A DNA stretch of 63,993 nucleotides, counting the filler, from Basidiobolus ranarum (taxonomy: Eukaryota), in assembly GCA_040143965.1 (NCBI GenBank). It is 8 parts of 8 records of this genome, joined end to end, with 100 filler letters (N's around TTAATTAATTAA, not from the genome) between each part and the next. Parts side by side here need not be neighbours in the genome. Positions count along the whole stretch, not along the records: positions 24,147 to 32,086 come from JASJQH010007921.1; 7 more parts are not named here. One strand, 5' to 3'. A model generated the notes under the pieces. That model was not told the origin of the DNA and did no database searches. It saw nothing but the letters and a program-made list of their open reading frames with translations. Positions 1-63,993 of the stretch are shown piece after piece. The position numbers and the translations under genes are program-made. Every line of letters begins with the position of its first letter. The first letter of the stretch is position 1.

Positions 1-179
1 CTACAAAACAATAGGTTAGATACATATGGCAATATGCCAGAACAGTAACGTACCAGAAACACTAAACTCCAACTATGAATTCAGAAGATTTATTTCGACC
101 ACATTCTGCATCCTTAAATAGTTATTTCTAAAAAGCGAGATAATAAAGATACTTTGAATGAAACAAATAAACTGGCACC

Positions 180-1672
180 TCAATGCCATTGGGTGATTAA
201 ACGTGCTAAAGCTCCTAGGGAACGAAGACTAGGGGTATCTCTAGAACCATGGAAGTTACAAGCGTGCGCAAGGCTTGGCTGTTGAGCCTTAGGATCTTTA
301 CACTCCTCAGCCCCAGCGCGGTTCACCTTACTGTCACTGTAAACATTACGCATCCAGTGGGAAACATACTGCCTATGAAAACCAGGGTGAATTGCGTTTA
401 TAACATCTTCTAGAGCAGCGTCGGGCATATTAATACTCCCAAATTTCCATCCACTCTCACTCCACCAGGATCGAATCCAATCTGTACGAAATATTGCTTT
501 GTTTTTGATGAATTTGAATTGTGTGTCGGACTCAGCCAACCCATACTGCTTTAAAACATCCTTAAAGGTCGGAGTATAGTGGTATCTATTGGCATATGTA
601 TAGGCATAGGTTTCATCAATCAAGACGTCAACATCTTTGAGGACTTTCTGAATATCAGCAGCGGTTTTATAAGCAAATATCTTTTGTTCATCACCTTGCT
701 TTAATGTATGCGTATCATTGTCTCGTTTCAGTTCAGGAACATCAATAGACTTCATATCAATCATAGTAGCGCCAGCATCAATAGTCAGATTGAATTTGTT
801 GATGGCCGAAGAGACTCCATAATAAGTAACATTCTGGTATGAGAAAAAGCCGACCCAAGCAACCACCGGCTTGTGTTTTTTGGTTTTTTTCATAGCGCTT
901 TTCTTAAAGCAATTATAGTTGCTGATGATGGCCTCGACAACTGTATTGGCAGTTTTCTCCATATTAAAAAAAGTTGCGTAGAATCCCAACCACCCTGTCG
1001 ATTCCAGAATATCTGATACTTCATGAACATTTTGAATTCTTTTACTGAATATCCTTTCATTGCTGAAATTAGGTAATTGTTCAATTTTGTTCCTTGAATT
1101 CAAGAAATCATATGGATATGAGGCGATCTTTTTTTCTTGTCGGAGTTTTCGAATACAAGGGGAGTCTGCCGATGTAGTATACGCAATACGCTCACGAAGC
1201 CCAAGCATCTGAATAGCAAAGTATGTTAGCTGATATCCAGAGAAAATCTGAAATCATCAGAACACTTACCTCAATATAAGGAACAACGGTAGGAGTGATA
1301 ATGCCTACTTTGTTGAGTGGAACTTCAAAGAAGGTATCATGTAGACTCCGGGGCATAGGCTTTGGAGTACCACGTTGATAGAGTACGAAGGTCTGGTTAG
1401 TTTTTTGGTTATAAATGTACTTATAACTCAACTGATATTCAACAGTAAATACTGCTTTCGTATCAACTACAAATAGAGAAAAATGTCAGTTAAAGCGAAT
1501 AATGAGCATATGCGAGTGATTATTTACGCTCAATTTGATCAGGAAAGTAGTTAGTAGAGTTATCATAATCTACTTGAATGTCGGGATCTAGGATATTGCC
1601 AACCGAACTGCCATAAGTGCCAAGGAGCAAGTTAGCTGATAGCAATGTGATAATACTGAACAGAATCGTCAT
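180..1672 (-). CDS. Secreted periplasmic-binding-protein-like (Fe/B12 class, CBA1-like) protein, 3 exons (1672-1528, 1466-1270, 1208-180)
   Basis: Signal peptide MTILFSIITLLSANLLLGTYG. GT-AG introns 1527-1467 and 1269-1209 join the ORF fragments in frame. Motifs NYFPDQIE, FTVEYQLSYK, VLYQRGTPKP, FEVPLNKV, PYIEMLGLR, DSPCI, DVLIDETY, W.ESG..PD.ALEDVI..IHP are typical of the CBA1/PBP-like family. Confidence 0.75.
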
Positions 1673-2594
1673 TGCAGTGAAGCAGACTTGGATTTACAAA
1701 AATTAATCGGAAGGCTTAAATAGCAAATATTGAACTGATGGGTAGCCATCACTTTTGATGCCATTGGATTTTAGATTACCCATCTATATCTGATTGAACT
1801 TGCCGTATTAGGTACTTTTAACATGTGGTCTGACAGCAGCATGAAAGCTACGTCATCCAGGTACAGATAAGCCTCAGTTTATCGTGGCTTTTGTCTCACT
1901 AATCAGAACCTCTACAAATACAAAATGAGTCCTAAGAAAGAGCATAAACTACCTAACCCTTCAAACTCTTCAGTGATTTTACTGGCACTTATGTCACATG
2001 TAGATTCTAACTTGTGAATAGTGATTTGTTGGAGGTATCTAATGCTACCTTTTGTCCAGTTTAACAAATCTAAAAGGCTCCATCCGATATGTTTCTAAAG
2101 TCAAGGCAAGTAACAGCAACATATGTAACTTGTCCTAGTCTCTTCAACTCTGATGTCTAAGAGTATTTCTAAATTTCATCTGGGATTAAGAAGTAGGTAT
2201 CCACCCAATAAAGACTTTCATCCGCGATTAGAAGTAGTGTTTGCTTTGAGTAAACCCAAAGCAATTTTCTGATCAGAGCACCAATCGACTTAACAAAATA
2301 ATTCTGTTCAACATTGTGAAATCATTGCCAAACCCAAACCCTAAATTTGTATGACTTGGACTTCGATATTTTATATATCCTCCCTCTAACCTATCATGGG
2401 AATCCTCGAGTTCACAGTTTTAGTTTGAACAATCTCCATAATTAATTATCATTCAAAATTTTGGAATGCAATTTTTGTTCATTCAGTGCAATCTTTGTAT
2501 AGCATCAGTGCATAGATCTAGTTTTTATGAATATATCAAGCTTGAATCCCCATCAATGAAAGTATCAATCAAGTAATAATGACTACGAATTTAC

Positions 2595-3475
2595 TGTTAA
2601 AGTATTTGGGAGCCTGTTGGAAGTAGTTTGGAGAATTGGAGAAATTGGTGGTTTTCACTTATTGAGTTGACATTTATAGTTTTGCCAAGATGTAAACAAA
2701 CTAACGTGTAGAATGTGTTAAGGAAGGTCCCAGGAACATGTGTGCAAAGTTTGGGGCTTCTTTGAAAAATCTATATATCTGAGAACTTCTAAGTAAATTC
2801 CAATTGAGAATAATGGATAATATCTTGGTGAATTATAAGATAACTAAGTACTAAGCTATATATGACTATATAGGTGTTTAGGCAATGCTAATTTCAACAG
2901 GTTCTTCTCAAAATAACTGCTTACATTGTATTTTATAGTAATGTTAAGTAAATGTGTTGTGCTTTGTATAAATATTGAGTAATACTCCCAGTTTTGAAAG
3001 TAAAAGAAATACACTCTAGTATAATTTAGCTTTGTTGGACTAGAATATGTCTTTGGAATATTTCCAACTAGATAATTATGTCCTACTTGTCATTTATGGT
3101 GCGTAGATTTCATTAAGTGTGGCGCTAGGTTCAGAAGTGTATAATTGTTGAAATTAGCATAGCCTAAACATCTATATAGTCATATATAGCTTGGTATTTA
3201 GTTGTTCCATACTTCACTAAGATATCACGAACTATTTTCAGGAGGAATTTACTCAGAAGTTCGAAGATATATGGATTTTTCAAGCTTGTTCTAGAAGCCC
3301 AAAACCTTGCACACATGTTCCTGGAGCCTTCCTTGACCCAATCTACAGGCTTGTTTGCTTACCTCTTGACAAAACTATAAATGCCAACTTTCTACTCAAT
3401 AAATCAACAAGTGAGAACCATGAATTCTTCTAATTCTCCAAACCACTTCCAACAAACTCCCAAAATACTTTAACA
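2595..3475. mobile_element. Non-autonomous foldback/MITE-like element with ~300-330 bp imperfect inverted arms
   Basis: Left arm ~2595-2899 (TGTTAAAGTATTTGGGAGCC...GGCAATGCTAATTTCAACA) is the reverse complement of right arm ~3147-3475 (TGTTGAAATTAGCATAGCC...CTCCCAAAATACTTTAACA). No ORF; related copy at 36690-37487. Confidence 0.8.
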
Positions 3476-3737
3476 CTTATAGCGCAGCTCAAAACATGGG
3501 GAGCTAAATAATGTCAAATCGTTTGGTAATAGAAATAATATATGTCAATTGTACAGCTTGAAATCATACAATCAACTATGAGAAGCAAAATTATTATCAC
3601 CGAGTAGAAGTGGTTAATAGACATTCAGGATACAAGATTATAAAAGGCAACTGCAGTGGGCAAAAGACAAGTACAGAAATACCCTGCTTAGCTTAGAATT
3701 CACTTTGATTTATCAACAGCATACAAATCATGAACAA

Positions 3738-4121
3738 TGAAATTTTCTGCTCCAAAATTATTGTACCATCTCTCCTAATTGATTGCCATTAATGCAGTTG
3801 CACTAAACCCAAGATTAAAAGCAAGAGACGAAGGAGCATATGACGTCAAAAGTCTTTAACGGTGGTGATGTAGACAGAGGAGAGACCGTGAATAGCGGTA
3901 ATGAATCTATTGCCTATGCTACTGGAAAGTGTAGAGACAGCTATGATGATGGTAACGACGGTGCTGGTAATGTTAGTGATAATGGTAACGATGATAAAGT
4001 GCCTGGAAATGGTGGAAAAGACAGTGGAGATCAGGACTGCATCAAATCAAAAACTAAAGGTCATTATATCTATACTCATTGTAGACATCCTAACCTTTCT
4101 TTACATCACACAAATCCGTAG
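3738..4121 (+). pseudogene. Possible degraded small secreted Gly/Asp/Asn-rich protein gene
   Basis: TATAAAA at ~3639, then ATG AAA TTT TCT. A hydrophobic stretch LIAINAVAL followed by NPRLKARDE lies in a shifted frame, then a low-complexity DDGNDG/DNGND ORF. Frameshifts and stops interrupt it. Confidence 0.3.
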
Positions 4122-5478
4122 TTGCTGCTTGATTAAGTATGCAAAATGAATACGGTTAGCTATATGTTCGTTGTTGGTGTATAACGTTAATAAACAAGAG
4201 GTATTAGTCGTTTCTGACTGAGTTTAAATGGCTAGCGTGGTCAAGAGTAGTAGTCAATCGATGTTGCTTACTATAGCTGCTCTACGATGTAGCCATATCA
4301 CACAGTAATTTCATACTCATGCATTTGTTTACCCCCAGACGATAGAATCATCCACTTGTAGAAAGAGCATGAAGTTTGTTATAATAAAGCGAAAGCTCTA
4401 CCTATTTTGTTGGGAACACTTTCAACTCCTTGTGTATATAAATGGAAACACTGAACCAGTGAAGCAGGTAGTGAATTGATTTACTGTAGTGTACGCAAAC
4501 ATTAAACATGTTTTATATTAATATTACATATAGTATGGTCTGACTCTAATCCACTCAAATGAGTTTGGTTAAACGTTGGCTAAAGTGTGACTTGAAATAT
4601 CAGTGTGGCTACAGCATTGCGTCGTTTCTATGTCTTAACGCTGACAACAGTCTATTACATGGTAGTCTCCGACATCATAGTATTAAGAACAACCTCCTTA
4701 GTGATTAAAGTAAATATTGCTACTTACACCTAGTGTTCGATATACTATCTTTACGTGCTGTCTGACATTCCGCCATAATATGGTTGTAAGTACCATCTTG
4801 CAGGAGATCAATTTTATGTTCGTTTACCAAAATCTTGATTGGTTAGAGTTTAACACTCACAATATATTATTAACCAAAGTGTTGAACAAATACCAATGCC
4901 TAACCCTAACCCGTATATACCTACCAATAGCATGCAGTTACTTGATCTCTTTGTCTAATTACTCTAATACATTCGCTCACACCTAATCAGACAATACTAT
5001 CTCTTTACCCGGGTTCTTCCTTACTTCTGTACGCTACTGGATATCAGAGAACCGGTGAGTTCCGCGGTAGAATTCGCTTTTAATAGATATTATACTCTTT
5101 GCAAATGCCAAACGAACCTGTGATCGTCGTCGTAGATTTTGATTAATAAGTATTTAGCCGTCATTGCTTGGACGCAATTACTGCATTAGGATAGTAAGTA
5201 CTGCACGTAATATCGTAGTAGTCCCAAATTTCAATTCTTCAACTCTGCCCAAGGCAACAAATTATCCAAATGAACATGAAGAGCCAGATTATAGTATTAG
5301 AGCGTATATTGAGTATTGCAAGGCACGTACCAAATAGAGACATAGCGGCCGCTTTTACTAAGTCTAATGAACTGTTTTACATTTGAATCTATTTCTAGAA
5401 CGCACCTTGCCATCAAGCACTAATATAAATATAATGTCATGAAAGGATTACGTTAGAACTCAAAAACCTCAATTCATC

Positions 5479-6294
5479 ATGGTTGCTATTTCCTCCCTTC
5501 TTTCTCTGCTATTTGTGACCACCCTCAGTTGTGTTCAAGGTCAAGACTTGGTGGAGCCCGTGGTCTTTCCTAACCAATACTCAGAATTGGCCGATTCCTT
5601 CTTTGAGGGCAAGCGTAGTCGGGTAGAAATCATCAAAGAGATAGCTCAGCCCGAGAATGATCTTAAAATCAAAGGCTTAGACGTAATTCCCAGGGAGATG
5701 CTACGAGATAATGGTCAGTTGAATTATATAGCTTCTCTTAGCGTCAATAATAAAGCGGCATACAGGAGCAACGAATGGCTGGAGAACTATGATACCAATC
5801 CCGAAGGTTGCCGAGTATATGGTCAATTCCGAAAACAGGTACAAAGATGTAACAATTACTTCATCGAGAAGAACTTATTCCGAGACAATACCAAAAATAC
5901 GGGTTTACGCTATGCTTACTCTTGCGATAACACCATGGAGATCCCATGCCCTCGTAGTGGGTGCCGATACGATCCAACCCAGCCTATTTACAAAAGTGTA
6001 TCTAATCCTATATATGTTAAGGAAGCGAACATCATGAAACCTAATGGTAAAGGTGTTGAAGAAGACATTAAGTTTGCTGATGATAAAGAAGAGGTGATTT
6101 TGTTCCCCGGGACAAAAACCATGACTCTTCGCGAATGCTTCTCTCGTCAGGTCTATTATGGAACTCAAGTTCAGATCCAAGAAAACAAGAAAAACGGATA
6201 TTTCCCTCAAGTAGAGAATTCGGAGTCACGAACTGGCCCTAGTGGTACCACTGAAGTCCGTGATAAGCGGGCATGGTTTGTGTACTTGAGTTAA
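5479..6294 (+). CDS. Intronless secreted protein of unknown function, 271 aa
   Basis: Clear signal peptide MVAISSLLSLLFVTTLSCVQG, TATAAA at ~5425, several Cys, uninterrupted ORF. Confidence 0.75.
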   Translation: MVAISSLLSLLFVTTLSCVQGQDLVEPVVFPNQYSELADSFFEGKRSRVEIIKEIAQPENDLKIKGLDVIPREMLRDNGQLNYIASLSVNNKAAYRSNEWLENYDTNPEGCRVYGQFRKQVQRCNNYFIEKNLFRDNTKNTGLRYAYSCDNTMEIPCPRSGCRYDPTQPIYKSVSNPIYVKEANIMKPNGKGVEEDIKFADDKEEVILFPGTKTMTLRECFSRQVYYGTQVQIQENKKNGYFPQVENSESRTGPSGTTEVRDKRAWFVYLS

Positions 6295-6313
6295 TGATTT
6301 TGTAATTGCTAAA

Positions 6314-6402
6314 CCTCCCCTTGTTTAACTTTTCAAATTTTATCAGCTCATCGAATCCCTCCCCTTGTTATAACTTTTCAAATTTTATCAGCTCATCGAA
6401 TC
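6314..6402 (+). repeat. Tandem duplication of a 44-45 bp unit in the 3' region of the secreted protein gene
   Basis: CCTCCCCTTGTT(A)TAACTTTTCAAATTTTATCAGCTCATCGAATC twice, differing by one inserted base. Confidence 0.9.
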
Positions 6403-7950
6403 TCTATGATCTGAAATAGTCAATTCTAGTTGGGTAATCATATATAAAATACCTCAACTGCATGACCTTTTGATTAAACTGGTGGACAATGTACGATTGG
6501 TTGAAACTGGATACTGGGTCAAAGTTTGCTTATAACAACTAACACGGATGTGTAAATGATATAGTTTAACTCAATACATGGCTCCTCAATATTAATTAAT
6601 TGGAACTCTTTTAAACAATTTCACAATTGCATTCTATACACACACGTACTGTGTTATTTAGGGTTAGGATTGGAGATGTGATAGATCACGATAGATACCC
6701 TCACAGTTGGTGGAGATGAAATTTAGGGTTAGGGTTAGCCTGTAGCGTAATAAATAATAGTAATATAATTACAAGTTTCATAAATTCTTCAATATACTTC
6801 CCAGCACTCTTCATAAATAATCGTCTTTGGTAGCTAGAGCTAGTAATGGATATCGTGGGGTTATGCAAGACTAGTAGCCTATTTAAAGTGCATAATAATA
6901 TATTTTTAGTACGTCCATTAGCAGTAATGCTAATCTTTTTACATGCTCAATATCTACGGAATCCATTTGTTCTTAGTACAGTATTTCTGAGAACGGCTTG
7001 AGTACATGTGCGCGTGTAACCCATACCTTCTAAAATTGCTCTATTTGAAGTGGGTTGTTGTTTATGTCTTGAGTTGTCCTGGCTTCTCTGGTTACAGTGG
7101 GAAAAAAGCAACGTCAGTTACTACATACTCCAATTATCAAAATCCAGGTAGTGAACTTGTGAATGCCCTGAATCGTCATCTTTACAGATTCTTCTCATGG
7201 TCCTAAATTCAAGTAACGACGGTAGCGCAGCATCCACCACCTCAATATCTATTCTCTATCTCTGCATTTTGAAGGATAAAATTCCCTGGAAGTCAATATC
7301 AAGAATGCAAAGATTATTATTAGAATGGAAATCTTGCTTAACTAACATTGTATTGTCAAGTTATATGATAACTGAGTAATGATTGGTGAATGAGGAGTCT
7401 ATTCAATAGTGTATAGCAATTCAAATATAGGTCAAATCTGAGCATAAGTGCCACTCGATATATATGTCGGATTGCTTTGGTTCTTCTCCTATACTTCTTT
7501 AAACTCCGACTTTTGCAACAGACTAAAAAAAATGGCGAAAAGCAGAAATAAAGCCACGAATCTTCTGGAGACATGGTAAATATACGACTTCTGTGATATA
7601 TATTTATAGACATTGGATTTTTTATTTGATAAAATGAGAATGTATATTATTCTCGATTCATTACAGTGATCTCTCTATGCTTTACAAGTAGAGTTTCGTT
7701 AGATCTCTAAAAAGAATATGTAAAAAATTGTTGGAATATCTTATCGATATAGGATGCCCAAACAGAAGGACAAACTGAGATACAAGCGATGACAGGTGAT
7801 CTAGCACATGCCAGGGAAACGTTGACACCAGAGAGGTTGAATCGTATAAGAAGCAATTCCACGATCAACAAGACGAGCCCGCATCTCATTAATTCTGGGG
7901 GAAACATCAGCAGTGGGTCTGATAGTGCCATTAACAAGCTTGTTACCGCT

Positions 7951-8050
7951 NNNNNNNNNNNNNNNNNNNNNNNNNNNNNNNNNNNNNNNNNNNNTTAATT
8001 AATTAANNNNNNNNNNNNNNNNNNNNNNNNNNNNNNNNNNNNNNNNNNNN
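7951..8050. other. Artificial linker (N-run + TTAATTAATTAA + N-run); same linker at 15999-16098, 24047-24146, 32087-32186, 40121-40220, 48137-48236, 56149-56248
   Basis: Identical 100 bp construct every ~8 kb with stops in all frames; genes are cut at its edges. Confidence 0.97.
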
Positions 8051-8511
8051 GTGTTGGTGAGTCTGGTGATAGACTTACTCGTGCTGCTAAGGTGTTGGAA
8101 CAATTGACCGGTCAAACTCCAGTCTATTCCAAGGCTCGTTACACTGTTCGTAGTTTCAGTATTCGTCGTAATGAAAAGATTGCTGTCCACACCACTGTCC
8201 GTGGTCCTAAAGCTGAGGAGATCTTAGAGCGTGGTCTTAAGGTTAAGGAATATGAGTTGAAGAAATCCAACTTCTCTTCCACCGGAAACTTCGGTTTTGG
8301 TATCCAAGAACATATTGATTTAGGTATCAAATATGATCCTTCTATTGGTATTTATGGTATGAACTTCTTTGTTGTCTTGGGTCGTCCTGGCTTCCGTGTC
8401 TCTCGCAGAAAGAGATGTCAATCCAAGGTTGGTTTCTCCCACCGTGTTACCAAGGAGGAGACCCAGAAGTGGTTCAAGCAGAAGTATGACGGTATCCTCT
8501 TGAACAAATAA
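8051..8511 (+). CDS. RPL11: 60S ribosomal protein L11 (uL5), 5' truncated by linker
   Basis: [46 protein letters not shown]...[18 protein letters not shown]. Confidence 0.97.
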
Positions 8512-9335
8512 TTCTGCCATTCATATAAACCCACCATCTTTCATGGATCCTGATTCATTGGTAAAGAGATCGTATGAATAAATTAATATTTACTTGGTTT
8601 TGTGTTGCAAATTAATTCCTTGAACTCTCAAGAGCACAGGAACACTAGATATTATTGATTTCAACCAACTGATGGCATACTGAGCAACCTGTTGTGGAAA
8701 ATGGAATTTAGAAATAATCACTTCAAAATCATATGCACTATATAGACTTGAATAAACGATGAGAACTAATCGATGTATTGAGACTGATTTTGAATGTGGC
8801 GTTTATCACAAGGTGTACTGGATTACACAGCGCCTTTTTCCAGCAACTGAAATAATTAAACTATTAACTTGTACTAAAGTAGCATGGTGAAGTTGTATTC
8901 TTCAGAGGTTTAAGAAGCACCTCTAAGTGGTTGTGTTGTGAAAATTACTCGGAAATGCTCAGTGGAAATGGTTTAATGACAGTGAGATAGTCGTAAATTC
9001 TGAGAGTACCATCAGTATTCAGCTGTGACTTCAATAGCCAAGCAATATAGCTTTTGATGACCATCTCATAGGATTTTAACGCTTTCTGAAGCAAACTAAA
9101 CTGTCTGTTTTGGGTCTAATGTTAATCAATCCACAAAAAGGCTCAAGGCTGTGTGATAATGCGTAGTAGGAAATGGTTTATATACCAGTAAATATAATGT
9201 ATAACATGATGGAGTGCGTATGTGATGTCTTATGCATTGAATAAACATGGGCGTATAGGTGGAGACTACAATGTATATCCTGTTAAGACACACACATAAG
9301 ATAGGCTTCGAAAAGAAGGAAGCGAACAGTAATAT

Positions 9336-9827
9336 TTATTCTTGTTTATCTTGTTTCTCCTCAAACTCTTGTTTACGTTTCAATTTTTGCATGTTTCTAA
9401 AGCGACGCATGTAACTAGAAAAGAAAGGGATTTAGTTAAGCATGCTTGGACAGAAATGAATTGTGTAGTATTTTGACTGTTTATAATAATTATTTGAGAA
9501 TATAAGCGTAGATAAAGTACTTACTCGTCGTATTGGCATTTCTCGTAACCATGACGCTCGTCCTCACATTTCCAAGGAAGATACCAAGAGGCCTCGCGGC
9601 ATTTGTTCAAAGGAATAAGAAGGTGTGCACATCCATCACGGTAAGCCAAAGGAATACGTGCATCTGCCATTTCCTTTTGAGTGGCGACCATTGGTGGGGG
9701 CGCTTCTAAAGTGAAATCTATAATGGGTACAATCAAACAAAGGGGCCATGGAATAGTTTAAGAAGGGAATAGTAAGGAAAAGATCTTCTTGACTTTAAAT
9801 GTACAAACCTTCGGTTGCAGTGGCCAT
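9336..9827 (-). CDS. NDUFB7: NADH:ubiquinone oxidoreductase B18 subunit, 3 exons (9827-9809, 9705-9525, 9414-9336)
   Basis: MVATQKEMADARIPLAYRDGCAHLLIPLNKCR...LPWKCEDERHGYEKCQYDDY; twin CX9C-type Cys; GT-AG introns in frame. Confidence 0.92.
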
Positions 9828-10368
9828 ATTTGTATACGTACTTCACAAGTGACTAAGGACAAAACTGTGAGGAAAGTATATTTGAAATTGAATTAGAAAC
9901 TTGCAGGTGTGGGACGAGTATCGAAGATGGTATTCATGTTGGGGTTTTTTGGGGTGAAGACCCCTTTCTTTTTTTCTTTGGGTGCGGGGTAATATGAGAA
10001 CTACTTCAATCATGATTCTATTTCTGTAGATGAGATCGTGAGGGATGCACCTCCGAAATTCGCCGAAAAATGGACAAAATATTACACATTTCTACAATTT
10101 TTGTTGGATTATCGATAAGTGGTTTATTTTCAAGTTGAATTAGATAAATATATTTAGTAGTGCTGTTAAAGTTGAATGAGTTTGACGTTGGAGAGTTAAT
10201 ATCTAACATAAAGGTGATGCCCATAGCTCCAGAGATTATTTGAAAATAATGTATCTAAAGTATTTTAGATTTTATCGTATTTCTTGAGTTACAAATGATA
10301 CTATCGATTAGTGGCTTTCATTCGTGCACAGCGCTATAAAAAGAAGTGATATCCATGCACCCCAAAGC

Positions 10369-12097
10369 TTAAAGCGAAGAGGACATCCAATTCCTGAGAC
10401 ATTTACGATTAAATCAACATCAAGGCTAAGTTGAAGTGTATAGTGAATTACGTACCTAGCTAATTCATTTTTCATTAAAAATGCAATCGCCACAGTAGAT
10501 ACAGAAGCAGACAACGCCAGGACAGCAAGGATTCGATTCGCATTTTTGCCGAAATAATTCTGACGAGGATCTCGTTTTTGGGCTGGAGGCAAAGGTTTGC
10601 TGAGTATTTTGCGAACATGTTTGATGTCTGGTTGGTCTTCAAATCCAAGGTTTTCCCAAGTCTCATTATACGTATTCACTACAGATCTGAGTTTGAAATT
10701 AGTTAGCTTACTAGAAAAGGTTAGAGTTTGATGACCACACCTGACGGGTAACTGAAGTCCAGCTAATGTTTGGAGTTTGTTTGGTGGATATTTGGCTAAC
10801 AAATCCATTGATCTGGTAATGAGTACATCTACATTTGCTTCTTGAGGTAGTTTCGATAAAAATGTGTGCCCCATAGCATACTCACATTCGCATTCAAGCA
10901 ACTCGTCTTTGCGGCTTAGCACGCCCTTCGAAACAGAACTGAGTCATTGTATACAAAAGAAATCGATCAGAAAACAGGATACTCACACTAGCTGCAAAAT
11001 AGACAGGCGCCAATGGATTCACACAAAGGAAAAAGTCGAAAAGGCGAGTGACTTTAGAAAAATCATTGAAGTCGTGACTGCACCATGTTAGAACCCAGCT
11101 AAGACAAAAATATGGCGGGGTTTCTGATCTAAAAAATTTTGTTTAGGTAAATGTTCCGTATGGCTATCATTACCGAGGACGCTTTACTTTAGTAAGAAGT
11201 TATTGACTTCCGAGTCCTCTTGAGCTATAATAGTTTGCATTAAAGCTAGTTGACTCATAACTGGCTCCAGTGAATCTGACATAGCATCCGTTAGATTGAG
11301 TCAAAGAGCGTAATGGGTGTGAAGTTATATGAGCAATATAACGAGCAATAGTTCAAAGGATATCTCAGGAAAAATAACGCCATATTCTGAGCAGCCTCGG
11401 TTGCTTTGTCCGGACCAAGAACCAAAAGTAAGCAAGTGCATATATCATGAAAGCCCTAGTAGATCATGTTATTAAATATGAAAGGTGAATCTGAACAACG
11501 AGATGATAGGATAACATGCCTGATAATAAGATAGATTAGGATTATTTCTGAGGACCTGGGTGATCACTGAAGTAAGATCTTTTCGCTTCTCGGCTCGCCA
11601 AGTTTGCCGAGTGTCAGCTAAATGAATTGAGGCTCATTAGTAGAATAACTAAGTTAATACTATAATTACAAGAAATATCAAATACCCGTTGGTAATTTCC
11701 CTAGAGATCTTTTGACATCCAAACTGACTTGGGATTCATCTTTGTGTGGTTTACCTAGAAGAATATAAGATACTTTATTTTTTCCCAAGTCGACACATAA
11801 GAGACCATTTACTTTCTGTCGGATTTATTTGTGTCTTATCACAATGAAGGATAAGAGGCCTTCGTTAAAATTTCATTAACATATTAAATTTGAAGTGTTT
11901 ATAAAACTAATGAAATGGTACCAAGATAATCTTCGAAGTCCATCATTTAGTAAACCTGGACCAGTGGTTGCCAACATCTTTAAGCTAGCAATGTCTTTAT
12001 TACGAATAGCGTCATTTATTAGACCTACTCTCAGTTGTTGTTTATCACGATTACTTCTACGAGGATGGGTTCGGTGGAGAGTTTTTTTTCTGACCAT
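10369..12097 (-). CDS. TBC-domain Rab GAP, TBC1D20/Gyp8-like, multi-exon, C-terminal TM anchor
   Basis: GLLNDGLRRLSW, DESQVSLDVKRS, YYQGFHDI, PYFCLSWVLTWCSHD, RLFDFFL, hydrophobic C-terminus ILAVLALSASVSTVAIAFL. Confidence 0.88.
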
Positions 12098-13114
12098 TTA
12101 GAGTATAGATATGAAAACAGTACCAGTCACTATATGAAGAGAGTCGACAAGTGTACTTTGTTACCACATTGCCAAGCATTAATGCATGTTCGCCTGATAG
12201 ATCGCATAGGATCTTCCAAATCGCACATTATATGATGGGAGGTGACCAATGGGTATGAATGAATCAATTTGTTAGATAACTCTACTGCCACGTAATATGA
12301 AGCAAAATTGCACCACTCAGCCTTTTTGATGCAATTGAGTATCCACTCGATTATTATGTGTAGCCGTGAACAACAAAATCATGACTCTCAGGATTCTAGG
12401 ATGACCAAGCAATCCTAATATAAATATGTGAGCTGTCAGCTGACTGTTCACAGTAATGGTATGGATCATGAGTATGCAATGATATGCATGGCGTATCCAA
12501 GCACCTCCCAGAGTTCAATCCATAGTCCTATATGGCACAGCCTTCCAGCCCTACCAGATATTTTAGATTTGACTAGAAGGGCTTGTTAGTGAGTGAAACT
12601 GGGCTCGTTCATCTTGTACCAAAGCGACGCTTGTATTTCCAGCAAAAGTATCACGAGTGGTTCTGGTGCTACATCAGGTAGGTGATACGGGTTCTCCGCG
12701 CGAACTCTGGCGTACAGTTTATCAGTTAGTTCACCTTGGTTCGAAATTTGGTTTCTAGTAATATTTGTGCAGAAGTGCCCTAGATCTGATTGGACAGCTA
12801 AGTTAGGTCTCAGAGTTAGTACCTATGCTTTTATTAATGAACGAATTGAAGCGTAGGAACATTCCGAGTTTTCATTTTACTTCCTAAATTATTCTTCTAT
12901 TTGAGCTTCTTCATAAGCCATATTATATTAGTGGCACCCCTGCATGCTTAGGCAAAATTGGCAAATGAGAAGCGTGTGGGAGTATGAAGTGATGAAGCTT
13001 ATTCTATATAAGTTTGTTGCAAATTCCTTCCAATTTGAGTTTTTAGTCCTATCACAGATCTGGCTCCTCAATATCTATATCTGTACGTGAAGGTTAAAGA
13101 AGCAATTCTCTGGC

Positions 13115-15423
13115 ATGACTACCATACTACCTCTTCATGACAACGAAAAGGTCAACACCAAGAGGATAAGGAAATGTGGTTCGCTCAGACTCAACAGACG
13201 TTGCTCGCAACTTGTGCTTATTGGACTCGGGACCCTGTTTCTCTACTTTGTTTTTAGGTTTCTCACACTCTCAATTAATACGAAGCAGAGTGACCAGTTA
13301 TCCCCTCTGGTATCACAAATGGAACCAGATACTCCAGACTGTCCTGGTATATTTTCTTCCAAAGAAATGGAGGTTTCTAGGTATTCCACAGCCTTAGGAA
13401 ACAATTGTACTGCATTTGAAAACATAGAGCATTACCGTTTATCAGAGCAGCGCCGTAGCAAGATAAAGGCTGGCTTCCTTCATGCTTGGAACAACTATGT
13501 GCAAAAAGCAATTGGTTGGGATGAAATATCCCCGGTTAGTGGCGAGCCAAATAATAGGTATTGATAGTTTCATTATATTTAACCAAGAACCATGACTGAC
13601 TTTAATTTCATCGGTGTAGATTCAATGGGTAAAATTTATCATTCTAATATCCGTTAGCATACTATATCCTCATTATAACTTGTTTCATTTCAATTCAAAG
13701 TTGGGGTGCTACTTTATTCGACTCTTTGGATACTATGCTCATCATGGACTTGCAAGCAGAGTTTGACCAGGCTAAACAGTACGTCAAAGCAGTGAACTTC
13801 AATCAAACAGTAAGAAAACTATATTGACTTATCCAAATGAAATGGCGTTAATCTGTTATCAGAGTGGTGTTAACTTTTTCGAGACAACCATTCGATACTT
13901 GGGAGGCTTAATTAGCGCCTACGAACTATCAGGGGATTCAATGCTGTTAGACAAGGCTCATGATTTAGGTAACAACCTTTTGAAAGCTTTTCGAACGGAA
14001 TCCGGCTACCCACTGAATTATGTAGATTTTCAAAGGTAGATGCTTACATGTCAATTTCGGAAGTGTTTTTGAGTATTTATCGTATTTTTCTAGTGAAATC
14101 ACACCGAATCAATGGTCCAGCGGCATTTGTATATTAGCTGAGATAGGATCTTTTCAACTTGAGTTCAGAAGACTGAGTGAACTAACAAAAAACCCTGTCT
14201 TTATGGAAAAGGTTAGTTCATATCTCGATCGCCGAGGAACCTCAACTAATCTCTTCTACTTTAGGGACAAAAAGTAATTGATACGCTTGATAAAATTGAA
14301 ACACCCTATCCCGGTCTGGTCCCGGTCAAGCTAGACGGCAGCACCGGTAAAGCCGTAAGCAGTAAGTTCTGTCTCGAAACACTCGCATATAGCCTTGATG
14401 TTTATCTTTACTGAAACTATGAGCAGGTCAGATATCTTTTGGTGCTTTGGGAGATAGTTATTATGAGGTAATTTGGTATAAATCTTGAATTCCTGTTTCG
14501 CTTTATTAATATAGTTATGTATCTCTAGTATTTGCTGAAGCAATATTTAATGACTGGAAAGGGGGTGCACCAGTATCGACGCATGTGTACGCATTTTTCA
14601 ATCTGTTCAAAAATACCAAACATTAGTTGCTAAATTCTTAACCGAAATTAGATGAAACTTCGATCGACAGCATGAAAAAACATATGATAGCTGAATCCCG
14701 GGGACAAACTTACCTGTCATCATTAGATAGCAATCTCAATATTGAGCAGTACCTGGAGCATTTGGTATATTGAATAGTTGTCATTGTGTAAATATATAAA
14801 TTGACCCATTTTTGGTAGACATGTTTTGCCCCTGGCCTTCTTGCACTAGGAGCCAAGACATTAAATCGCCCTGAAGACTTGGAGTTGGCAAAGAAACTTG
14901 TCGAAACCTGCTATAATGCCTATATCACGACAGAAACTGGCCTTGGCCCCGAAAAGATAGCTTGGTTGTCGGACTCGGACTCCCTAGATGGTCTTAATTC
15001 GAAGAACATCAAAGATGTGTTGGACCATGGGTTTTATGTCGACACATCGTATTACATACTTCGACCAGGTAATTTATGTTACTTACTATTTGTCTGAATG
15101 TTCATTAACTAAGCAAATTATTATTCTATATTTAAGAAACAATCGAAAGTATCTTTTATCTCTATCGACTCACAGGTGATCGTAAATATCAGGAGTGGGG
15201 CTGGAAAATATTTAATGCTCTCGAAAAATCTTCTCGCACTGAGTACGGCTATTCTGGGCTTAACGATGTTAATAACCCGAATACATTGGACAACAAAATG
15301 GAGAGTTTCTTTATGGCGGAAACGATGAAGTATTTGTATTTACTTTTCTCTTCACCGGAGTTGATTAATCTCGATGACTATGTATTCTCAACTGAGGCTC
15401 ATCCCATAAAAATTAAGCACTAG
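13115..15423 (+). CDS. Glycoside hydrolase family 47 alpha-1,2-mannosidase, type II membrane protein, many introns
   Basis: N-terminal [118 protein letters not shown]. Confidence 0.95.
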
Positions 15424-16361
15424 CCACTTCAGATTTAGCACTTTCATACGGAATTTAAATTTTGTATATAGTAATAAAAAATATTTAAAACAAATTCAAA
15501 CGTACTTATGTTTTTTACCTATAAAATCTTGGTCAAGTGCCAAGTAGTGCAGAACTGACTCTTAGTATCAAGCGCTATTTACTTCTGTTTACTAGATCCC
15601 ACAAACCAAACTACATTACTTGTATCTGTAAAAACAAGATACATATATATAAGAAAAGCTAACCCATATAGGTTTGTTAATTATATGAACATGGCTGATG
15701 TAATATTTATCCACCACTATATTGTAATATCTTCCATGTATATGTATACATGTTGAAACTCTGTCAAAAAACCTTAAGATCTAATGTTTTAGGAATCTAT
15801 CCGCGAGTAGCAAGTATTTATTATATACCAAATTAGAAATGGGAATAATATAGACGAAATACAAGTGAGTGTAATGATTTAAACATGATACATATTCAGG
15901 TGTTCTTGGCTAATAAACTCTATATATAAGATTAATGAATGATATAATGTTGCTCTTTAATAGCGGTTGGAAGAGAAACCACCACGGCCTCCGCGACCNN
16001 NNNNNNNNNNNNNNNNNNNNNNNNNNNNNNNNNNNNNNNNNNTTAATTAATTAANNNNNNNNNNNNNNNNNNNNNNNNNNNNNNNNNNNNNNNNNNNNAA
16101 TTTTGGTGACTTATGCAGAAGGCAGTGCCTCTCCTTCTGTCACTTAACTAGTATTTTGAAACCCTATTACTTATCCTTCTCTAACGGTATCTCACTGCAC
16201 TCTTGCTCAACAATTTAATTTATACACGTCCCTTCAATCGTATTCTCCGTATATCCCCTTTTCACTTGTCTTTCTTTGAGAGGACATTTCGTTTTTCACT
16301 TCACCCTCAAGTATACCTTTATTTACTTTATCCGAGTTTCTTTCTTTAACATCGCGACGAT

Positions 16362-17662
16362 ATGTTGAGAATATCCGTCATTTTTTCGTCATTCTTCTTA
16401 TTGAGCCAAATCATTTTGGTCAATGGAGCGGATAAAATTCAAGTACCACCACCTTTACCTTTACCGCCTGAACAACCAAATTGTTTGAGTTTAAACCAAT
16501 CGGTTTTTTGTGGTAGTAGTTATGGAAAATACTTTATATCTCGTAATGTTTTAATCAACGCAAGTCCAGTAACGGACATTCAAACCTTCGACCGTGCTTT
16601 GGGGTACTATTTTGGGTCCCCTACCGATATGTCCGAAATTAACCGCTCTTTCCAATGTTCACCTGGCTGGGATGGCAAATATGAACCACCCTTTAGAGTT
16701 AGTTTTACCTGTCGCGCGATATTGAATAATAATTACACGGATAGTTGTAATATTGACAATCCGATCCCACCCCTTTGCCATTCAACCTGTTTAGCATACA
16801 TCAATGGTTGGTCAACTGTTATAAAGAATCAGACTGCCTGTCCAGCTTCAGAGCAACAAATAGACATCAAGCTTCAAAATTTGAAAACTTGGTGTGATTA
16901 CTATCCCTATACCGGCACCGACGGAAGTTGCATCTCTGGACAAGATGATCAAGATAATACGTGTGGTATGGTGGTTCTTGACAAGTTCTACTCATTTGAA
17001 AACAATCGATATTTATTGGATACTAATTTATATGTTTATATCATTGATTAGGATTCATTTTACCGCAACAATCCTCGTCGTTATGCACATTCTGTAGTTT
17101 TTCCAATGCGAAATGTTGTCAATCCGAAAGTGCTTTATCATGTCCCGGAAGCTCGAGTTGGAGAATTAAACCGGGTATCAGCACAACTGCGTTGGTTTGT
17201 GCCATCGTGTTTGGTTGCTTAGGTGGCATCGGCTTGATTATCGGATTAGTCCTCTACTATAAAAGACGAGATTCGGGTTATGATCTATCGGAGAAGAGAA
17301 TTCTACAAAACCCCGAAGTCTCTATGCCAGAAGCTATGGACTCTACGGTTCATATGAATATCACGATACCCTCGGTCAGTGAGTATGTGTGTGAATATCC
17401 TTATCGACCAGCTCTACCTGATGAACTTCCATTGGAGGTCGGGGATGTGATAATCATTGTCTGGACATTCGATGATGGTTGGGCAGTTGGCAGAAATCAT
17501 ACTCGAGGTGGAGAGGGTGCCTTCCCGATGGCATGTGTAACTGTTAGACAAGTTAACCATGAAGAACATAACGACGCTGCGGCTGATTCCAATGGGATCC
17601 CGCGAAGAACATCGTCTAAACGAGCATCCAACCGACCAAAATCCTTTTCTCCAACCAACTAA
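16362..17662 (+). CDS. Single-pass membrane protein: signal peptide, Cys-rich ectodomain, TM, cytoplasmic SH3; intron 16966-17051
   Basis: Splicing TGT G|gtatg...ttag|GA joins the two ORFs. TM LVCAIVFGCLGGIGLIIGLVLYY then KRR. SH3 motifs YPYRPALPDELPLEVGDVI, DDGWAVG, GAFPMACV. Confidence 0.85.
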
Positions 17663-18825
17663 ATTGACATAGTGCCAAGTGCAATGAGATATACATACCA
17701 CTCTCGTGAAAACTCATTGACTGTGATGACAGCCAGCTTAACAGAATACATTTATTAGTATGTCCAACCCATTTAAGCTGCTCATTATTTACTCTACGAT
17801 TTTACGTCCATTTCTATTCAAGTAGAACCATTTGGTTAACTGGGTTTCACGAATGCTTCGAAGCTAATTCCATCTGGTGCTTAATGCCATCACCTTTTCT
17901 TTTATCCGTATTCCCCTCCCTCCCCCGATCACTCTTCACAAGAATCTTTTCAAATTTTTTCTCGGTATAAATATTTTCAATACGTTCTAAATCATTTCCA
18001 ACCATGAATATTTGAGTCGTGGTCAGAATGAAGTCAGAAACTCAAAATGACCGCACCTTATCTATATTTTTGGAGTTAGATGAAATGGGAAACTATCAAT
18101 TAAATCGATTACCCTACTAGGAGATTTAGCTAGATTGATATGAGCTTGTTCATGAGATGGCTTCACTTCAACGCCCATTCCTGTTCCTTTTTAGCTGGAA
18201 CCGGGAGTGAATTATGGTGGTAAATCGGTTGAATCTCTGATGACCCCCCCCCCCAAAAAAAGGTCGCTTTCATTAATTGTTTCCTTATGAAATCTCAAAT
18301 TAATTACCAATTTTTGTCAAAAACTTTGGTAATCGTTGAGATCAGCTTAAATATGTTTTCATCAATTGTGGCACTTGGACGTGTAAATAGTAATGTCCAA
18401 ATTCCCCTCATTTCCTAGGTGGAGTTACAAAGCCAATCGGCTTTATTCTGGGAAGATCAAGTTGCCGATTGTATACTTGATCTCCCCCTGAACACCGATC
18501 ATCAAGTGAACTAACCGATATCAACTGTAAAATGTATATCAATCGAATGGAATGATTGTCAGTGTTCAAAAGTCATGTACAGAAGGTTCTTACGAACTCC
18601 CCTAAGATTCAAGATATAGCCCTGTGCAGAATAAAGAGTATCAAAATCGAAAATCTTTACTATATTAGAGAAGAAACATAAAATAATTTTCTTGGTGCAG
18701 AACCATTAGTATCTGTATCTACTCCATTGATAAAAAAGAACTGTTCATTTTCAGTAGATACAAAGAAGGTATTTAAAGTAGAAGTGAATGGAAATTGTAG
18801 ACTCTCAATGAAAGGTTTGTTCGCT

Positions 18826-19539
18826 TCATTTCCCAAGGTAATAAGGTAGTCCCATCATAGATGGGTTACGCGTGTTGGAGGGGTTTAATGCGAAATGGCC
18901 GGACGTTTGTACATATTGTTGGATAACATTACAATTGCAGTTCCTATGCGCTAGTAATTGGCCCTTTAACTGCATCACTTCTTCTTTCAGTTGACCGACT
19001 AACATGTGTAATGATTTATTACGATTGGTAACTTCCTCGGAACGTACTTCGAGCTCTTTCATCCACATCTTCTTCTTCTGACGACATTTGGAAGCTAAAT
19101 TGGCATGATATGTCTTAATGAAATGACTCAACAAATACCACCATAGAGATGTTCACTTACCGGCCATCCTATTACGTTCGAGGAATTTCTTCCTTTTCTC
19201 TTCTTCATCATCATTTTCATTGCTAGAGCATTTCCTCTTGTGCGAGTTCGGATGTTCATCATCGTCATTTTCGTCGCCACTGCCCTTATCATCATCTTGG
19301 TAGGACTGACCGAATGATGAAACTTCTTGATCGGTAGATTTCGAATACCTTTGCATGAGCGAATTGGTATTCAGTTGATAAGGATTCTTCTGGAAACTTT
19401 GTTCGAACGGGTTGGATTCCGAAACTCCATTTAAGCTGGGTGTGAATTTGTATTCATCGCATTCCATCAGGAATCGAGTGGATGTTGGTATTATGTTTTT
19501 GGAAGGATTGTCGCGTCCAGACATACTCAAATGATTCAT
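18826..19539 (-). CDS. bZIP transcription factor, ATF/CREB (Atf1/Atf21-like), 2 exons (19539-19161, 19094-18826)
   Basis: EEKRKKFLERNRMA|ASKCRQKKKMWMKELE, leucine zipper, LLAHRNCNC; N-terminal NPFEQSF motif. Confidence 0.9.
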
Positions 19540-22500
19540 TCAATCTGACTGATAGGCTGTATAGGTAGGGTGAGGCAGTAATACGAAGTAATGATCTTCA
19601 CGAGACTCGAACTAAGAGAGGGGTCTAAAGGACGCTATTGTATGTTGTATGTACTGGTGACTATTCTAAACTGAAAGTGGATATATCGATGAACCGTGTA
19701 TGATTTGGAGCGTGTCGTGGTGTGCTCACAAGAAACAATCAGAGTTTGCTGAGAAGAAAGTAAAGGTGGTGAGTTGATATCAAGAGAAGATTTAAAGGGG
19801 TGGAAAGCAGATCCTTTTGGATTCTTAAGTATCCAGACAAACGAAGGAATTGTGTAAAGGGAATCAATGGCACGCCAGTCCGATCTATATATACTCTGTT
19901 GATGGACAGAAAGAGGGTAAGATCCAATGGAAAATTGGCCCATTTTCTCAGATGGCTCTTGCTTTTTTAGATTAGAATCAATATGAAATGCCGATGCCTG
20001 AAACTGGGTGATTGATACAATTAAGAAGTGATTTTCTTTCCAATTGTATTGAAGATGGGATGCAAAGGTACAGTGAAAATTGGAATACATATGAGCGCAT
20101 GTACACCCAAGCGTACGGGTAGACTGACACTCAGGGTTACTTCATGTGGATTATATATGACCACCAAATACCGATAGAAGCATTTAAAGAGAACCACCCC
20201 GTGGATGTGTACTGTTATGCAGTACGTGCTTGTTTTGGGTAAAACTATTTACCGGTGAAGAAGCGCCAGTCCCTCGCACTCGCCCACCCACCCTCAATAG
20301 CAGTGAACTGCTCGCTTCTACTGTGCTGTCGTGATCATGATAAGCCGAGTGTACCAAGACCAATACTATGAGGCCAAATTAGTAGATTACTATTTAGAGA
20401 AATCGTAACCGGACTTGCTATTTTTGATCCATCAATTCCCAGAAGCACGCTGAGCTATGATTTAATATCATCCATAAGGAAAAATGAAAATCTTGAAACG
20501 CTGCATAATGTTGTCACCCAATTCAGCAAATTCCCTTTTGTGGGACTAACATTCTCAAATAATGCCATGCTACTGGTATTCACTCTTGGTAATCTGGGTG
20601 ATCGTTCTATCAAGCAAGTCCAACGATTCAGCACGATCATCACACTCAAGTTCAAACTCTGATGGAGTGATCCTGCTACAATCAACACTGAAGGTTACAG
20701 TAGGCTGTAGGACTTGGCTTTGTTAGGAGTGGACGAATAGGATCTGGAGTCCCAGATCAGGAGATTTCACGGCTTTCCAATGGATTGGAGTTAATATAGA
20801 TTGTTCAAGGATGATGACTTGCCTACAGGGCGAAACCGAGGGGTGAGAAATACTCTTATCAGCACTCTCCCCCAGGCATGTTGAGGAGAATCAGAGTAAC
20901 TTACTTTTCCTATAAAGCCAAGAATTACTAACAGAAGGTCTCTATGACATAGGGAAGACTGTCACCATCCGAAACAAATTAGAAATACGTATGCGAGTTA
21001 ATAGTGCACTTACGACAGTCGCTCTTACATAGCGTTGACATCATTGTGCTGATTTAGCAACCTCAACACTAGCAGGAATATAAACGGACATCTGGAATCC
21101 GCTTCAGGTACTATGACATCAAGTGACATAACTCTGGTCGGAGCCAATTCATACTGCTGACTGCATTCAAGGAGCTCGCATGCATTTGGTTTCTAGCTTA
21201 TCTTCATTAAGCCCTCCTGTTGGAGGCAACATCGAAGGTATCATGTGTCATTGTCCGAGGATTTCTTAGTTTTGCTCAGCATGAAACATAAACAGATTTA
21301 TGAATGCCTCCTGGATTGCTGGGCTTGTTAAACTGCCAGTTTGGCTCAACAACCACTTGCGCCGGTAAAGCGTCATGGGGCATATATATGATTTTCTCTC
21401 CTCTGCCTCTGCAGCATAGTTCTTTGGAGAGCGCAGGCAACCGTCGCTTTGTCATGGGATTAGGCCACATCAGCTGCCAAGTCTGCACTATGTTTACATA
21501 GCTTACTAATCATACTATACTGCAATAGATATTAGCAAATAGTAGTGATGCTGTATGACAATGCTTGAAAGTTAGATAGGCCGAGGTGTTCTTGAGAGAA
21601 GAAATTCTCACTGGTGATAAGGTTGTCTGAGTTAAGTGTGCGCTATAAACATCATCAGTGTAGCAACGGATGAGTCTACTTGGACCTATTTACTGAATGT
21701 CAAAGTTACCTTGGAGCAGCTACTGTAAAGGTATTTTCAACCTCCCCCAACCCTTAAAGAACTGGTCGAGTGCACTTGACAATTTTACCACTGATTATAC
21801 TTTGCTTGATTAAAACATTAAACTGGAATTAATCCAATTGTAGAAGCATATTCAAGAAATTGGAGTGCGTTTTTGAATCGTCAATTCCATCTGAAACAAC
21901 AAATGATATATATTGTTTTACCATGTTCCCGGTATGGCAACCATTTGAGATGTTACGGGATTACTCAATATGTAAGTAGACATTTCTAAACCTGTGATCT
22001 AAGTCCATTGTGCAGTACTCTAGTACTAACATCAATATCAATTAGGGACTTTGAAATCTAACTTTGCTATGCTTTTAACGACATGTCTAATATAATAATA
22101 CTCACGAGTAAGATAAGTCATGTGATTAAAGTAGCTCGCTTTTCTTTAAATACGGCAGTGTTTTCTCACAGTACCAGCACTGCTGTATATGAGCAAAAGA
22201 GGCCAATCTTGCAGGGCTCATTAGATAAAAATCAATGTTGAAATTGGTGAAAGTATATCGTAAGACATACGATTTAGTACGCAGTTGTTGAAACATATCT
22301 GCGTATTTGTATGTCCAAACACATTCAAATTCTAATTCGAAATGGTAAGGCTTTTTTCATTTAAGGTAGCTTCCAAATCAGTGTGTGCCTATGACTGAGT
22401 TATTGATTAGATATACTGATAAGCCTACGTGACAAGATCAAATGATATAATCAAACAATGTATCATTGGTTACACACAGGGCAAAATAATTAATAGATAG

Positions 22501-24146
22501 GATACCTCCAGCTATACAGAGATTCACCCATACTAACATCACAGTAACCCAACAACTTCGAGTATTCTACATACTGTATATAATGTCCAAAGTTGCTACT
22601 GCCTGCATACTTTTGATAATATACATAAAGATCTGAAGAAAAATGGATATTCCTCTGAAATAACTCTCTTAGATTCAATAAATGGGATCCCAGATGGGGG
22701 TAGTGTGAGAGCTTGGGCTTTGTAGAAGTAATTTTATGAAATATAAATTTTATGAGCTTGAGTGAGGTTCATTCCCAGAATTGGAGTATGTGTTGTTTTG
22801 AAGGTCAGACTAAGAACATACAATGAGTTTATGCTCAGAAAGTTTGGGAGTGTAAAATAAGCCGTCTCATGGGTAATTTGGATGACTGAAATTTCTAGTC
22901 TACACTAATTGTGAAATAGCTTCACATGTAAATAAAATTTATACTCAGATTCTGAAGTGACAATTGACTAATGAGTTCTAACTGCTTGACTGTTATCTAT
23001 CAGATAGCAGGGTGGATAAAGATAGGAATAGTAAACCTCAACAGGATGATTTTATGGACTTAACATTTATCAAATTAGTGGCATAAGTTGATTACTAGGC
23101 TCTATCTAAACTATAATTGATTTAGAAGATTTTGCAGTAAGTTACTCTGGGTATGATTGTGAAGTTGTGGATTTGAGGTTATTACTGGTGCAAGTAATTA
23201 ACACTATTATTACTTGTGTTCTGCTTATTGCCTACAATATCTTGTGTTCACAGATCTATGTGGGACTATAGTCAGAGAGCTTGATTCAGCGAAAATGCCA
23301 TCCTTGAATCATAAATAAGATTGTGTCACATATGTTCTCCCAAAGCAAAATCCAAAAGCTAGCTGATGTATGGACTATAAATAAAATTAAGTATTCAATA
23401 AAACTCCCTCCAAAAAAGATGTATATTACAGGCCATAACATCAAGCTAACAATGGTTGATTTATAACCCGAATTGTTGTCATTGGGAAATTACATATCTA
23501 AATATCCGATTGGTGAGCACCGGGACATTGTTAGTAAAATGAGGGAATATGGTCTGTTTATGTCAACTAGAATCGAAATAATATCGAACTCTGTAATAAG
23601 GTGATTATCGGAGGAAGTGCTATTTTAAGATTTCCCTATCTGAACGGTTGCCAAGTTGGTCTTACTCTCGCATAGATGGGTTTGTGAATTGCTAAACATT
23701 GTTTCTCAATCCAATTTAATCCTTAGCCAAGAGGATTGGTGGCCAACCGTTTGAAGTACCTCCGATTCACTGCTAAACACCAGCACTTGAAAGTCATTTG
23801 AACCTTGAAATGGGTGTGATCATATACTGTTGCAACTCAGAAGTGAACCCGCCCCTTTATGAAATTTCAAACTGAGGAAAGGACCTTCATTGACATGTCA
23901 GTTAAATATCACAAAGGTAAGCCACCTAATTGTTCCGTCAAGATCTCAGCAGATCAAGTTCAATCACTACTGCCAGAGACAACCCAATCCATCATGAAAC
24001 ACCCATTTCATCAGTCCACCCAACTAAGTAGAACATGGAACATTCTNNNNNNNNNNNNNNNNNNNNNNNNNNNNNNNNNNNNNNNNNNNNTTAATTAATT
24101 AANNNNNNNNNNNNNNNNNNNNNNNNNNNNNNNNNNNNNNNNNNNN

Positions 24147-24711
24147 TGTATTGCCGTGCCACGAAGTCGGGGATGTCTTCAATCTGGGTGATCCATTTAT
24201 TCAAGAACTCAATCAAAATATCCCCTCGAATCCCAATTTGAATTGCTTTCCTCGCTGTATGTCTTTCACCATTAGGTAAATGGTCAGGATCCCACTGTAA
24301 TCTAACAGGGCTTTCTTTCAACCTGCTACGATACTGACATAATGTTTCGTCAGGTAGTTTTGAGGTGGATACAGAGGCTCTTAATATCTTCTCAAATCCA
24401 AGCCTAGAAACACGAAGTGCAAGTATTCGTTCTTGATTGTATTTTGTTGCCCAACCGCTGCGATACATCATCCATAAGAAATTTGGTTTCAACCAAGTCA
24501 TACGTGTTAAAGAAAATCCATTTTGAGGGCACTCAGTCAAAAAGCTTTGACACCGAACTGCCGATTCAGAAATTTGCGGAGAGTAGGCTTGGTAAAGGAA
24601 TATACTTTCGTCGTCATAATGACCCAGGATATGACGCCCAGAAGAGGGCCAAGAGAAATTCTCCTGATCTAGGTAGCGCTCTGTAGTTGTTAGAATATCG
24701 GATTTTGCCAT
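24147..24711 (-). CDS. DUF4291-family protein, intronless, 3' truncated by linker
   Basis: HYDDESIFLYQAYSPQI, FSLTRMTWLKPNFLWMMYRSGWATKYNQERILA, VRLQWDPDH, RKAIQIGIRG. Confidence 0.85.
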
Positions 24712-25083
24712 TAAATTGAATTCCAAAAATTCAATGCCTCTTAAAGTTGGTTCATTCACTCGTGTATTTGTACTAATAATCTACCATGCTAATTGCATCT
24801 CCTTGAATTGCGGAAAGTCACCCTCTCGTTCGATAAACAACTACGGACTGGTTCTGGATGTTGTGCCTCACTGATTGCATATGTGAAACCAGCTCAACAC
24901 ACACATCAACTAAATATTTCCTAGAATAGTTTCATCATACTTTTAAACTTTAAAGCTCGATTTAATTTGTTCCCACAATGATCTCATCTGGCCTGATTTC
25001 ATCAAAGAAACTTCATAGTCAAGAGAATGCTTGTATATTTAGGTTGGAATTCTGGATGGAGTTGTTGAATTGATATTAGTGAC

Positions 25084-26341
25084 ATGGCAAACCCTGCCAA
25101 CTACTTCGACGATACCTCGGAGGCTGTAACCCTGCGTGAAGAGTACTGAATTCCTATTAGTTTGATTGAGTTTTCCGTTAACCTCCAACATTAAGTTACG
25201 AACTGATTCAGAGCTCACTCGTAGTCTTGCGGCATCAAATGCATCAAGCACGTCAAGATATTCAAAAGCTATCGGAGATGCGAGAGTTGGCACTCAACGA
25301 CCCGTCGGACTACTTGTTAAAATTATCAACCAAGGCTAGTAGCATACCATGACATTGGAATCCCTACTCTCTCTAAATAATATTAAATTTGACATAAACA
25401 AAGGCAGAGCAGCCACCTACCCGTCAACAAATCCTAAAACTGCCACATGTTGATTTCAACAAATTTCAAGAACGTTACGAGCGGATTCGCTCTCATTTGG
25501 ATGCTGAAGAATCGGGTAAATGATCTTATGGTGACGCTAGTATCTAATCAAATGTTCCTAATTTGCCACCTATCCCAGAGTTGAATAAGAAGAATCGCGG
25601 AACGTCTGATGTGAGAGAGCTTTTTTAAAGTGTAAATCAAAACTATTGACTAATTATTGAGCATTCGTTAGATCGCATATAATACCTCTACAAGCAAAGA
25701 TCCTGCAATGAAGAGAATTGAATTTCATAATAATTTCGATCGAATTGTATCTGCGCCAACCTCCAAACCCGATAAAGATTCACTTGTCATAAACAGGTAA
25801 TGTTCATTCAATATAAGTCATACTACTTATTTACATCCGTGCCTTACAACAATTCAAGGCAAACCCCAGCTTATCTTGAAATTTCCAGTGAAAGTTCATA
25901 TCTGGAGGAAGAGACTCAAGAGGTAGGCTACCTCTATGCATTGTTCCAACATAGCCTCTATGGTTGATTTACTAAGTTGATACCATAGATTATTCTTGAG
26001 GAAATTCATACCAGATGTTGTAACATTGAAATTGAAGTTGGTATCGACCCACAAACTCTTAACACTCACCTCATATTAATTCAGCAATTCTTACATCTTC
26101 AGTGTAGCAGCTGTCTACTACATCCACTAGTAGGTACTTACTACGCCTGTATCGAGTGCTTTACCGAGTTATCAGTTAGTCTGTGTGAGCATTGCTACCA
26201 GTCGGGCTATAACACACCATGTAAGGTTCCAGATTCTATATTTGATCTTAGTCGAATCACTAAAACGGCGTATTATCTATAGTTCATCTTAATGCCAGTC
26301 ACACATACTGTAAGATTATGGCTGAAGTATTGCAGCTCTAA
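25084..26341 (+). CDS. ZZZ3-like ZZ zinc-finger protein, ~9 short exons, not in ORF track
   Basis: Spliced reading: MANPANYFDDTSEAVTLRE|DYELIQSSLVVLRHQMHQARQDIQKLSEMRELALNDPSDYLLKL...PTRQQILKLPHVDFNKF (ZZZ3-like helical region). C-terminal CSSCLLHPLVGTYYACIECFTELSVSLCEHCYQSG...HLNASH is a ZZ finger. Middle exon boundaries are approximate. Confidence 0.72.
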
Positions 26342-26906
26342 ATCTGGTGTTTTCAATCAATACTGGAATTGTAATCATACGATCAAGCGTAAGATTGCTC
26401 GCCATTCGATCAAGCATAGAATTAATTGAGTCCACTGTATTCATCGAACAATCAACAAGTTTTCTCTTCCAAAATTTGCTGTGGCATCAGAAGCCATTTT
26501 TTTAAATACTAAATTTGTAATAAATACAATATAGTCATATCAACAACATACTTGATTGCTTTGGGTTGGGACTCCGCACTAAACCGTAACATAAATATAT
26601 ATGTAGTGTGACTTCTAATAATATGAACCTATTGTATACTTTGTGGTTTTCTATATGGAATTGTATTGATTCATTGCTCATCCTACACTTAAATCTCTTC
26701 AGAGTCCAACTATTATCAGACAGCCGGTCTGTGGTATAACATTGGAGTGGCCACTGTAGAAAATATTCTGCGGGGCAGACTCTTCCATTGAAAATTCCTT
26801 TTTCGTCCTTGATTTCTTGATCTTAAATTAACCAATAAGAAATAGATGGAAAGAACTTTTAACCATTTCCTGTTTACTAGTTTAAGAGGCGGGAAAGGTG
26901 GAGAAG

Positions 26907-26916
26907 TATATATAAA
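26907..26916 (+). promoter_or_regulatory. TATA box of the double-globin gene
   Basis: TATATATAAA ~50 bp upstream of ATG 26966; supports 26966 rather than 26846 as the start. Confidence 0.55.
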
Positions 26917-26965
26917 TGTTGGTCTAGGTAAGAGTATTACCATTCAAAAACATTCCTCTATTAGT

Positions 26966-28066
26966 ATGTCCGCTGTTGAAAAAACTCTTTACGAAACTCT
27001 AGGTGGGGAAGAGACCATCGCTAAAGTGGTTGAAGTCTTCTATACCAAATATGTTCTCAATGATGACCGCATCAAGCATTTCTTCGTTGGCATTGACATG
27101 GAAAAGCAACGTGCTATGCAGACCAAGTTTTTGGCCTTTGCCTTCGGAGGCCCAGCCTTTAATGGTAAAAAGATGAACATTGCGCATCGTCATCTCAAGC
27201 TTACAGATGCAGACTTTGATGCTGTCATTGACGACCTTGGTAAAGCACTACGTGATTTCGAAGTGTCTGAGGAAATTATCGCCCAGATCGTTGGTGTAGC
27301 AGAAACCACCCGGGACGATGTTCTCGGGCGCTCGGAGAAGAGTATTCCAGATGCGGTTGAAATGGAACATATTGATCGTAACCTTGTTCATACCGACCCC
27401 GTCTACCGTTTCCAGTATGTCGCCAAGTTTGTGGATTTTACTGATAAAGATGTTGAGGCCATTAAATCAGTGGCTGAGCTACTTGCTCCTCTTGGTTCCG
27501 TTCTAGTTGACGCTGTATATGACAAACTTCACAAATTTGATATTACTTGGCAATCAATGGCCAAACGTCATGAAGGCTTCTCAGGGGAAGTTGTTGAAGA
27601 TGTTAACAGTCTCGCTGTAGATAGCTCTCAGATTAAGTTTCGTAAAGACATGCTGACTCGCTACATTGGTCGCCTTTTAACTAATCCTTACGACGAACGT
27701 ATGATTAAGTACCTCGATTGGGTAGCAAAGATCCATACCGATATTCCCGGAAAAAAATCCAAGATCAATGTTGAATATATTCACATTTCTGCGCTTCTTG
27801 GTTTTGTTGAATCGACTCTGATTTGGGCTATCAGCACTTTGAAGCTTGAGAGAGAACATGAACTCAGCGTAATACTAGCTTTTAACAAAGTCCTTTGGTT
27901 ACAGAATGATTTCTTTGCCAAGTACTACGCTAAGGATGGCTCTGACGTTCCCAACTCCTTTGGTCTACACGCTCAACCTCCCAAGTGTTCTAAATTTAGT
28001 CTTAATAGCGCCTTAATTGGAGGAGTTGTAGCAATTATTGGTTTGTTGGCTGCTAGACGCTTTTAG
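26966..28066 (+). CDS. Chimeric double globin: group 1 truncated hemoglobin + protoglobin/sensor-globin domain + C-terminal membrane anchor, intronless
   Basis: trHbN motifs TLYETLGG, FY (B9-B10), HFF (CD1), QRAMQ (E7/E11), FGGP, AH (F8). Second domain FVDFTDKD, VDAVYDKL, YLDWVAKIH, VEYIHI, AFNKVLWLQNDFF. Tail SALIGGVVAIIGLLAARRF. Confidence 0.9.
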   Translation: MSAVEKTLYETLGGEETIAKVVEVFYTKYVLNDDRIKHFFVGIDMEKQRAMQTKFLAFAFGGPAFNGKKMNIAHRHLKLTDADFDAVIDDLGKALRDFEVSEEIIAQIVGVAETTRDDVLGRSEKSIPDAVEMEHIDRNLVHTDPVYRFQYVAKFVDFTDKDVEAIKSVAELLAPLGSVLVDAVYDKLHKFDITWQSMAKRHEGFSGEVVEDVNSLAVDSSQIKFRKDMLTRYIGRLLTNPYDERMIKYLDWVAKIHTDIPGKKSKINVEYIHISALLGFVESTLIWAISTLKLEREHELSVILAFNKVLWLQNDFFAKYYAKDGSDVPNSFGLHAQPPKCSKFSLNSALIGGVVAIIGLLAARRF

Positions 28067-29683
28067 TGTGATTTGATTTTGTACATGTAGACTATTCTTT
28101 TACAATTAGAATTTGTGAATATGAAATAAACCCAAATATATAATCGCAATCACTGCTATGATCAGACAGTATATAGTGTGGAAAATAAATCATCAGAAAA
28201 AGATGATTTTTAGCGATTTAGTAATCTTTGAGATGCAATTTCACGTACCTGTTGGTGTGTGGTATTGATACATCAGTGTCAGGAAGCAGGGAAAACCCGG
28301 TATTGGATTCGTCGTGGATTTACCGATACAATAAATAAACATGCCTCCTAATCAGCTATTCTCTACCAAGTACAGGCTGAATAGTATAAGTCCCGAGAAG
28401 AAAGCTACAGTTATGAATGGTATGAAGCTTCTAATTCCTTCCTTTGAACAACTCACTAGTGTGATAGGTTAATTATGGAATGACTTCCATTTGTAGTGGA
28501 CAGCCGAGTCTAGGAGCGCTTCTTCGGTCGCCTGGCCTGGTCCATTTTCCGAAGTTGAAACTAACTAGAAACTATAAGTATACATATATACATGTGCGTG
28601 ATCATGTATTACCCGATACCTGAAACTTCCTTTACACCCCAATTTGCCACACATCCAACTGAGGCCTGGAATCGCTGATGATGGATGAAATAGCGATCTT
28701 AGGAAATCTTTGTTTCACCAAATATAGAATCGCCATTTCTTTCCAACTACGTGTTATCTTCGAAAGTCAGCATCGAAAAAATTAATTTTGTGGGTGAGAT
28801 TAGTTTGAGGCCTAAACTCAAATGACAGTGTTTCCAGACAACCCCTCACTGCACTTTTACATCTATGTATGATATGGTCTATACTCATTATGATTGAATA
28901 AATATATATCACGGCAAGCCTCCAAACCACCGGCATTACTATATTGATAGCTCTTCAATACCAATACCTACATTGTAGCTACATTCCCAACAAGAGTCAA
29001 ACATCATCCGCAGATATGTCAGATGAGCAGCATCTACATCTGCTGCCCTCAATAAATGAGAAAAAGTCTATTGTATCGGGAAAAAGGATTTACAATGATG
29101 TTGAAATATCCCCTTGGTGATTAGCAAATGGCTCTATTTTTGATCGGATACTCAAATGCGAAATCATACATCGATCAAATTAACTGCTTCGTGTTCGTTT
29201 TTTACCAGAAAAGTTACGTCAGATATCTCAGCAGTAGTAACGCCCGCTTCCCTTTAAAATTTGAATTGCAAACTATGTGGCTTGATGTATAAAAACATAC
29301 ATAGTCCAAATGACACAAATGTTATCATCATTAATCACCCGAAAAACCGGTGCTTCATCAATGTAGCTCTTGAGCATGATGCTATTAGCAGATTGTTATA
29401 AACGTTGGATCACTTTGTGTGTCGACATCATTTGACGCCATTATTTGCTATCTTTGAATTAATTAGTATAAAAATGAAAACCCGTAAGCCTTCTAATGCA
29501 CATTCCTAAAGTGACATCATTAACTGGCTAAAATGATTTGGTCTTATATGCGACCTCTATTTAATCACAACTAAAAGGCAAAGTTGCACCTCGTCTCAAT
29601 GTTAGAGAGCTCCTACACATCCAGTTTGCATAGAGTACATTAAGCCTAACCTTTCTACGTAGCATCACAGCATAATCTATAGT

Positions 29684-29887
29684 ATGTTTAGCGCCAATAT
29701 CACAAAGTACATCTCTCTTAAATATTATCAGTATGAGCTTGTTACCAGCCTTTATATGTTAGAGCCTTGGGAAAAGGTGATCTTCAATAGCTTCATGCTC
29801 ACAAGTCTCCTAGTGGCAATATATTTTGGCGCCTCTTATCTTTCAGTTCCATTTATTCCCGCCGTCTTCAGCACCAGCAGTTTATAG
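29684..29887 (+). CDS. Serine palmitoyltransferase small subunit (ssSPT-like)
   Basis: YYQYELVTSLYMLEPWEKVIFNS followed by a TM helix; 67 aa. Confidence 0.85.
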   Translation: MFSANITKYISLKYYQYELVTSLYMLEPWEKVIFNSFMLTSLLVAIYFGASYLSVPFIPAVFSTSSL

Positions 29888-31186
29888 AGAAAATGTAGTC
29901 CTACTATTCTTCGAGAATCACCTCCATGCATCCAGATTTGTCCATTCCTTAACCTCCGCTGTGGGATTTCAAAGGTTTTTGGAAGATTCATTCAACCCTC
30001 TGCTATTTTCTGTCGCGTGTATACTCAGTATACATATTCACCAATATAGCATTTTTGTGTATATTGACTGGATTTCTGATCGATTTCAAAATAAACTTAG
30101 TAATCATTTTGTACACATAATGGCAATGCCATCATTGAAACTCGAACAAGTAAAAGTTCGTTTGAAAACTAGTTATTCTCATAGATTCTTACTGCTCTGA
30201 GGTTCACAATTGCTGTCTCTCAGAGTTGTTCCGGGAAAAACGCAGCGAGCCTCGCTTAATTTTGGCGAGGCTTCAATTATATCTCCTTCGAAATTTAACA
30301 TGTCAGGCTCATAACAAGTCATAGGACTACCAACATTTTCTAGTTCCATTTCCCTTGAATAATTAAGACTATCATGTTATCATGACGTATCTCATGAATG
30401 GGTCAATTTAAAACATCATTGGCTAACTTACTTGTATGTGAAAATTCTCACGATAGTCCTAGCTTCTCAGGATTATATGAATGAAAAAAATCGTACCTGC
30501 GTTGATATTCTTGACTGGAATATTTATCGGAATCTCGATTTGTCCAATTGTATGCTTGAGAAAATATCACGCAGTCATTAGCATTGTATAATTACTTGGT
30601 CAGCAAGTGACTGCAACTAGCGAACTAGTGTGAGAAAATGCATTGGATTCCGATCTGTATCAGAATGAGATTGATTCGAGGATATCCAATAATACTGGAA
30701 ATTAGTCAAGGGATAGTGAAACGTGTATTTTGTGAACAGCCAATGGTGAGGGGATACTCCAGGCAGAGAGACGCCTTTGGAAATCACGTATAAAATTAAC
30801 CATCGTATCCATGATAAATTAGATGTTAAAATGGTGATATCCCATAGTAAAGTGCGTTTCTAAGCTGTCAGAGTACTTCGGTTTATTTATGTCTTCAAGT
30901 TATTATCCTAGTCAAATTACCTACATAGATTAGTTCAAGATCATGAAGGGAATTTCGAATTCTAGGTGGTACATTCCCAGGATCACATGGAGATTGAGGC
31001 AGTCACTTACGTTCCCACACTTGATAGAAGTAAGAATTCAAATGAAGTCACTTGGAATATTTTACCTATTTATTCCCACCAGCCCCACTATTGTAATTTC
31101 TTTACACGTCCTGACAAATCACTCTTTTCTTTCTCCTTCTCATTCTCTGCTTTCTACTGTAATCCTTTTGTGACTTTTCGTAACTC

Positions 31187-32086
31187 ATGTTTGGACTTAC
31201 CGCACGCCGTTTATTGACCTCAAATACCAAAAATGCTCTGAAAAGACAATCCCCTGCAGTATTTGGCTCTATACTATTTCGCCAGGTACCGAACACTCTT
31301 TGCACATTTTTGTACCGAATTGTCACTAACCATGGTGAATTTTTATTATGCCGATATTTATACAGAATTCCAGTCGCACGGCTATTAGTCAAGCACTCAG
31401 AAAGAAGGTTCCGTTCCCTGGAGCTTCTGACTCTTATTTCACTGAGGAGATGAACTTTATTGGCAAGGGTGAAGCCATTCCAACTTACCATGTCATGGAT
31501 GTCGATGGCAATATTCTCAATCCTTCCCAAGACCCTAAGGTTAGATAAATCATATACTTTCGTAATTTACAGTTTGATGCTAATCATATTATGGGGCATA
31601 TATATTTCCTTTACGTAATCTTAGGTTTCTAAAGAATTTGCCGTCAAGATTTATCAAGATATGGTCACTTTAAACGTAATGGATTTGATTCTTTATGAAG
31701 CTCAACGTCAAGGTCGGATTAGTTTCTACATGACCAGTTACGGTGAAGAAGCATATATTGGTAGTGCAGCTGCCCTCGTTAATGAAGATGTAGTATTTGG
31801 TCAGGTTTGTAATGATTTTTCAAAGATTTGAATGATTTCTAATTTATCGCACTGTTAGTAATGATTGTAAATTATTAGTATCGTGAAAGTGGTGTGTTAC
31901 TCTACCGTGGTTTCACACTCGACGAGTTCATGAACCAATGTTACAGAAATGAACTTGATTATGGCAAGGGTCGTCAAATGCCTATCCATTATGGATCTAC
32001 TGAACTTAACTTCCATACTATATCCTCCCCCTTGGCCACTCAAATCCCTCACGCCGCTGGAGCTGCCTATTCTCTTAAGATGGAGG
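31187..32086 (+). CDS. BCKDHA: Branched-chain alpha-ketoacid dehydrogenase E1 alpha, 3' truncated, at least 3 introns
   Basis: Mitochondrial presequence [84 protein letters not shown]. Confidence 0.93.
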
Positions 32087-32335
32087 NNNNNNNNNNNNNN
32101 NNNNNNNNNNNNNNNNNNNNNNNNNNNNNNTTAATTAATTAANNNNNNNNNNNNNNNNNNNNNNNNNNNNNNNNNNNNNNNNNNNNGCCAAATAAACTTA
32201 TAACACCGATTGAAATATTACAGTGACTATCATTACCAGTGTATCAAAGCATTTCCCAAATTGTTACGCAGTGGTTGCGTTCAGTCCCAACAAAATATAC
32301 AATTCATTCCGAATCATATTCCAAGGTGGTTTTAT

Positions 32336-33857
32336 ATGTTTCTCGCAGAAAAGTACGAAGCTTTCATTCTAAAGAATGCTTCCCAAGTGAGTGGAATCGA
32401 AAGCTTCCTACGTTCTTTGACTTATGTATTACCAGGTATGTTCAATAGCCTCTTCAGCTATCGTTTCCTATCCTTTCGGTTAGTTTTCTAATGTCTTGGT
32501 CATTTCTTCAAGGGAGATTTAATGACTCTGAGTTTGCCTCCGAAGCTTGTAAGTCCGTCACATAACATATATATGGTTTTCTTTAGAAAGCTAATGTTTG
32601 TTGCACTAGTGTTCTCTTTTATCAATCTATTGGGTTTATATCATGATAAAATATTGGTAAAAGCTGCCTCTAACCATTACCAAGAGACTGGAGAAAAGCC
32701 ACCAACACCAGGGAACTTCAATAGATATATACGATATCTTTATCGGTCATCAGACAATTATCGTAGAGTATCGTTAGTACTCACCATATTACAATATACT
32801 GAAGTGCTACTAGAGATGAGTGTACAAAAGAAATGGGGGAAGAACAAGAAATGGAACATCATTTTGTATATTGAAGGCGTCAAGTAACAAGTTGCTTAAA
32901 TAATCACTGTATGCTATTTATCTCTAAGTCCACCTTTATTAGGGCTGCTCTTCGTTTTTCTCTGGTCCAGATGTCAGGTAATCGCACTTTAATTTCCCCC
33001 CCTCATCCAGAAAGAGAGGTCGATCCTTCCACCATGCACCCGGATAAAAAACCCACAAAGATACCTACTTGGACTGGCACACGCACAGGCCAAAATCATC
33101 CAGTTATTAACACGATCATATCGGATAAAATGGGAAACCTTCGAGTGACCGACTATGTCCTTTCCAAGGTCTTGGATATCGAAAGTGCAAAGAAACCATT
33201 GGATTTAGTTCGTGCATTGGCGGGATGGGGTAACGTTGGTGAGATGCTCTTTATAATTCGACCATTATTCTATGGTAAGTTAAATTTCCCACATCAAGAA
33301 TATTATCCTCCCTTATAAACCAAATATTTCTAGTATTTTTGGTAAGAAAGTATGGAAATCAATCTTGGAAACCTTGGGTTCTCTCACTACTGCTAGAATA
33401 CGCTAGTCAAAATTCCACTCAACATCATTGGGATACTCATGGTGGAAAACGTGCCACTAGTAGCTTAGAGCAAGAGGAGCATAAGCGCCGTCAATGGCTC
33501 ATGCTCTTCTATCTTCTCCGCAATCCATTCTATGAGAAATTCACCAAGTAAACATGCCATTCCAATGAAATATCTTGAAAAACTAAGAACTAACCCGTCC
33601 ATACGCTTGAATTTTCAGACCACAAATCCAAGACCTCTGCAAATCTACCAGCAAGAGACCTATTATATCTCTCTTCTCTGGTACGCAAAATCAACATATT
33701 CCAATGTAGTAATGACAACTAACCTGTGGTTCGTTTGATAGGTGTTTTGCAAGATTACATGCCTCTCTGGGAGAATGTTTATTTTTACAGTAAGTACCAC
33801 CACCTTTGTCAACTAATCTACATCCATTAACCTTGATGACTAGCTTCCGGCTCATAA
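32336..33857 (+). CDS. PEX16: Peroxin 16, multi-exon
   Basis: KYEAFILKNASQVSGIESFLRSLTYVLPGRFNDSEFASE, LLGLYHDKIL, EVLLEM, PPHPEREVDP, GEMLFIIRPLFY, SWKPWVLSL, FYLLRNPFYEKFTK, DYMPLWENVYFYTSGS. Start codon uncertain. Confidence 0.9.
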
Positions 33858-34260
33858 ACCGAGCAGTGTCCCTCTTATAAACAGCCGCTATGAACAGAAG
33901 GATATGCATGTTACTCTAATATCTCGATCATCTATATAAAACATGACTACTCCTTCTTGCTTACTTTATACGATAGAGATGTAATTTCCTGGGGAATTTG
34001 TCATATATTTTATGAGGTTTATTTTAATCATTAATAAGAAAAAGCTAGCTTGTAACATAGAAAAGCTCATGCCGTAGTACTACGTGAGTGATATTTAACA
34101 GTGGAAAGGATGTGTGTAGCTTGCCTTATAGAAATAACATGTAAACCACTATGTTCGGAATGTAAGAGAATAGGATGATTAATATTTAATACATAAGTGA
34201 CCGTTTTAAATCAAAAGATTATGAACGTCAATCGTTGGTTTTATGATATGGAATTTTCAT

Positions 34261-35583
34261 TTACGAGATGGCAGCATTGGAAAATACTTCAGCAAGATCA
34301 TTCCCATCTCCAATATTGTCACTAACAGGAGAAATTGGTGCGGAGTTGGGTGGTGGATTGCCACTAGGGCCTGAGCTAGACTTCTTGTCTAAAATCTCAA
34401 CATAATTTGATGGGAAGATTCCAACTTGGCCGCTGCGGAGTCTACCTCTCCACCAGTCGCTAGGCTGACCGTTTAAATCGGTTTTGCTGAGGACTGCAAT
34501 AACATCACCGCGCTTAAGGCTGAGTTCAACATTATTATCACCATTGAAGTCGTACATTGCTCTAGCAAATTCGACATCCTGGGGAAGAGGGCCTGGCTGG
34601 CCGGGAACGTTGGTGGCGGGGATCATACCTTTCGCTTGCTGGCGCTTGGCTAAAGTCATGATTAGACGATGCATAAGGAAAGGAACTCCTAAAACAACCA
34701 GTAAAAATATGATGACTGGGCGTTTGGACGATTTCTTCTGCTCAAAGCCACTAAAATCGGACACGTTCAGTTCTTCTGGGTTGACTGGAGGATTTTTACC
34801 AATCATGCGATAAAAGAGATTACGAACTGTACGAATCAAAGCAAAGACACTCAGAACTTGTCCAAGATGTGTTCTTAGTCGACCGAATTGATCAACAACT
34901 CCAACCATAGCCATAAAGGAGGAATGAGTAGCCATGAAAGTAGATTCCAGCATGTGGGCACACCCACCAAAAGCGTTTACGATTCCGTCGATAGCTTGGA
35001 AAGTGGGCTGAACTGTAGACTCAACGGTGTTTAGAAGACCAGGTCCGCCTTCAGGACCATTTGGACCCATACCCATGCCGCCCATGCCGCCGTAACCTCC
35101 TCCATAGCGCGAACCATACCCTCCATATCCGCTGCTCATTCCTCCATAACTGCCATATCCACCACCATAGCCACCGTATCCACTACCATATCCACTACTT
35201 CCATATCCGCTACTGCCGTATAAACCACCTCCATATCCACTACTGCCGTAACGCGAACCATAGCTACTACCGTATCCTCCTGAGCTATATCCCCCAGCAC
35301 CATATCCGCCATAGCCTGAACGATAACCTCCCATAGCACCACTACCGTAAGAACCTAAACATATAATATATTAGTTCGAATGATGCACTTGATGACCAAC
35401 TAAAGGTAAGGATTAGTAAGAAAGTATACCTGCAGTGGCACCATATCCGGTCATAGAAGTCCTCTCAGGAACTAAAGGAGGGTTAGCTCCCGTAGATGAA
35501 TTAGTGCTAGCATTAGTGCTAGACATGGTTGAGACTGTCGAAGATTGTGGGTTTTTTTCCCAAGGTTTTGGTGGAGAAGCCAT
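34261..35583 (-). CDS. PEX13: Peroxin 13, 2 exons (35583-35430, 35354-34261)
   Basis: MASPPKPWE, YG-rich region, TFQAIDGIVNAFGGCAHMLESTFMATHSSFMAMVGV, TM, SH3 (FARAMYDF...WWRGR...GIFPSNYV). Confidence 0.96.
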
Positions 35584-36689
35584 ATAATAAGATGTGAACG
35601 GAAGTCAAAGGATATGTGATGATGAGTTAAAAGATTGATAAGAAAAAGAGATGGTCAAAATTGGATTTATAATCATCTGATTATGATAACATCTAGTTGA
35701 ATCAGCTGATTGGTGACCCCATGAAAAGGGGACTGCGGCAATCCCTACTTGAGACTACTAAGCACTTCGCATTACACTCAATGTTATTTAGCCCTTGATA
35801 AGATGAGTAAAAATCGGATTGTTTCAGTTAGCTCGATTATTGTGGGCAAATCACCATTTACTATTTTCGGAAATCGAGTCCACTTTAAACCAAAGTTAAA
35901 TGACATTGCTCACCAATTGGCCATTGTGTTTAGTCATTGAAAGTCGAATCTCCACCGCCTGTGCATGGCTGCTTTCGAGAAACATCTGACAGTGTCGCCC
36001 ACAATATTCTAGCCTTGATCTGCAGTCTTGGTGCATATATACGAGAATTTTCAGACAACTTCATGAAGAAGTCATATTCCAAGCAGCCGAAGTATCAATA
36101 TCTGCCAGGTTTAAAAGGCTGGCCCTTGTGTCCAATTATGATCGTTTCCTTTGAATACTCTGACATATGATTCACCATCGACTCAACATAATATTTTTAA
36201 AATCCATCCTGGCTTGACCATGTCGAGGCAATGCTCACTTCCTGCACTAAATGTGAACTAGATGATTCTAGCAGTATCGGAGGTAACTGTCGAATGGTGT
36301 AAGAATATGACGAAGCCATCAACGTTGTAGTTAACTTCCGAAATTGTTAAATACACCACTGCGGTGAATTAAACCCTGAGTACATTTGTGGTTAAAAACT
36401 GGTAGTATGTTTAGTGGTTCTTATGATATCTTATCTTTTAATGAAATGTTGCTCTGTTGTCATCACTCTCTATCAATAAGAATGACAAGTCAATCTTTTC
36501 AATTGATAATTCTATGTAAATGCTTAAAAATATCTTGAAATATTCAGGAGTCTGTAACTTGAAATTATTTTACTAGCATATAACTTGAATAAACCTTCAT
36601 AGGCCATATTATAGGCAGGTTACTTGCAAGTACATGCAGAAAAGGAAGCAAATATCTTCTTGTTTATATGACTTCAAGATCTTGACTCT

Positions 36690-37487
36690 GAGAATAATGG
36701 GAGATATCTTAGTTCAATATAGGATAACTAATTACTAAGCTATATATGATAATATAGGTGTTTAGGCAATGCTAATTTCAACAATTGTTCCCTAATATAT
36801 GGCAATCAAAATTTACTTATGAATATTGACACCAACTTAGAAGTTCTCAGATGTATAGATTTTTTCAAACTTGAGCTAGAAGCCCCAAACTTAGCACACA
36901 TGTCTCTGGGATCTTTCTTAGCATATTCTACATGTTAGTTTGTTTACATCTTGAAAAAACTATAAATGTCAACTGAATACTCAATAAATCAATAAGTGAA
37001 AGCCACCAACTTCTAACAGGCTCCCAAAATACTTCAACAATAATTACCAAGCAAGTTAAGACAACATATTTAGTGAGTTTTGGAGAAGCTTAAATATTTC
37101 CACAGATCCTTCTACAATACCGAGTATAATAACATGCGAACCTTTGTTTGTTATATTTGTTGAAATTAACATAATCTAAATATCAATATAGTCATATATA
37201 GCTTAGTATTTAGTTATTCTATATCCCACCAAGATATCTCCCCCTATTCTCAAGAGGAATTTACTTTGAAGTTTGAAGATACATAGATTCTGAGAACCAG
37301 TCCTAGAAGCACCAAACTTTGCACACATGTTTCTGGGATCTTTCTTTACAAATTCTACACGTTTGCCTGTTTACCCTTGTACAAAACCATAAATGCCAAC
37401 TTTTCACTCAATAAATCAATAAGCGACAGCCACAGATTCTTCTAATTCTCTAAACCACTTCCAACTAACTCCCAAAATACTTCAACA
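36690..37487. mobile_element. Rearranged copy of the foldback element family seen at 2595-3475
   Basis: 36690-36783 matches the inner left arm; 36838-37039 is an outer arm in right-arm orientation ending CTCCCAAAATACTTCAACA; 37158-37487 is a complete right arm with the same terminus. Confidence 0.75.
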
Positions 37488-38109
37488 AGTTGCCCAACAG
37501 TATTCTCTTCCGAGTATTTGGAATCAAGAAATACTATTTCCCAATAATTTTACTATTTTGACATACAATTAATAACTAGTAAACCCACTTCAGGGGGTAT
37601 TATTTTGCACTGCATGGCAGAGCTGATTTAGGATAAGCAAAGTACTCTTGTCATTAGCCACCTGAATCTCGGAATGATATTGATCCTGTCACATTATATA
37701 TATATATATTAAATAGTTCCCCCCAGCTGGTTGATGATTTTGTGGTGTGAAGCTAGGCCTCAGCCACTAATACTTGAAGCATCAATAAACCAATATATAT
37801 AGCACTACTACCCCATTTCTTCCTGTACTTGTATAGTCTTAACACTACTACAATCATGCAATTAACTGAATAACTTTTAACCAACTATATCGCAATTGTA
37901 CTCGTATTAAGGAATAACACTACTTGCATCTTACCAATATTCAGACTTCTATTGTTTCACATATCACCACATCACTTCACAATTCTGTCTACAACTTCAA
38001 TATTCTTAAGATCATCCATATGCATTTTGATTACTGTCAAAATAAGACATCAATTAAATCGATGAACTAATTTAACTTGTTTTTCAAGAAATAGCTCTTA
38101 AAAGTAACA

Positions 38110-39900
38110 ATGTCTGACACGATACTTAATAGCCGTTTTGATGCTTATATCGATAAGAGCTATTTATCTTCATCTGAAGATCCTGACTTTGAAGTATCAC
38201 CTTTAGATATCCAAGGTGATCGATACCATTCCATGCAGCAGAATGTAGGTAATTTCGTTATGATACTTATGGTAGAGCTGACAATAGAGATTACCCTTGG
38301 TCTTATTTCCAAGAATCTCTATTGGAAGCTTTTGATAGAAGAGTAAGAGTATTTAGGAATATCGTTCTTACCCTAAGAATAACAGCAGCACGCATTTCTT
38401 TAATGAAACAAAACCATTGTCTTTGGGAGGGGATTTAACATCTGGTTTGTTCATCTCTTTACATCATGACAACTACATAGAAACCTACGACTAATATGAT
38501 CAAGATACAGAGGGTTATGATATACGTTTATACGGTGGTTCTATAAATGCATTCTCAGTACTACATATGATATTGCATAAGATCGTGAAAACGTTGCTGC
38601 AGGAGGATGTTTATGTCATCTAGAATATTCTGATGTTACATTCTATGAACCTCTCGTGAGGTACGAGATCAACGCATATTTCTTTATGCATTCATTCGAC
38701 CCTTGGATTAACATGGAATTTAAATGCAGATAGCAAACAGTGAAAGCTCTAGGTTTATGAATGCGAGACATCTTAGAGATTCGAGAAGTTAACCAAAATG
38801 TCCGTTATTATGTTACTAATCCACCTCAAACTATGCGTCCTTTTTCATAAACACCGTAATACCCATCAAGTATTTTATCTTAGTCTAATATATCTAATAT
38901 GTAACATACAATGCAAAACACTTGGTCAACTGTGATCAACTATGATCCTGAACGTCTCATTACACAATATCAGTCACCTAGTAAATCGTTTGCAAGGATA
39001 AACGGTGCGGTGTACGTTGTAAGTCAGACATATAAAGATTCCACGATAACAATTGCATCATCGAATAAGAACAGGTTTAGTGTCAAGGATAGGCAGAGCT
39101 GGACACCCTATAATGACTGACCTTATTAAGGAATATAGCTCAAATGTGCTTTGGTTGAACCTAAGGCACGTGAAATGCCAATATTGCAGTTGAGATGGAA
39201 TTGAATACTTTTATTTACTTGCAAGATACGCCGTGGGAGAGTTCTATGCCTAGATATTGGATGATCTATTTGACACTCGAATACTGTTAAAAATCTCACT
39301 TCAGAATACAGTTCATGGGTACGTCAAGGTACCAATGGGTGGTACATTGGAATAACTGAAGTGTCACTCAAACAACCAACGAGATGGAGTAACCACAGAC
39401 AATCGGAAAAGCATACATAATTAAGTAATAATGTAAGCATGTAGGTAAGTGATAGGCACTTGGCTACCAGTATATGATTCAGCAAAGGAAAATCTATTAT
39501 CAACTTTTCACAGATATGGGGATGTTGAAGCAAATACGAATCATGGAGCTTACTCATAAAACTCATCCCAAGCTGATATGTAGCAGTGTACGTCGAACGA
39601 CTATTCATGACATTCCACCACTGATTCACGCATAAATAAGCAAGAGTATGTTTGCAGAATACGAGGTATGAATAAACCAAATGAAGTACAAAGGGAAGTT
39701 GCTTCTAAACAAACCCAAACAGATTGCCTCTACCAACCAATAAATTAGATAGTACCACATAGTGGTTTGAGAACAAGTAAAGAACAGCAGTGAACCCCGA
39801 GAAGGATCTGTAGTGGAATACAAAGGATATCCCCTCATTATGGAACAGAATATGGAAAAGCAACATGCTTGGTGACCCTGTTTTAAATTGGACACTATCC
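38110..39900 (+). pseudogene. Degraded long coding-like relic of unknown origin
   Basis: Protein-like reading on + strand broken by scattered stops and frameshifts (e.g. LEYSDVTFYEPLVRYEINAY, NTWSTVINYDPERLITQYQSPSKSFARINGAVYVV); no clear intron signals. Confidence 0.35.
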
Positions 39901-40582
39901 GTTGTTACATTTGCGGCACTCAGATTATGCTTCAGACTCTAAATACCAAATTAAAATTGCTCGATGGTCGGGACAACTTGAGAGGATTTACCGTATTGCA
40001 AGGAATGACTCTATAAGTAAGGTTAAATTTTAAGTGACTTAAACTTTATAGCGGGAACGAAGATAATCCACCAAAACCTGTTTTCACTGTGGGATCCGAT
40101 TACAAATGGCCAAATATGGCNNNNNNNNNNNNNNNNNNNNNNNNNNNNNNNNNNNNNNNNNNNNTTAATTAATTAANNNNNNNNNNNNNNNNNNNNNNNN
40201 NNNNNNNNNNNNNNNNNNNNGTGAGTAGAATCAATTTATGTTTCATGGGCGAGGCTAAATATGGTATATTCATTTTGAACAATAACTCTGGCCCAGTGCG
40301 AACAGGTTTTGTCCAGATGTACAGGAATATGATTTTGGATGTTTTAGTTACACGACAGAATCAACATGGGCTGAACGAAAAATGGAGCTACAAACCAGCT
40401 CCAGCGATAAATATAGTAAAACAACTTTATACAATGCTTGAAGCTGTTTCTTTTAAAAGGCTATACACCCGCTCTCCAAGCGTTGTCTTTTGCGCTTGGC
40501 CTATTTACATCTTAATCCCTCCTATTAATCCTTTTCCGAATATACATTTCCGAGATCTCAGCGTTTCTTTAGCTAATTTCAG

Positions 40583-41386
40583 ATGACTCTTCTTAAGAAC
40601 TGGGGCTGGCTTATTGCTCTTCACCTTTTTGTTCTATTGCTAACTCCGGTATATGGACAGAATGTCTCTAACTCTAGTATGCCATGTGAATATAAACCAG
40701 GCGCCAATACTAAAAACTCTTGCAAAGATGACAACTACACTTGCAGCGAGAACAAACAATGTGTCAAGAAGACTTGTAAATATGACTTGAACGATATCAA
40801 ATCCAAAGATTTACCGCTTTGTCCTGATGACCAATACTGTCCTTTTGATCAAGTACAATGCTTACCAAAGGGTGCCATTGGCGCCACTTGCTCTTTGACA
40901 CGAAGTGATTCGCCTTGTTTGGGTGACTCCACCATTATGTGTTTTCTTCAAGTCTGTAGTTCTAGGAATGCTACCCTTGGTAGCGTTTGCCAAATCGATC
41001 CAAGTTACAAGTCACCAACTGACAATTGCGTGCCCAATACTTGGTGCTCCAATAATATTTGTGTGGAAACATTTGCTCTTGGAGAAAGTTGCAACTATGC
41101 TCAGCAATGCCAGTCAACGCATTGTCTTGAGGGGCAATGCCAGGTGGGTGAGGAGCAGGAGCTCTATCATTCACTTCCAGTTTGGGTATACATTGTGATT
41201 GGTGTGGTTTGTGCAGTAGCAATCCTATCTTGTGGCTTGTTTATCTACTTCCGCCGTAGACGCCGGGTGAAAAACTACAAGCAGATGTTAAACTTGTCTA
41301 TGACTACTCTAAATCAATATGACAACAATAGAGACTCTAATCCCTCGTATGCATCACCAGCACCCGAGAATGCTATTCGTCAGTGA
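40583..41386 (+). CDS. Cys-rich type I membrane protein, intronless
   Basis: Signal peptide, dense repeated Cys modules (LGESCNYAQQCQSTHCLEGQC), TM VWVYIVIGVVCAVAILSCGLFIYF, RRRRR stop-transfer. Confidence 0.85.
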   Translation: MTLLKNWGWLIALHLFVLLLTPVYGQNVSNSSMPCEYKPGANTKNSCKDDNYTCSENKQCVKKTCKYDLNDIKSKDLPLCPDDQYCPFDQVQCLPKGAIGATCSLTRSDSPCLGDSTIMCFLQVCSSRNATLGSVCQIDPSYKSPTDNCVPNTWCSNNICVETFALGESCNYAQQCQSTHCLEGQCQVGEEQELYHSLPVWVYIVIGVVCAVAILSCGLFIYFRRRRRVKNYKQMLNLSMTTLNQYDNNRDSNPSYASPAPENAIRQ

Positions 41387-43802
41387 TGTAATGAGAATTT
41401 AGTTCTTTTGGTGACTCGAATGGAGACATTGGCCTCGCATTCCCAAACGGTTGGAAATCCATCCATCGCTACGTTCATACTACTGTATTATTTGCTTTTC
41501 CTATGCATATTGTCACTTTTTATCTCATTTTTTGAACATTCCATCCGACTTCTTGATATATGTTATTCATTCCCAAAACCTCACTGTATTCCCCTACTCT
41601 TTATTAAAACATGATTAGACTGTAAAGTTCGTGGTAGTTTCGTAATGACTATGGACATGGTTCTTGGAGCGTTTCATCGATGTATGCGATGGAGGTAATG
41701 CATCATTTCTCAAAGTTTCCAATGGATGGCTTTCACATTATTAACGCATTTAACCGATGTGAACGCATATTTATTGTTCTTGATCTCGTCTCTGTCAGGA
41801 CATTCAAATTGCGAATTACTCATCGAGTATTCTCAGACCAGTAGGGTAGAATCTCCCATCGGCTCATCTTTTGTATGACATAAGATTTATTGACAGCCAT
41901 TCGCTTCTGATCCTAGTAATTAGACTATTCTATATTTACTTATAAAAGTAATGCAGAATACTAGGTCCTTGTTTAATTTATTATTCTCGATTACAGTATT
42001 TGTACACCCTATGATATTCTTCCCATTGACGGGGTTTAAAGGTTTAAATTCTACCACGAATTCATTGATCTAACTGGAAGCAATGGGGTTGGTTTGATGA
42101 TAGCAAATCCTTCAGATATCACGCCATAATCGCCACACCATTTCGACAGATATGGTACGATCTGCTTTCAAACTCCCCTTAAATTGAGAGTGCAGACATG
42201 GCTGCCCCGTATTTACTCTAGGTGATGTGAGGGTGAATGTGAGGCAATTACCCATTGTGAAAGATTCACGTCGCAGAACTGTAGTACTCGACTTCCCCAA
42301 TAGTGAACAACATCGCAGAGTAACCAAAGCACTGGAATGGCATTAAGAATAAACTTTTACCCAGTAAACGAAGATTACTAATTTGCTCCCGTGGTTTACA
42401 AATTATGTCAAGTGATTATGAGTGTTTTCGCAATTGGTACTCAGAGTGCCTCATTTCCCAGCTACTCATAGGTTTACGTACTATTTTAGGTAGAGCTAAT
42501 ATCTATTGAAACCACCCAGATCGTATTTTACATATGCTTAATAAAACATGTGAGGGTTAACTAACTAACCCTACAGTGAAACTATCTTAAGACACGGATT
42601 CTTATCTCGTACCCTAAATTTCACCCCTTATCGGTGCAGTAGAACAAAGGCCACGATACTATGTAGCATTGCTGCTCTGCATGCCGTAGGAATGGTCAAG
42701 TTTCAAGGATTCATTGGCTGAATACTGCCATGATGAATAAGTGGTGACGTTTGAATACTGTAACACAAACATACTATCACCGAGATGATTTATGGACTTT
42801 TATCCTCTTTGAGGCACAAGGTCAATTTCGTGTCCATTTCATTATATTATTGAAGATCATTTATTTGTAAGCCATCTACTATGTCATAAGGGAAATAGTA
42901 CAAAACACCACCTGTTAGCATAGCTGGTGATGTTTGATATGGCGAGGGTAATCTTTAGAACCTTGTTCGCCTCATCTATCCGATTTACTCAGATCTCCAG
43001 CTTAGAACCTGTAGTGGTGTTCATCAAATGTGGTTAATCTAACACGCTGACAAGTTTACTGCGGCCCTACTCCGCGAATTTCAGTCAATCAGATTATTAT
43101 GAACAATATGCAAATAAATACCATGGTATCTCTTGAGTCTGAGGAAGAAACCGACTGCCTAAGGCTTTGTGTGGAGTGAAGCTTACTGAAATCCACCTAT
43201 AATGTACCAGGAATCCCAATCGGCTAAACAAGAGATCGTGATGTTCCTACTTTCAAGAAAGTGAGAAACGTCATACCCTAACAAGCCCTGTAAGCTTATC
43301 TCTGCACTTATGTTGACTACTCCTTTCACAATTGTTAATCACCATGTACTCACGAAGCAACTGACTAGGTGTTGGGCAATACCCTACCATTGTACTGCAT
43401 TAATTCGATTGAGATTACTTGAGCAATAATTGTTGACAAATATAGATTGCATATTGGAGATTCGTTTGGTAGCACAGATTGTGGAATTTTTGGATGAGTA
43501 ATTCCTCTCTCCTTAAAAATTATGGCGCAATTGTTGCTGTATTCACCTCAGACTTGATCCAAGTTTTCATCATACATGACGCGAAGGCCTGTTGACAATT
43601 TCCCAGTCGATATAGATATAAATGCCTCTGTCTCTGCCTCCAGGTTTGTTGTTCTTATCCACTTCCCTCCTTCAAAAGCGTGACTTTTCCTTCATTTCCG
43701 ACTCGACAAATCATTTTGTCTGAACGAGAGAGATTTCCCTTGTCTCTTATAAATAGTGTTAATTCTAGCAATTCCTCATAGCCATAGAGATTGATCTTAG
43801 AT

Positions 43803-45883
43803 ATGGAAAGCAGCACTGACAGTATCTCGAGGAACATCTGGACCCAAACCAAGAGAGTAATTCCTATCCTTTCTTGGGGACCGAAGTATAACTGGAATTG
43901 GTTCACTTTTGATCTGATTGCCGGGCTAACGGTAGGGTTTATGTTGGTTCCTCAGGTAAGTTTCGTCCAATTTGAATCTGTGTAGGATTACTAGAGATTG
44001 ATGGTTCTATTTAGTCTTTAGCATATGCTAAGCTTGCCACACTTCCTGTGGAGTACGGACTGTATTCTTCCTTTGTCGGTGTTATGCTATACAGTTTCTT
44101 TGGAACCAGTAAGGATATCTCCGTCGGCCCCACCGCTGTTCTATGCTTGTTAGTGGGCTCTGTTATCGGAACTGTTTCTGAGAATGGAGCATACAACCCT
44201 GTTACTGTTGCGGTTGCCCTGTGTTTTCTGGGTGGTTTGGTTACTCTTGTTATGGGACTACTTCGTCTTGGAATTATTCTCGATTTCATTCCAAACTCAG
44301 TCATTGCGGGGTTTACGTCTGGTGCTGCAGCTACTATTGTTCTGGGTCAGGTGAAGAATTTATTGGGAGTTCCAAACGTTAATGGGAACGATCCTAGTTA
44401 TGTGATATTACTAAACTTAGTGAAGAACTTGATGAATGCTAGCTGGACAGACAGCTTCATCGGATTATCCTCCATTCTCATTCTTGTCATATTTCTTATC
44501 ATTCGAAAAAAGTTGGGCCAGCGAAGCCTGGGCTGGGATATCTTCGGCACTGCTGGAAATGCATTTTGCGTTGTTCTGTTCACGTTCATTTCATACTTGA
44601 TTAATTGTAATCGTGGAGCAGATCATGCATTTAGCATTGTTGGAGATGTTCCTGGAGGGTTTCCACCAGTAAGAGCGCCTGAAATTAGTATGCAACTTCT
44701 CTCGGATATATGTTTTGCCGCGGTACCAGTCACCGTGATCACCATACTGGAGCACGTGGCTATCTGCAAAGCTTTTGCTCGCAAGAATGGTTACCAAGTT
44801 GATCCTTCTCAAGAGTTGTTCTCTCTTGGGATATGTAATATTGCGGCTTCCTTCTTTACCGCCATGCCATCTACTGGCTCATTTTCGAGGTCCGCTGTCA
44901 AGTCTCGATCTGGCGTTCGAACCCCGTTTGGAGGCATCTGGCCTGGGATGATAGTGATTGCAGCATTATTCTTCCTAACTCGGTTATTCTTTTGGATTCC
45001 TGAGGCTACTTTCGCTGCTGTGATTATGATTAATGCGGGATCATTGATTTCTGGTTGGGAGTTCTTTTACCAACTTTATAAGGTGCAGCCATGGGACTTT
45101 GTTAATAGTATCTTAGCGTTGTTGAGTACATTCTTCTTTGGTACTGAATGGGGCATCACCATAGCGGTCGGATTTGCCCTTCTACTGTTGCTGTATCGTA
45201 TAAGCAGACCTGAAACGCATGTATTGGAAAGACAGTATGGTACCTCGAATTACATAGTGCCCTCAACTAACCAACGTACGATCCCACCACCAGCAGGGAT
45301 TGTGGTATTCAGATTGCAAGAATCACTCACTTTTCCTAATGTGGCTTATGTTAAAGAGAAATTACTCGATGCGGTCTATGAGCGAACACGTTCCGGAGAA
45401 CAAATCGATTCAAAGAATGAAAGAAGTTGGTCGGACGACCTTGAACAAAGAATCATCAATTTAAGACTTGAACATTTTGGTGAATTGGCAAACATGAATG
45501 AATATCCACTGTTACGTGCAGTCATTTTTGATTTTGGTGCCGTGAATAATGTTGACTCCACCGGCTTACAAGGGTTAATTGATCTCAAGGCAGAGTTAAC
45601 TAAGTATTCGGGCGAAACTTGGGATGCTTTCAACAACAAGGGCTTCGAGTTTCATTTTGTCTCTGTTCATAATAACGTGCAACGCGCATTGGAACATTCG
45701 GGACTTACTACACCTATAACTCTTTTATCTCCTTCTGAAAGCCACCCTAAGGCCTATCATCAGAAAGAACCTGATGTTCACACACCGCTGCTTAAAGAAC
45801 AAAAGTACTTACATTTTAATATTCAAGATGCTGTGAACTCAGTAGAACGCTTCTTCTCTCTGAAAGAGCATCCTCGTATGTGA
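43803..45883 (+). CDS. SulP/SLC26 sulfate/anion transporter with STAS domain; intron 43956-44014
   Basis: DLIAGLTVGFMLVPQ|SLAYAKLA.LPVEYGLYSSF, FFGTSKDISVGP, GFTSGAA, TGSFSRSAV, STAS IFDFGAVNNVDSTGLQGL. Confidence 0.95.
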
Positions 45884-47136
45884 TATCGCTTCTATCTTGA
45901 TACGACTGTAAATTGATGGGATAGAAATTCATCAAGATTTCTTCTATCTTCTCCCTCTATTGCATATTCTATTCCTGTTGTCTTTCTTTCTATGACTATT
46001 GGAGATTTTTTGTCTTGACCTTATCCACTTCTTAGGAATTTACCCTTGGGCTTTCTCGCAAGCTTTCCCTACAACATTCAAAAGATTCGTCTGATATTGA
46101 TCTAGAATATCGACGATCTTTTATGCCATGACCTTTCTGTCATAGAGAGGCGATAATCATGTACATATAATACAATGTACTCTAAATATATAGATTCATA
46201 ATCAGTATGCAAAAATGTCTCTTTGCCTACTCATATCTGTACTTTGTCACTAATTCGGGTTTTATACATAACAACATTCACTCTACTACTACCTCTAAAT
46301 ACGTCTAATCGTTGTTGCTAGAATCCAAGTATATATCATATACTCTTGCAATATGATACATAGTTTAGAATTGACTTGGTTAAACCCATGTGTTTATTGA
46401 AGTCCCTTTATTTTACCAATAGAAATGGCTTTTTGATACTGTCTGATCTATTGATGTCGTCATTAGTATACATAGTCTTAAGCTAACGGAAGTCTTCCAA
46501 AGAAGGTTTGAAATTCAACCAGTGGTAGTTAAAACATAGCATAAAATTCAATATAGAAAATGTCGCTCACTCCTCGGAGACCATTCGTATGTTTTCATTA
46601 CTAGCCCATTCTAACAAATACTGATAATTCATTCATCTAAATATACTTGAAAACGATGGTCAAACGAAAGTATTGTATTTACTGTCAACTACGACCACAG
46701 CCAAATAGACACCGTCCATTAATTGGGTTGATTTAGGGGGAGGGGTTGGATAGATCTACGGTAGTTGTGGGTATTCGCCACCAAGAATTGGAGTACCTCA
46801 AATGAACTCACTATGGGATTGAATGTTCATGATGGCTAGATGGTTCATTGAGGAAATTACCGAAACTTTTTTTACTATGATGAGGAGGTAGGCTCTACGA
46901 TTAGAAGGGGATGGAGATGAAGTATGCTATGCACACTCACACAATGATTTTGATAGTTGAGATATTCCTCGATTTGTGCAAAAGATTGGAGAATAATAAG
47001 ATCCTAATTTCAATTGCTTACAAATAGTTGGTTTTACTCCGCTAGAATTGTAGAAATGACAGAAAGAAAGAAAATGGAAAGTAGAGAAATGATAGTGGCT
47101 AAGTGAGGGTTGTGATAGTGAATTTCGAGATCAATT

Positions 47137-48136
47137 TCATTCGTTTTCATCCATAAATTTCCTGGCTTTTTCGTAAATAACATAACTAATACTCACTGCT
47201 GGTATCACCTGTAAAAACGTAAGTATGTAATCCTTTCAAATAGTATATATCAATGAATCTTTTACTTTTATCAACGTTGGCATTAATCCTCGATAGAATC
47301 CAGAAATCCCTTCACGTCCATACGTTCGCTTGACTACGTCGAAAACACCATCATAGGTGTACGGATGACCTGGTGTACCTTGTGCCATTAGCCTGACAAA
47401 ATGTAGAGCGGTTGAATTTACAGTTGCATACTAAGCTATACAATATATGTTGATAGAGGCACACTACCTAGTACGGATCAAATTTAGCGGATATACAGAG
47501 GTAGCGCCGACGGTACCACTAATCGTTCCACATCCGAGCAAAGCCAATACACTGGGAGTCTCGTCCTTGTTTTTAGTGGTGGATTGTAGGTATTTTGTGT
47601 ATGTAACTCTTAAAGTTTCAAATAAGCCCATATCAATCGCTGCATACGGCATCACTCCAATCAAGGCCGGGGTTAATCCTTTGTAAAAGGAGGTGAGACC
47701 TCCTTGCTTCCACATATTCTTTGCTGTGGATTTGAGAACACCCTTGATGGGGATTTTAGAGATGCCTGCGGAGCTCATGATTCGGGTCTTTAAGACCTCC
47801 ACTGGATAGATCGAGAACTGACTAGTCAATCCAGCCACTCCGCCAGCAATAAATCTAATAGCAATACTTTGCTGAGCTTCCTCGTCACCATGCCAATACA
47901 TACCCAATTGCTTTTTAGTTTTATCATAAGTGTAGAATTTGATGGCTGATTCGGGTACGATTTTTGCAACATTCAATCCGTTCCCTCTGAAGAAGCTTAA
48001 AATACCACCGGCTTTATAGATTTGACCCATCACATTGGTCATAGTTAGAGTGGCTGACTTTAGTCGGTGGTAAATAACATGGAGAAACCCCCTTTTTGAA
48101 TAGCTCGCGTCGGTCAATTTTTTACCTACGCTTGGT
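47137..48136 (-). CDS. Mitochondrial carrier, Sal1/SCaMC ATP-Mg/Pi type, 5' truncated
   Basis: FFRGNGLNVAKIVPESAIKF, RFIAGGVAG, YPVEVLKTR, GVMPYAAID, YPLNLIRTR|LMAQGTPGHP, KVIPAVSISYVIYE. Confidence 0.9.
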
Positions 48137-49398
48137 NNNNNNNNNNNNNNNNNNNNNNNNNNNNNNNNNNNNNNNNNNNNTTAATTAATTAANNNNNNNN
48201 NNNNNNNNNNNNNNNNNNNNNNNNNNNNNNNNNNNNCAAGTTACTTGTTAGTATACCTATGGCGAGGAAAACTCGAATTCCCAAATACAGCAGAGCTATT
48301 TGTGGCTGAGGAACAGGATATCTCTTCTACAACTTGATATAAAATATCCTGCTATGATGCGTCTCCAATTTCTCCTAGTACTGATACTTTCCTGAACTGC
48401 CACTTTTACTTGCAATTCCGGTATATTTTGTACTTGCCTTATAATATGCCTCTTGTACTGTTGTGTTTCCGGCATTAGTATATGAGTATTTTATTTTTGA
48501 AATATCAAAATTCTTGGGTCGCCACTCAAACATTATGATGGGATTTTTTAATGACACTCTTTTTACGGCATTTCACAGCTTAGAAACTCAGTACACGTGT
48601 ACAGGTTTTCTTCATGTTTGGAAGTTGGTTGGGTTCATATACTTCTCACTTACCCGCAGCCCAAGATATAAAATTCAATAAGTTTATTCGTATGCTTTCC
48701 ATGGCTAGTTGTTCTCGAGATTTTTGCAAGAGGAAATAACAAAGTGAGAAAATCACGGCCTTCGAGTATGTGTAACTAGAGTAATAATGCTTTACATTCA
48801 AGTGGCCATTTCTGCCTCGTAGTGCCAACATACTGGTAGGAGCGTAAAAATAGTTCAACTAGAGAGTCTGTAAAATTAACAAGAGTATTTGGATTTGAAT
48901 AGGTTATTGAGATTAAGCAATTATATTATGCATCGTGCGTAGTGGCATGTACCGTAATAGCCATCGATGCATCTATAGTCAGAAGCACCATTCTTTTAGT
49001 GGCACAATCATTACCGACGCCACTCTGGTTGTACAATATATAATAATAAGCAAGCACCATGGGTGCCAGCCTATCAGAAAGCCCGAATGTAATCAACAAT
49101 TGGACAAGTTTGGTTATGAGAGGACAGAACTAAGTCTGAGCTAAAAAAACCGAGAAGTACCAGGTTCTTGGCAATACTGAGGGCTAAGACGAGCTTCCAT
49201 GTATTTACTACTTCCTATCAGTGTCAATCATCGAGTTAGAGGCAGAAAGGGGGTTATGCGAAGGATCGTGTCCCTTTCAAATATCCCCTTCGAACAATTA
49301 AGCATGATGTATCACTTTACACTCAATTATGTTTTATTTAGCAACCTTATACTTGCGTCACCAACAAAATCTGGTAGCTCAGACCCAGCAAACTTGTT

Positions 49399-50490
49399 TT
49401 AAAAATATCTAACCCACACACTTGGCTCTACATAGACACCCAGATCTTTAGCTGGAAAATATTTGACTGGGACCAACCCACCTGGTATCACAACATCAAT
49501 ACTAGTTTCTGCATTCTTTTTTTCCGTCGTACCAATACTAGCTTCAAAATCCACTCCTGTCCATTCCTCCCATTCCTTCTTAGGGGCTTTGATGGTAGTG
49601 CTCTCCGTAGCAATCTTAACAATTCTTCCGCCTAATCCCACATGTTTACGAATCCATGGGTCCCAAGGTTGCTTTCCAGTAGTTCGATCGTTGAATGCAA
49701 GAATATCACCCGATGATGCTTCCTCCTCAACCGAACCTTTAGCCTTGGCGCAATACTCTTGGAAGTCCATCTTTATAAACTTCTCGCTAACAGCTTTTCC
49801 TGTTGGCCGTACTGGTAATACAAAAGCGCTAAAACCCGAGTCTAAAGCTGCAGTTTTCATTGTAAGTAGCAGTTCTGACGCGAGATCTTTCCCCAAATTT
49901 TTGAATCGATAAGAAGGATCTACCGAGACAGCTAAAGCACAAAGAGCATTAGGCTTCGGGCCTTTATAACCAGTTACCTTGGTGGACTGCTGAAGTTCAA
50001 CTCCTGAGTGGAGCACAAGGTCCCAGCCTAAATCGGGAAGACTATTGTCATCGTTAGGAGTAGACCAGTGGAATGGAATGGAGCTTCCTAGAGCTATAAC
50101 TTTTTCTTTAGCTTCCCCAGGAACTGCTGAATTTGTCACCGATTCTTCATTAGTAATTGCCATGAATTGCCATTTCAGTAGCGAAGTCTCTTCAAAAAGA
50201 TGCTGGACATTTTTGTTATATTCAGTAAGAAAACGAGGCCAACCAGTATTAGTCGGGTGGGTAGGTGAGTCGAGGGCTTCTAGGAGATCAGGGCGAGAGG
50301 CACAACTTATAATAGTAATTAAAGGGGGAGTTTTCGAGGATGAGACAGACGATGATAAAAGAAGACAGTTGTTATGAAAGGCCCTCGAAGAAACGACCTC
50401 ACTTCGAGAAAGTAAATTAAACGTAGAAAAACTTGGCGGAAATTGAGGCTTGCGTCTCGGGAATATTAACGAGCGAGACCGAGAAAACAT
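49399..50490 (-). CDS. Bacterial-type GNAT-fold protein with N-terminal mitochondrial-like presequence, intronless
   Basis: LPDLGWDLVL, PNALCALAVSVDPSYR, VLPVRPTGK, DPWIRKHVGLGGRIVKIATES, EWEEWTG, PGGLVPV, GVYVEPSVWVRY. N-terminal ~50 aa is R/S/F/L-rich and almost free of acidic residues. Confidence 0.8.
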   Translation of the reverse strand: MFSRSRSLIFPRRKPQFPPSFSTFNLLSRSEVVSSRAFHNNCLLLSSSVSSSKTPPLITIISCASRPDLLEALDSPTHPTNTGWPRFLTEYNKNVQHLFEETSLLKWQFMAITNEESVTNSAVPGEAKEKVIALGSSIPFHWSTPNDDNSLPDLGWDLVLHSGVELQQSTKVTGYKGPKPNALCALAVSVDPSYRFKNLGKDLASELLLTMKTAALDSGFSAFVLPVRPTGKAVSEKFIKMDFQEYCAKAKGSVEEEASSGDILAFNDRTTGKQPWDPWIRKHVGLGGRIVKIATESTTIKAPKKEWEEWTGVDFEASIGTTEKKNAETSIDVVIPGGLVPVKYFPAKDLGVYVEPSVWVRYF

Positions 50491-51872
50491 AGCAGTAGTT
50501 TGAATGAAATCCCTAGGGATGGCGTCAGTATAATTGGACTTTCATAAAGTGGATCATAGTTGGGTTATATGGGAATTACAATTTTGAATGTCATGGATTC
50601 AGGCTGACGATTAGTGGTGCAAAATTCCGCAATGGATTTGGTCAAATGAAATCATTCCATTTTTAGATAAGCAAACAATTTCTATCCCAGGTGGCTAATT
50701 TGGCTCAATTCGTTAACGGTGGACTATATGGTAACTCCACTTCTCATTAATACAATTACCAAATTAATATGAATTCCAGCGGATCATAACCCTAATCCAA
50801 AATCTTAAGCCATGAGTAGCCGATGCCTTGATTTCATGACTCAAATAGAAGACTCAGATTCAACGGTGCTAATGATTGGCATTTCGTTAATGACTTTCTG
50901 ATATGAGCAATATAATTCGAAGTTGCCTTGTACATGGGTGGCAACTATCTGGTCATCCACTGTTTACTGCCATTCTAGACTTGCTAGATCCCGATAGCAG
51001 ATTCCTACAGTACCATGACATACTTGCCTGTACGCTATCAAATGTACATAGAGATTATACCTAGTCTTAAATACCAGCAATACTCAGTCTCCGCTTGCAC
51101 ATCATATCTTAGAGTTCACAATCTACTGTACTTACTATGCATCCTCTGGAAGCAAAGTTTAAGTTATTTTTACCCTCAATACTTTGAACCGCTCCAATGT
51201 CACTAACAGCTCATCCACACATGAAAGATACAACAGTCACTGACTTGTGCTGAGAAATCCTGCACGGTTAATATCCTAACACACATTAATAGCAAGGAAT
51301 GCTATATCAGTCCAAGTTAATTAACGCCTATACTCAAACTGACATTGCTAAGTATGGTTCATTTAAAGCGCATTTATACTACTCGATTTACTAGACGGAC
51401 ACCATATTCTAGTAAATCCAGAAAAGGTCATTATGCTGCTGGTGACATGCCACGTGATCAGAAGAAATTTTAGTACATTAGAATCGAGATCATGGATATT
51501 AAAACGTGGAGGTAAACAAGACATTGACAGGTGTGGCAGGTGTAAACTACTGCTCATCTAATGTTTTCTATAGATTTCAGCAACGGATTCGATCGTCCAT
51601 CCACCTAGGTGACACTAGTAGACCTAATAAATCTTGATTGATGTGGCTCCGGAAATTGTACTAGATTTATCATTTAACTACTAACTTCTCAACATTATTG
51701 ATATTTAAATATTGAATGGATGGCCATCTGACGCACTATTAGTTGTAGTAATACCAAGGGGAATCATATTTTTTGTAGAGGAACATCAACCGCGGTTCAT
51801 TTGGAATACTTCCATTGCACAGAATGTGGACATCAAATAGAAAAATTCATTATTCATTGTAGTGGGCAAAAT

Positions 51873-52314
51873 TTACGCCTTTTCGGCAAAAACGGTTTGA
51901 TGTTTATCGCAGCCAGCTAGCACACCAGTGCCTGCAACCGCACAAAGAATATTAGTACCAGCCCTCTTGAAAAGGAATTTATACCCTTCTTGATTATTTC
52001 GTTGAAACATTGGAGAGAAGAGGTGTATTTGACAGCTTCACTAGAGATCATCACCATTCTTCTACGAACAGTATCGATAGGGTAGCCAGCAAGACCTGCA
52101 CCGATGGTGATACCCCAACCCAATACGAAGGAGGCGAGGAATGAGTCCTTAAGGTCTCCGACGAGGAGAGCTGGCTTCAAGGAATCGTACATACCGAAGT
52201 ATAAACCGCAATAGACGATGATTCCAACGCAAGAGAGATTGAATCCTGCGTACAACCAGTGATTCCATCAGATTGGTATGTTTTATGGTAGATATTGACG
52301 AGACCATTGAATTG
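51873..52314 (-). pseudogene. ADP/ATP carrier (AAC) pseudogene fragment, C-terminal half only
   Basis: [45 protein letters not shown] (degenerate RRRMMM), [16 protein letters not shown], separated by frameshifts; no N-terminal half. Confidence 0.88.
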
Positions 52315-54403
52315 TTACTCAAATATTCTGAAGAATCAATGCCATCCTTTCTTCGTGGACAATACACTACTACTCTTTCGCGCTATTATCTGAAAAAGTT
52401 GAGAATATATCGCAGCCTTAACTTTGACACTCTGCGAGCTGCCTCTTATATATCGCAAATCTGTTTCTGAAGGACTAGTGAGGTGGAGATGTGATGAAAA
52501 GATATAAAGTGTTAGATTGCTAATGATGCATAGTATCACGTATACTACATTAACTTAACCTTTTGATTGTGTATGTGTCTTAATGAATTCGGTATTCTAT
52601 TCTCATTTCTATCCAAAGCCTAGTCTATCTAACATCCACCGAACACCAAGCCTAGCAACCTAACCCAATATAGCAAACTTTTACTATTCTCAAGACTCAT
52701 ATTAGTGCAGATCTGCCTTTCTAAGAAAAAGCATTAGTATGTATAATTACTAATTGGTAATATGAATGACTAATATTGAAAGCTTCTTGAGTGCTAATTA
52801 CATAGTTTGGGCATGGTTTTACTTCGATGCACAATAGCAGAGTATGTTAACACTTCAGTTTTGACAAAAAACTTGCATTCAGGCCCTTTCATCCTGAGAG
52901 CTAGAAATCATAAGAAGCAGAAGTGCTTGAGGAACACAGATCTGACTAATATACCAAAGTGTAGGAACTGGAGGACATCATTATGTATAGAGTGCCATAT
53001 TAATACTCTTGCAAGGACAATTTTGCCTGACTATAAATACACCATATGGCATAGCAGATGGGTATTTCTAGAACAATAGAGTGCAAATAAAGCTAGAGAA
53101 AAGAATATAGTAGTTAAGAAGAATAATGAGATATAACAGTTTACATGGCTCAAAGGTTAGGAAAGTATTGCTCTGTCCAAGTGGGGTAATCTTATAAAGT
53201 GAGACAAGAATTGGTTTTTGTTGTACAGACAAATCGTTGTTACATGAAACAAACATTTACCTGAAACTAACAGTGGCGTGTACAAAGTATTCTTTGATTG
53301 ATAATTTATTATTAGTGTATCATGTTTGGATTCAGAATTTAGGCCTTCCACCATCGAGTACAAGGGTGCTAGTCTCAACCCTGCAAACGGTAGCTTGGGA
53401 AAGCTGTCATAGATAAAGACATGGTTTATCATGCAAGTGCATTCTATACGTCAATGCAAGGTTCGAAATGAGTTTCATTCAGATTTAATGGAGGATTGTT
53501 TCACGCTGAATTCATGAGCAAGAAAAAATAGCAAAAATAACTTCCGCATGTTCTCCAACATGAAGCACACTGGGTCCATGTATCAACATTTGTAGAAGTA
53601 GGTGTTTTGATGATGCCAAGTATTTATGTGGAGTGTTTGATGCTGACTATAATCGAGCTTTTGTATCATGGATCAATCAATAATGGATGTTGTATTACCA
53701 TAGTTGTACCCACAACTGTATGCTTATGGTTTATTGCCATTGAATTCATTTGCACCAATCATGATCCAAGCAATCTCATATTCATTGATTTCCAGGAGAA
53801 ATGGGACTGAGATGAGATTAAACTCTCTCGTGTGCATGATAGCATAGGACAAGTAGCTTATGTTGTTCAGTTAGTACAAATGATCATCTCTAGTAAAGTA
53901 TCTCTTCCAATGCTCACAAAGAAACTGAGGTTTTTAGTGTGAATTTCACAACTGAAGACGCTATACACTTAGGTGTCCCTTCAACCCGCATTTGGGTCTC
54001 TTCAAATCTCTTTTCGACTGACAGAATATTGACTCGTTGAATACATGAAAATCTATAGCACTGGGGAATATGTTACATAAACAAGGCCACAGGTCAAGGT
54101 CAGCAGAGCAGATAGAGTTCTGCTTGGTTTCCATATCTGAGGAAGCACTATTGAATCACGCGCCAAAGGTTCTAACGATTAGGTAAACTGGTTTTGGAAT
54201 GGTAGGTCAATATCTGATAGATATCTAGGTATAATCTGGTTCACAATCTCGTGGGATAGTCACAAGAAATTTATTCTCATCTTTCTCTCAATTGAATAGA
54301 AAATCACTTTTTGTTCAACCGAAGATTTAACCGAGGTATTTCTTGTGGGTGGATCCATGGTAGAACGGAATCTATGTGTCACCGAATTGCTTCCAAACTG
54401 ATT

Positions 54404-54631
54404 CAATTCCAAACACTACTTGAGCAATATACTACTTGGCCATTCCGAGTGCAGACATTCCGAGTACAGATTCAACAAGCTACTCTCACATTGATTCAGC
54501 CAAGTAGTCCACGAGTATTGAGCCAATTCACAATTCCAAACACTACTTGAGCAATATGCTACTTAGTCATTCAGAGTACAGATTCAATATGCTACTTTCA
54601 CACTGATTCAGCTAAGTAGTTCACGAGTGTT
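54404..54631 (+). repeat. Diverged tandem duplication, period ~127 bp
   Basis: CAATTCCAAACACTACTTGAGCAATAT...GAGTACAGATTCAA...TGATTCAGCYAAGTAGTYCACGAGT starts at 54404 and 54531; copy 1 also has an internal CATTCCGAGTRCAGA doublet. Confidence 0.85.
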
Positions 54632-55593
54632 CGCCCTAGACAAGCATTCACATGCCACTCGATTGCAGTGGCTGTGAAGTGGCTAATTAGAGACAGTATT
54701 TCAAAATGGGATTTGTTCGTGTACAAGATCATCTATTCAGGAGTCAAGGGGTCTGGGGAAGTTTTCCTGTTCTATGTTCACACTTCATAACAAAATTCAT
54801 TCAAATTGTCCGAGACATTTCGGCTTATTCTCAGACACATCACTTTAAACCTGAATAGAAAGTTGTATAGCAGTTACTTGAATAGAGGGTGTGTTGATTC
54901 ATTGATAGTGCGAGAGTGTTAGATGAAACTAGATCAATACTATCTCACGCAGCTGGTGACTTAATCTCACATTACTCAACCATCACTAACACACAACTTA
55001 GGTCAGTATTTATCTCACACTATTCATATCAGCCATGGTACTGACTTTAATATTAATTGTATTGAACGAGTAATTGGCAATACTGTACTACATAGATACT
55101 AGGCCCATCGAACAGCTACAATAGCCTGAAGAGAGCGCATGTGAGCCAGATATTGGAATCCATAGAAATGAGTTCTATACACTGAGTAATTGACGCATAA
55201 TCTATAACGCTAAGGAATAACCAAACACGTAGGAATCACTGAGAGTAAAGGAGAGAATCAATGAGAGTAAGGAGCCAAAAAAGCTTAGGTTAAGAGGACA
55301 AATTCACAGAGTTTAGTGTTAAGAAGGCTAATTCACATAGAGTTTAAACCTTATTTCTAAGGTTTTATCATTAAACCTGATAAACGATCACTGTATTCAA
55401 AATCAAAACTTAATATAAACGAGAACAACGAGATCACTCAGTAGATGAGGTAGTACACCTATGCTTCTCATGGTCGGGTGAGGGTTGACCTATTACCCAT
55501 TGTATGTGTGCAAAGAAGCTTATGGAGCTATAAATAAGGTGCTTCCTGCTCATTCTATTCTCAAGTTACATTCGTTTGACATTGAAGTTGCAA

Positions 55594-56148
55594 ATGTCCC
55601 AAATCTTCGGTCCAGAGAGCGAGAAAAATGCTCAACCAATCACTGTGGCAACTAAGGATGATTCTGTGAATCATGTTACTTCTTCGAATCGTGTTGTTGC
55701 ATTCATTCAATGGCACTACGGCACTACCACTAATAAGAGGACTCCCGAACAGATCGAGAAAGAACGTTATCTTTACGGGAATGTCGTCTTCAACCGTTGG
55801 TTACTGATGCCAGCCGCGGTGTTAATTCAGTTTTGCTGTGGTTCACTATATGCTTGGAGTGTATTTAACAGTATGATTGATTTGCATGTCAGTGGTGATA
55901 AAAATGCCGGTTTAGCACCCAACACTTTCTCTATCGCAGTAGGAATGTTTGGTCTATCTACTGCCTCCATGGGTCCCTGGCTCGAAAGAAACGGTCCCAG
56001 AAAGGGAGCACTCCTCTCGGCGAGTCTTTTCTACTTGGGAAACTTAATCGCATCCATGGCTATTCATTTCAAGCAAATGTGGCTATTGTACATTGGGTAT
56101 GGTATCATCGGTGGCTTCGGTCTTGGTATTGGTTATATTTCTCCAGTA
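55594..56148 (+). CDS. MFS transporter, oxalate/formate antiporter (OFA)-like, 3' truncated
   Basis: NRWLLMPAAVLIQFCCGSLYAWSVFN, GPWLERNGPRK, LYIGYGIIGGFGLGIGYISPV. Confidence 0.88.
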
Positions 56149-56248
56149 NNNNNNNNNNNNNNNNNNNNNNNNNNNNNNNNNNNNNNNNNNNNTTAATTAA
56201 TTAANNNNNNNNNNNNNNNNNNNNNNNNNNNNNNNNNNNNNNNNNNNN

Positions 56249-56357
56249 GACCTTTGAGAGTTACTTTACGTTGAAGGGACTCGGAACGATGCCCTTCAAA
56301 CTTGAAGGCGGTAGCAGCAGCGGCGGTCAAAGCGAGAATAACAAGAGAGGCTTTCAT
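56249..56357 (-). CDS. 5' end of a second M28 aminopeptidase copy, truncated by linker
   Basis: Reverse complement reads MKASLVILALTAAAATAFKFEGHRSESLQRKVTLKG; 107 of 109 nt match 58212-58320. Confidence 0.9.
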
Positions 56358-58211
56358 ATTGTACTATTGATCTGAATTATCTCTACGCTTACTGTGATGT
56401 GGTCATTTTATATAATTTCCGTCATTGGACATTCCGGGAGCTACCTTACATGCTGTCGAAGAGATCCGAGTCCCGTAACACCAGTGTCTAACCGGTTGAG
56501 TTCGAGTCGATCTGTCCTTACATAAGGATAATTCAAATTCATTTAAAAATACTAGTCAACGCTATCCGACTATAACATCACCAGGAGCGAATAGTTTCTT
56601 TTCCTCCTGTTTCTCAGTATACCCAACTACAAAAAATAAAGGAAACTGCCAAAAGGCCATTTATTATTCATTCGCATTGTAGAAATCTATTTTTAAAAGA
56701 GTTAGCTAATGCCGATTAAGGTTGAAATTGGTTAAGTATAGAAGAATCATTATTGGATGCTAGTAGATCCACATTTTGATTCAATCCAGTTCAACACGAA
56801 TATAGTTTCAAAACTGGAATACAAAATGACGACGATGTTTCTGAATATTCACACCTACGTCTTATTGATAACCGTCCAAATAAGTAGAATCCAACTTTTG
56901 GGAAAATTTCGATTTCTCAATCAATTCAACCCTGTATCAATTCCGGTATCACTTTCTGATCGATTCTGCCTATTTATCAATCATCTAATAGAGGAGATGC
57001 ATGGGAATATTTTTCTCAACTTCAGTATTTCAGCAACACAACCTTCACTTGTGGTGATTCCATCAATGACAATCGCCAGACTTACAAAAATGGTAAGTCT
57101 TTAACTATCAATATGGACACAGAGGCTGTGCTACTGTCTCAAGAGAACCGAACTTTATAGTACATGGAATATCCGGATCTCTGCTATACTTGGGATAGCG
57201 AGTAGTCTCAGAGGCCCCGTTAGTGTTGTAAGAAAAATTATACTGTAAAGTGATCACTCCGAAGAATTGGCCACTCTATCAAGCGAGCCAATAGTCGTAT
57301 CATTAAATTTTCTACTCGCAAAGATAGCCCTGGAAGTTATTGCTAGTTAACGAATCGATAATCGACTCTTCATTATAGCATGGGTGATCATGTGCGTGCA
57401 GCTACGGTACAGTGAGTAACGGAAACGTTTACCTGATATCTGGCTGTACGTTTGAAAGAAGTAGGAAGTACAAGATAAGGATGAATCACACTAGGCAACG
57501 CGAACCATCTAATGTCTCGGCACTGGGAAAATGTTACATGCTCATGATGAAAGCAAGATTTCCATTTTGAATCGGTCCTAATGTGACTATTGACAAATTT
57601 GCGCATCTCTATAGGTGCTAAGCGAGCTCCAATGGTCTTTCCTGGATTCTAACCATTTCCGATTTCTCAGAATTCGTACCATTTGCACCATTCGCAATAT
57701 CGCTTTACAATCGAGTAATTACTACCAGCACAGGAGTACTACTTCTGCTAAGCACTACCAGCGCAGATTAATATTACTTCTGCCAAGTATGGACTTGATT
57801 CGTATTACTGAGTCAGTTAATAAGAATACAGCTAATACTAATAGAATGGTGCGATATAGTAGAGATATTAACCAATGAATAACTAGGACCGGTTTTCCGG
57901 AAGCAGAGGCCGCTGACCTACAATATAGGTAATAACATGTAGATTAATTGATCAAAGTGGGAAAATAGCAGCATGTGTGCAACTGCGAGAGTTAATTGAT
58001 CATCCGTACAGAAAATGTCGCAAAGTATTGACTTCCAAAATTTCTGGATTCCGCAAAGTGAATGCCTGGCATCTAGAGTTATAAACCAGAGTATTGGATA
58101 CCATTAGGAAGAAACGAAATGACGCGTATGTTCTGCGTAAGTATATAAGCATAAACATAGCATACTAAAATTTCAAACCTACAAATTTTGAGCATTACGA
58201 GTCAATAAATA

Positions 58212-59705
58212 ATGAAAGCCTCCCTTGTTGTTCTCGCTTTGACCGCCGCTGCTGCTACCGCCTTCAAGTTTGAAGGGCATCGTTCCGAGTCCCTTCAACG
58301 TAAAGTAACTCTCAAAGGTCTCCTCAGACACACCGATAACCTACAGAAATTCGCTAATCGAAATAATGGAACCCGAGTTTTCGGTGGTAAAGGTCATCAA
58401 CTCACCGTCGATTATATCCACGGGATCGTCAAGAAAGCCGGTTATAAGGTCACCCTTCAAGAATTCAGCGCCCCATACTCCGAAACACTTTCCGAGAAAT
58501 TGACTATCAACGGAAAGGATTATGTCATCCAAGCCATGACATTAACCGCCTCTACTCCTAAAGGAGGTCTCACCGCACCCTTAGTACTTGTTCCAAATGT
58601 CACCGGAGAGAAGGGGACAGCTGGCTGTGAGGATGGAGACTTTGCCGGACTTGACCTCAAGGGTAAGATCGCCTTGGTTGAGCGTGGTGGCTGTGCCTTC
58701 AACATCAAATCAGTCAACTCTGCAAAACTTGGAGCAGTTGCCACCGTTGTCTACAACAATGCTCCTGGTGACTTCAAAGGAACCTTGGGAGCTGAAGCCA
58801 CCTCTAAAATTGCCACTGGTGGTATCAGCCAGGAATCTGGCAAAATCCTTATCGACTTACTCAAGAGTGGCGAGGTTAAGGCTACCGTGGATATTGCCGA
58901 GCTTCGTGAAGACCGTAAAACATACAATGTTATTGCCGAAACCAAGGGTGGAGATCCAACCAAGGTGATCATGCTTGGAGCCCATACTGACTCGGTTCGT
59001 GCCGGTCCAGGTATTAACGACAATGGATCAGGCACCGCTGCTCTTCTTGAAGTTGCCTATCAACTCCGTCACACCAAGCCCAAGAACAAAGTACGTTTTG
59101 GATGGTGGGCTGCTGAAGAATTCGGTCTTTTGGGATCCGAACATTATGTCAAGAATTTGAAGAAAACTGATATTGACAATATTGCAGTTATTCTTAACTT
59201 TGACATGATTGCCTCTCCTAACTATATTATTCGTACCTATAATGGCGATTCCAGTGGAAGTCCTATTCCTGCAGGTTCCGAAGTAATCACTTCTCTCTTC
59301 GAGAACCATTTCAAAGCTAAGCATATCATCTATGAAAGTAGCGTAGTCCCTTACAGTCGTACAGATGTGGGACCTTTCGCTGCCGTTGGAATTCCTTCTG
59401 GAGGTCTCGATACTGGAGCTGATGAAATCAAAACTCCTGAGCAAGCTAAGAAATTTGGTGGTAAGGCTGGTGAGGCTTTGGATCAGTGCTACCATAAAGC
59501 CTGCGATACAACCGCCAATCTTGCGCATAAAGCATTCTTGATTAATGCCAGAGGTATCGCCCATGCCGTCGCTACCTACTCTCACGACGTATCCAGTGTG
59601 TCCAAGGCTCGCGCAAGAAAGGGAAAGTCAGTTAAGAGAGAGGCCGTTGACTTACCAGTTGTATCTAACAATGGATCCAGTGGATGCTCATTACCCAGTA
59701 TCTAA
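58212..59705 (+). CDS. Secreted M28 metallo-aminopeptidase with PA domain (aminopeptidase Y/LAP2-like), intronless
   Basis: Signal peptide; PA domain GKIALVERGGC; Zn ligands GAHTDS, GINDNGSG, AEEFGLLGS, NFDMI, CYHKACD. Confidence 0.95.
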   Translation: MKASLVVLALTAAAATAFKFEGHRSESLQRKVTLKGLLRHTDNLQKFANRNNGTRVFGGKGHQLTVDYIHGIVKKAGYKVTLQEFSAPYSETLSEKLTINGKDYVIQAMTLTASTPKGGLTAPLVLVPNVTGEKGTAGCEDGDFAGLDLKGKIALVERGGCAFNIKSVNSAKLGAVATVVYNNAPGDFKGTLGAEATSKIATGGISQESGKILIDLLKSGEVKATVDIAELREDRKTYNVIAETKGGDPTKVIMLGAHTDSVRAGPGINDNGSGTAALLEVAYQLRHTKPKNKVRFGWWAAEEFGLLGSEHYVKNLKKTDIDNIAVILNFDMIASPNYIIRTYNGDSSGSPIPAGSEVITSLFENHFKAKHIIYESSVVPYSRTDVGPFAAVGIPSGGLDTGADEIKTPEQAKKFGGKAGEALDQCYHKACDTTANLAHKAFLINARGIAHAVATYSHDVSSVSKARARKGKSVKREAVDLPVVSNNGSSGCSLPSI

Positions 59706-60381
59706 AGCAATGTCTGTATCCAAACATTTTTGACAATTTCTACGCTTTTTGACGTGCAATATTTTGATACCTCCACTTCATTACTCCTGGTTAATTGTTC
59801 GACTATCATTAATAATAATAAACATTGCATTTTTCAAAGTGACTGGTGTTGGTTATATCTGGGGTTCTTATTTTAACTCTATTTATACCTGTTTCCCTTC
59901 ACTTCCTCTAGGTATATGTAATATCGATTCCCCATTTTTTTTGCGATTAAGACACAATTATAGCAATCACAAATTCAGAACCTGATTTGAATTTAATATC
60001 GAAAACTGTATCTGTTTAAAATCAGTCGCAACTTCGGTCAAACAGAATATCCTTTTTAAAACTTTCGTAGATTTCATCCTCTCAGTATCAGATATATTAG
60101 TCTAGGTCTTCAGAAGGTCAAGCGTTTAGTAGTATGAAGTAGCTTCTATATTGAAATATTACATATACACACGTCGCATGAAAACAGGTTCAATTTTGTT
60201 GTTTAAGAGTAGCATTAATAGCACATATCTGTTGTTAGGATCTCATTCTACAAGTGAACAAAGCAGCTATTAACGATAAATGAAGAAATTATTTATTTCA
60301 CATAAAGTGGACTTGCTTTTAGGCAGTTGGAAATGATAGGAATATTCAGCGGAATCAGAACAGGAGCAATAAGGTTTCCTA

Positions 60382-62331
60382 CTATGCTTCATAACCAGCC
60401 GGGAGATCACACCATCCCATTTGCTTAACACACCATAGTGGTGCTATGGCTGCACCTTTTATTCCTCGTCCGCCCATACGATACCGCCATTCGTTTAGCC
60501 TAGGAAACGCACGTTTAACAGAGCCATATATGTCCGTATAGTTTATAGCACTGTAACCGCTCCACAAGACTTCTGCTGCTGCTGCGGTACGTGGCCACAT
60601 CTGTGTGTCTAAGTTGTAGGAATCAACCTGTTCGGTCCACAATGCAACCTCACCTCCAAGCACATGTGCACCCTCGGCTTCGGTAAGATTTGCTCGTAAA
60701 TCGTGAGAGTACATTTTTTGCCAAGTACGATATTTATCGCAGGTTGGGCAATTAACCCACCCTGGGGCATGACGGCCATGTCCCACATCAAGATACCAAT
60801 AGTCGGATCCGCTTTGAATAATATCATGGCCTTGGCTAACAATCAATTTTGTATTTTGACTACCAGTCCATTGCTGAACAATGAAATGCTTTGGAATTGT
60901 AAGATTGAGATCCTTATTAAGTAAGGCTTCTTCCCAAACAACGGGGCGTTTACCCGCATTCGATACGTATTCATCAACTTTATCATAGAAGTTTTGCATA
61001 GCATTCACCACGGTAATATTCTTTTCTTGCAGATGTTTTTGAAATATTTCGCTCTCTTTATAACAACGCATACCTACTTCATCCCCACCAGTGTGGAGAA
61101 ACTGGTCTGGGAACCAAGAAGCAACTTCTTTGATAAGATTTTCTGTTACTTGGAAAGTAATCGCTTGTGTAACATCAAACTGTCCACTAGGAGGCTGATA
61201 TTCTATCGCACGCCAGGTTGGTTGTAAATTGGCGCAAACAAGCATTCCGGGGAAAGGTAATCCGGTAGCATAAGCATGGCCAGGCATTTCAATCTCAGGA
61301 ACGATGCGAATACCTCGCTAGGTGGTTTCATAATTGTCAGATTAAAGCAAACACATCTGATACAAAATTACATACCTCCAGTGCATAGCCTACTAGGTGT
61401 TGGATATCTTTTTTCGTATAGATCATACCGTCCTGAAATTTAGCATATGACATGTGGCGAAGTTGAGGATATACCTGTGCCATACAAGTTACTAACAATT
61501 GTTTAATATGGATATCGGGTTACTAATAAATACCTCTGATGCCAGGGAGAAGCTTTGGGCATCAGAAAGATGAAGGTGAAGAACATTGAACTTGTTCCAA
61601 CTTAAGGCGTCAATCTGTGCTTTGAGCTCTTCAACAGAAAACCAATTACGGGTTACATCAAGCATGAAACCGCGGTGTTTGTAGGAGGGTTTGTCTTCGA
61701 TATGCCAAGGGCCATATGAAATATATCTTCCCTAGATGCTCAATTTGGTTAAGGTTAATTGTTCGATGAGTCAACAGTTAAACTACTGATATCAAGTACT
61801 CACGATAGTTTTGTCATAATTGACTAGTTGACTAAGAGTTTCGAGGCCACGCAAGGCACCAAAAACAGTTTTTGATTTGATCGTACCAGTAATAGATTTA
61901 CTATTTTTCTCACTTGCAGGTATGATTAATGAATAGGACTCATCAGTGCCTAATTCAAGGCTTGCGCTGCCATCTTCGATTTGTAAAACAAATTTCTTGA
62001 GCCAGATATTACTTTTCTTGACCGGGATCATATTCTTTCGGGCCATTTCTTCACCGGAGGATTTTACTGGCGTTTTAGCCCAGGAAACATACGGTGTCCA
62101 CTTCTCTTTGATGATAACTTCCCGGTACCGTTTGACAGCGTTTTTAGCAATACTAATATAACTTCCTTTACCCTGTATTTGGAAGTCAATCCCGCTTGAC
62201 ACCATTATAGTTGAATCGCCCTGAGTAAACTTCTGCGGCCTTGGCCAAACATAGGCAGCATCAGAGGATGGAGGGGCTATCAGTGAAGCGCCGAGCAAGA
62301 GTAGAACTACAGAGTTTGATGAGAGAACCAT
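60382..62331 (-). CDS. Secreted GH20 beta-N-acetylhexosaminidase, 4 exons
   Basis: VWPRPQ, GTDESYSL, GALRGLETLSQL, HRGFMLDVTRN, KFNVLHLHLSDAQSFP, RGIRIVPEIEMPGH, catalytic HTGGDE, GGEVALWTE, WPRTAAAAEVLWS. Confidence 0.95.
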
Positions 62332-63993
62332 GGTATACCAGAAATATGCAGCTTAATATCTCCCTCCAGTCCGATACGCCTCTTAAATAGCTTACAGATG
62401 ATCTAACAAGGCTTCCCCCTCCATTACAACCTTATTCCAAATACGAATATTGGAATCCTGCTATAAGCTATATTGACAGATATGACTGTGGCTCTATTGG
62501 ATTGTATCACGTATCATGATGGCCCATTAGTGGAACATCAGGTGTTTTTGTCGATCAAGTATTCCCACGAGCTTGGATGCGAGAAGTCGAAGGCTAACAA
62601 TCTGATTGACTGAAAAGCATTTCAATGTTAATAGCACCTTGGAAGAGATGAAGTATGATGATGTAGGCACTAGTAGATCCATGCTCTTTCCATTTTTAGT
62701 ATTTTCTATCTGGGGTGCTTGGATTCTCCAATGTAAATCAAGCAACTGAACTTTATACCCCTTGCACTACAACTAATCAAAAGGACAGTAGCAGGTCACG
62801 TATTGTATGCTATACTTTCGTAGTACAAAGGACAATTCCAAGTTTAATTTGTCCTTATTTAGCCAATTTTATGTACTCCGCGCTAGGCGCATGCGATATA
62901 GGACCGCTTGAGGCTTTGTGGTGGTCTTTGAAAGCCGAGGGCGGCTCTCAACTATGTCAGAATGAGTCTTGTAGACTGAAATCTGGAAGCAATGTTGCAC
63001 AATATCATCCAAAGACGGTGTTAGGAATCCCACACGAAAAATGGCTTAGACACCGAGAAGAGGTGGAAATAATTCAGGCTAAATGGCTTTCTGCTTGAAG
63101 AATGCAATTATCAAACTTCTTGCGTTCTAATAAACTTTCAAATGAAGCTAGCAAGCGATAGGAGGCTATGCTGCGCTGTCACAGAAAACTTACTTGGCAT
63201 AGTGAGGTGGAACATGATACAAAGGTTAAAGTTAAAAAATCGAGGTTAGTAGATGGAAACAATACTCCATAGCTAAAGCACCACTATGTACCACACACTC
63301 AATATCACATCAACAGAATCGAGACACCAGTGACGCAGTATATTTAAACCCAAAATGACACTTTCTTGATATTTACACTTGGTATGACCTATTTTTCCAG
63401 TAAGCAATCACACGTGGTGGGGTAATTATAGGCTGTGAAAAATGAACCGTCAGGCGTTTCTACATCTAACGGAGTCCCCTTGGTTACTGTATTATATACC
63501 AGACGTTTCAATTAGGGTGATGGACTATCTGGTACTATAAAATCTCCTGCTGTATTGGAGCTTCGTAGTTATACCTTTCCATGGTGGCGGATCCTAACTT
63601 CGAGGCTAGCACTTTTTTAAATTGAGATCCTTGATCGCTCCAAATATCTGGGCGTAATAGCTGCATAAATATACCCACTAAACATTTGAAAAATAGACAA
63701 TAAACTAAGCAGTGTCGAGATCCAAACTATGATTATCTCTTGATTACTAATGGAGAAATTCCTATTTAATCGCCATATTCAGACCTCTGATCTAAACAAA
63801 AGCGACTGAGCACCTTTTTGGATCAACTATTTCAATTATTTTGGTCATCAACAAATATGATTCCTCAGATCTTGAAATCTATTTGTTTTGATTTAGGCAA
63901 AAAAGCAGTTGACTTCACGTTCAACTCTCTTTTAACCCTTGGGCTTGTGGGGTAATAACAGTAAAGGGTTTTAGAAACATATTCTTTTTAATG

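Follow-up and report, generated by a model that had tools for sequence, protein, structure and literature searches.

Basidiobolus ranarum carries a gene that appears to encode two globins of different families in one polypeptide. The locus raises the question of whether this chain is real, where its halves and its hydrophobic tail came from, and what two dissimilar heme pockets would do side by side. The DNA analysed (63,993 nucleotides including filler, hereafter the window) is given in one orientation, and all positions count along its full length.

The reading frame and its two globin domains

The coding sequence occupies positions 26966..28066 of the plus strand and runs uninterrupted over 366 codons plus a stop. 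Introns are absent, the frame being colinear over 98–100% of the query with four Basidiobolus homologues of 365–371 residues (P0002–P0005; 76–87% identity). Starting instead at an in-frame ATG further upstream (26846) would lengthen the frame by 40 codons. We prefer the start at 26966 because the equivalent position is used by 4/4 of these homologues, because GC3, 0.46 in the T part and 0.39 in the S part, drops to 0.23 in the extension, because a TATA-like element found by pattern match (26907..26915, plus strand), a putative promoter element, lies between the two ATGs, and because an AATAAA hexamer resembling a poly(A) signal (28125..28130, plus strand), presumably functional, follows the stop by 59 bases. 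The protein is laid out as a T globin (residues 1–122), a linker, an S globin (residues 133–325) and, last, a hydrophobic helix whose C-terminal end reads RRF. Chance resemblance is excluded by the E-values of the two Pfam domains (1e-16 and 1.4e-38) and of PDB entry 3aq5 (5.7e-24). NCBIfam assigned 0 families to the whole protein, and tblastn detected no further copy of the gene within the window. Pex16 and Pex13 were considered as gene neighbours and rejected, since they lie on the next of the separate ~8-kb pieces that make up the window.

The first domain (residues 1–122; 26966..27331, plus strand) was identified as a group-1 truncated (2/2) hemoglobin by Pfam PF01152, PDB entry 3aq5 and Foldseek. 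Bac_globin (PF01152) covers residues 7–119 with 61.6 bits against a cut-off of 21. The pocket residues named in a preliminary description of this locus were all recovered in the alignments, namely Tyr26 (B10), Phe40 (CD1), Gln48 (E7), Gln52 (E11) and His74 (F8; codon 27185–27187), together with Gly-Gly hinges at G13-G14 and G61-G62. Across 25 aligned T domains His74 is invariant, and Phe40, Tyr26, Gln48 and Gly13-Gly14 are at least 90% conserved. Tyr26, Gln48 and Gln52 align with Y25, Q46 and Q50 of the Tetrahymena pyriformis truncated hemoglobin (trHb), positions marked by the mutant entries 3aq7, 3aq8 and 3aq9. The helix labels of these positions (B10/E7/E11) are our assumption; PDB titles give B10 and E11 for Mycobacterium tuberculosis HbN only. 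The 24 best PDB matches were group-1 trHbs, HbN, cyanoglobins and ciliate or Chlamydomonas hemoglobins (E 5.7e-24 to 3.7e-12), as against E = 0.22–0.25 for chains named HbO and 0.17 for YjbI, both of which we take to be group 2 truncated hemoglobins. By these matches the T domain falls nearer to group 1 than to either group 2 or group 3.

A Foldseek search with the AlphaFold2 model recovered the 2-on-2 fold (target TM-score 0.82 and rmsd 2.5 over 112 columns to 3aq5/3aq7). The pLDDT of the modelled N-domain was 32–80 by 10-residue block, low because only 6/23 alignment rows cover the T part. The Tetrahymena trHb shares 41–42% identity with the T domain, and its TyrB10-GlnE7-GlnE11-HisF8 set is identical; M. 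tuberculosis HbN (1idr) gave a target TM-score of 0.73–0.76. Both of these are free soluble proteins of ~120–136 residues, whereas the T domain here forms the N-terminal part of a putatively membrane-anchored chain; unlike the trHbN systems compared, it is without a pre-A extension. The domain would be expected to bind heme b.

The second domain (residues 133–325; 27362..27940, plus strand) was assigned by Pfam PF11563, profile search and model to the Protoglobin-family sensor-type single-domain (3/3) globins. Protoglobin (PF11563) covers residues 147–325 with 132.8 bits against a cut-off of 25, and the pocket consists of Tyr185 (B10), Arg226 (E7 position), Leu230 (E11) and His257 (F8; codon 27734–27736). 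His257 is the proximal His that had been placed within a KIH motif, and the alignments agree: it is at least 90% conserved among 29 S domains and is aligned with the first His of 'RHH' in the M. acetivorans protoglobin (position 120, counted from the alignment), and the Geobacter GCS globin has its His in the same column. Tyr61(B10), the residue in the title of entry 3zji, is the counterpart of Tyr185, and position 93 (E11), where entry 3zjj carries F93L, is that of Leu230; the proximal His, TyrB10 and Leu230 are conserved in 22/22 rows covering the S domain. Among solved structures, a single-sequence PDB search at E ≤ 1 gave no match to the S domain; matches came with a profile (2w31, 3zjj, 2veb and 1or4), the best being GsGCS 2w31 (E = 2.6e-4). 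The domain was modelled at pLDDT 85–97 (AlphaFold2), with target TM-scores of 0.86–0.88 to AfGcHK (5ohf, 5ohe), 0.84 to HemAT and 0.64–0.78 to protoglobins. There is no transmitter domain: the globin is followed only by a 20-residue spacer and the membrane helix, and other Pfam families gave none passing. Like the T domain, the S domain is predicted to bind heme b. Pfam, PDB and fold matches uphold the description of one intronless frame in which a complete group-1 2/2 globin is followed by a complete 3/3 sensor globin.

Reality and distribution of the fusion

Both domains were found together in 5 of the 399 proteins fetched from two very large libraries (5/283 of those fetched first and 0/116 of the further ones), and all five, the window's own included, belong to Basidiobolus. 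No other T+S protein occurred among the best 150 of 3176 matches in a library of 1.84 billion representatives. We conclude that the fusion is rare and, among the proteins searched, Basidiobolus-specific. A T+S fusion with a tail is also undescribed in the literature that could be searched. The same layout is seen in P0002 from B. meristosporus and P0003–P0005 from B. ranarum, with 3 copies in B. ranarum and at least 1–2 in B. meristosporus. The pocket residues Y-F-Q-Q-H and Y-R-L-H are retained in 5/5 fusions, except for Gln52 replaced by Leu in P0005. Met133, the counterpart of the start Met in stand-alone S homologues, is Ile in 3/3 of the B. ranarum copies P0003–P0005 and is retained in the window and P0002, from which an S-only product may be translated separately. 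The continuous genomic frame, the repetition of the layout in P0002–P0005 and the Met133 to Ile change together argue for a true fusion rather than a merged gene model.

One could suppose that the two globins came together by a recent, neutral accident in an apparently duplicate-rich genome, with one half decaying or the halves expressed apart, and no joint function. B. meristosporus does have P0121, a 'partial' T globin of 122 residues, and P0006, an S globin of 234 residues, both on contigs 177,289 long; P0005 has lost GlnE11, and divergence of its T half brings the minimum identity there down to 66%; and Met133 is kept in the window. However, the fusion has been retained by no fewer than 3 species or lineages, in 5 copies that keep all heme residues of both halves, the 234-residue proteins nest within the fusion clade, P0121 stops exactly at the linker and so fits a split gene model better than a separate gene, and Ile replaces Met133 in three copies. 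We regard a neutral accident as quite improbable.

Database labels could suggest that T+S chains are common in bacteria, where dozens of ~270-residue proteins are labelled with both PF01152 and PF11563. This candidate was rejected: domain profiles run on all 116 further proteins fetched gave 83 T+T tandems, 33 single T globins and 0 S domains. The PF11563 label in them is a partial cross-match, extending from profile positions 30–31 to at most 117 of 158; when nine co-labelled proteins were submitted to Pfam, 8/9 had 0 significant PF11563 stretches and one (P0363) had a short stretch, 30–79. As a practical warning, PF01152 plus PF11563 co-labels in databases mostly denote bacterial T+T tandems, not T+S fusions. 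Long multi-stretch matches (P0136–P0149 and others) were likewise rejected as T+S proteins, since Pfam and per-domain phmmer resolved them into same-type arrays, such as the 12 T units of P0137 and the 4 S units of P0136.

Globins are classed into three families, F, S and T, and, to our knowledge, known multi-globin chains repeat a single globin type. Multi-unit and chimeric truncated hemoglobins, as treated in the accessible part of PMC7475203, have more than one globin unit per chain, as here; the Basidiobolus protein differs in joining two families, 2/2 and 3/3.

The putative membrane tail and the ancestry of the halves

Among the five fusions the mean pairwise identity is 80% for the T domain, 88% for the S domain and 72% for the spacer, but only 31% for the linker (residues 123–132; 27332..27361, plus strand), whose pLDDT is below 50 at 124–127. 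The spacer between the globin core and the membrane helix (residues 326–345; 27941..28000, plus strand) also has lower pLDDT (68 and 65 in the 331–350 blocks), and AlphaFold2 places no helix between 322 and 345. The candidate tail anchor follows (28001..28063, plus strand): a hydrophobic Gly/Ala-rich helix at residues 346–362, with a Kyte-Doolittle value of 2.18 over 17 residues, and then A-R-R-F at 363–366 before the stop, AlphaFold2 modelling the helix at 346–365. These values bear out the tail-anchor-like end with RRF noted earlier. There is one C-terminal hydrophobic helix with a short end, as in tail-anchored proteins, and the protein's N-terminus aligns with soluble trHbs. A Gly/Ala-rich helix with a short basic end presumably most resembles mitochondrial outer-membrane or ER anchors.

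The preliminary description had treated the anchor as a feature of the chimera. This was not sustained: a comparable tail is present in 49/88 of the first library matches (eukaryotic wherever named), versus 0/80 bacterial loci. By this comparison the tail is older than the fusion, an old trait of the sensor-type globins that stand alone in fungi, and is lacking in the relatives of these globins among bacteria. Stand-alone S globins are mostly tail-anchored in Mucorales, chytrids and Blastocladiomycota, and Mortierellomycota have a different, aromatic tail. Separately, N-terminal additions unrelated to T were seen on the tailed S globins P0153 and P0068.

The C-terminal two thirds of the protein belong to the clade of fungal S globins (SSDgb/Sgb) surveyed by Hoogewijs et al. 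(2012, PMC3287990), which in the text available are single-domain or have unidentified C-terminal extensions; these too are without a transmitter domain. They are also without T, whereas here a T globin sits in front, and in the main text of that paper, as far as accessible, the word 'transmembrane' is absent and a T fusion is unreported. The same partial text bears on the earlier statement that T and S globins are normally stand-alone proteins in fungi: for T, which is rare in fungi, that statement goes too far, as the 2012 census recorded T globins in only 2 genomes, one of them as a large chimera.

Separate trees of the two domains were inspected for a bacterial origin of either half. In the S tree (a quick tree with SH-aLRT support only) the eukaryotic clade was supported at 99, the zygomycete clade at 95 and Basidiobolus at 100, and identity of the S half to named proteins among the listed matches was 56–65% for Mortierellomycota (P0008–P0034), 47–59% for Mucoromycota and 44–53% for chytrids. 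As read from this tree, the S half is vertically inherited and follows the fungal tree. In the T tree, a 12-row clade (95/94) unites the T half with P0135, a fragment from the chytrid Entophlyctis, and with P0134, P0235, P0263 and P0247. The T half looks to be of fungal or eukaryotic stock, 'fungal' resting on the 84-residue chytrid fragment, the one named sequence among 6 sisters, and on shared indels. With S nested among fungal sequences and T joined with support to a T globin of a chytrid, the bacterial origin raised earlier was not borne out, and a recent bacterial import appears unlikely for either half.

An origin from a bacterial operon was also rejected for the 80 S-globin loci examined: with 7 T queries at E ≤ 1e-3, a T globin lay within the flanks of 0/80. 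These loci, mostly from Planctomycetota, were the best of 511 confirmed bacterial S-globin stretches, with flanks of up to 6 kb per side, many being shorter where contigs end.

The T globins P0134, P0235 and P0263 have C-terminal hydrophobic tails of their own and P0247 has an N-terminal hydrophobic stretch, making up a small T-globin clade with its own membrane anchors. In the simplest route, a T globin, once self-anchored, would have lost its anchor on fusing to an already anchored neighbour. Neither the tail anchors of fungal S globins nor anchored T globins are mentioned in the papers that could be searched.

Candidate roles of a predicted two-heme chain at a membrane

We lean, by a modest degree, towards a Basidiobolus-specific merger of an old fungal T globin with an old tail-anchored S globin, giving a two-heme protein that would face the cytosol and whose most likely task is the handling of NO and O2 on a membrane. 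The single polypeptide runs from T through a flexible linker of 10 residues to S, and from there through a spacer to the C-terminal membrane helix. Its tail would insert post-translationally into an organelle membrane with both globins facing the cytosol, and each of the two hemes would bind ligands or catalyse on its own, with no wired relay between them. NO dioxygenation or O2 binding may fall to the T domain, an assignment made because its Tyr-Gln-Gln distal network matches that of the Tetrahymena trHb. Going by its title, a 2011 study by Igarashi reportedly links this network with stably bound O2 and the detoxification of NO. The S domain would add another site for gas or redox chemistry and would direct the chain to its membrane. 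For the fungal S-globin family, the searchable papers contained no demonstrated function in any fungus.

In the accessible portion of one review (PMC3820574), relatives are associated with NO chemistry and a requirement for reductant, and NO dioxygenase (NOD) function is held not to be declarable a priori. The same source presents fusion of a globin to a partner serving its chemistry, as in flavohemoglobin and the raphidophyte trHb-nitrate reductase, as the standard model for NO dioxygenase fusions; in those proteins the partner is an electron-supplying flavin reductase, whereas here it is another globin. There is no reductase domain in the Basidiobolus protein, and therefore any reductant must be external to it. 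Tethering may bring the chain beside reductants of the membrane, cytochrome b5 and its reductase among them, that could re-reduce the ferric hemes.

A covalent membrane tie of an S-family globin has a precedent in GsGCS of Geobacter sulfurreducens (2w31; PMC8076648), for which the authors, in the part of the paper available, favour redox sensing or membrane electron/proton transfer over classical signalling. GsGCS is bacterial and has a 4-helix PsiE membrane domain, whereas the present protein is eukaryotic, with a single C-terminal helix and a second globin.

Might the S globin instead act on the T globin? In such a 'globin-coupled globin' the S sensor would allosterically control T or pass it electrons, T taking the place of a transmitter domain. 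The closest solved S folds are indeed GCS sensor globins (AfGcHK and HemAT, scores as above), two hemes lie within one chain over a linker of 10 residues, and coupled partners are often fused, as in the flavohemoglobin and trHb-nitrate reductase examples (PMC3820574, available part). However, the domain order is reversed relative to GCS, whose sensor is N-terminal, and, by the definition in the accessible text of PMC7475203, the protein is not a GCS, its sensor globin being C-terminal and an output domain (MCP, GGDEF, kinase or others) absent. The poorly conserved linker is modelled as disordered, and whole-chain pTM was 0.58 (AlphaFold2) despite a very confident S domain. These same features, a short linker of low conservation and the low whole-protein pTM, leave the heme-to-heme relay suggested in the preliminary description unsupported. 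Docking of T (1–124) and S (1–200 of the C-part) with 2 hemes, run without alignments, returned a score of 0.00 (mark 0.34), which weighs on neither side. The same S globin is solitary in most early-diverging fungi or, in P0153 and P0068, carries unrelated N-terminal additions, so it needs no T partner; and T and S genes were paired in 0/80 bacterial loci. We consider coupling of this kind unlikely.

A bolder form, in which this would be the first 'globin-coupled globin', with the S globin at an organelle surface (most likely the mitochondrial outer membrane) reading O2 or redox state and gating or re-reducing an NO-destroying T globin, strikes us as a long shot. If it were true, respiration would be protected during the switch between aerobic soil and a low-oxygen, nitrite- and NO-rich gut, and the widespread tail-anchored S globins of early-diverging fungi would be an unrecognised organelle-surface gas-handling system.

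The protein could also serve simply as an O2 store or delivery device at the organelle surface, its two O2 affinities buffering mitochondria or peroxisomes during the low-oxygen gut phase with no catalysis. TyrB10 and HisF8, typical of O2-binding globins, are retained in both pockets, the tail would put the protein on a membrane, copies have multiplied in Basidiobolus, and Basidiobolus inhabits amphibian and reptile guts. However, TyrB10/Gln pockets usually release O2 very slowly and are better suited to chemistry than to delivery. Moreover, fully aerobic soil fungi (Mucorales and others) share the same tail-anchored S globin, so a gut-specific role fails to explain the S family. Storage without catalysis is, in our judgement, doubtful.

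As an architecture, a natural chain pairing a 2/2 globin with one of the 3/3 sensor type would be new, and with it one could ask directly whether two unlike heme pockets cooperate. The anchored S and T globins suggest that globins at membrane surfaces are an old trait of early-diverging fungi that has gone unstudied, and these anchored-globin by-products of the search may matter more than the fusion itself.

Gene model and the two globin halves

The gene was placed at window positions 26966-28066 (+), where 366 codons plus stop run in a frame unbroken in the genomic DNA. The preliminary description of a single intronless ORF held, because the frame runs colinear with complete homologues 365-371 residues long. 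An alternative in-frame ATG lies upstream at 26846 and would add 40 codons; since 4/4 homologues start at the equivalent of 26966, the GC3 of the extension is low (0.23 versus 0.46 in the T domain and 0.39 in the S domain) and the two ATGs are separated by a TATA-like element at 26907, 26966 is the better start codon. The window is not a single genomic stretch but comprises eight pieces of ~8 kb; spacers of the artificial form N(44)-TTAATTAATTAA-N(44) separate them at 7951-8050, 15999-16098, 24047-24146, 32087-32186, 40121-40220, 48137-48236 and 56149-56248, so gene neighbourhood can be read only within a piece. On the globin gene's own piece (24147-32086, 7,940 bases), the sole recognisable neighbour is a DUF4291 ORF truncated at the edge of the piece (24147-24780, (-)). 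The preceding piece carries a bZIP ORF (18829-19152, (-)) and an SH3 ORF (17048-17659, (+)); the following one carries two peroxisome-biogenesis genes <3 kb apart, Pex16 as four exon-like ORFs (32204-33548, (+)) and Pex13 with Peroxin-13_N and SH3 domains (34264-35370, (-)). No second globin copy was found in the window.

The T half matched the Pfam family Bac_globin over residues 7-119, at 61.6 bits against a cut-off of 21. Its nearest solved structures were group-1 truncated hemoglobins throughout, with Tetrahymena pyriformis trHb at E=5.7e-24 and with cyanoglobins and M. tuberculosis HbN also among them; in the same PDB sequence search, E was ~0.2 for chains named HbO or YjbI. Distal positions were located by the mutant entries 3aq7 (Y25F), 3aq8 (Q46E) and 3aq9 (Q50E) in the printed alignments, which place Y25, Q46 and Q50 of the Tetrahymena protein at Tyr26, Gln48 and Gln52 here. 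His74 was invariant in a 25-row T-domain alignment, and Phe40 and the Gly-Gly hinge were at least 90% conserved. As just 6/23 alignment rows cover this half, its AlphaFold2 model was of low confidence (pLDDT 32-80 per 10-residue block); it still fitted Tetrahymena trHb with a target TM-score of 0.82. With the family match, the structural relatives and Tyr26, Phe40, Gln48, Gln52 and His74 all present, the T half is a complete group-1 2/2 globin, as first proposed.

The S half matched Protoglobin over residues 147-325, at 132.8 bits against a cut-off of 25. A single-sequence PDB search returned no solved relative, and a profile built from 29 S-domain homologues matched the Geobacter GCS globin 2w31 (E=2.6e-4), M. 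acetivorans protoglobin (3zjj, E=4.1e-4; 2veb, E=2.2e-3) and HemAT (E=5.9e-3). With the labels B10 and E11 taken from PDB titles, Tyr185 aligns with protoglobin Tyr61(B10) and Leu230 with position 93 (E11), and His257 of the 'KIH' motif aligns with the Geobacter chain's His and the first His of the protoglobin 'RHH' motif. The model was confident here (pLDDT 85-97), and its best fits were sensor globins (target TM-score 0.86-0.88 for AfGcHK and 0.84 for HemAT; 0.64-0.78 for protoglobins). A complete 3/3 sensor-type globin with its proximal His in KIH was thus borne out by family match, profile and model. No transmitter domain follows the globin, which classes it as a sensor single-domain globin rather than a globin-coupled sensor. 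Separately, Arg226 (codon 27641-27643), at the E7 position relative to protoglobin and the Geobacter GCS globin, was invariant in 29/29 aligned S domains, bacterial and eukaryotic alike, an odd residue for a distal-site position.

A fusion restricted to Basidiobolus

The whole protein was closest to hypothetical proteins of Basidiobolus, one from B. meristosporus (87% identity) and three from B. ranarum (85, 81 and 76%), so the window derives from a Basidiobolus species. Five proteins, drawn from three species or lineages, share the layout, with identities among them of 80% (T), 88% (S) and 31% (linker). Pocket residues were kept across all five, except for Gln52, which is Leu in one B. ranarum protein (P0005). 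The start Met of stand-alone S globins is retained as Met133 in the window protein and the B. meristosporus fusion, and its equivalent is Ile in 3/3 B. ranarum copies. Separate genes were weighed as well: in B. meristosporus, a 'partial' T globin of 122 residues (P0121) stops precisely at the linker start, and a 234-residue S globin (P0006) is on a contig of equal length. Both 234-residue B. meristosporus proteins nest within the fusion clade of the S-domain tree, and these shorter proteins most probably represent split gene models or secondary losses. The two-globin ORF with an anchor-like tail was itself confirmed by the continuous frame and its recurrence in five proteins.

When each half was queried separately against every fetched protein, both domains were found in 5/283 proteins of the first set, each from Basidiobolus, and in 0/116 of the further set. 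No other T+S protein was present among the best 150 of 3176 matches in 1.84 billion cluster representatives, a list outside which T+S proteins below ~98 bits would fall. Long multi-stretch matches were arrays of a single globin type (up to 12 T units or up to 4 S units). Dozens of ~270-residue bacterial proteins labelled PF01152+PF11563 were considered as bacterial T+S candidates and rejected as T+T tandems (83/116), the PF11563 label being a partial cross-match within the T domain. These tandems, about 80 in number (P0284-P0365), often carry a PF10396 (TrmE_N) label too, likewise a partial cross-match. The precomputed PF01152+PF11563 co-label is therefore a trap for architecture searches, marking T+T and not T+S.

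In open-access PMC and bioRxiv papers, searched for the T+S fusion itself and for Basidiobolus, tail-anchored and fungal sensor globins, no description of the fusion was found, in keeping with the initial view that no T+S fusion with a membrane anchor was known to be described. According to Hammerschmid et al. 2021 (PMC8076648), literature reports of globins covalently bound to transmembrane domains were confined to GsGCS and CeGLB33, and the multi-unit globins in the pertinent part of the 2020 review (PMC7475203) are of T type only. We conclude that T+S appears to be a new domain architecture made from two known globin kinds and restricted to one fungal genus.

The tail and the descent of the two halves

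Residues 346-362 are hydrophobic (Kyte-Doolittle 2.18) and are followed by A-R-R-F and stop; the AlphaFold2 model has a helix at 346-365. Such a helix, rich in Gly/Ala and closing with a short basic stretch, presumably resembles mitochondrial outer-membrane or ER anchors. Among the first 88 homologue matches, all named ones eukaryotic (Basidiobolus, Mucorales, chytrids, Blastocladiomycota and one marine protist transcript), 49 had a tail-anchor-like end, 30 an aromatic end (...FFxRLWxFFF; all named carriers Mortierellomycota) and 9 neither. One of the next 32 matches, a rotifer protein, had the tail-anchor-like end, as did 0/80 bacterial loci. These counts indicate that the tail is an old eukaryotic addition to the S-globin clade; the anchor-like end thus stood, and its novelty as a feature of the chimera did not. 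The Mortierellomycota-type ending (...GFFxRLWxFFF in 30 S globins, P0008-P0034 and others) is a conserved aromatic motif with no hydrophobic helix, and could be another way of anchoring to a membrane or lipid droplet.

A bacterial origin of the domains had been put forward for testing, and separate phylogenies spoke against it. In a quick S tree (SH-aLRT support, 37/38 rows, P0085 dropped by a length filter), eukaryotic S globins formed one clade against the bacterial outgroup (99), within which Mucoromycota, Mortierellomycota and Basidiobolus grouped at 95 and Basidiobolus at 100, a topology that fits vertical descent of the S half. The nearest bacterial relatives of fungal S globins, the best 80 bacterial loci, were 40-49% identical and mostly from Planctomycetota (Pirellulaceae, Bremerella, Gimesia, Gemmata and others). 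Vertical descent also accords with the 2012 census (PMC3287990), which separates fungal S globins from bacterial ones save for a few Planctomycetes, and its 'two Planctomycetes' intercalated among fungi match the make-up of the best 80 loci. In a more careful 61-row T tree, whose bootstrap was not fully settled, six Basidiobolus rows grouped at 100/99 within a 12-row clade (95/94) that also held a chytrid Entophlyctis fragment (P0135) and five more proteins; 6/6 named bacterial T globins (Gemmatales, Phycisphaera, Kaarinaea, Nitrosomonadales, Gallionella and Neptuniibacter) fell outside it. Together with the chytrid T globin, four of these five, all stand-alone group-1 truncated hemoglobins, are sister to the Basidiobolus T domain; three have their own C-terminal hydrophobic tails (P0134, P0235, P0263) and one has an N-terminal hydrophobic stretch (P0247). 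T and S genes were paired at 0/80 bacterial loci.

Trees and tails are most economically read as a merger, in the Basidiobolus lineage, of two old fungal globins, each with its own membrane anchor. Upon merging, the T globin would have lost its tail, because a tail anchor must remain C-terminal. Other S globins have unusual architectures: P0153 (789 aa) joins Moco-biosynthesis domains (MoCF_biosynth, MoeA_N) to an S globin and tail, the chytrid P0068 (613 aa, which may be a merged gene model) joins asparaginase_2 to an S globin and tail, P0136 strings four S globins along a chain of 2207 residues, and P0234 combines an S globin with a PP2A B56 fragment. The tail is retained at the end of P0153 and P0068 despite their N-terminal additions.

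Possible function at a membrane

Both halves probably bind heme, and the tail would tether both globins to an organelle membrane, on its cytosolic side. The T pocket is of the Tyr-Gln-Gln type, a network that Igarashi et al. 2011 reportedly associated, in the Tetrahymena protein, with stable binding of O2 and detoxification of NO. A review on globin NO chemistry, in the passages that treat the reaction, states that NO dioxygenation requires an electron donor, that cytochrome b5 is able to act as that of cytoglobin, and that NO dioxygenase function is not declarable a priori (PMC3820574). Pocket type and these points favour, with moderate-to-low confidence, two heme sites that would act independently in handling NO and O2 at the membrane, possibly adjacent to membrane-bound reductants. 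A wired heme relay or a sensor-output arrangement between S and T is improbable: the linker is variable and disordered, pTM for the whole chain is 0.58, and elsewhere the S globin occurs alone or with unrelated partners, needing no T partner. Nothing was found in support of the heme-to-heme relay first envisaged. Of the original interpretation, the architecture and its rarity thus survive; the relay and the bacterial origin found no support, and the tail is not a feature of the chimera. As a lead, the wider occurrence of tail-anchored S and T globins among early-diverging fungi may be more useful than the fusion.
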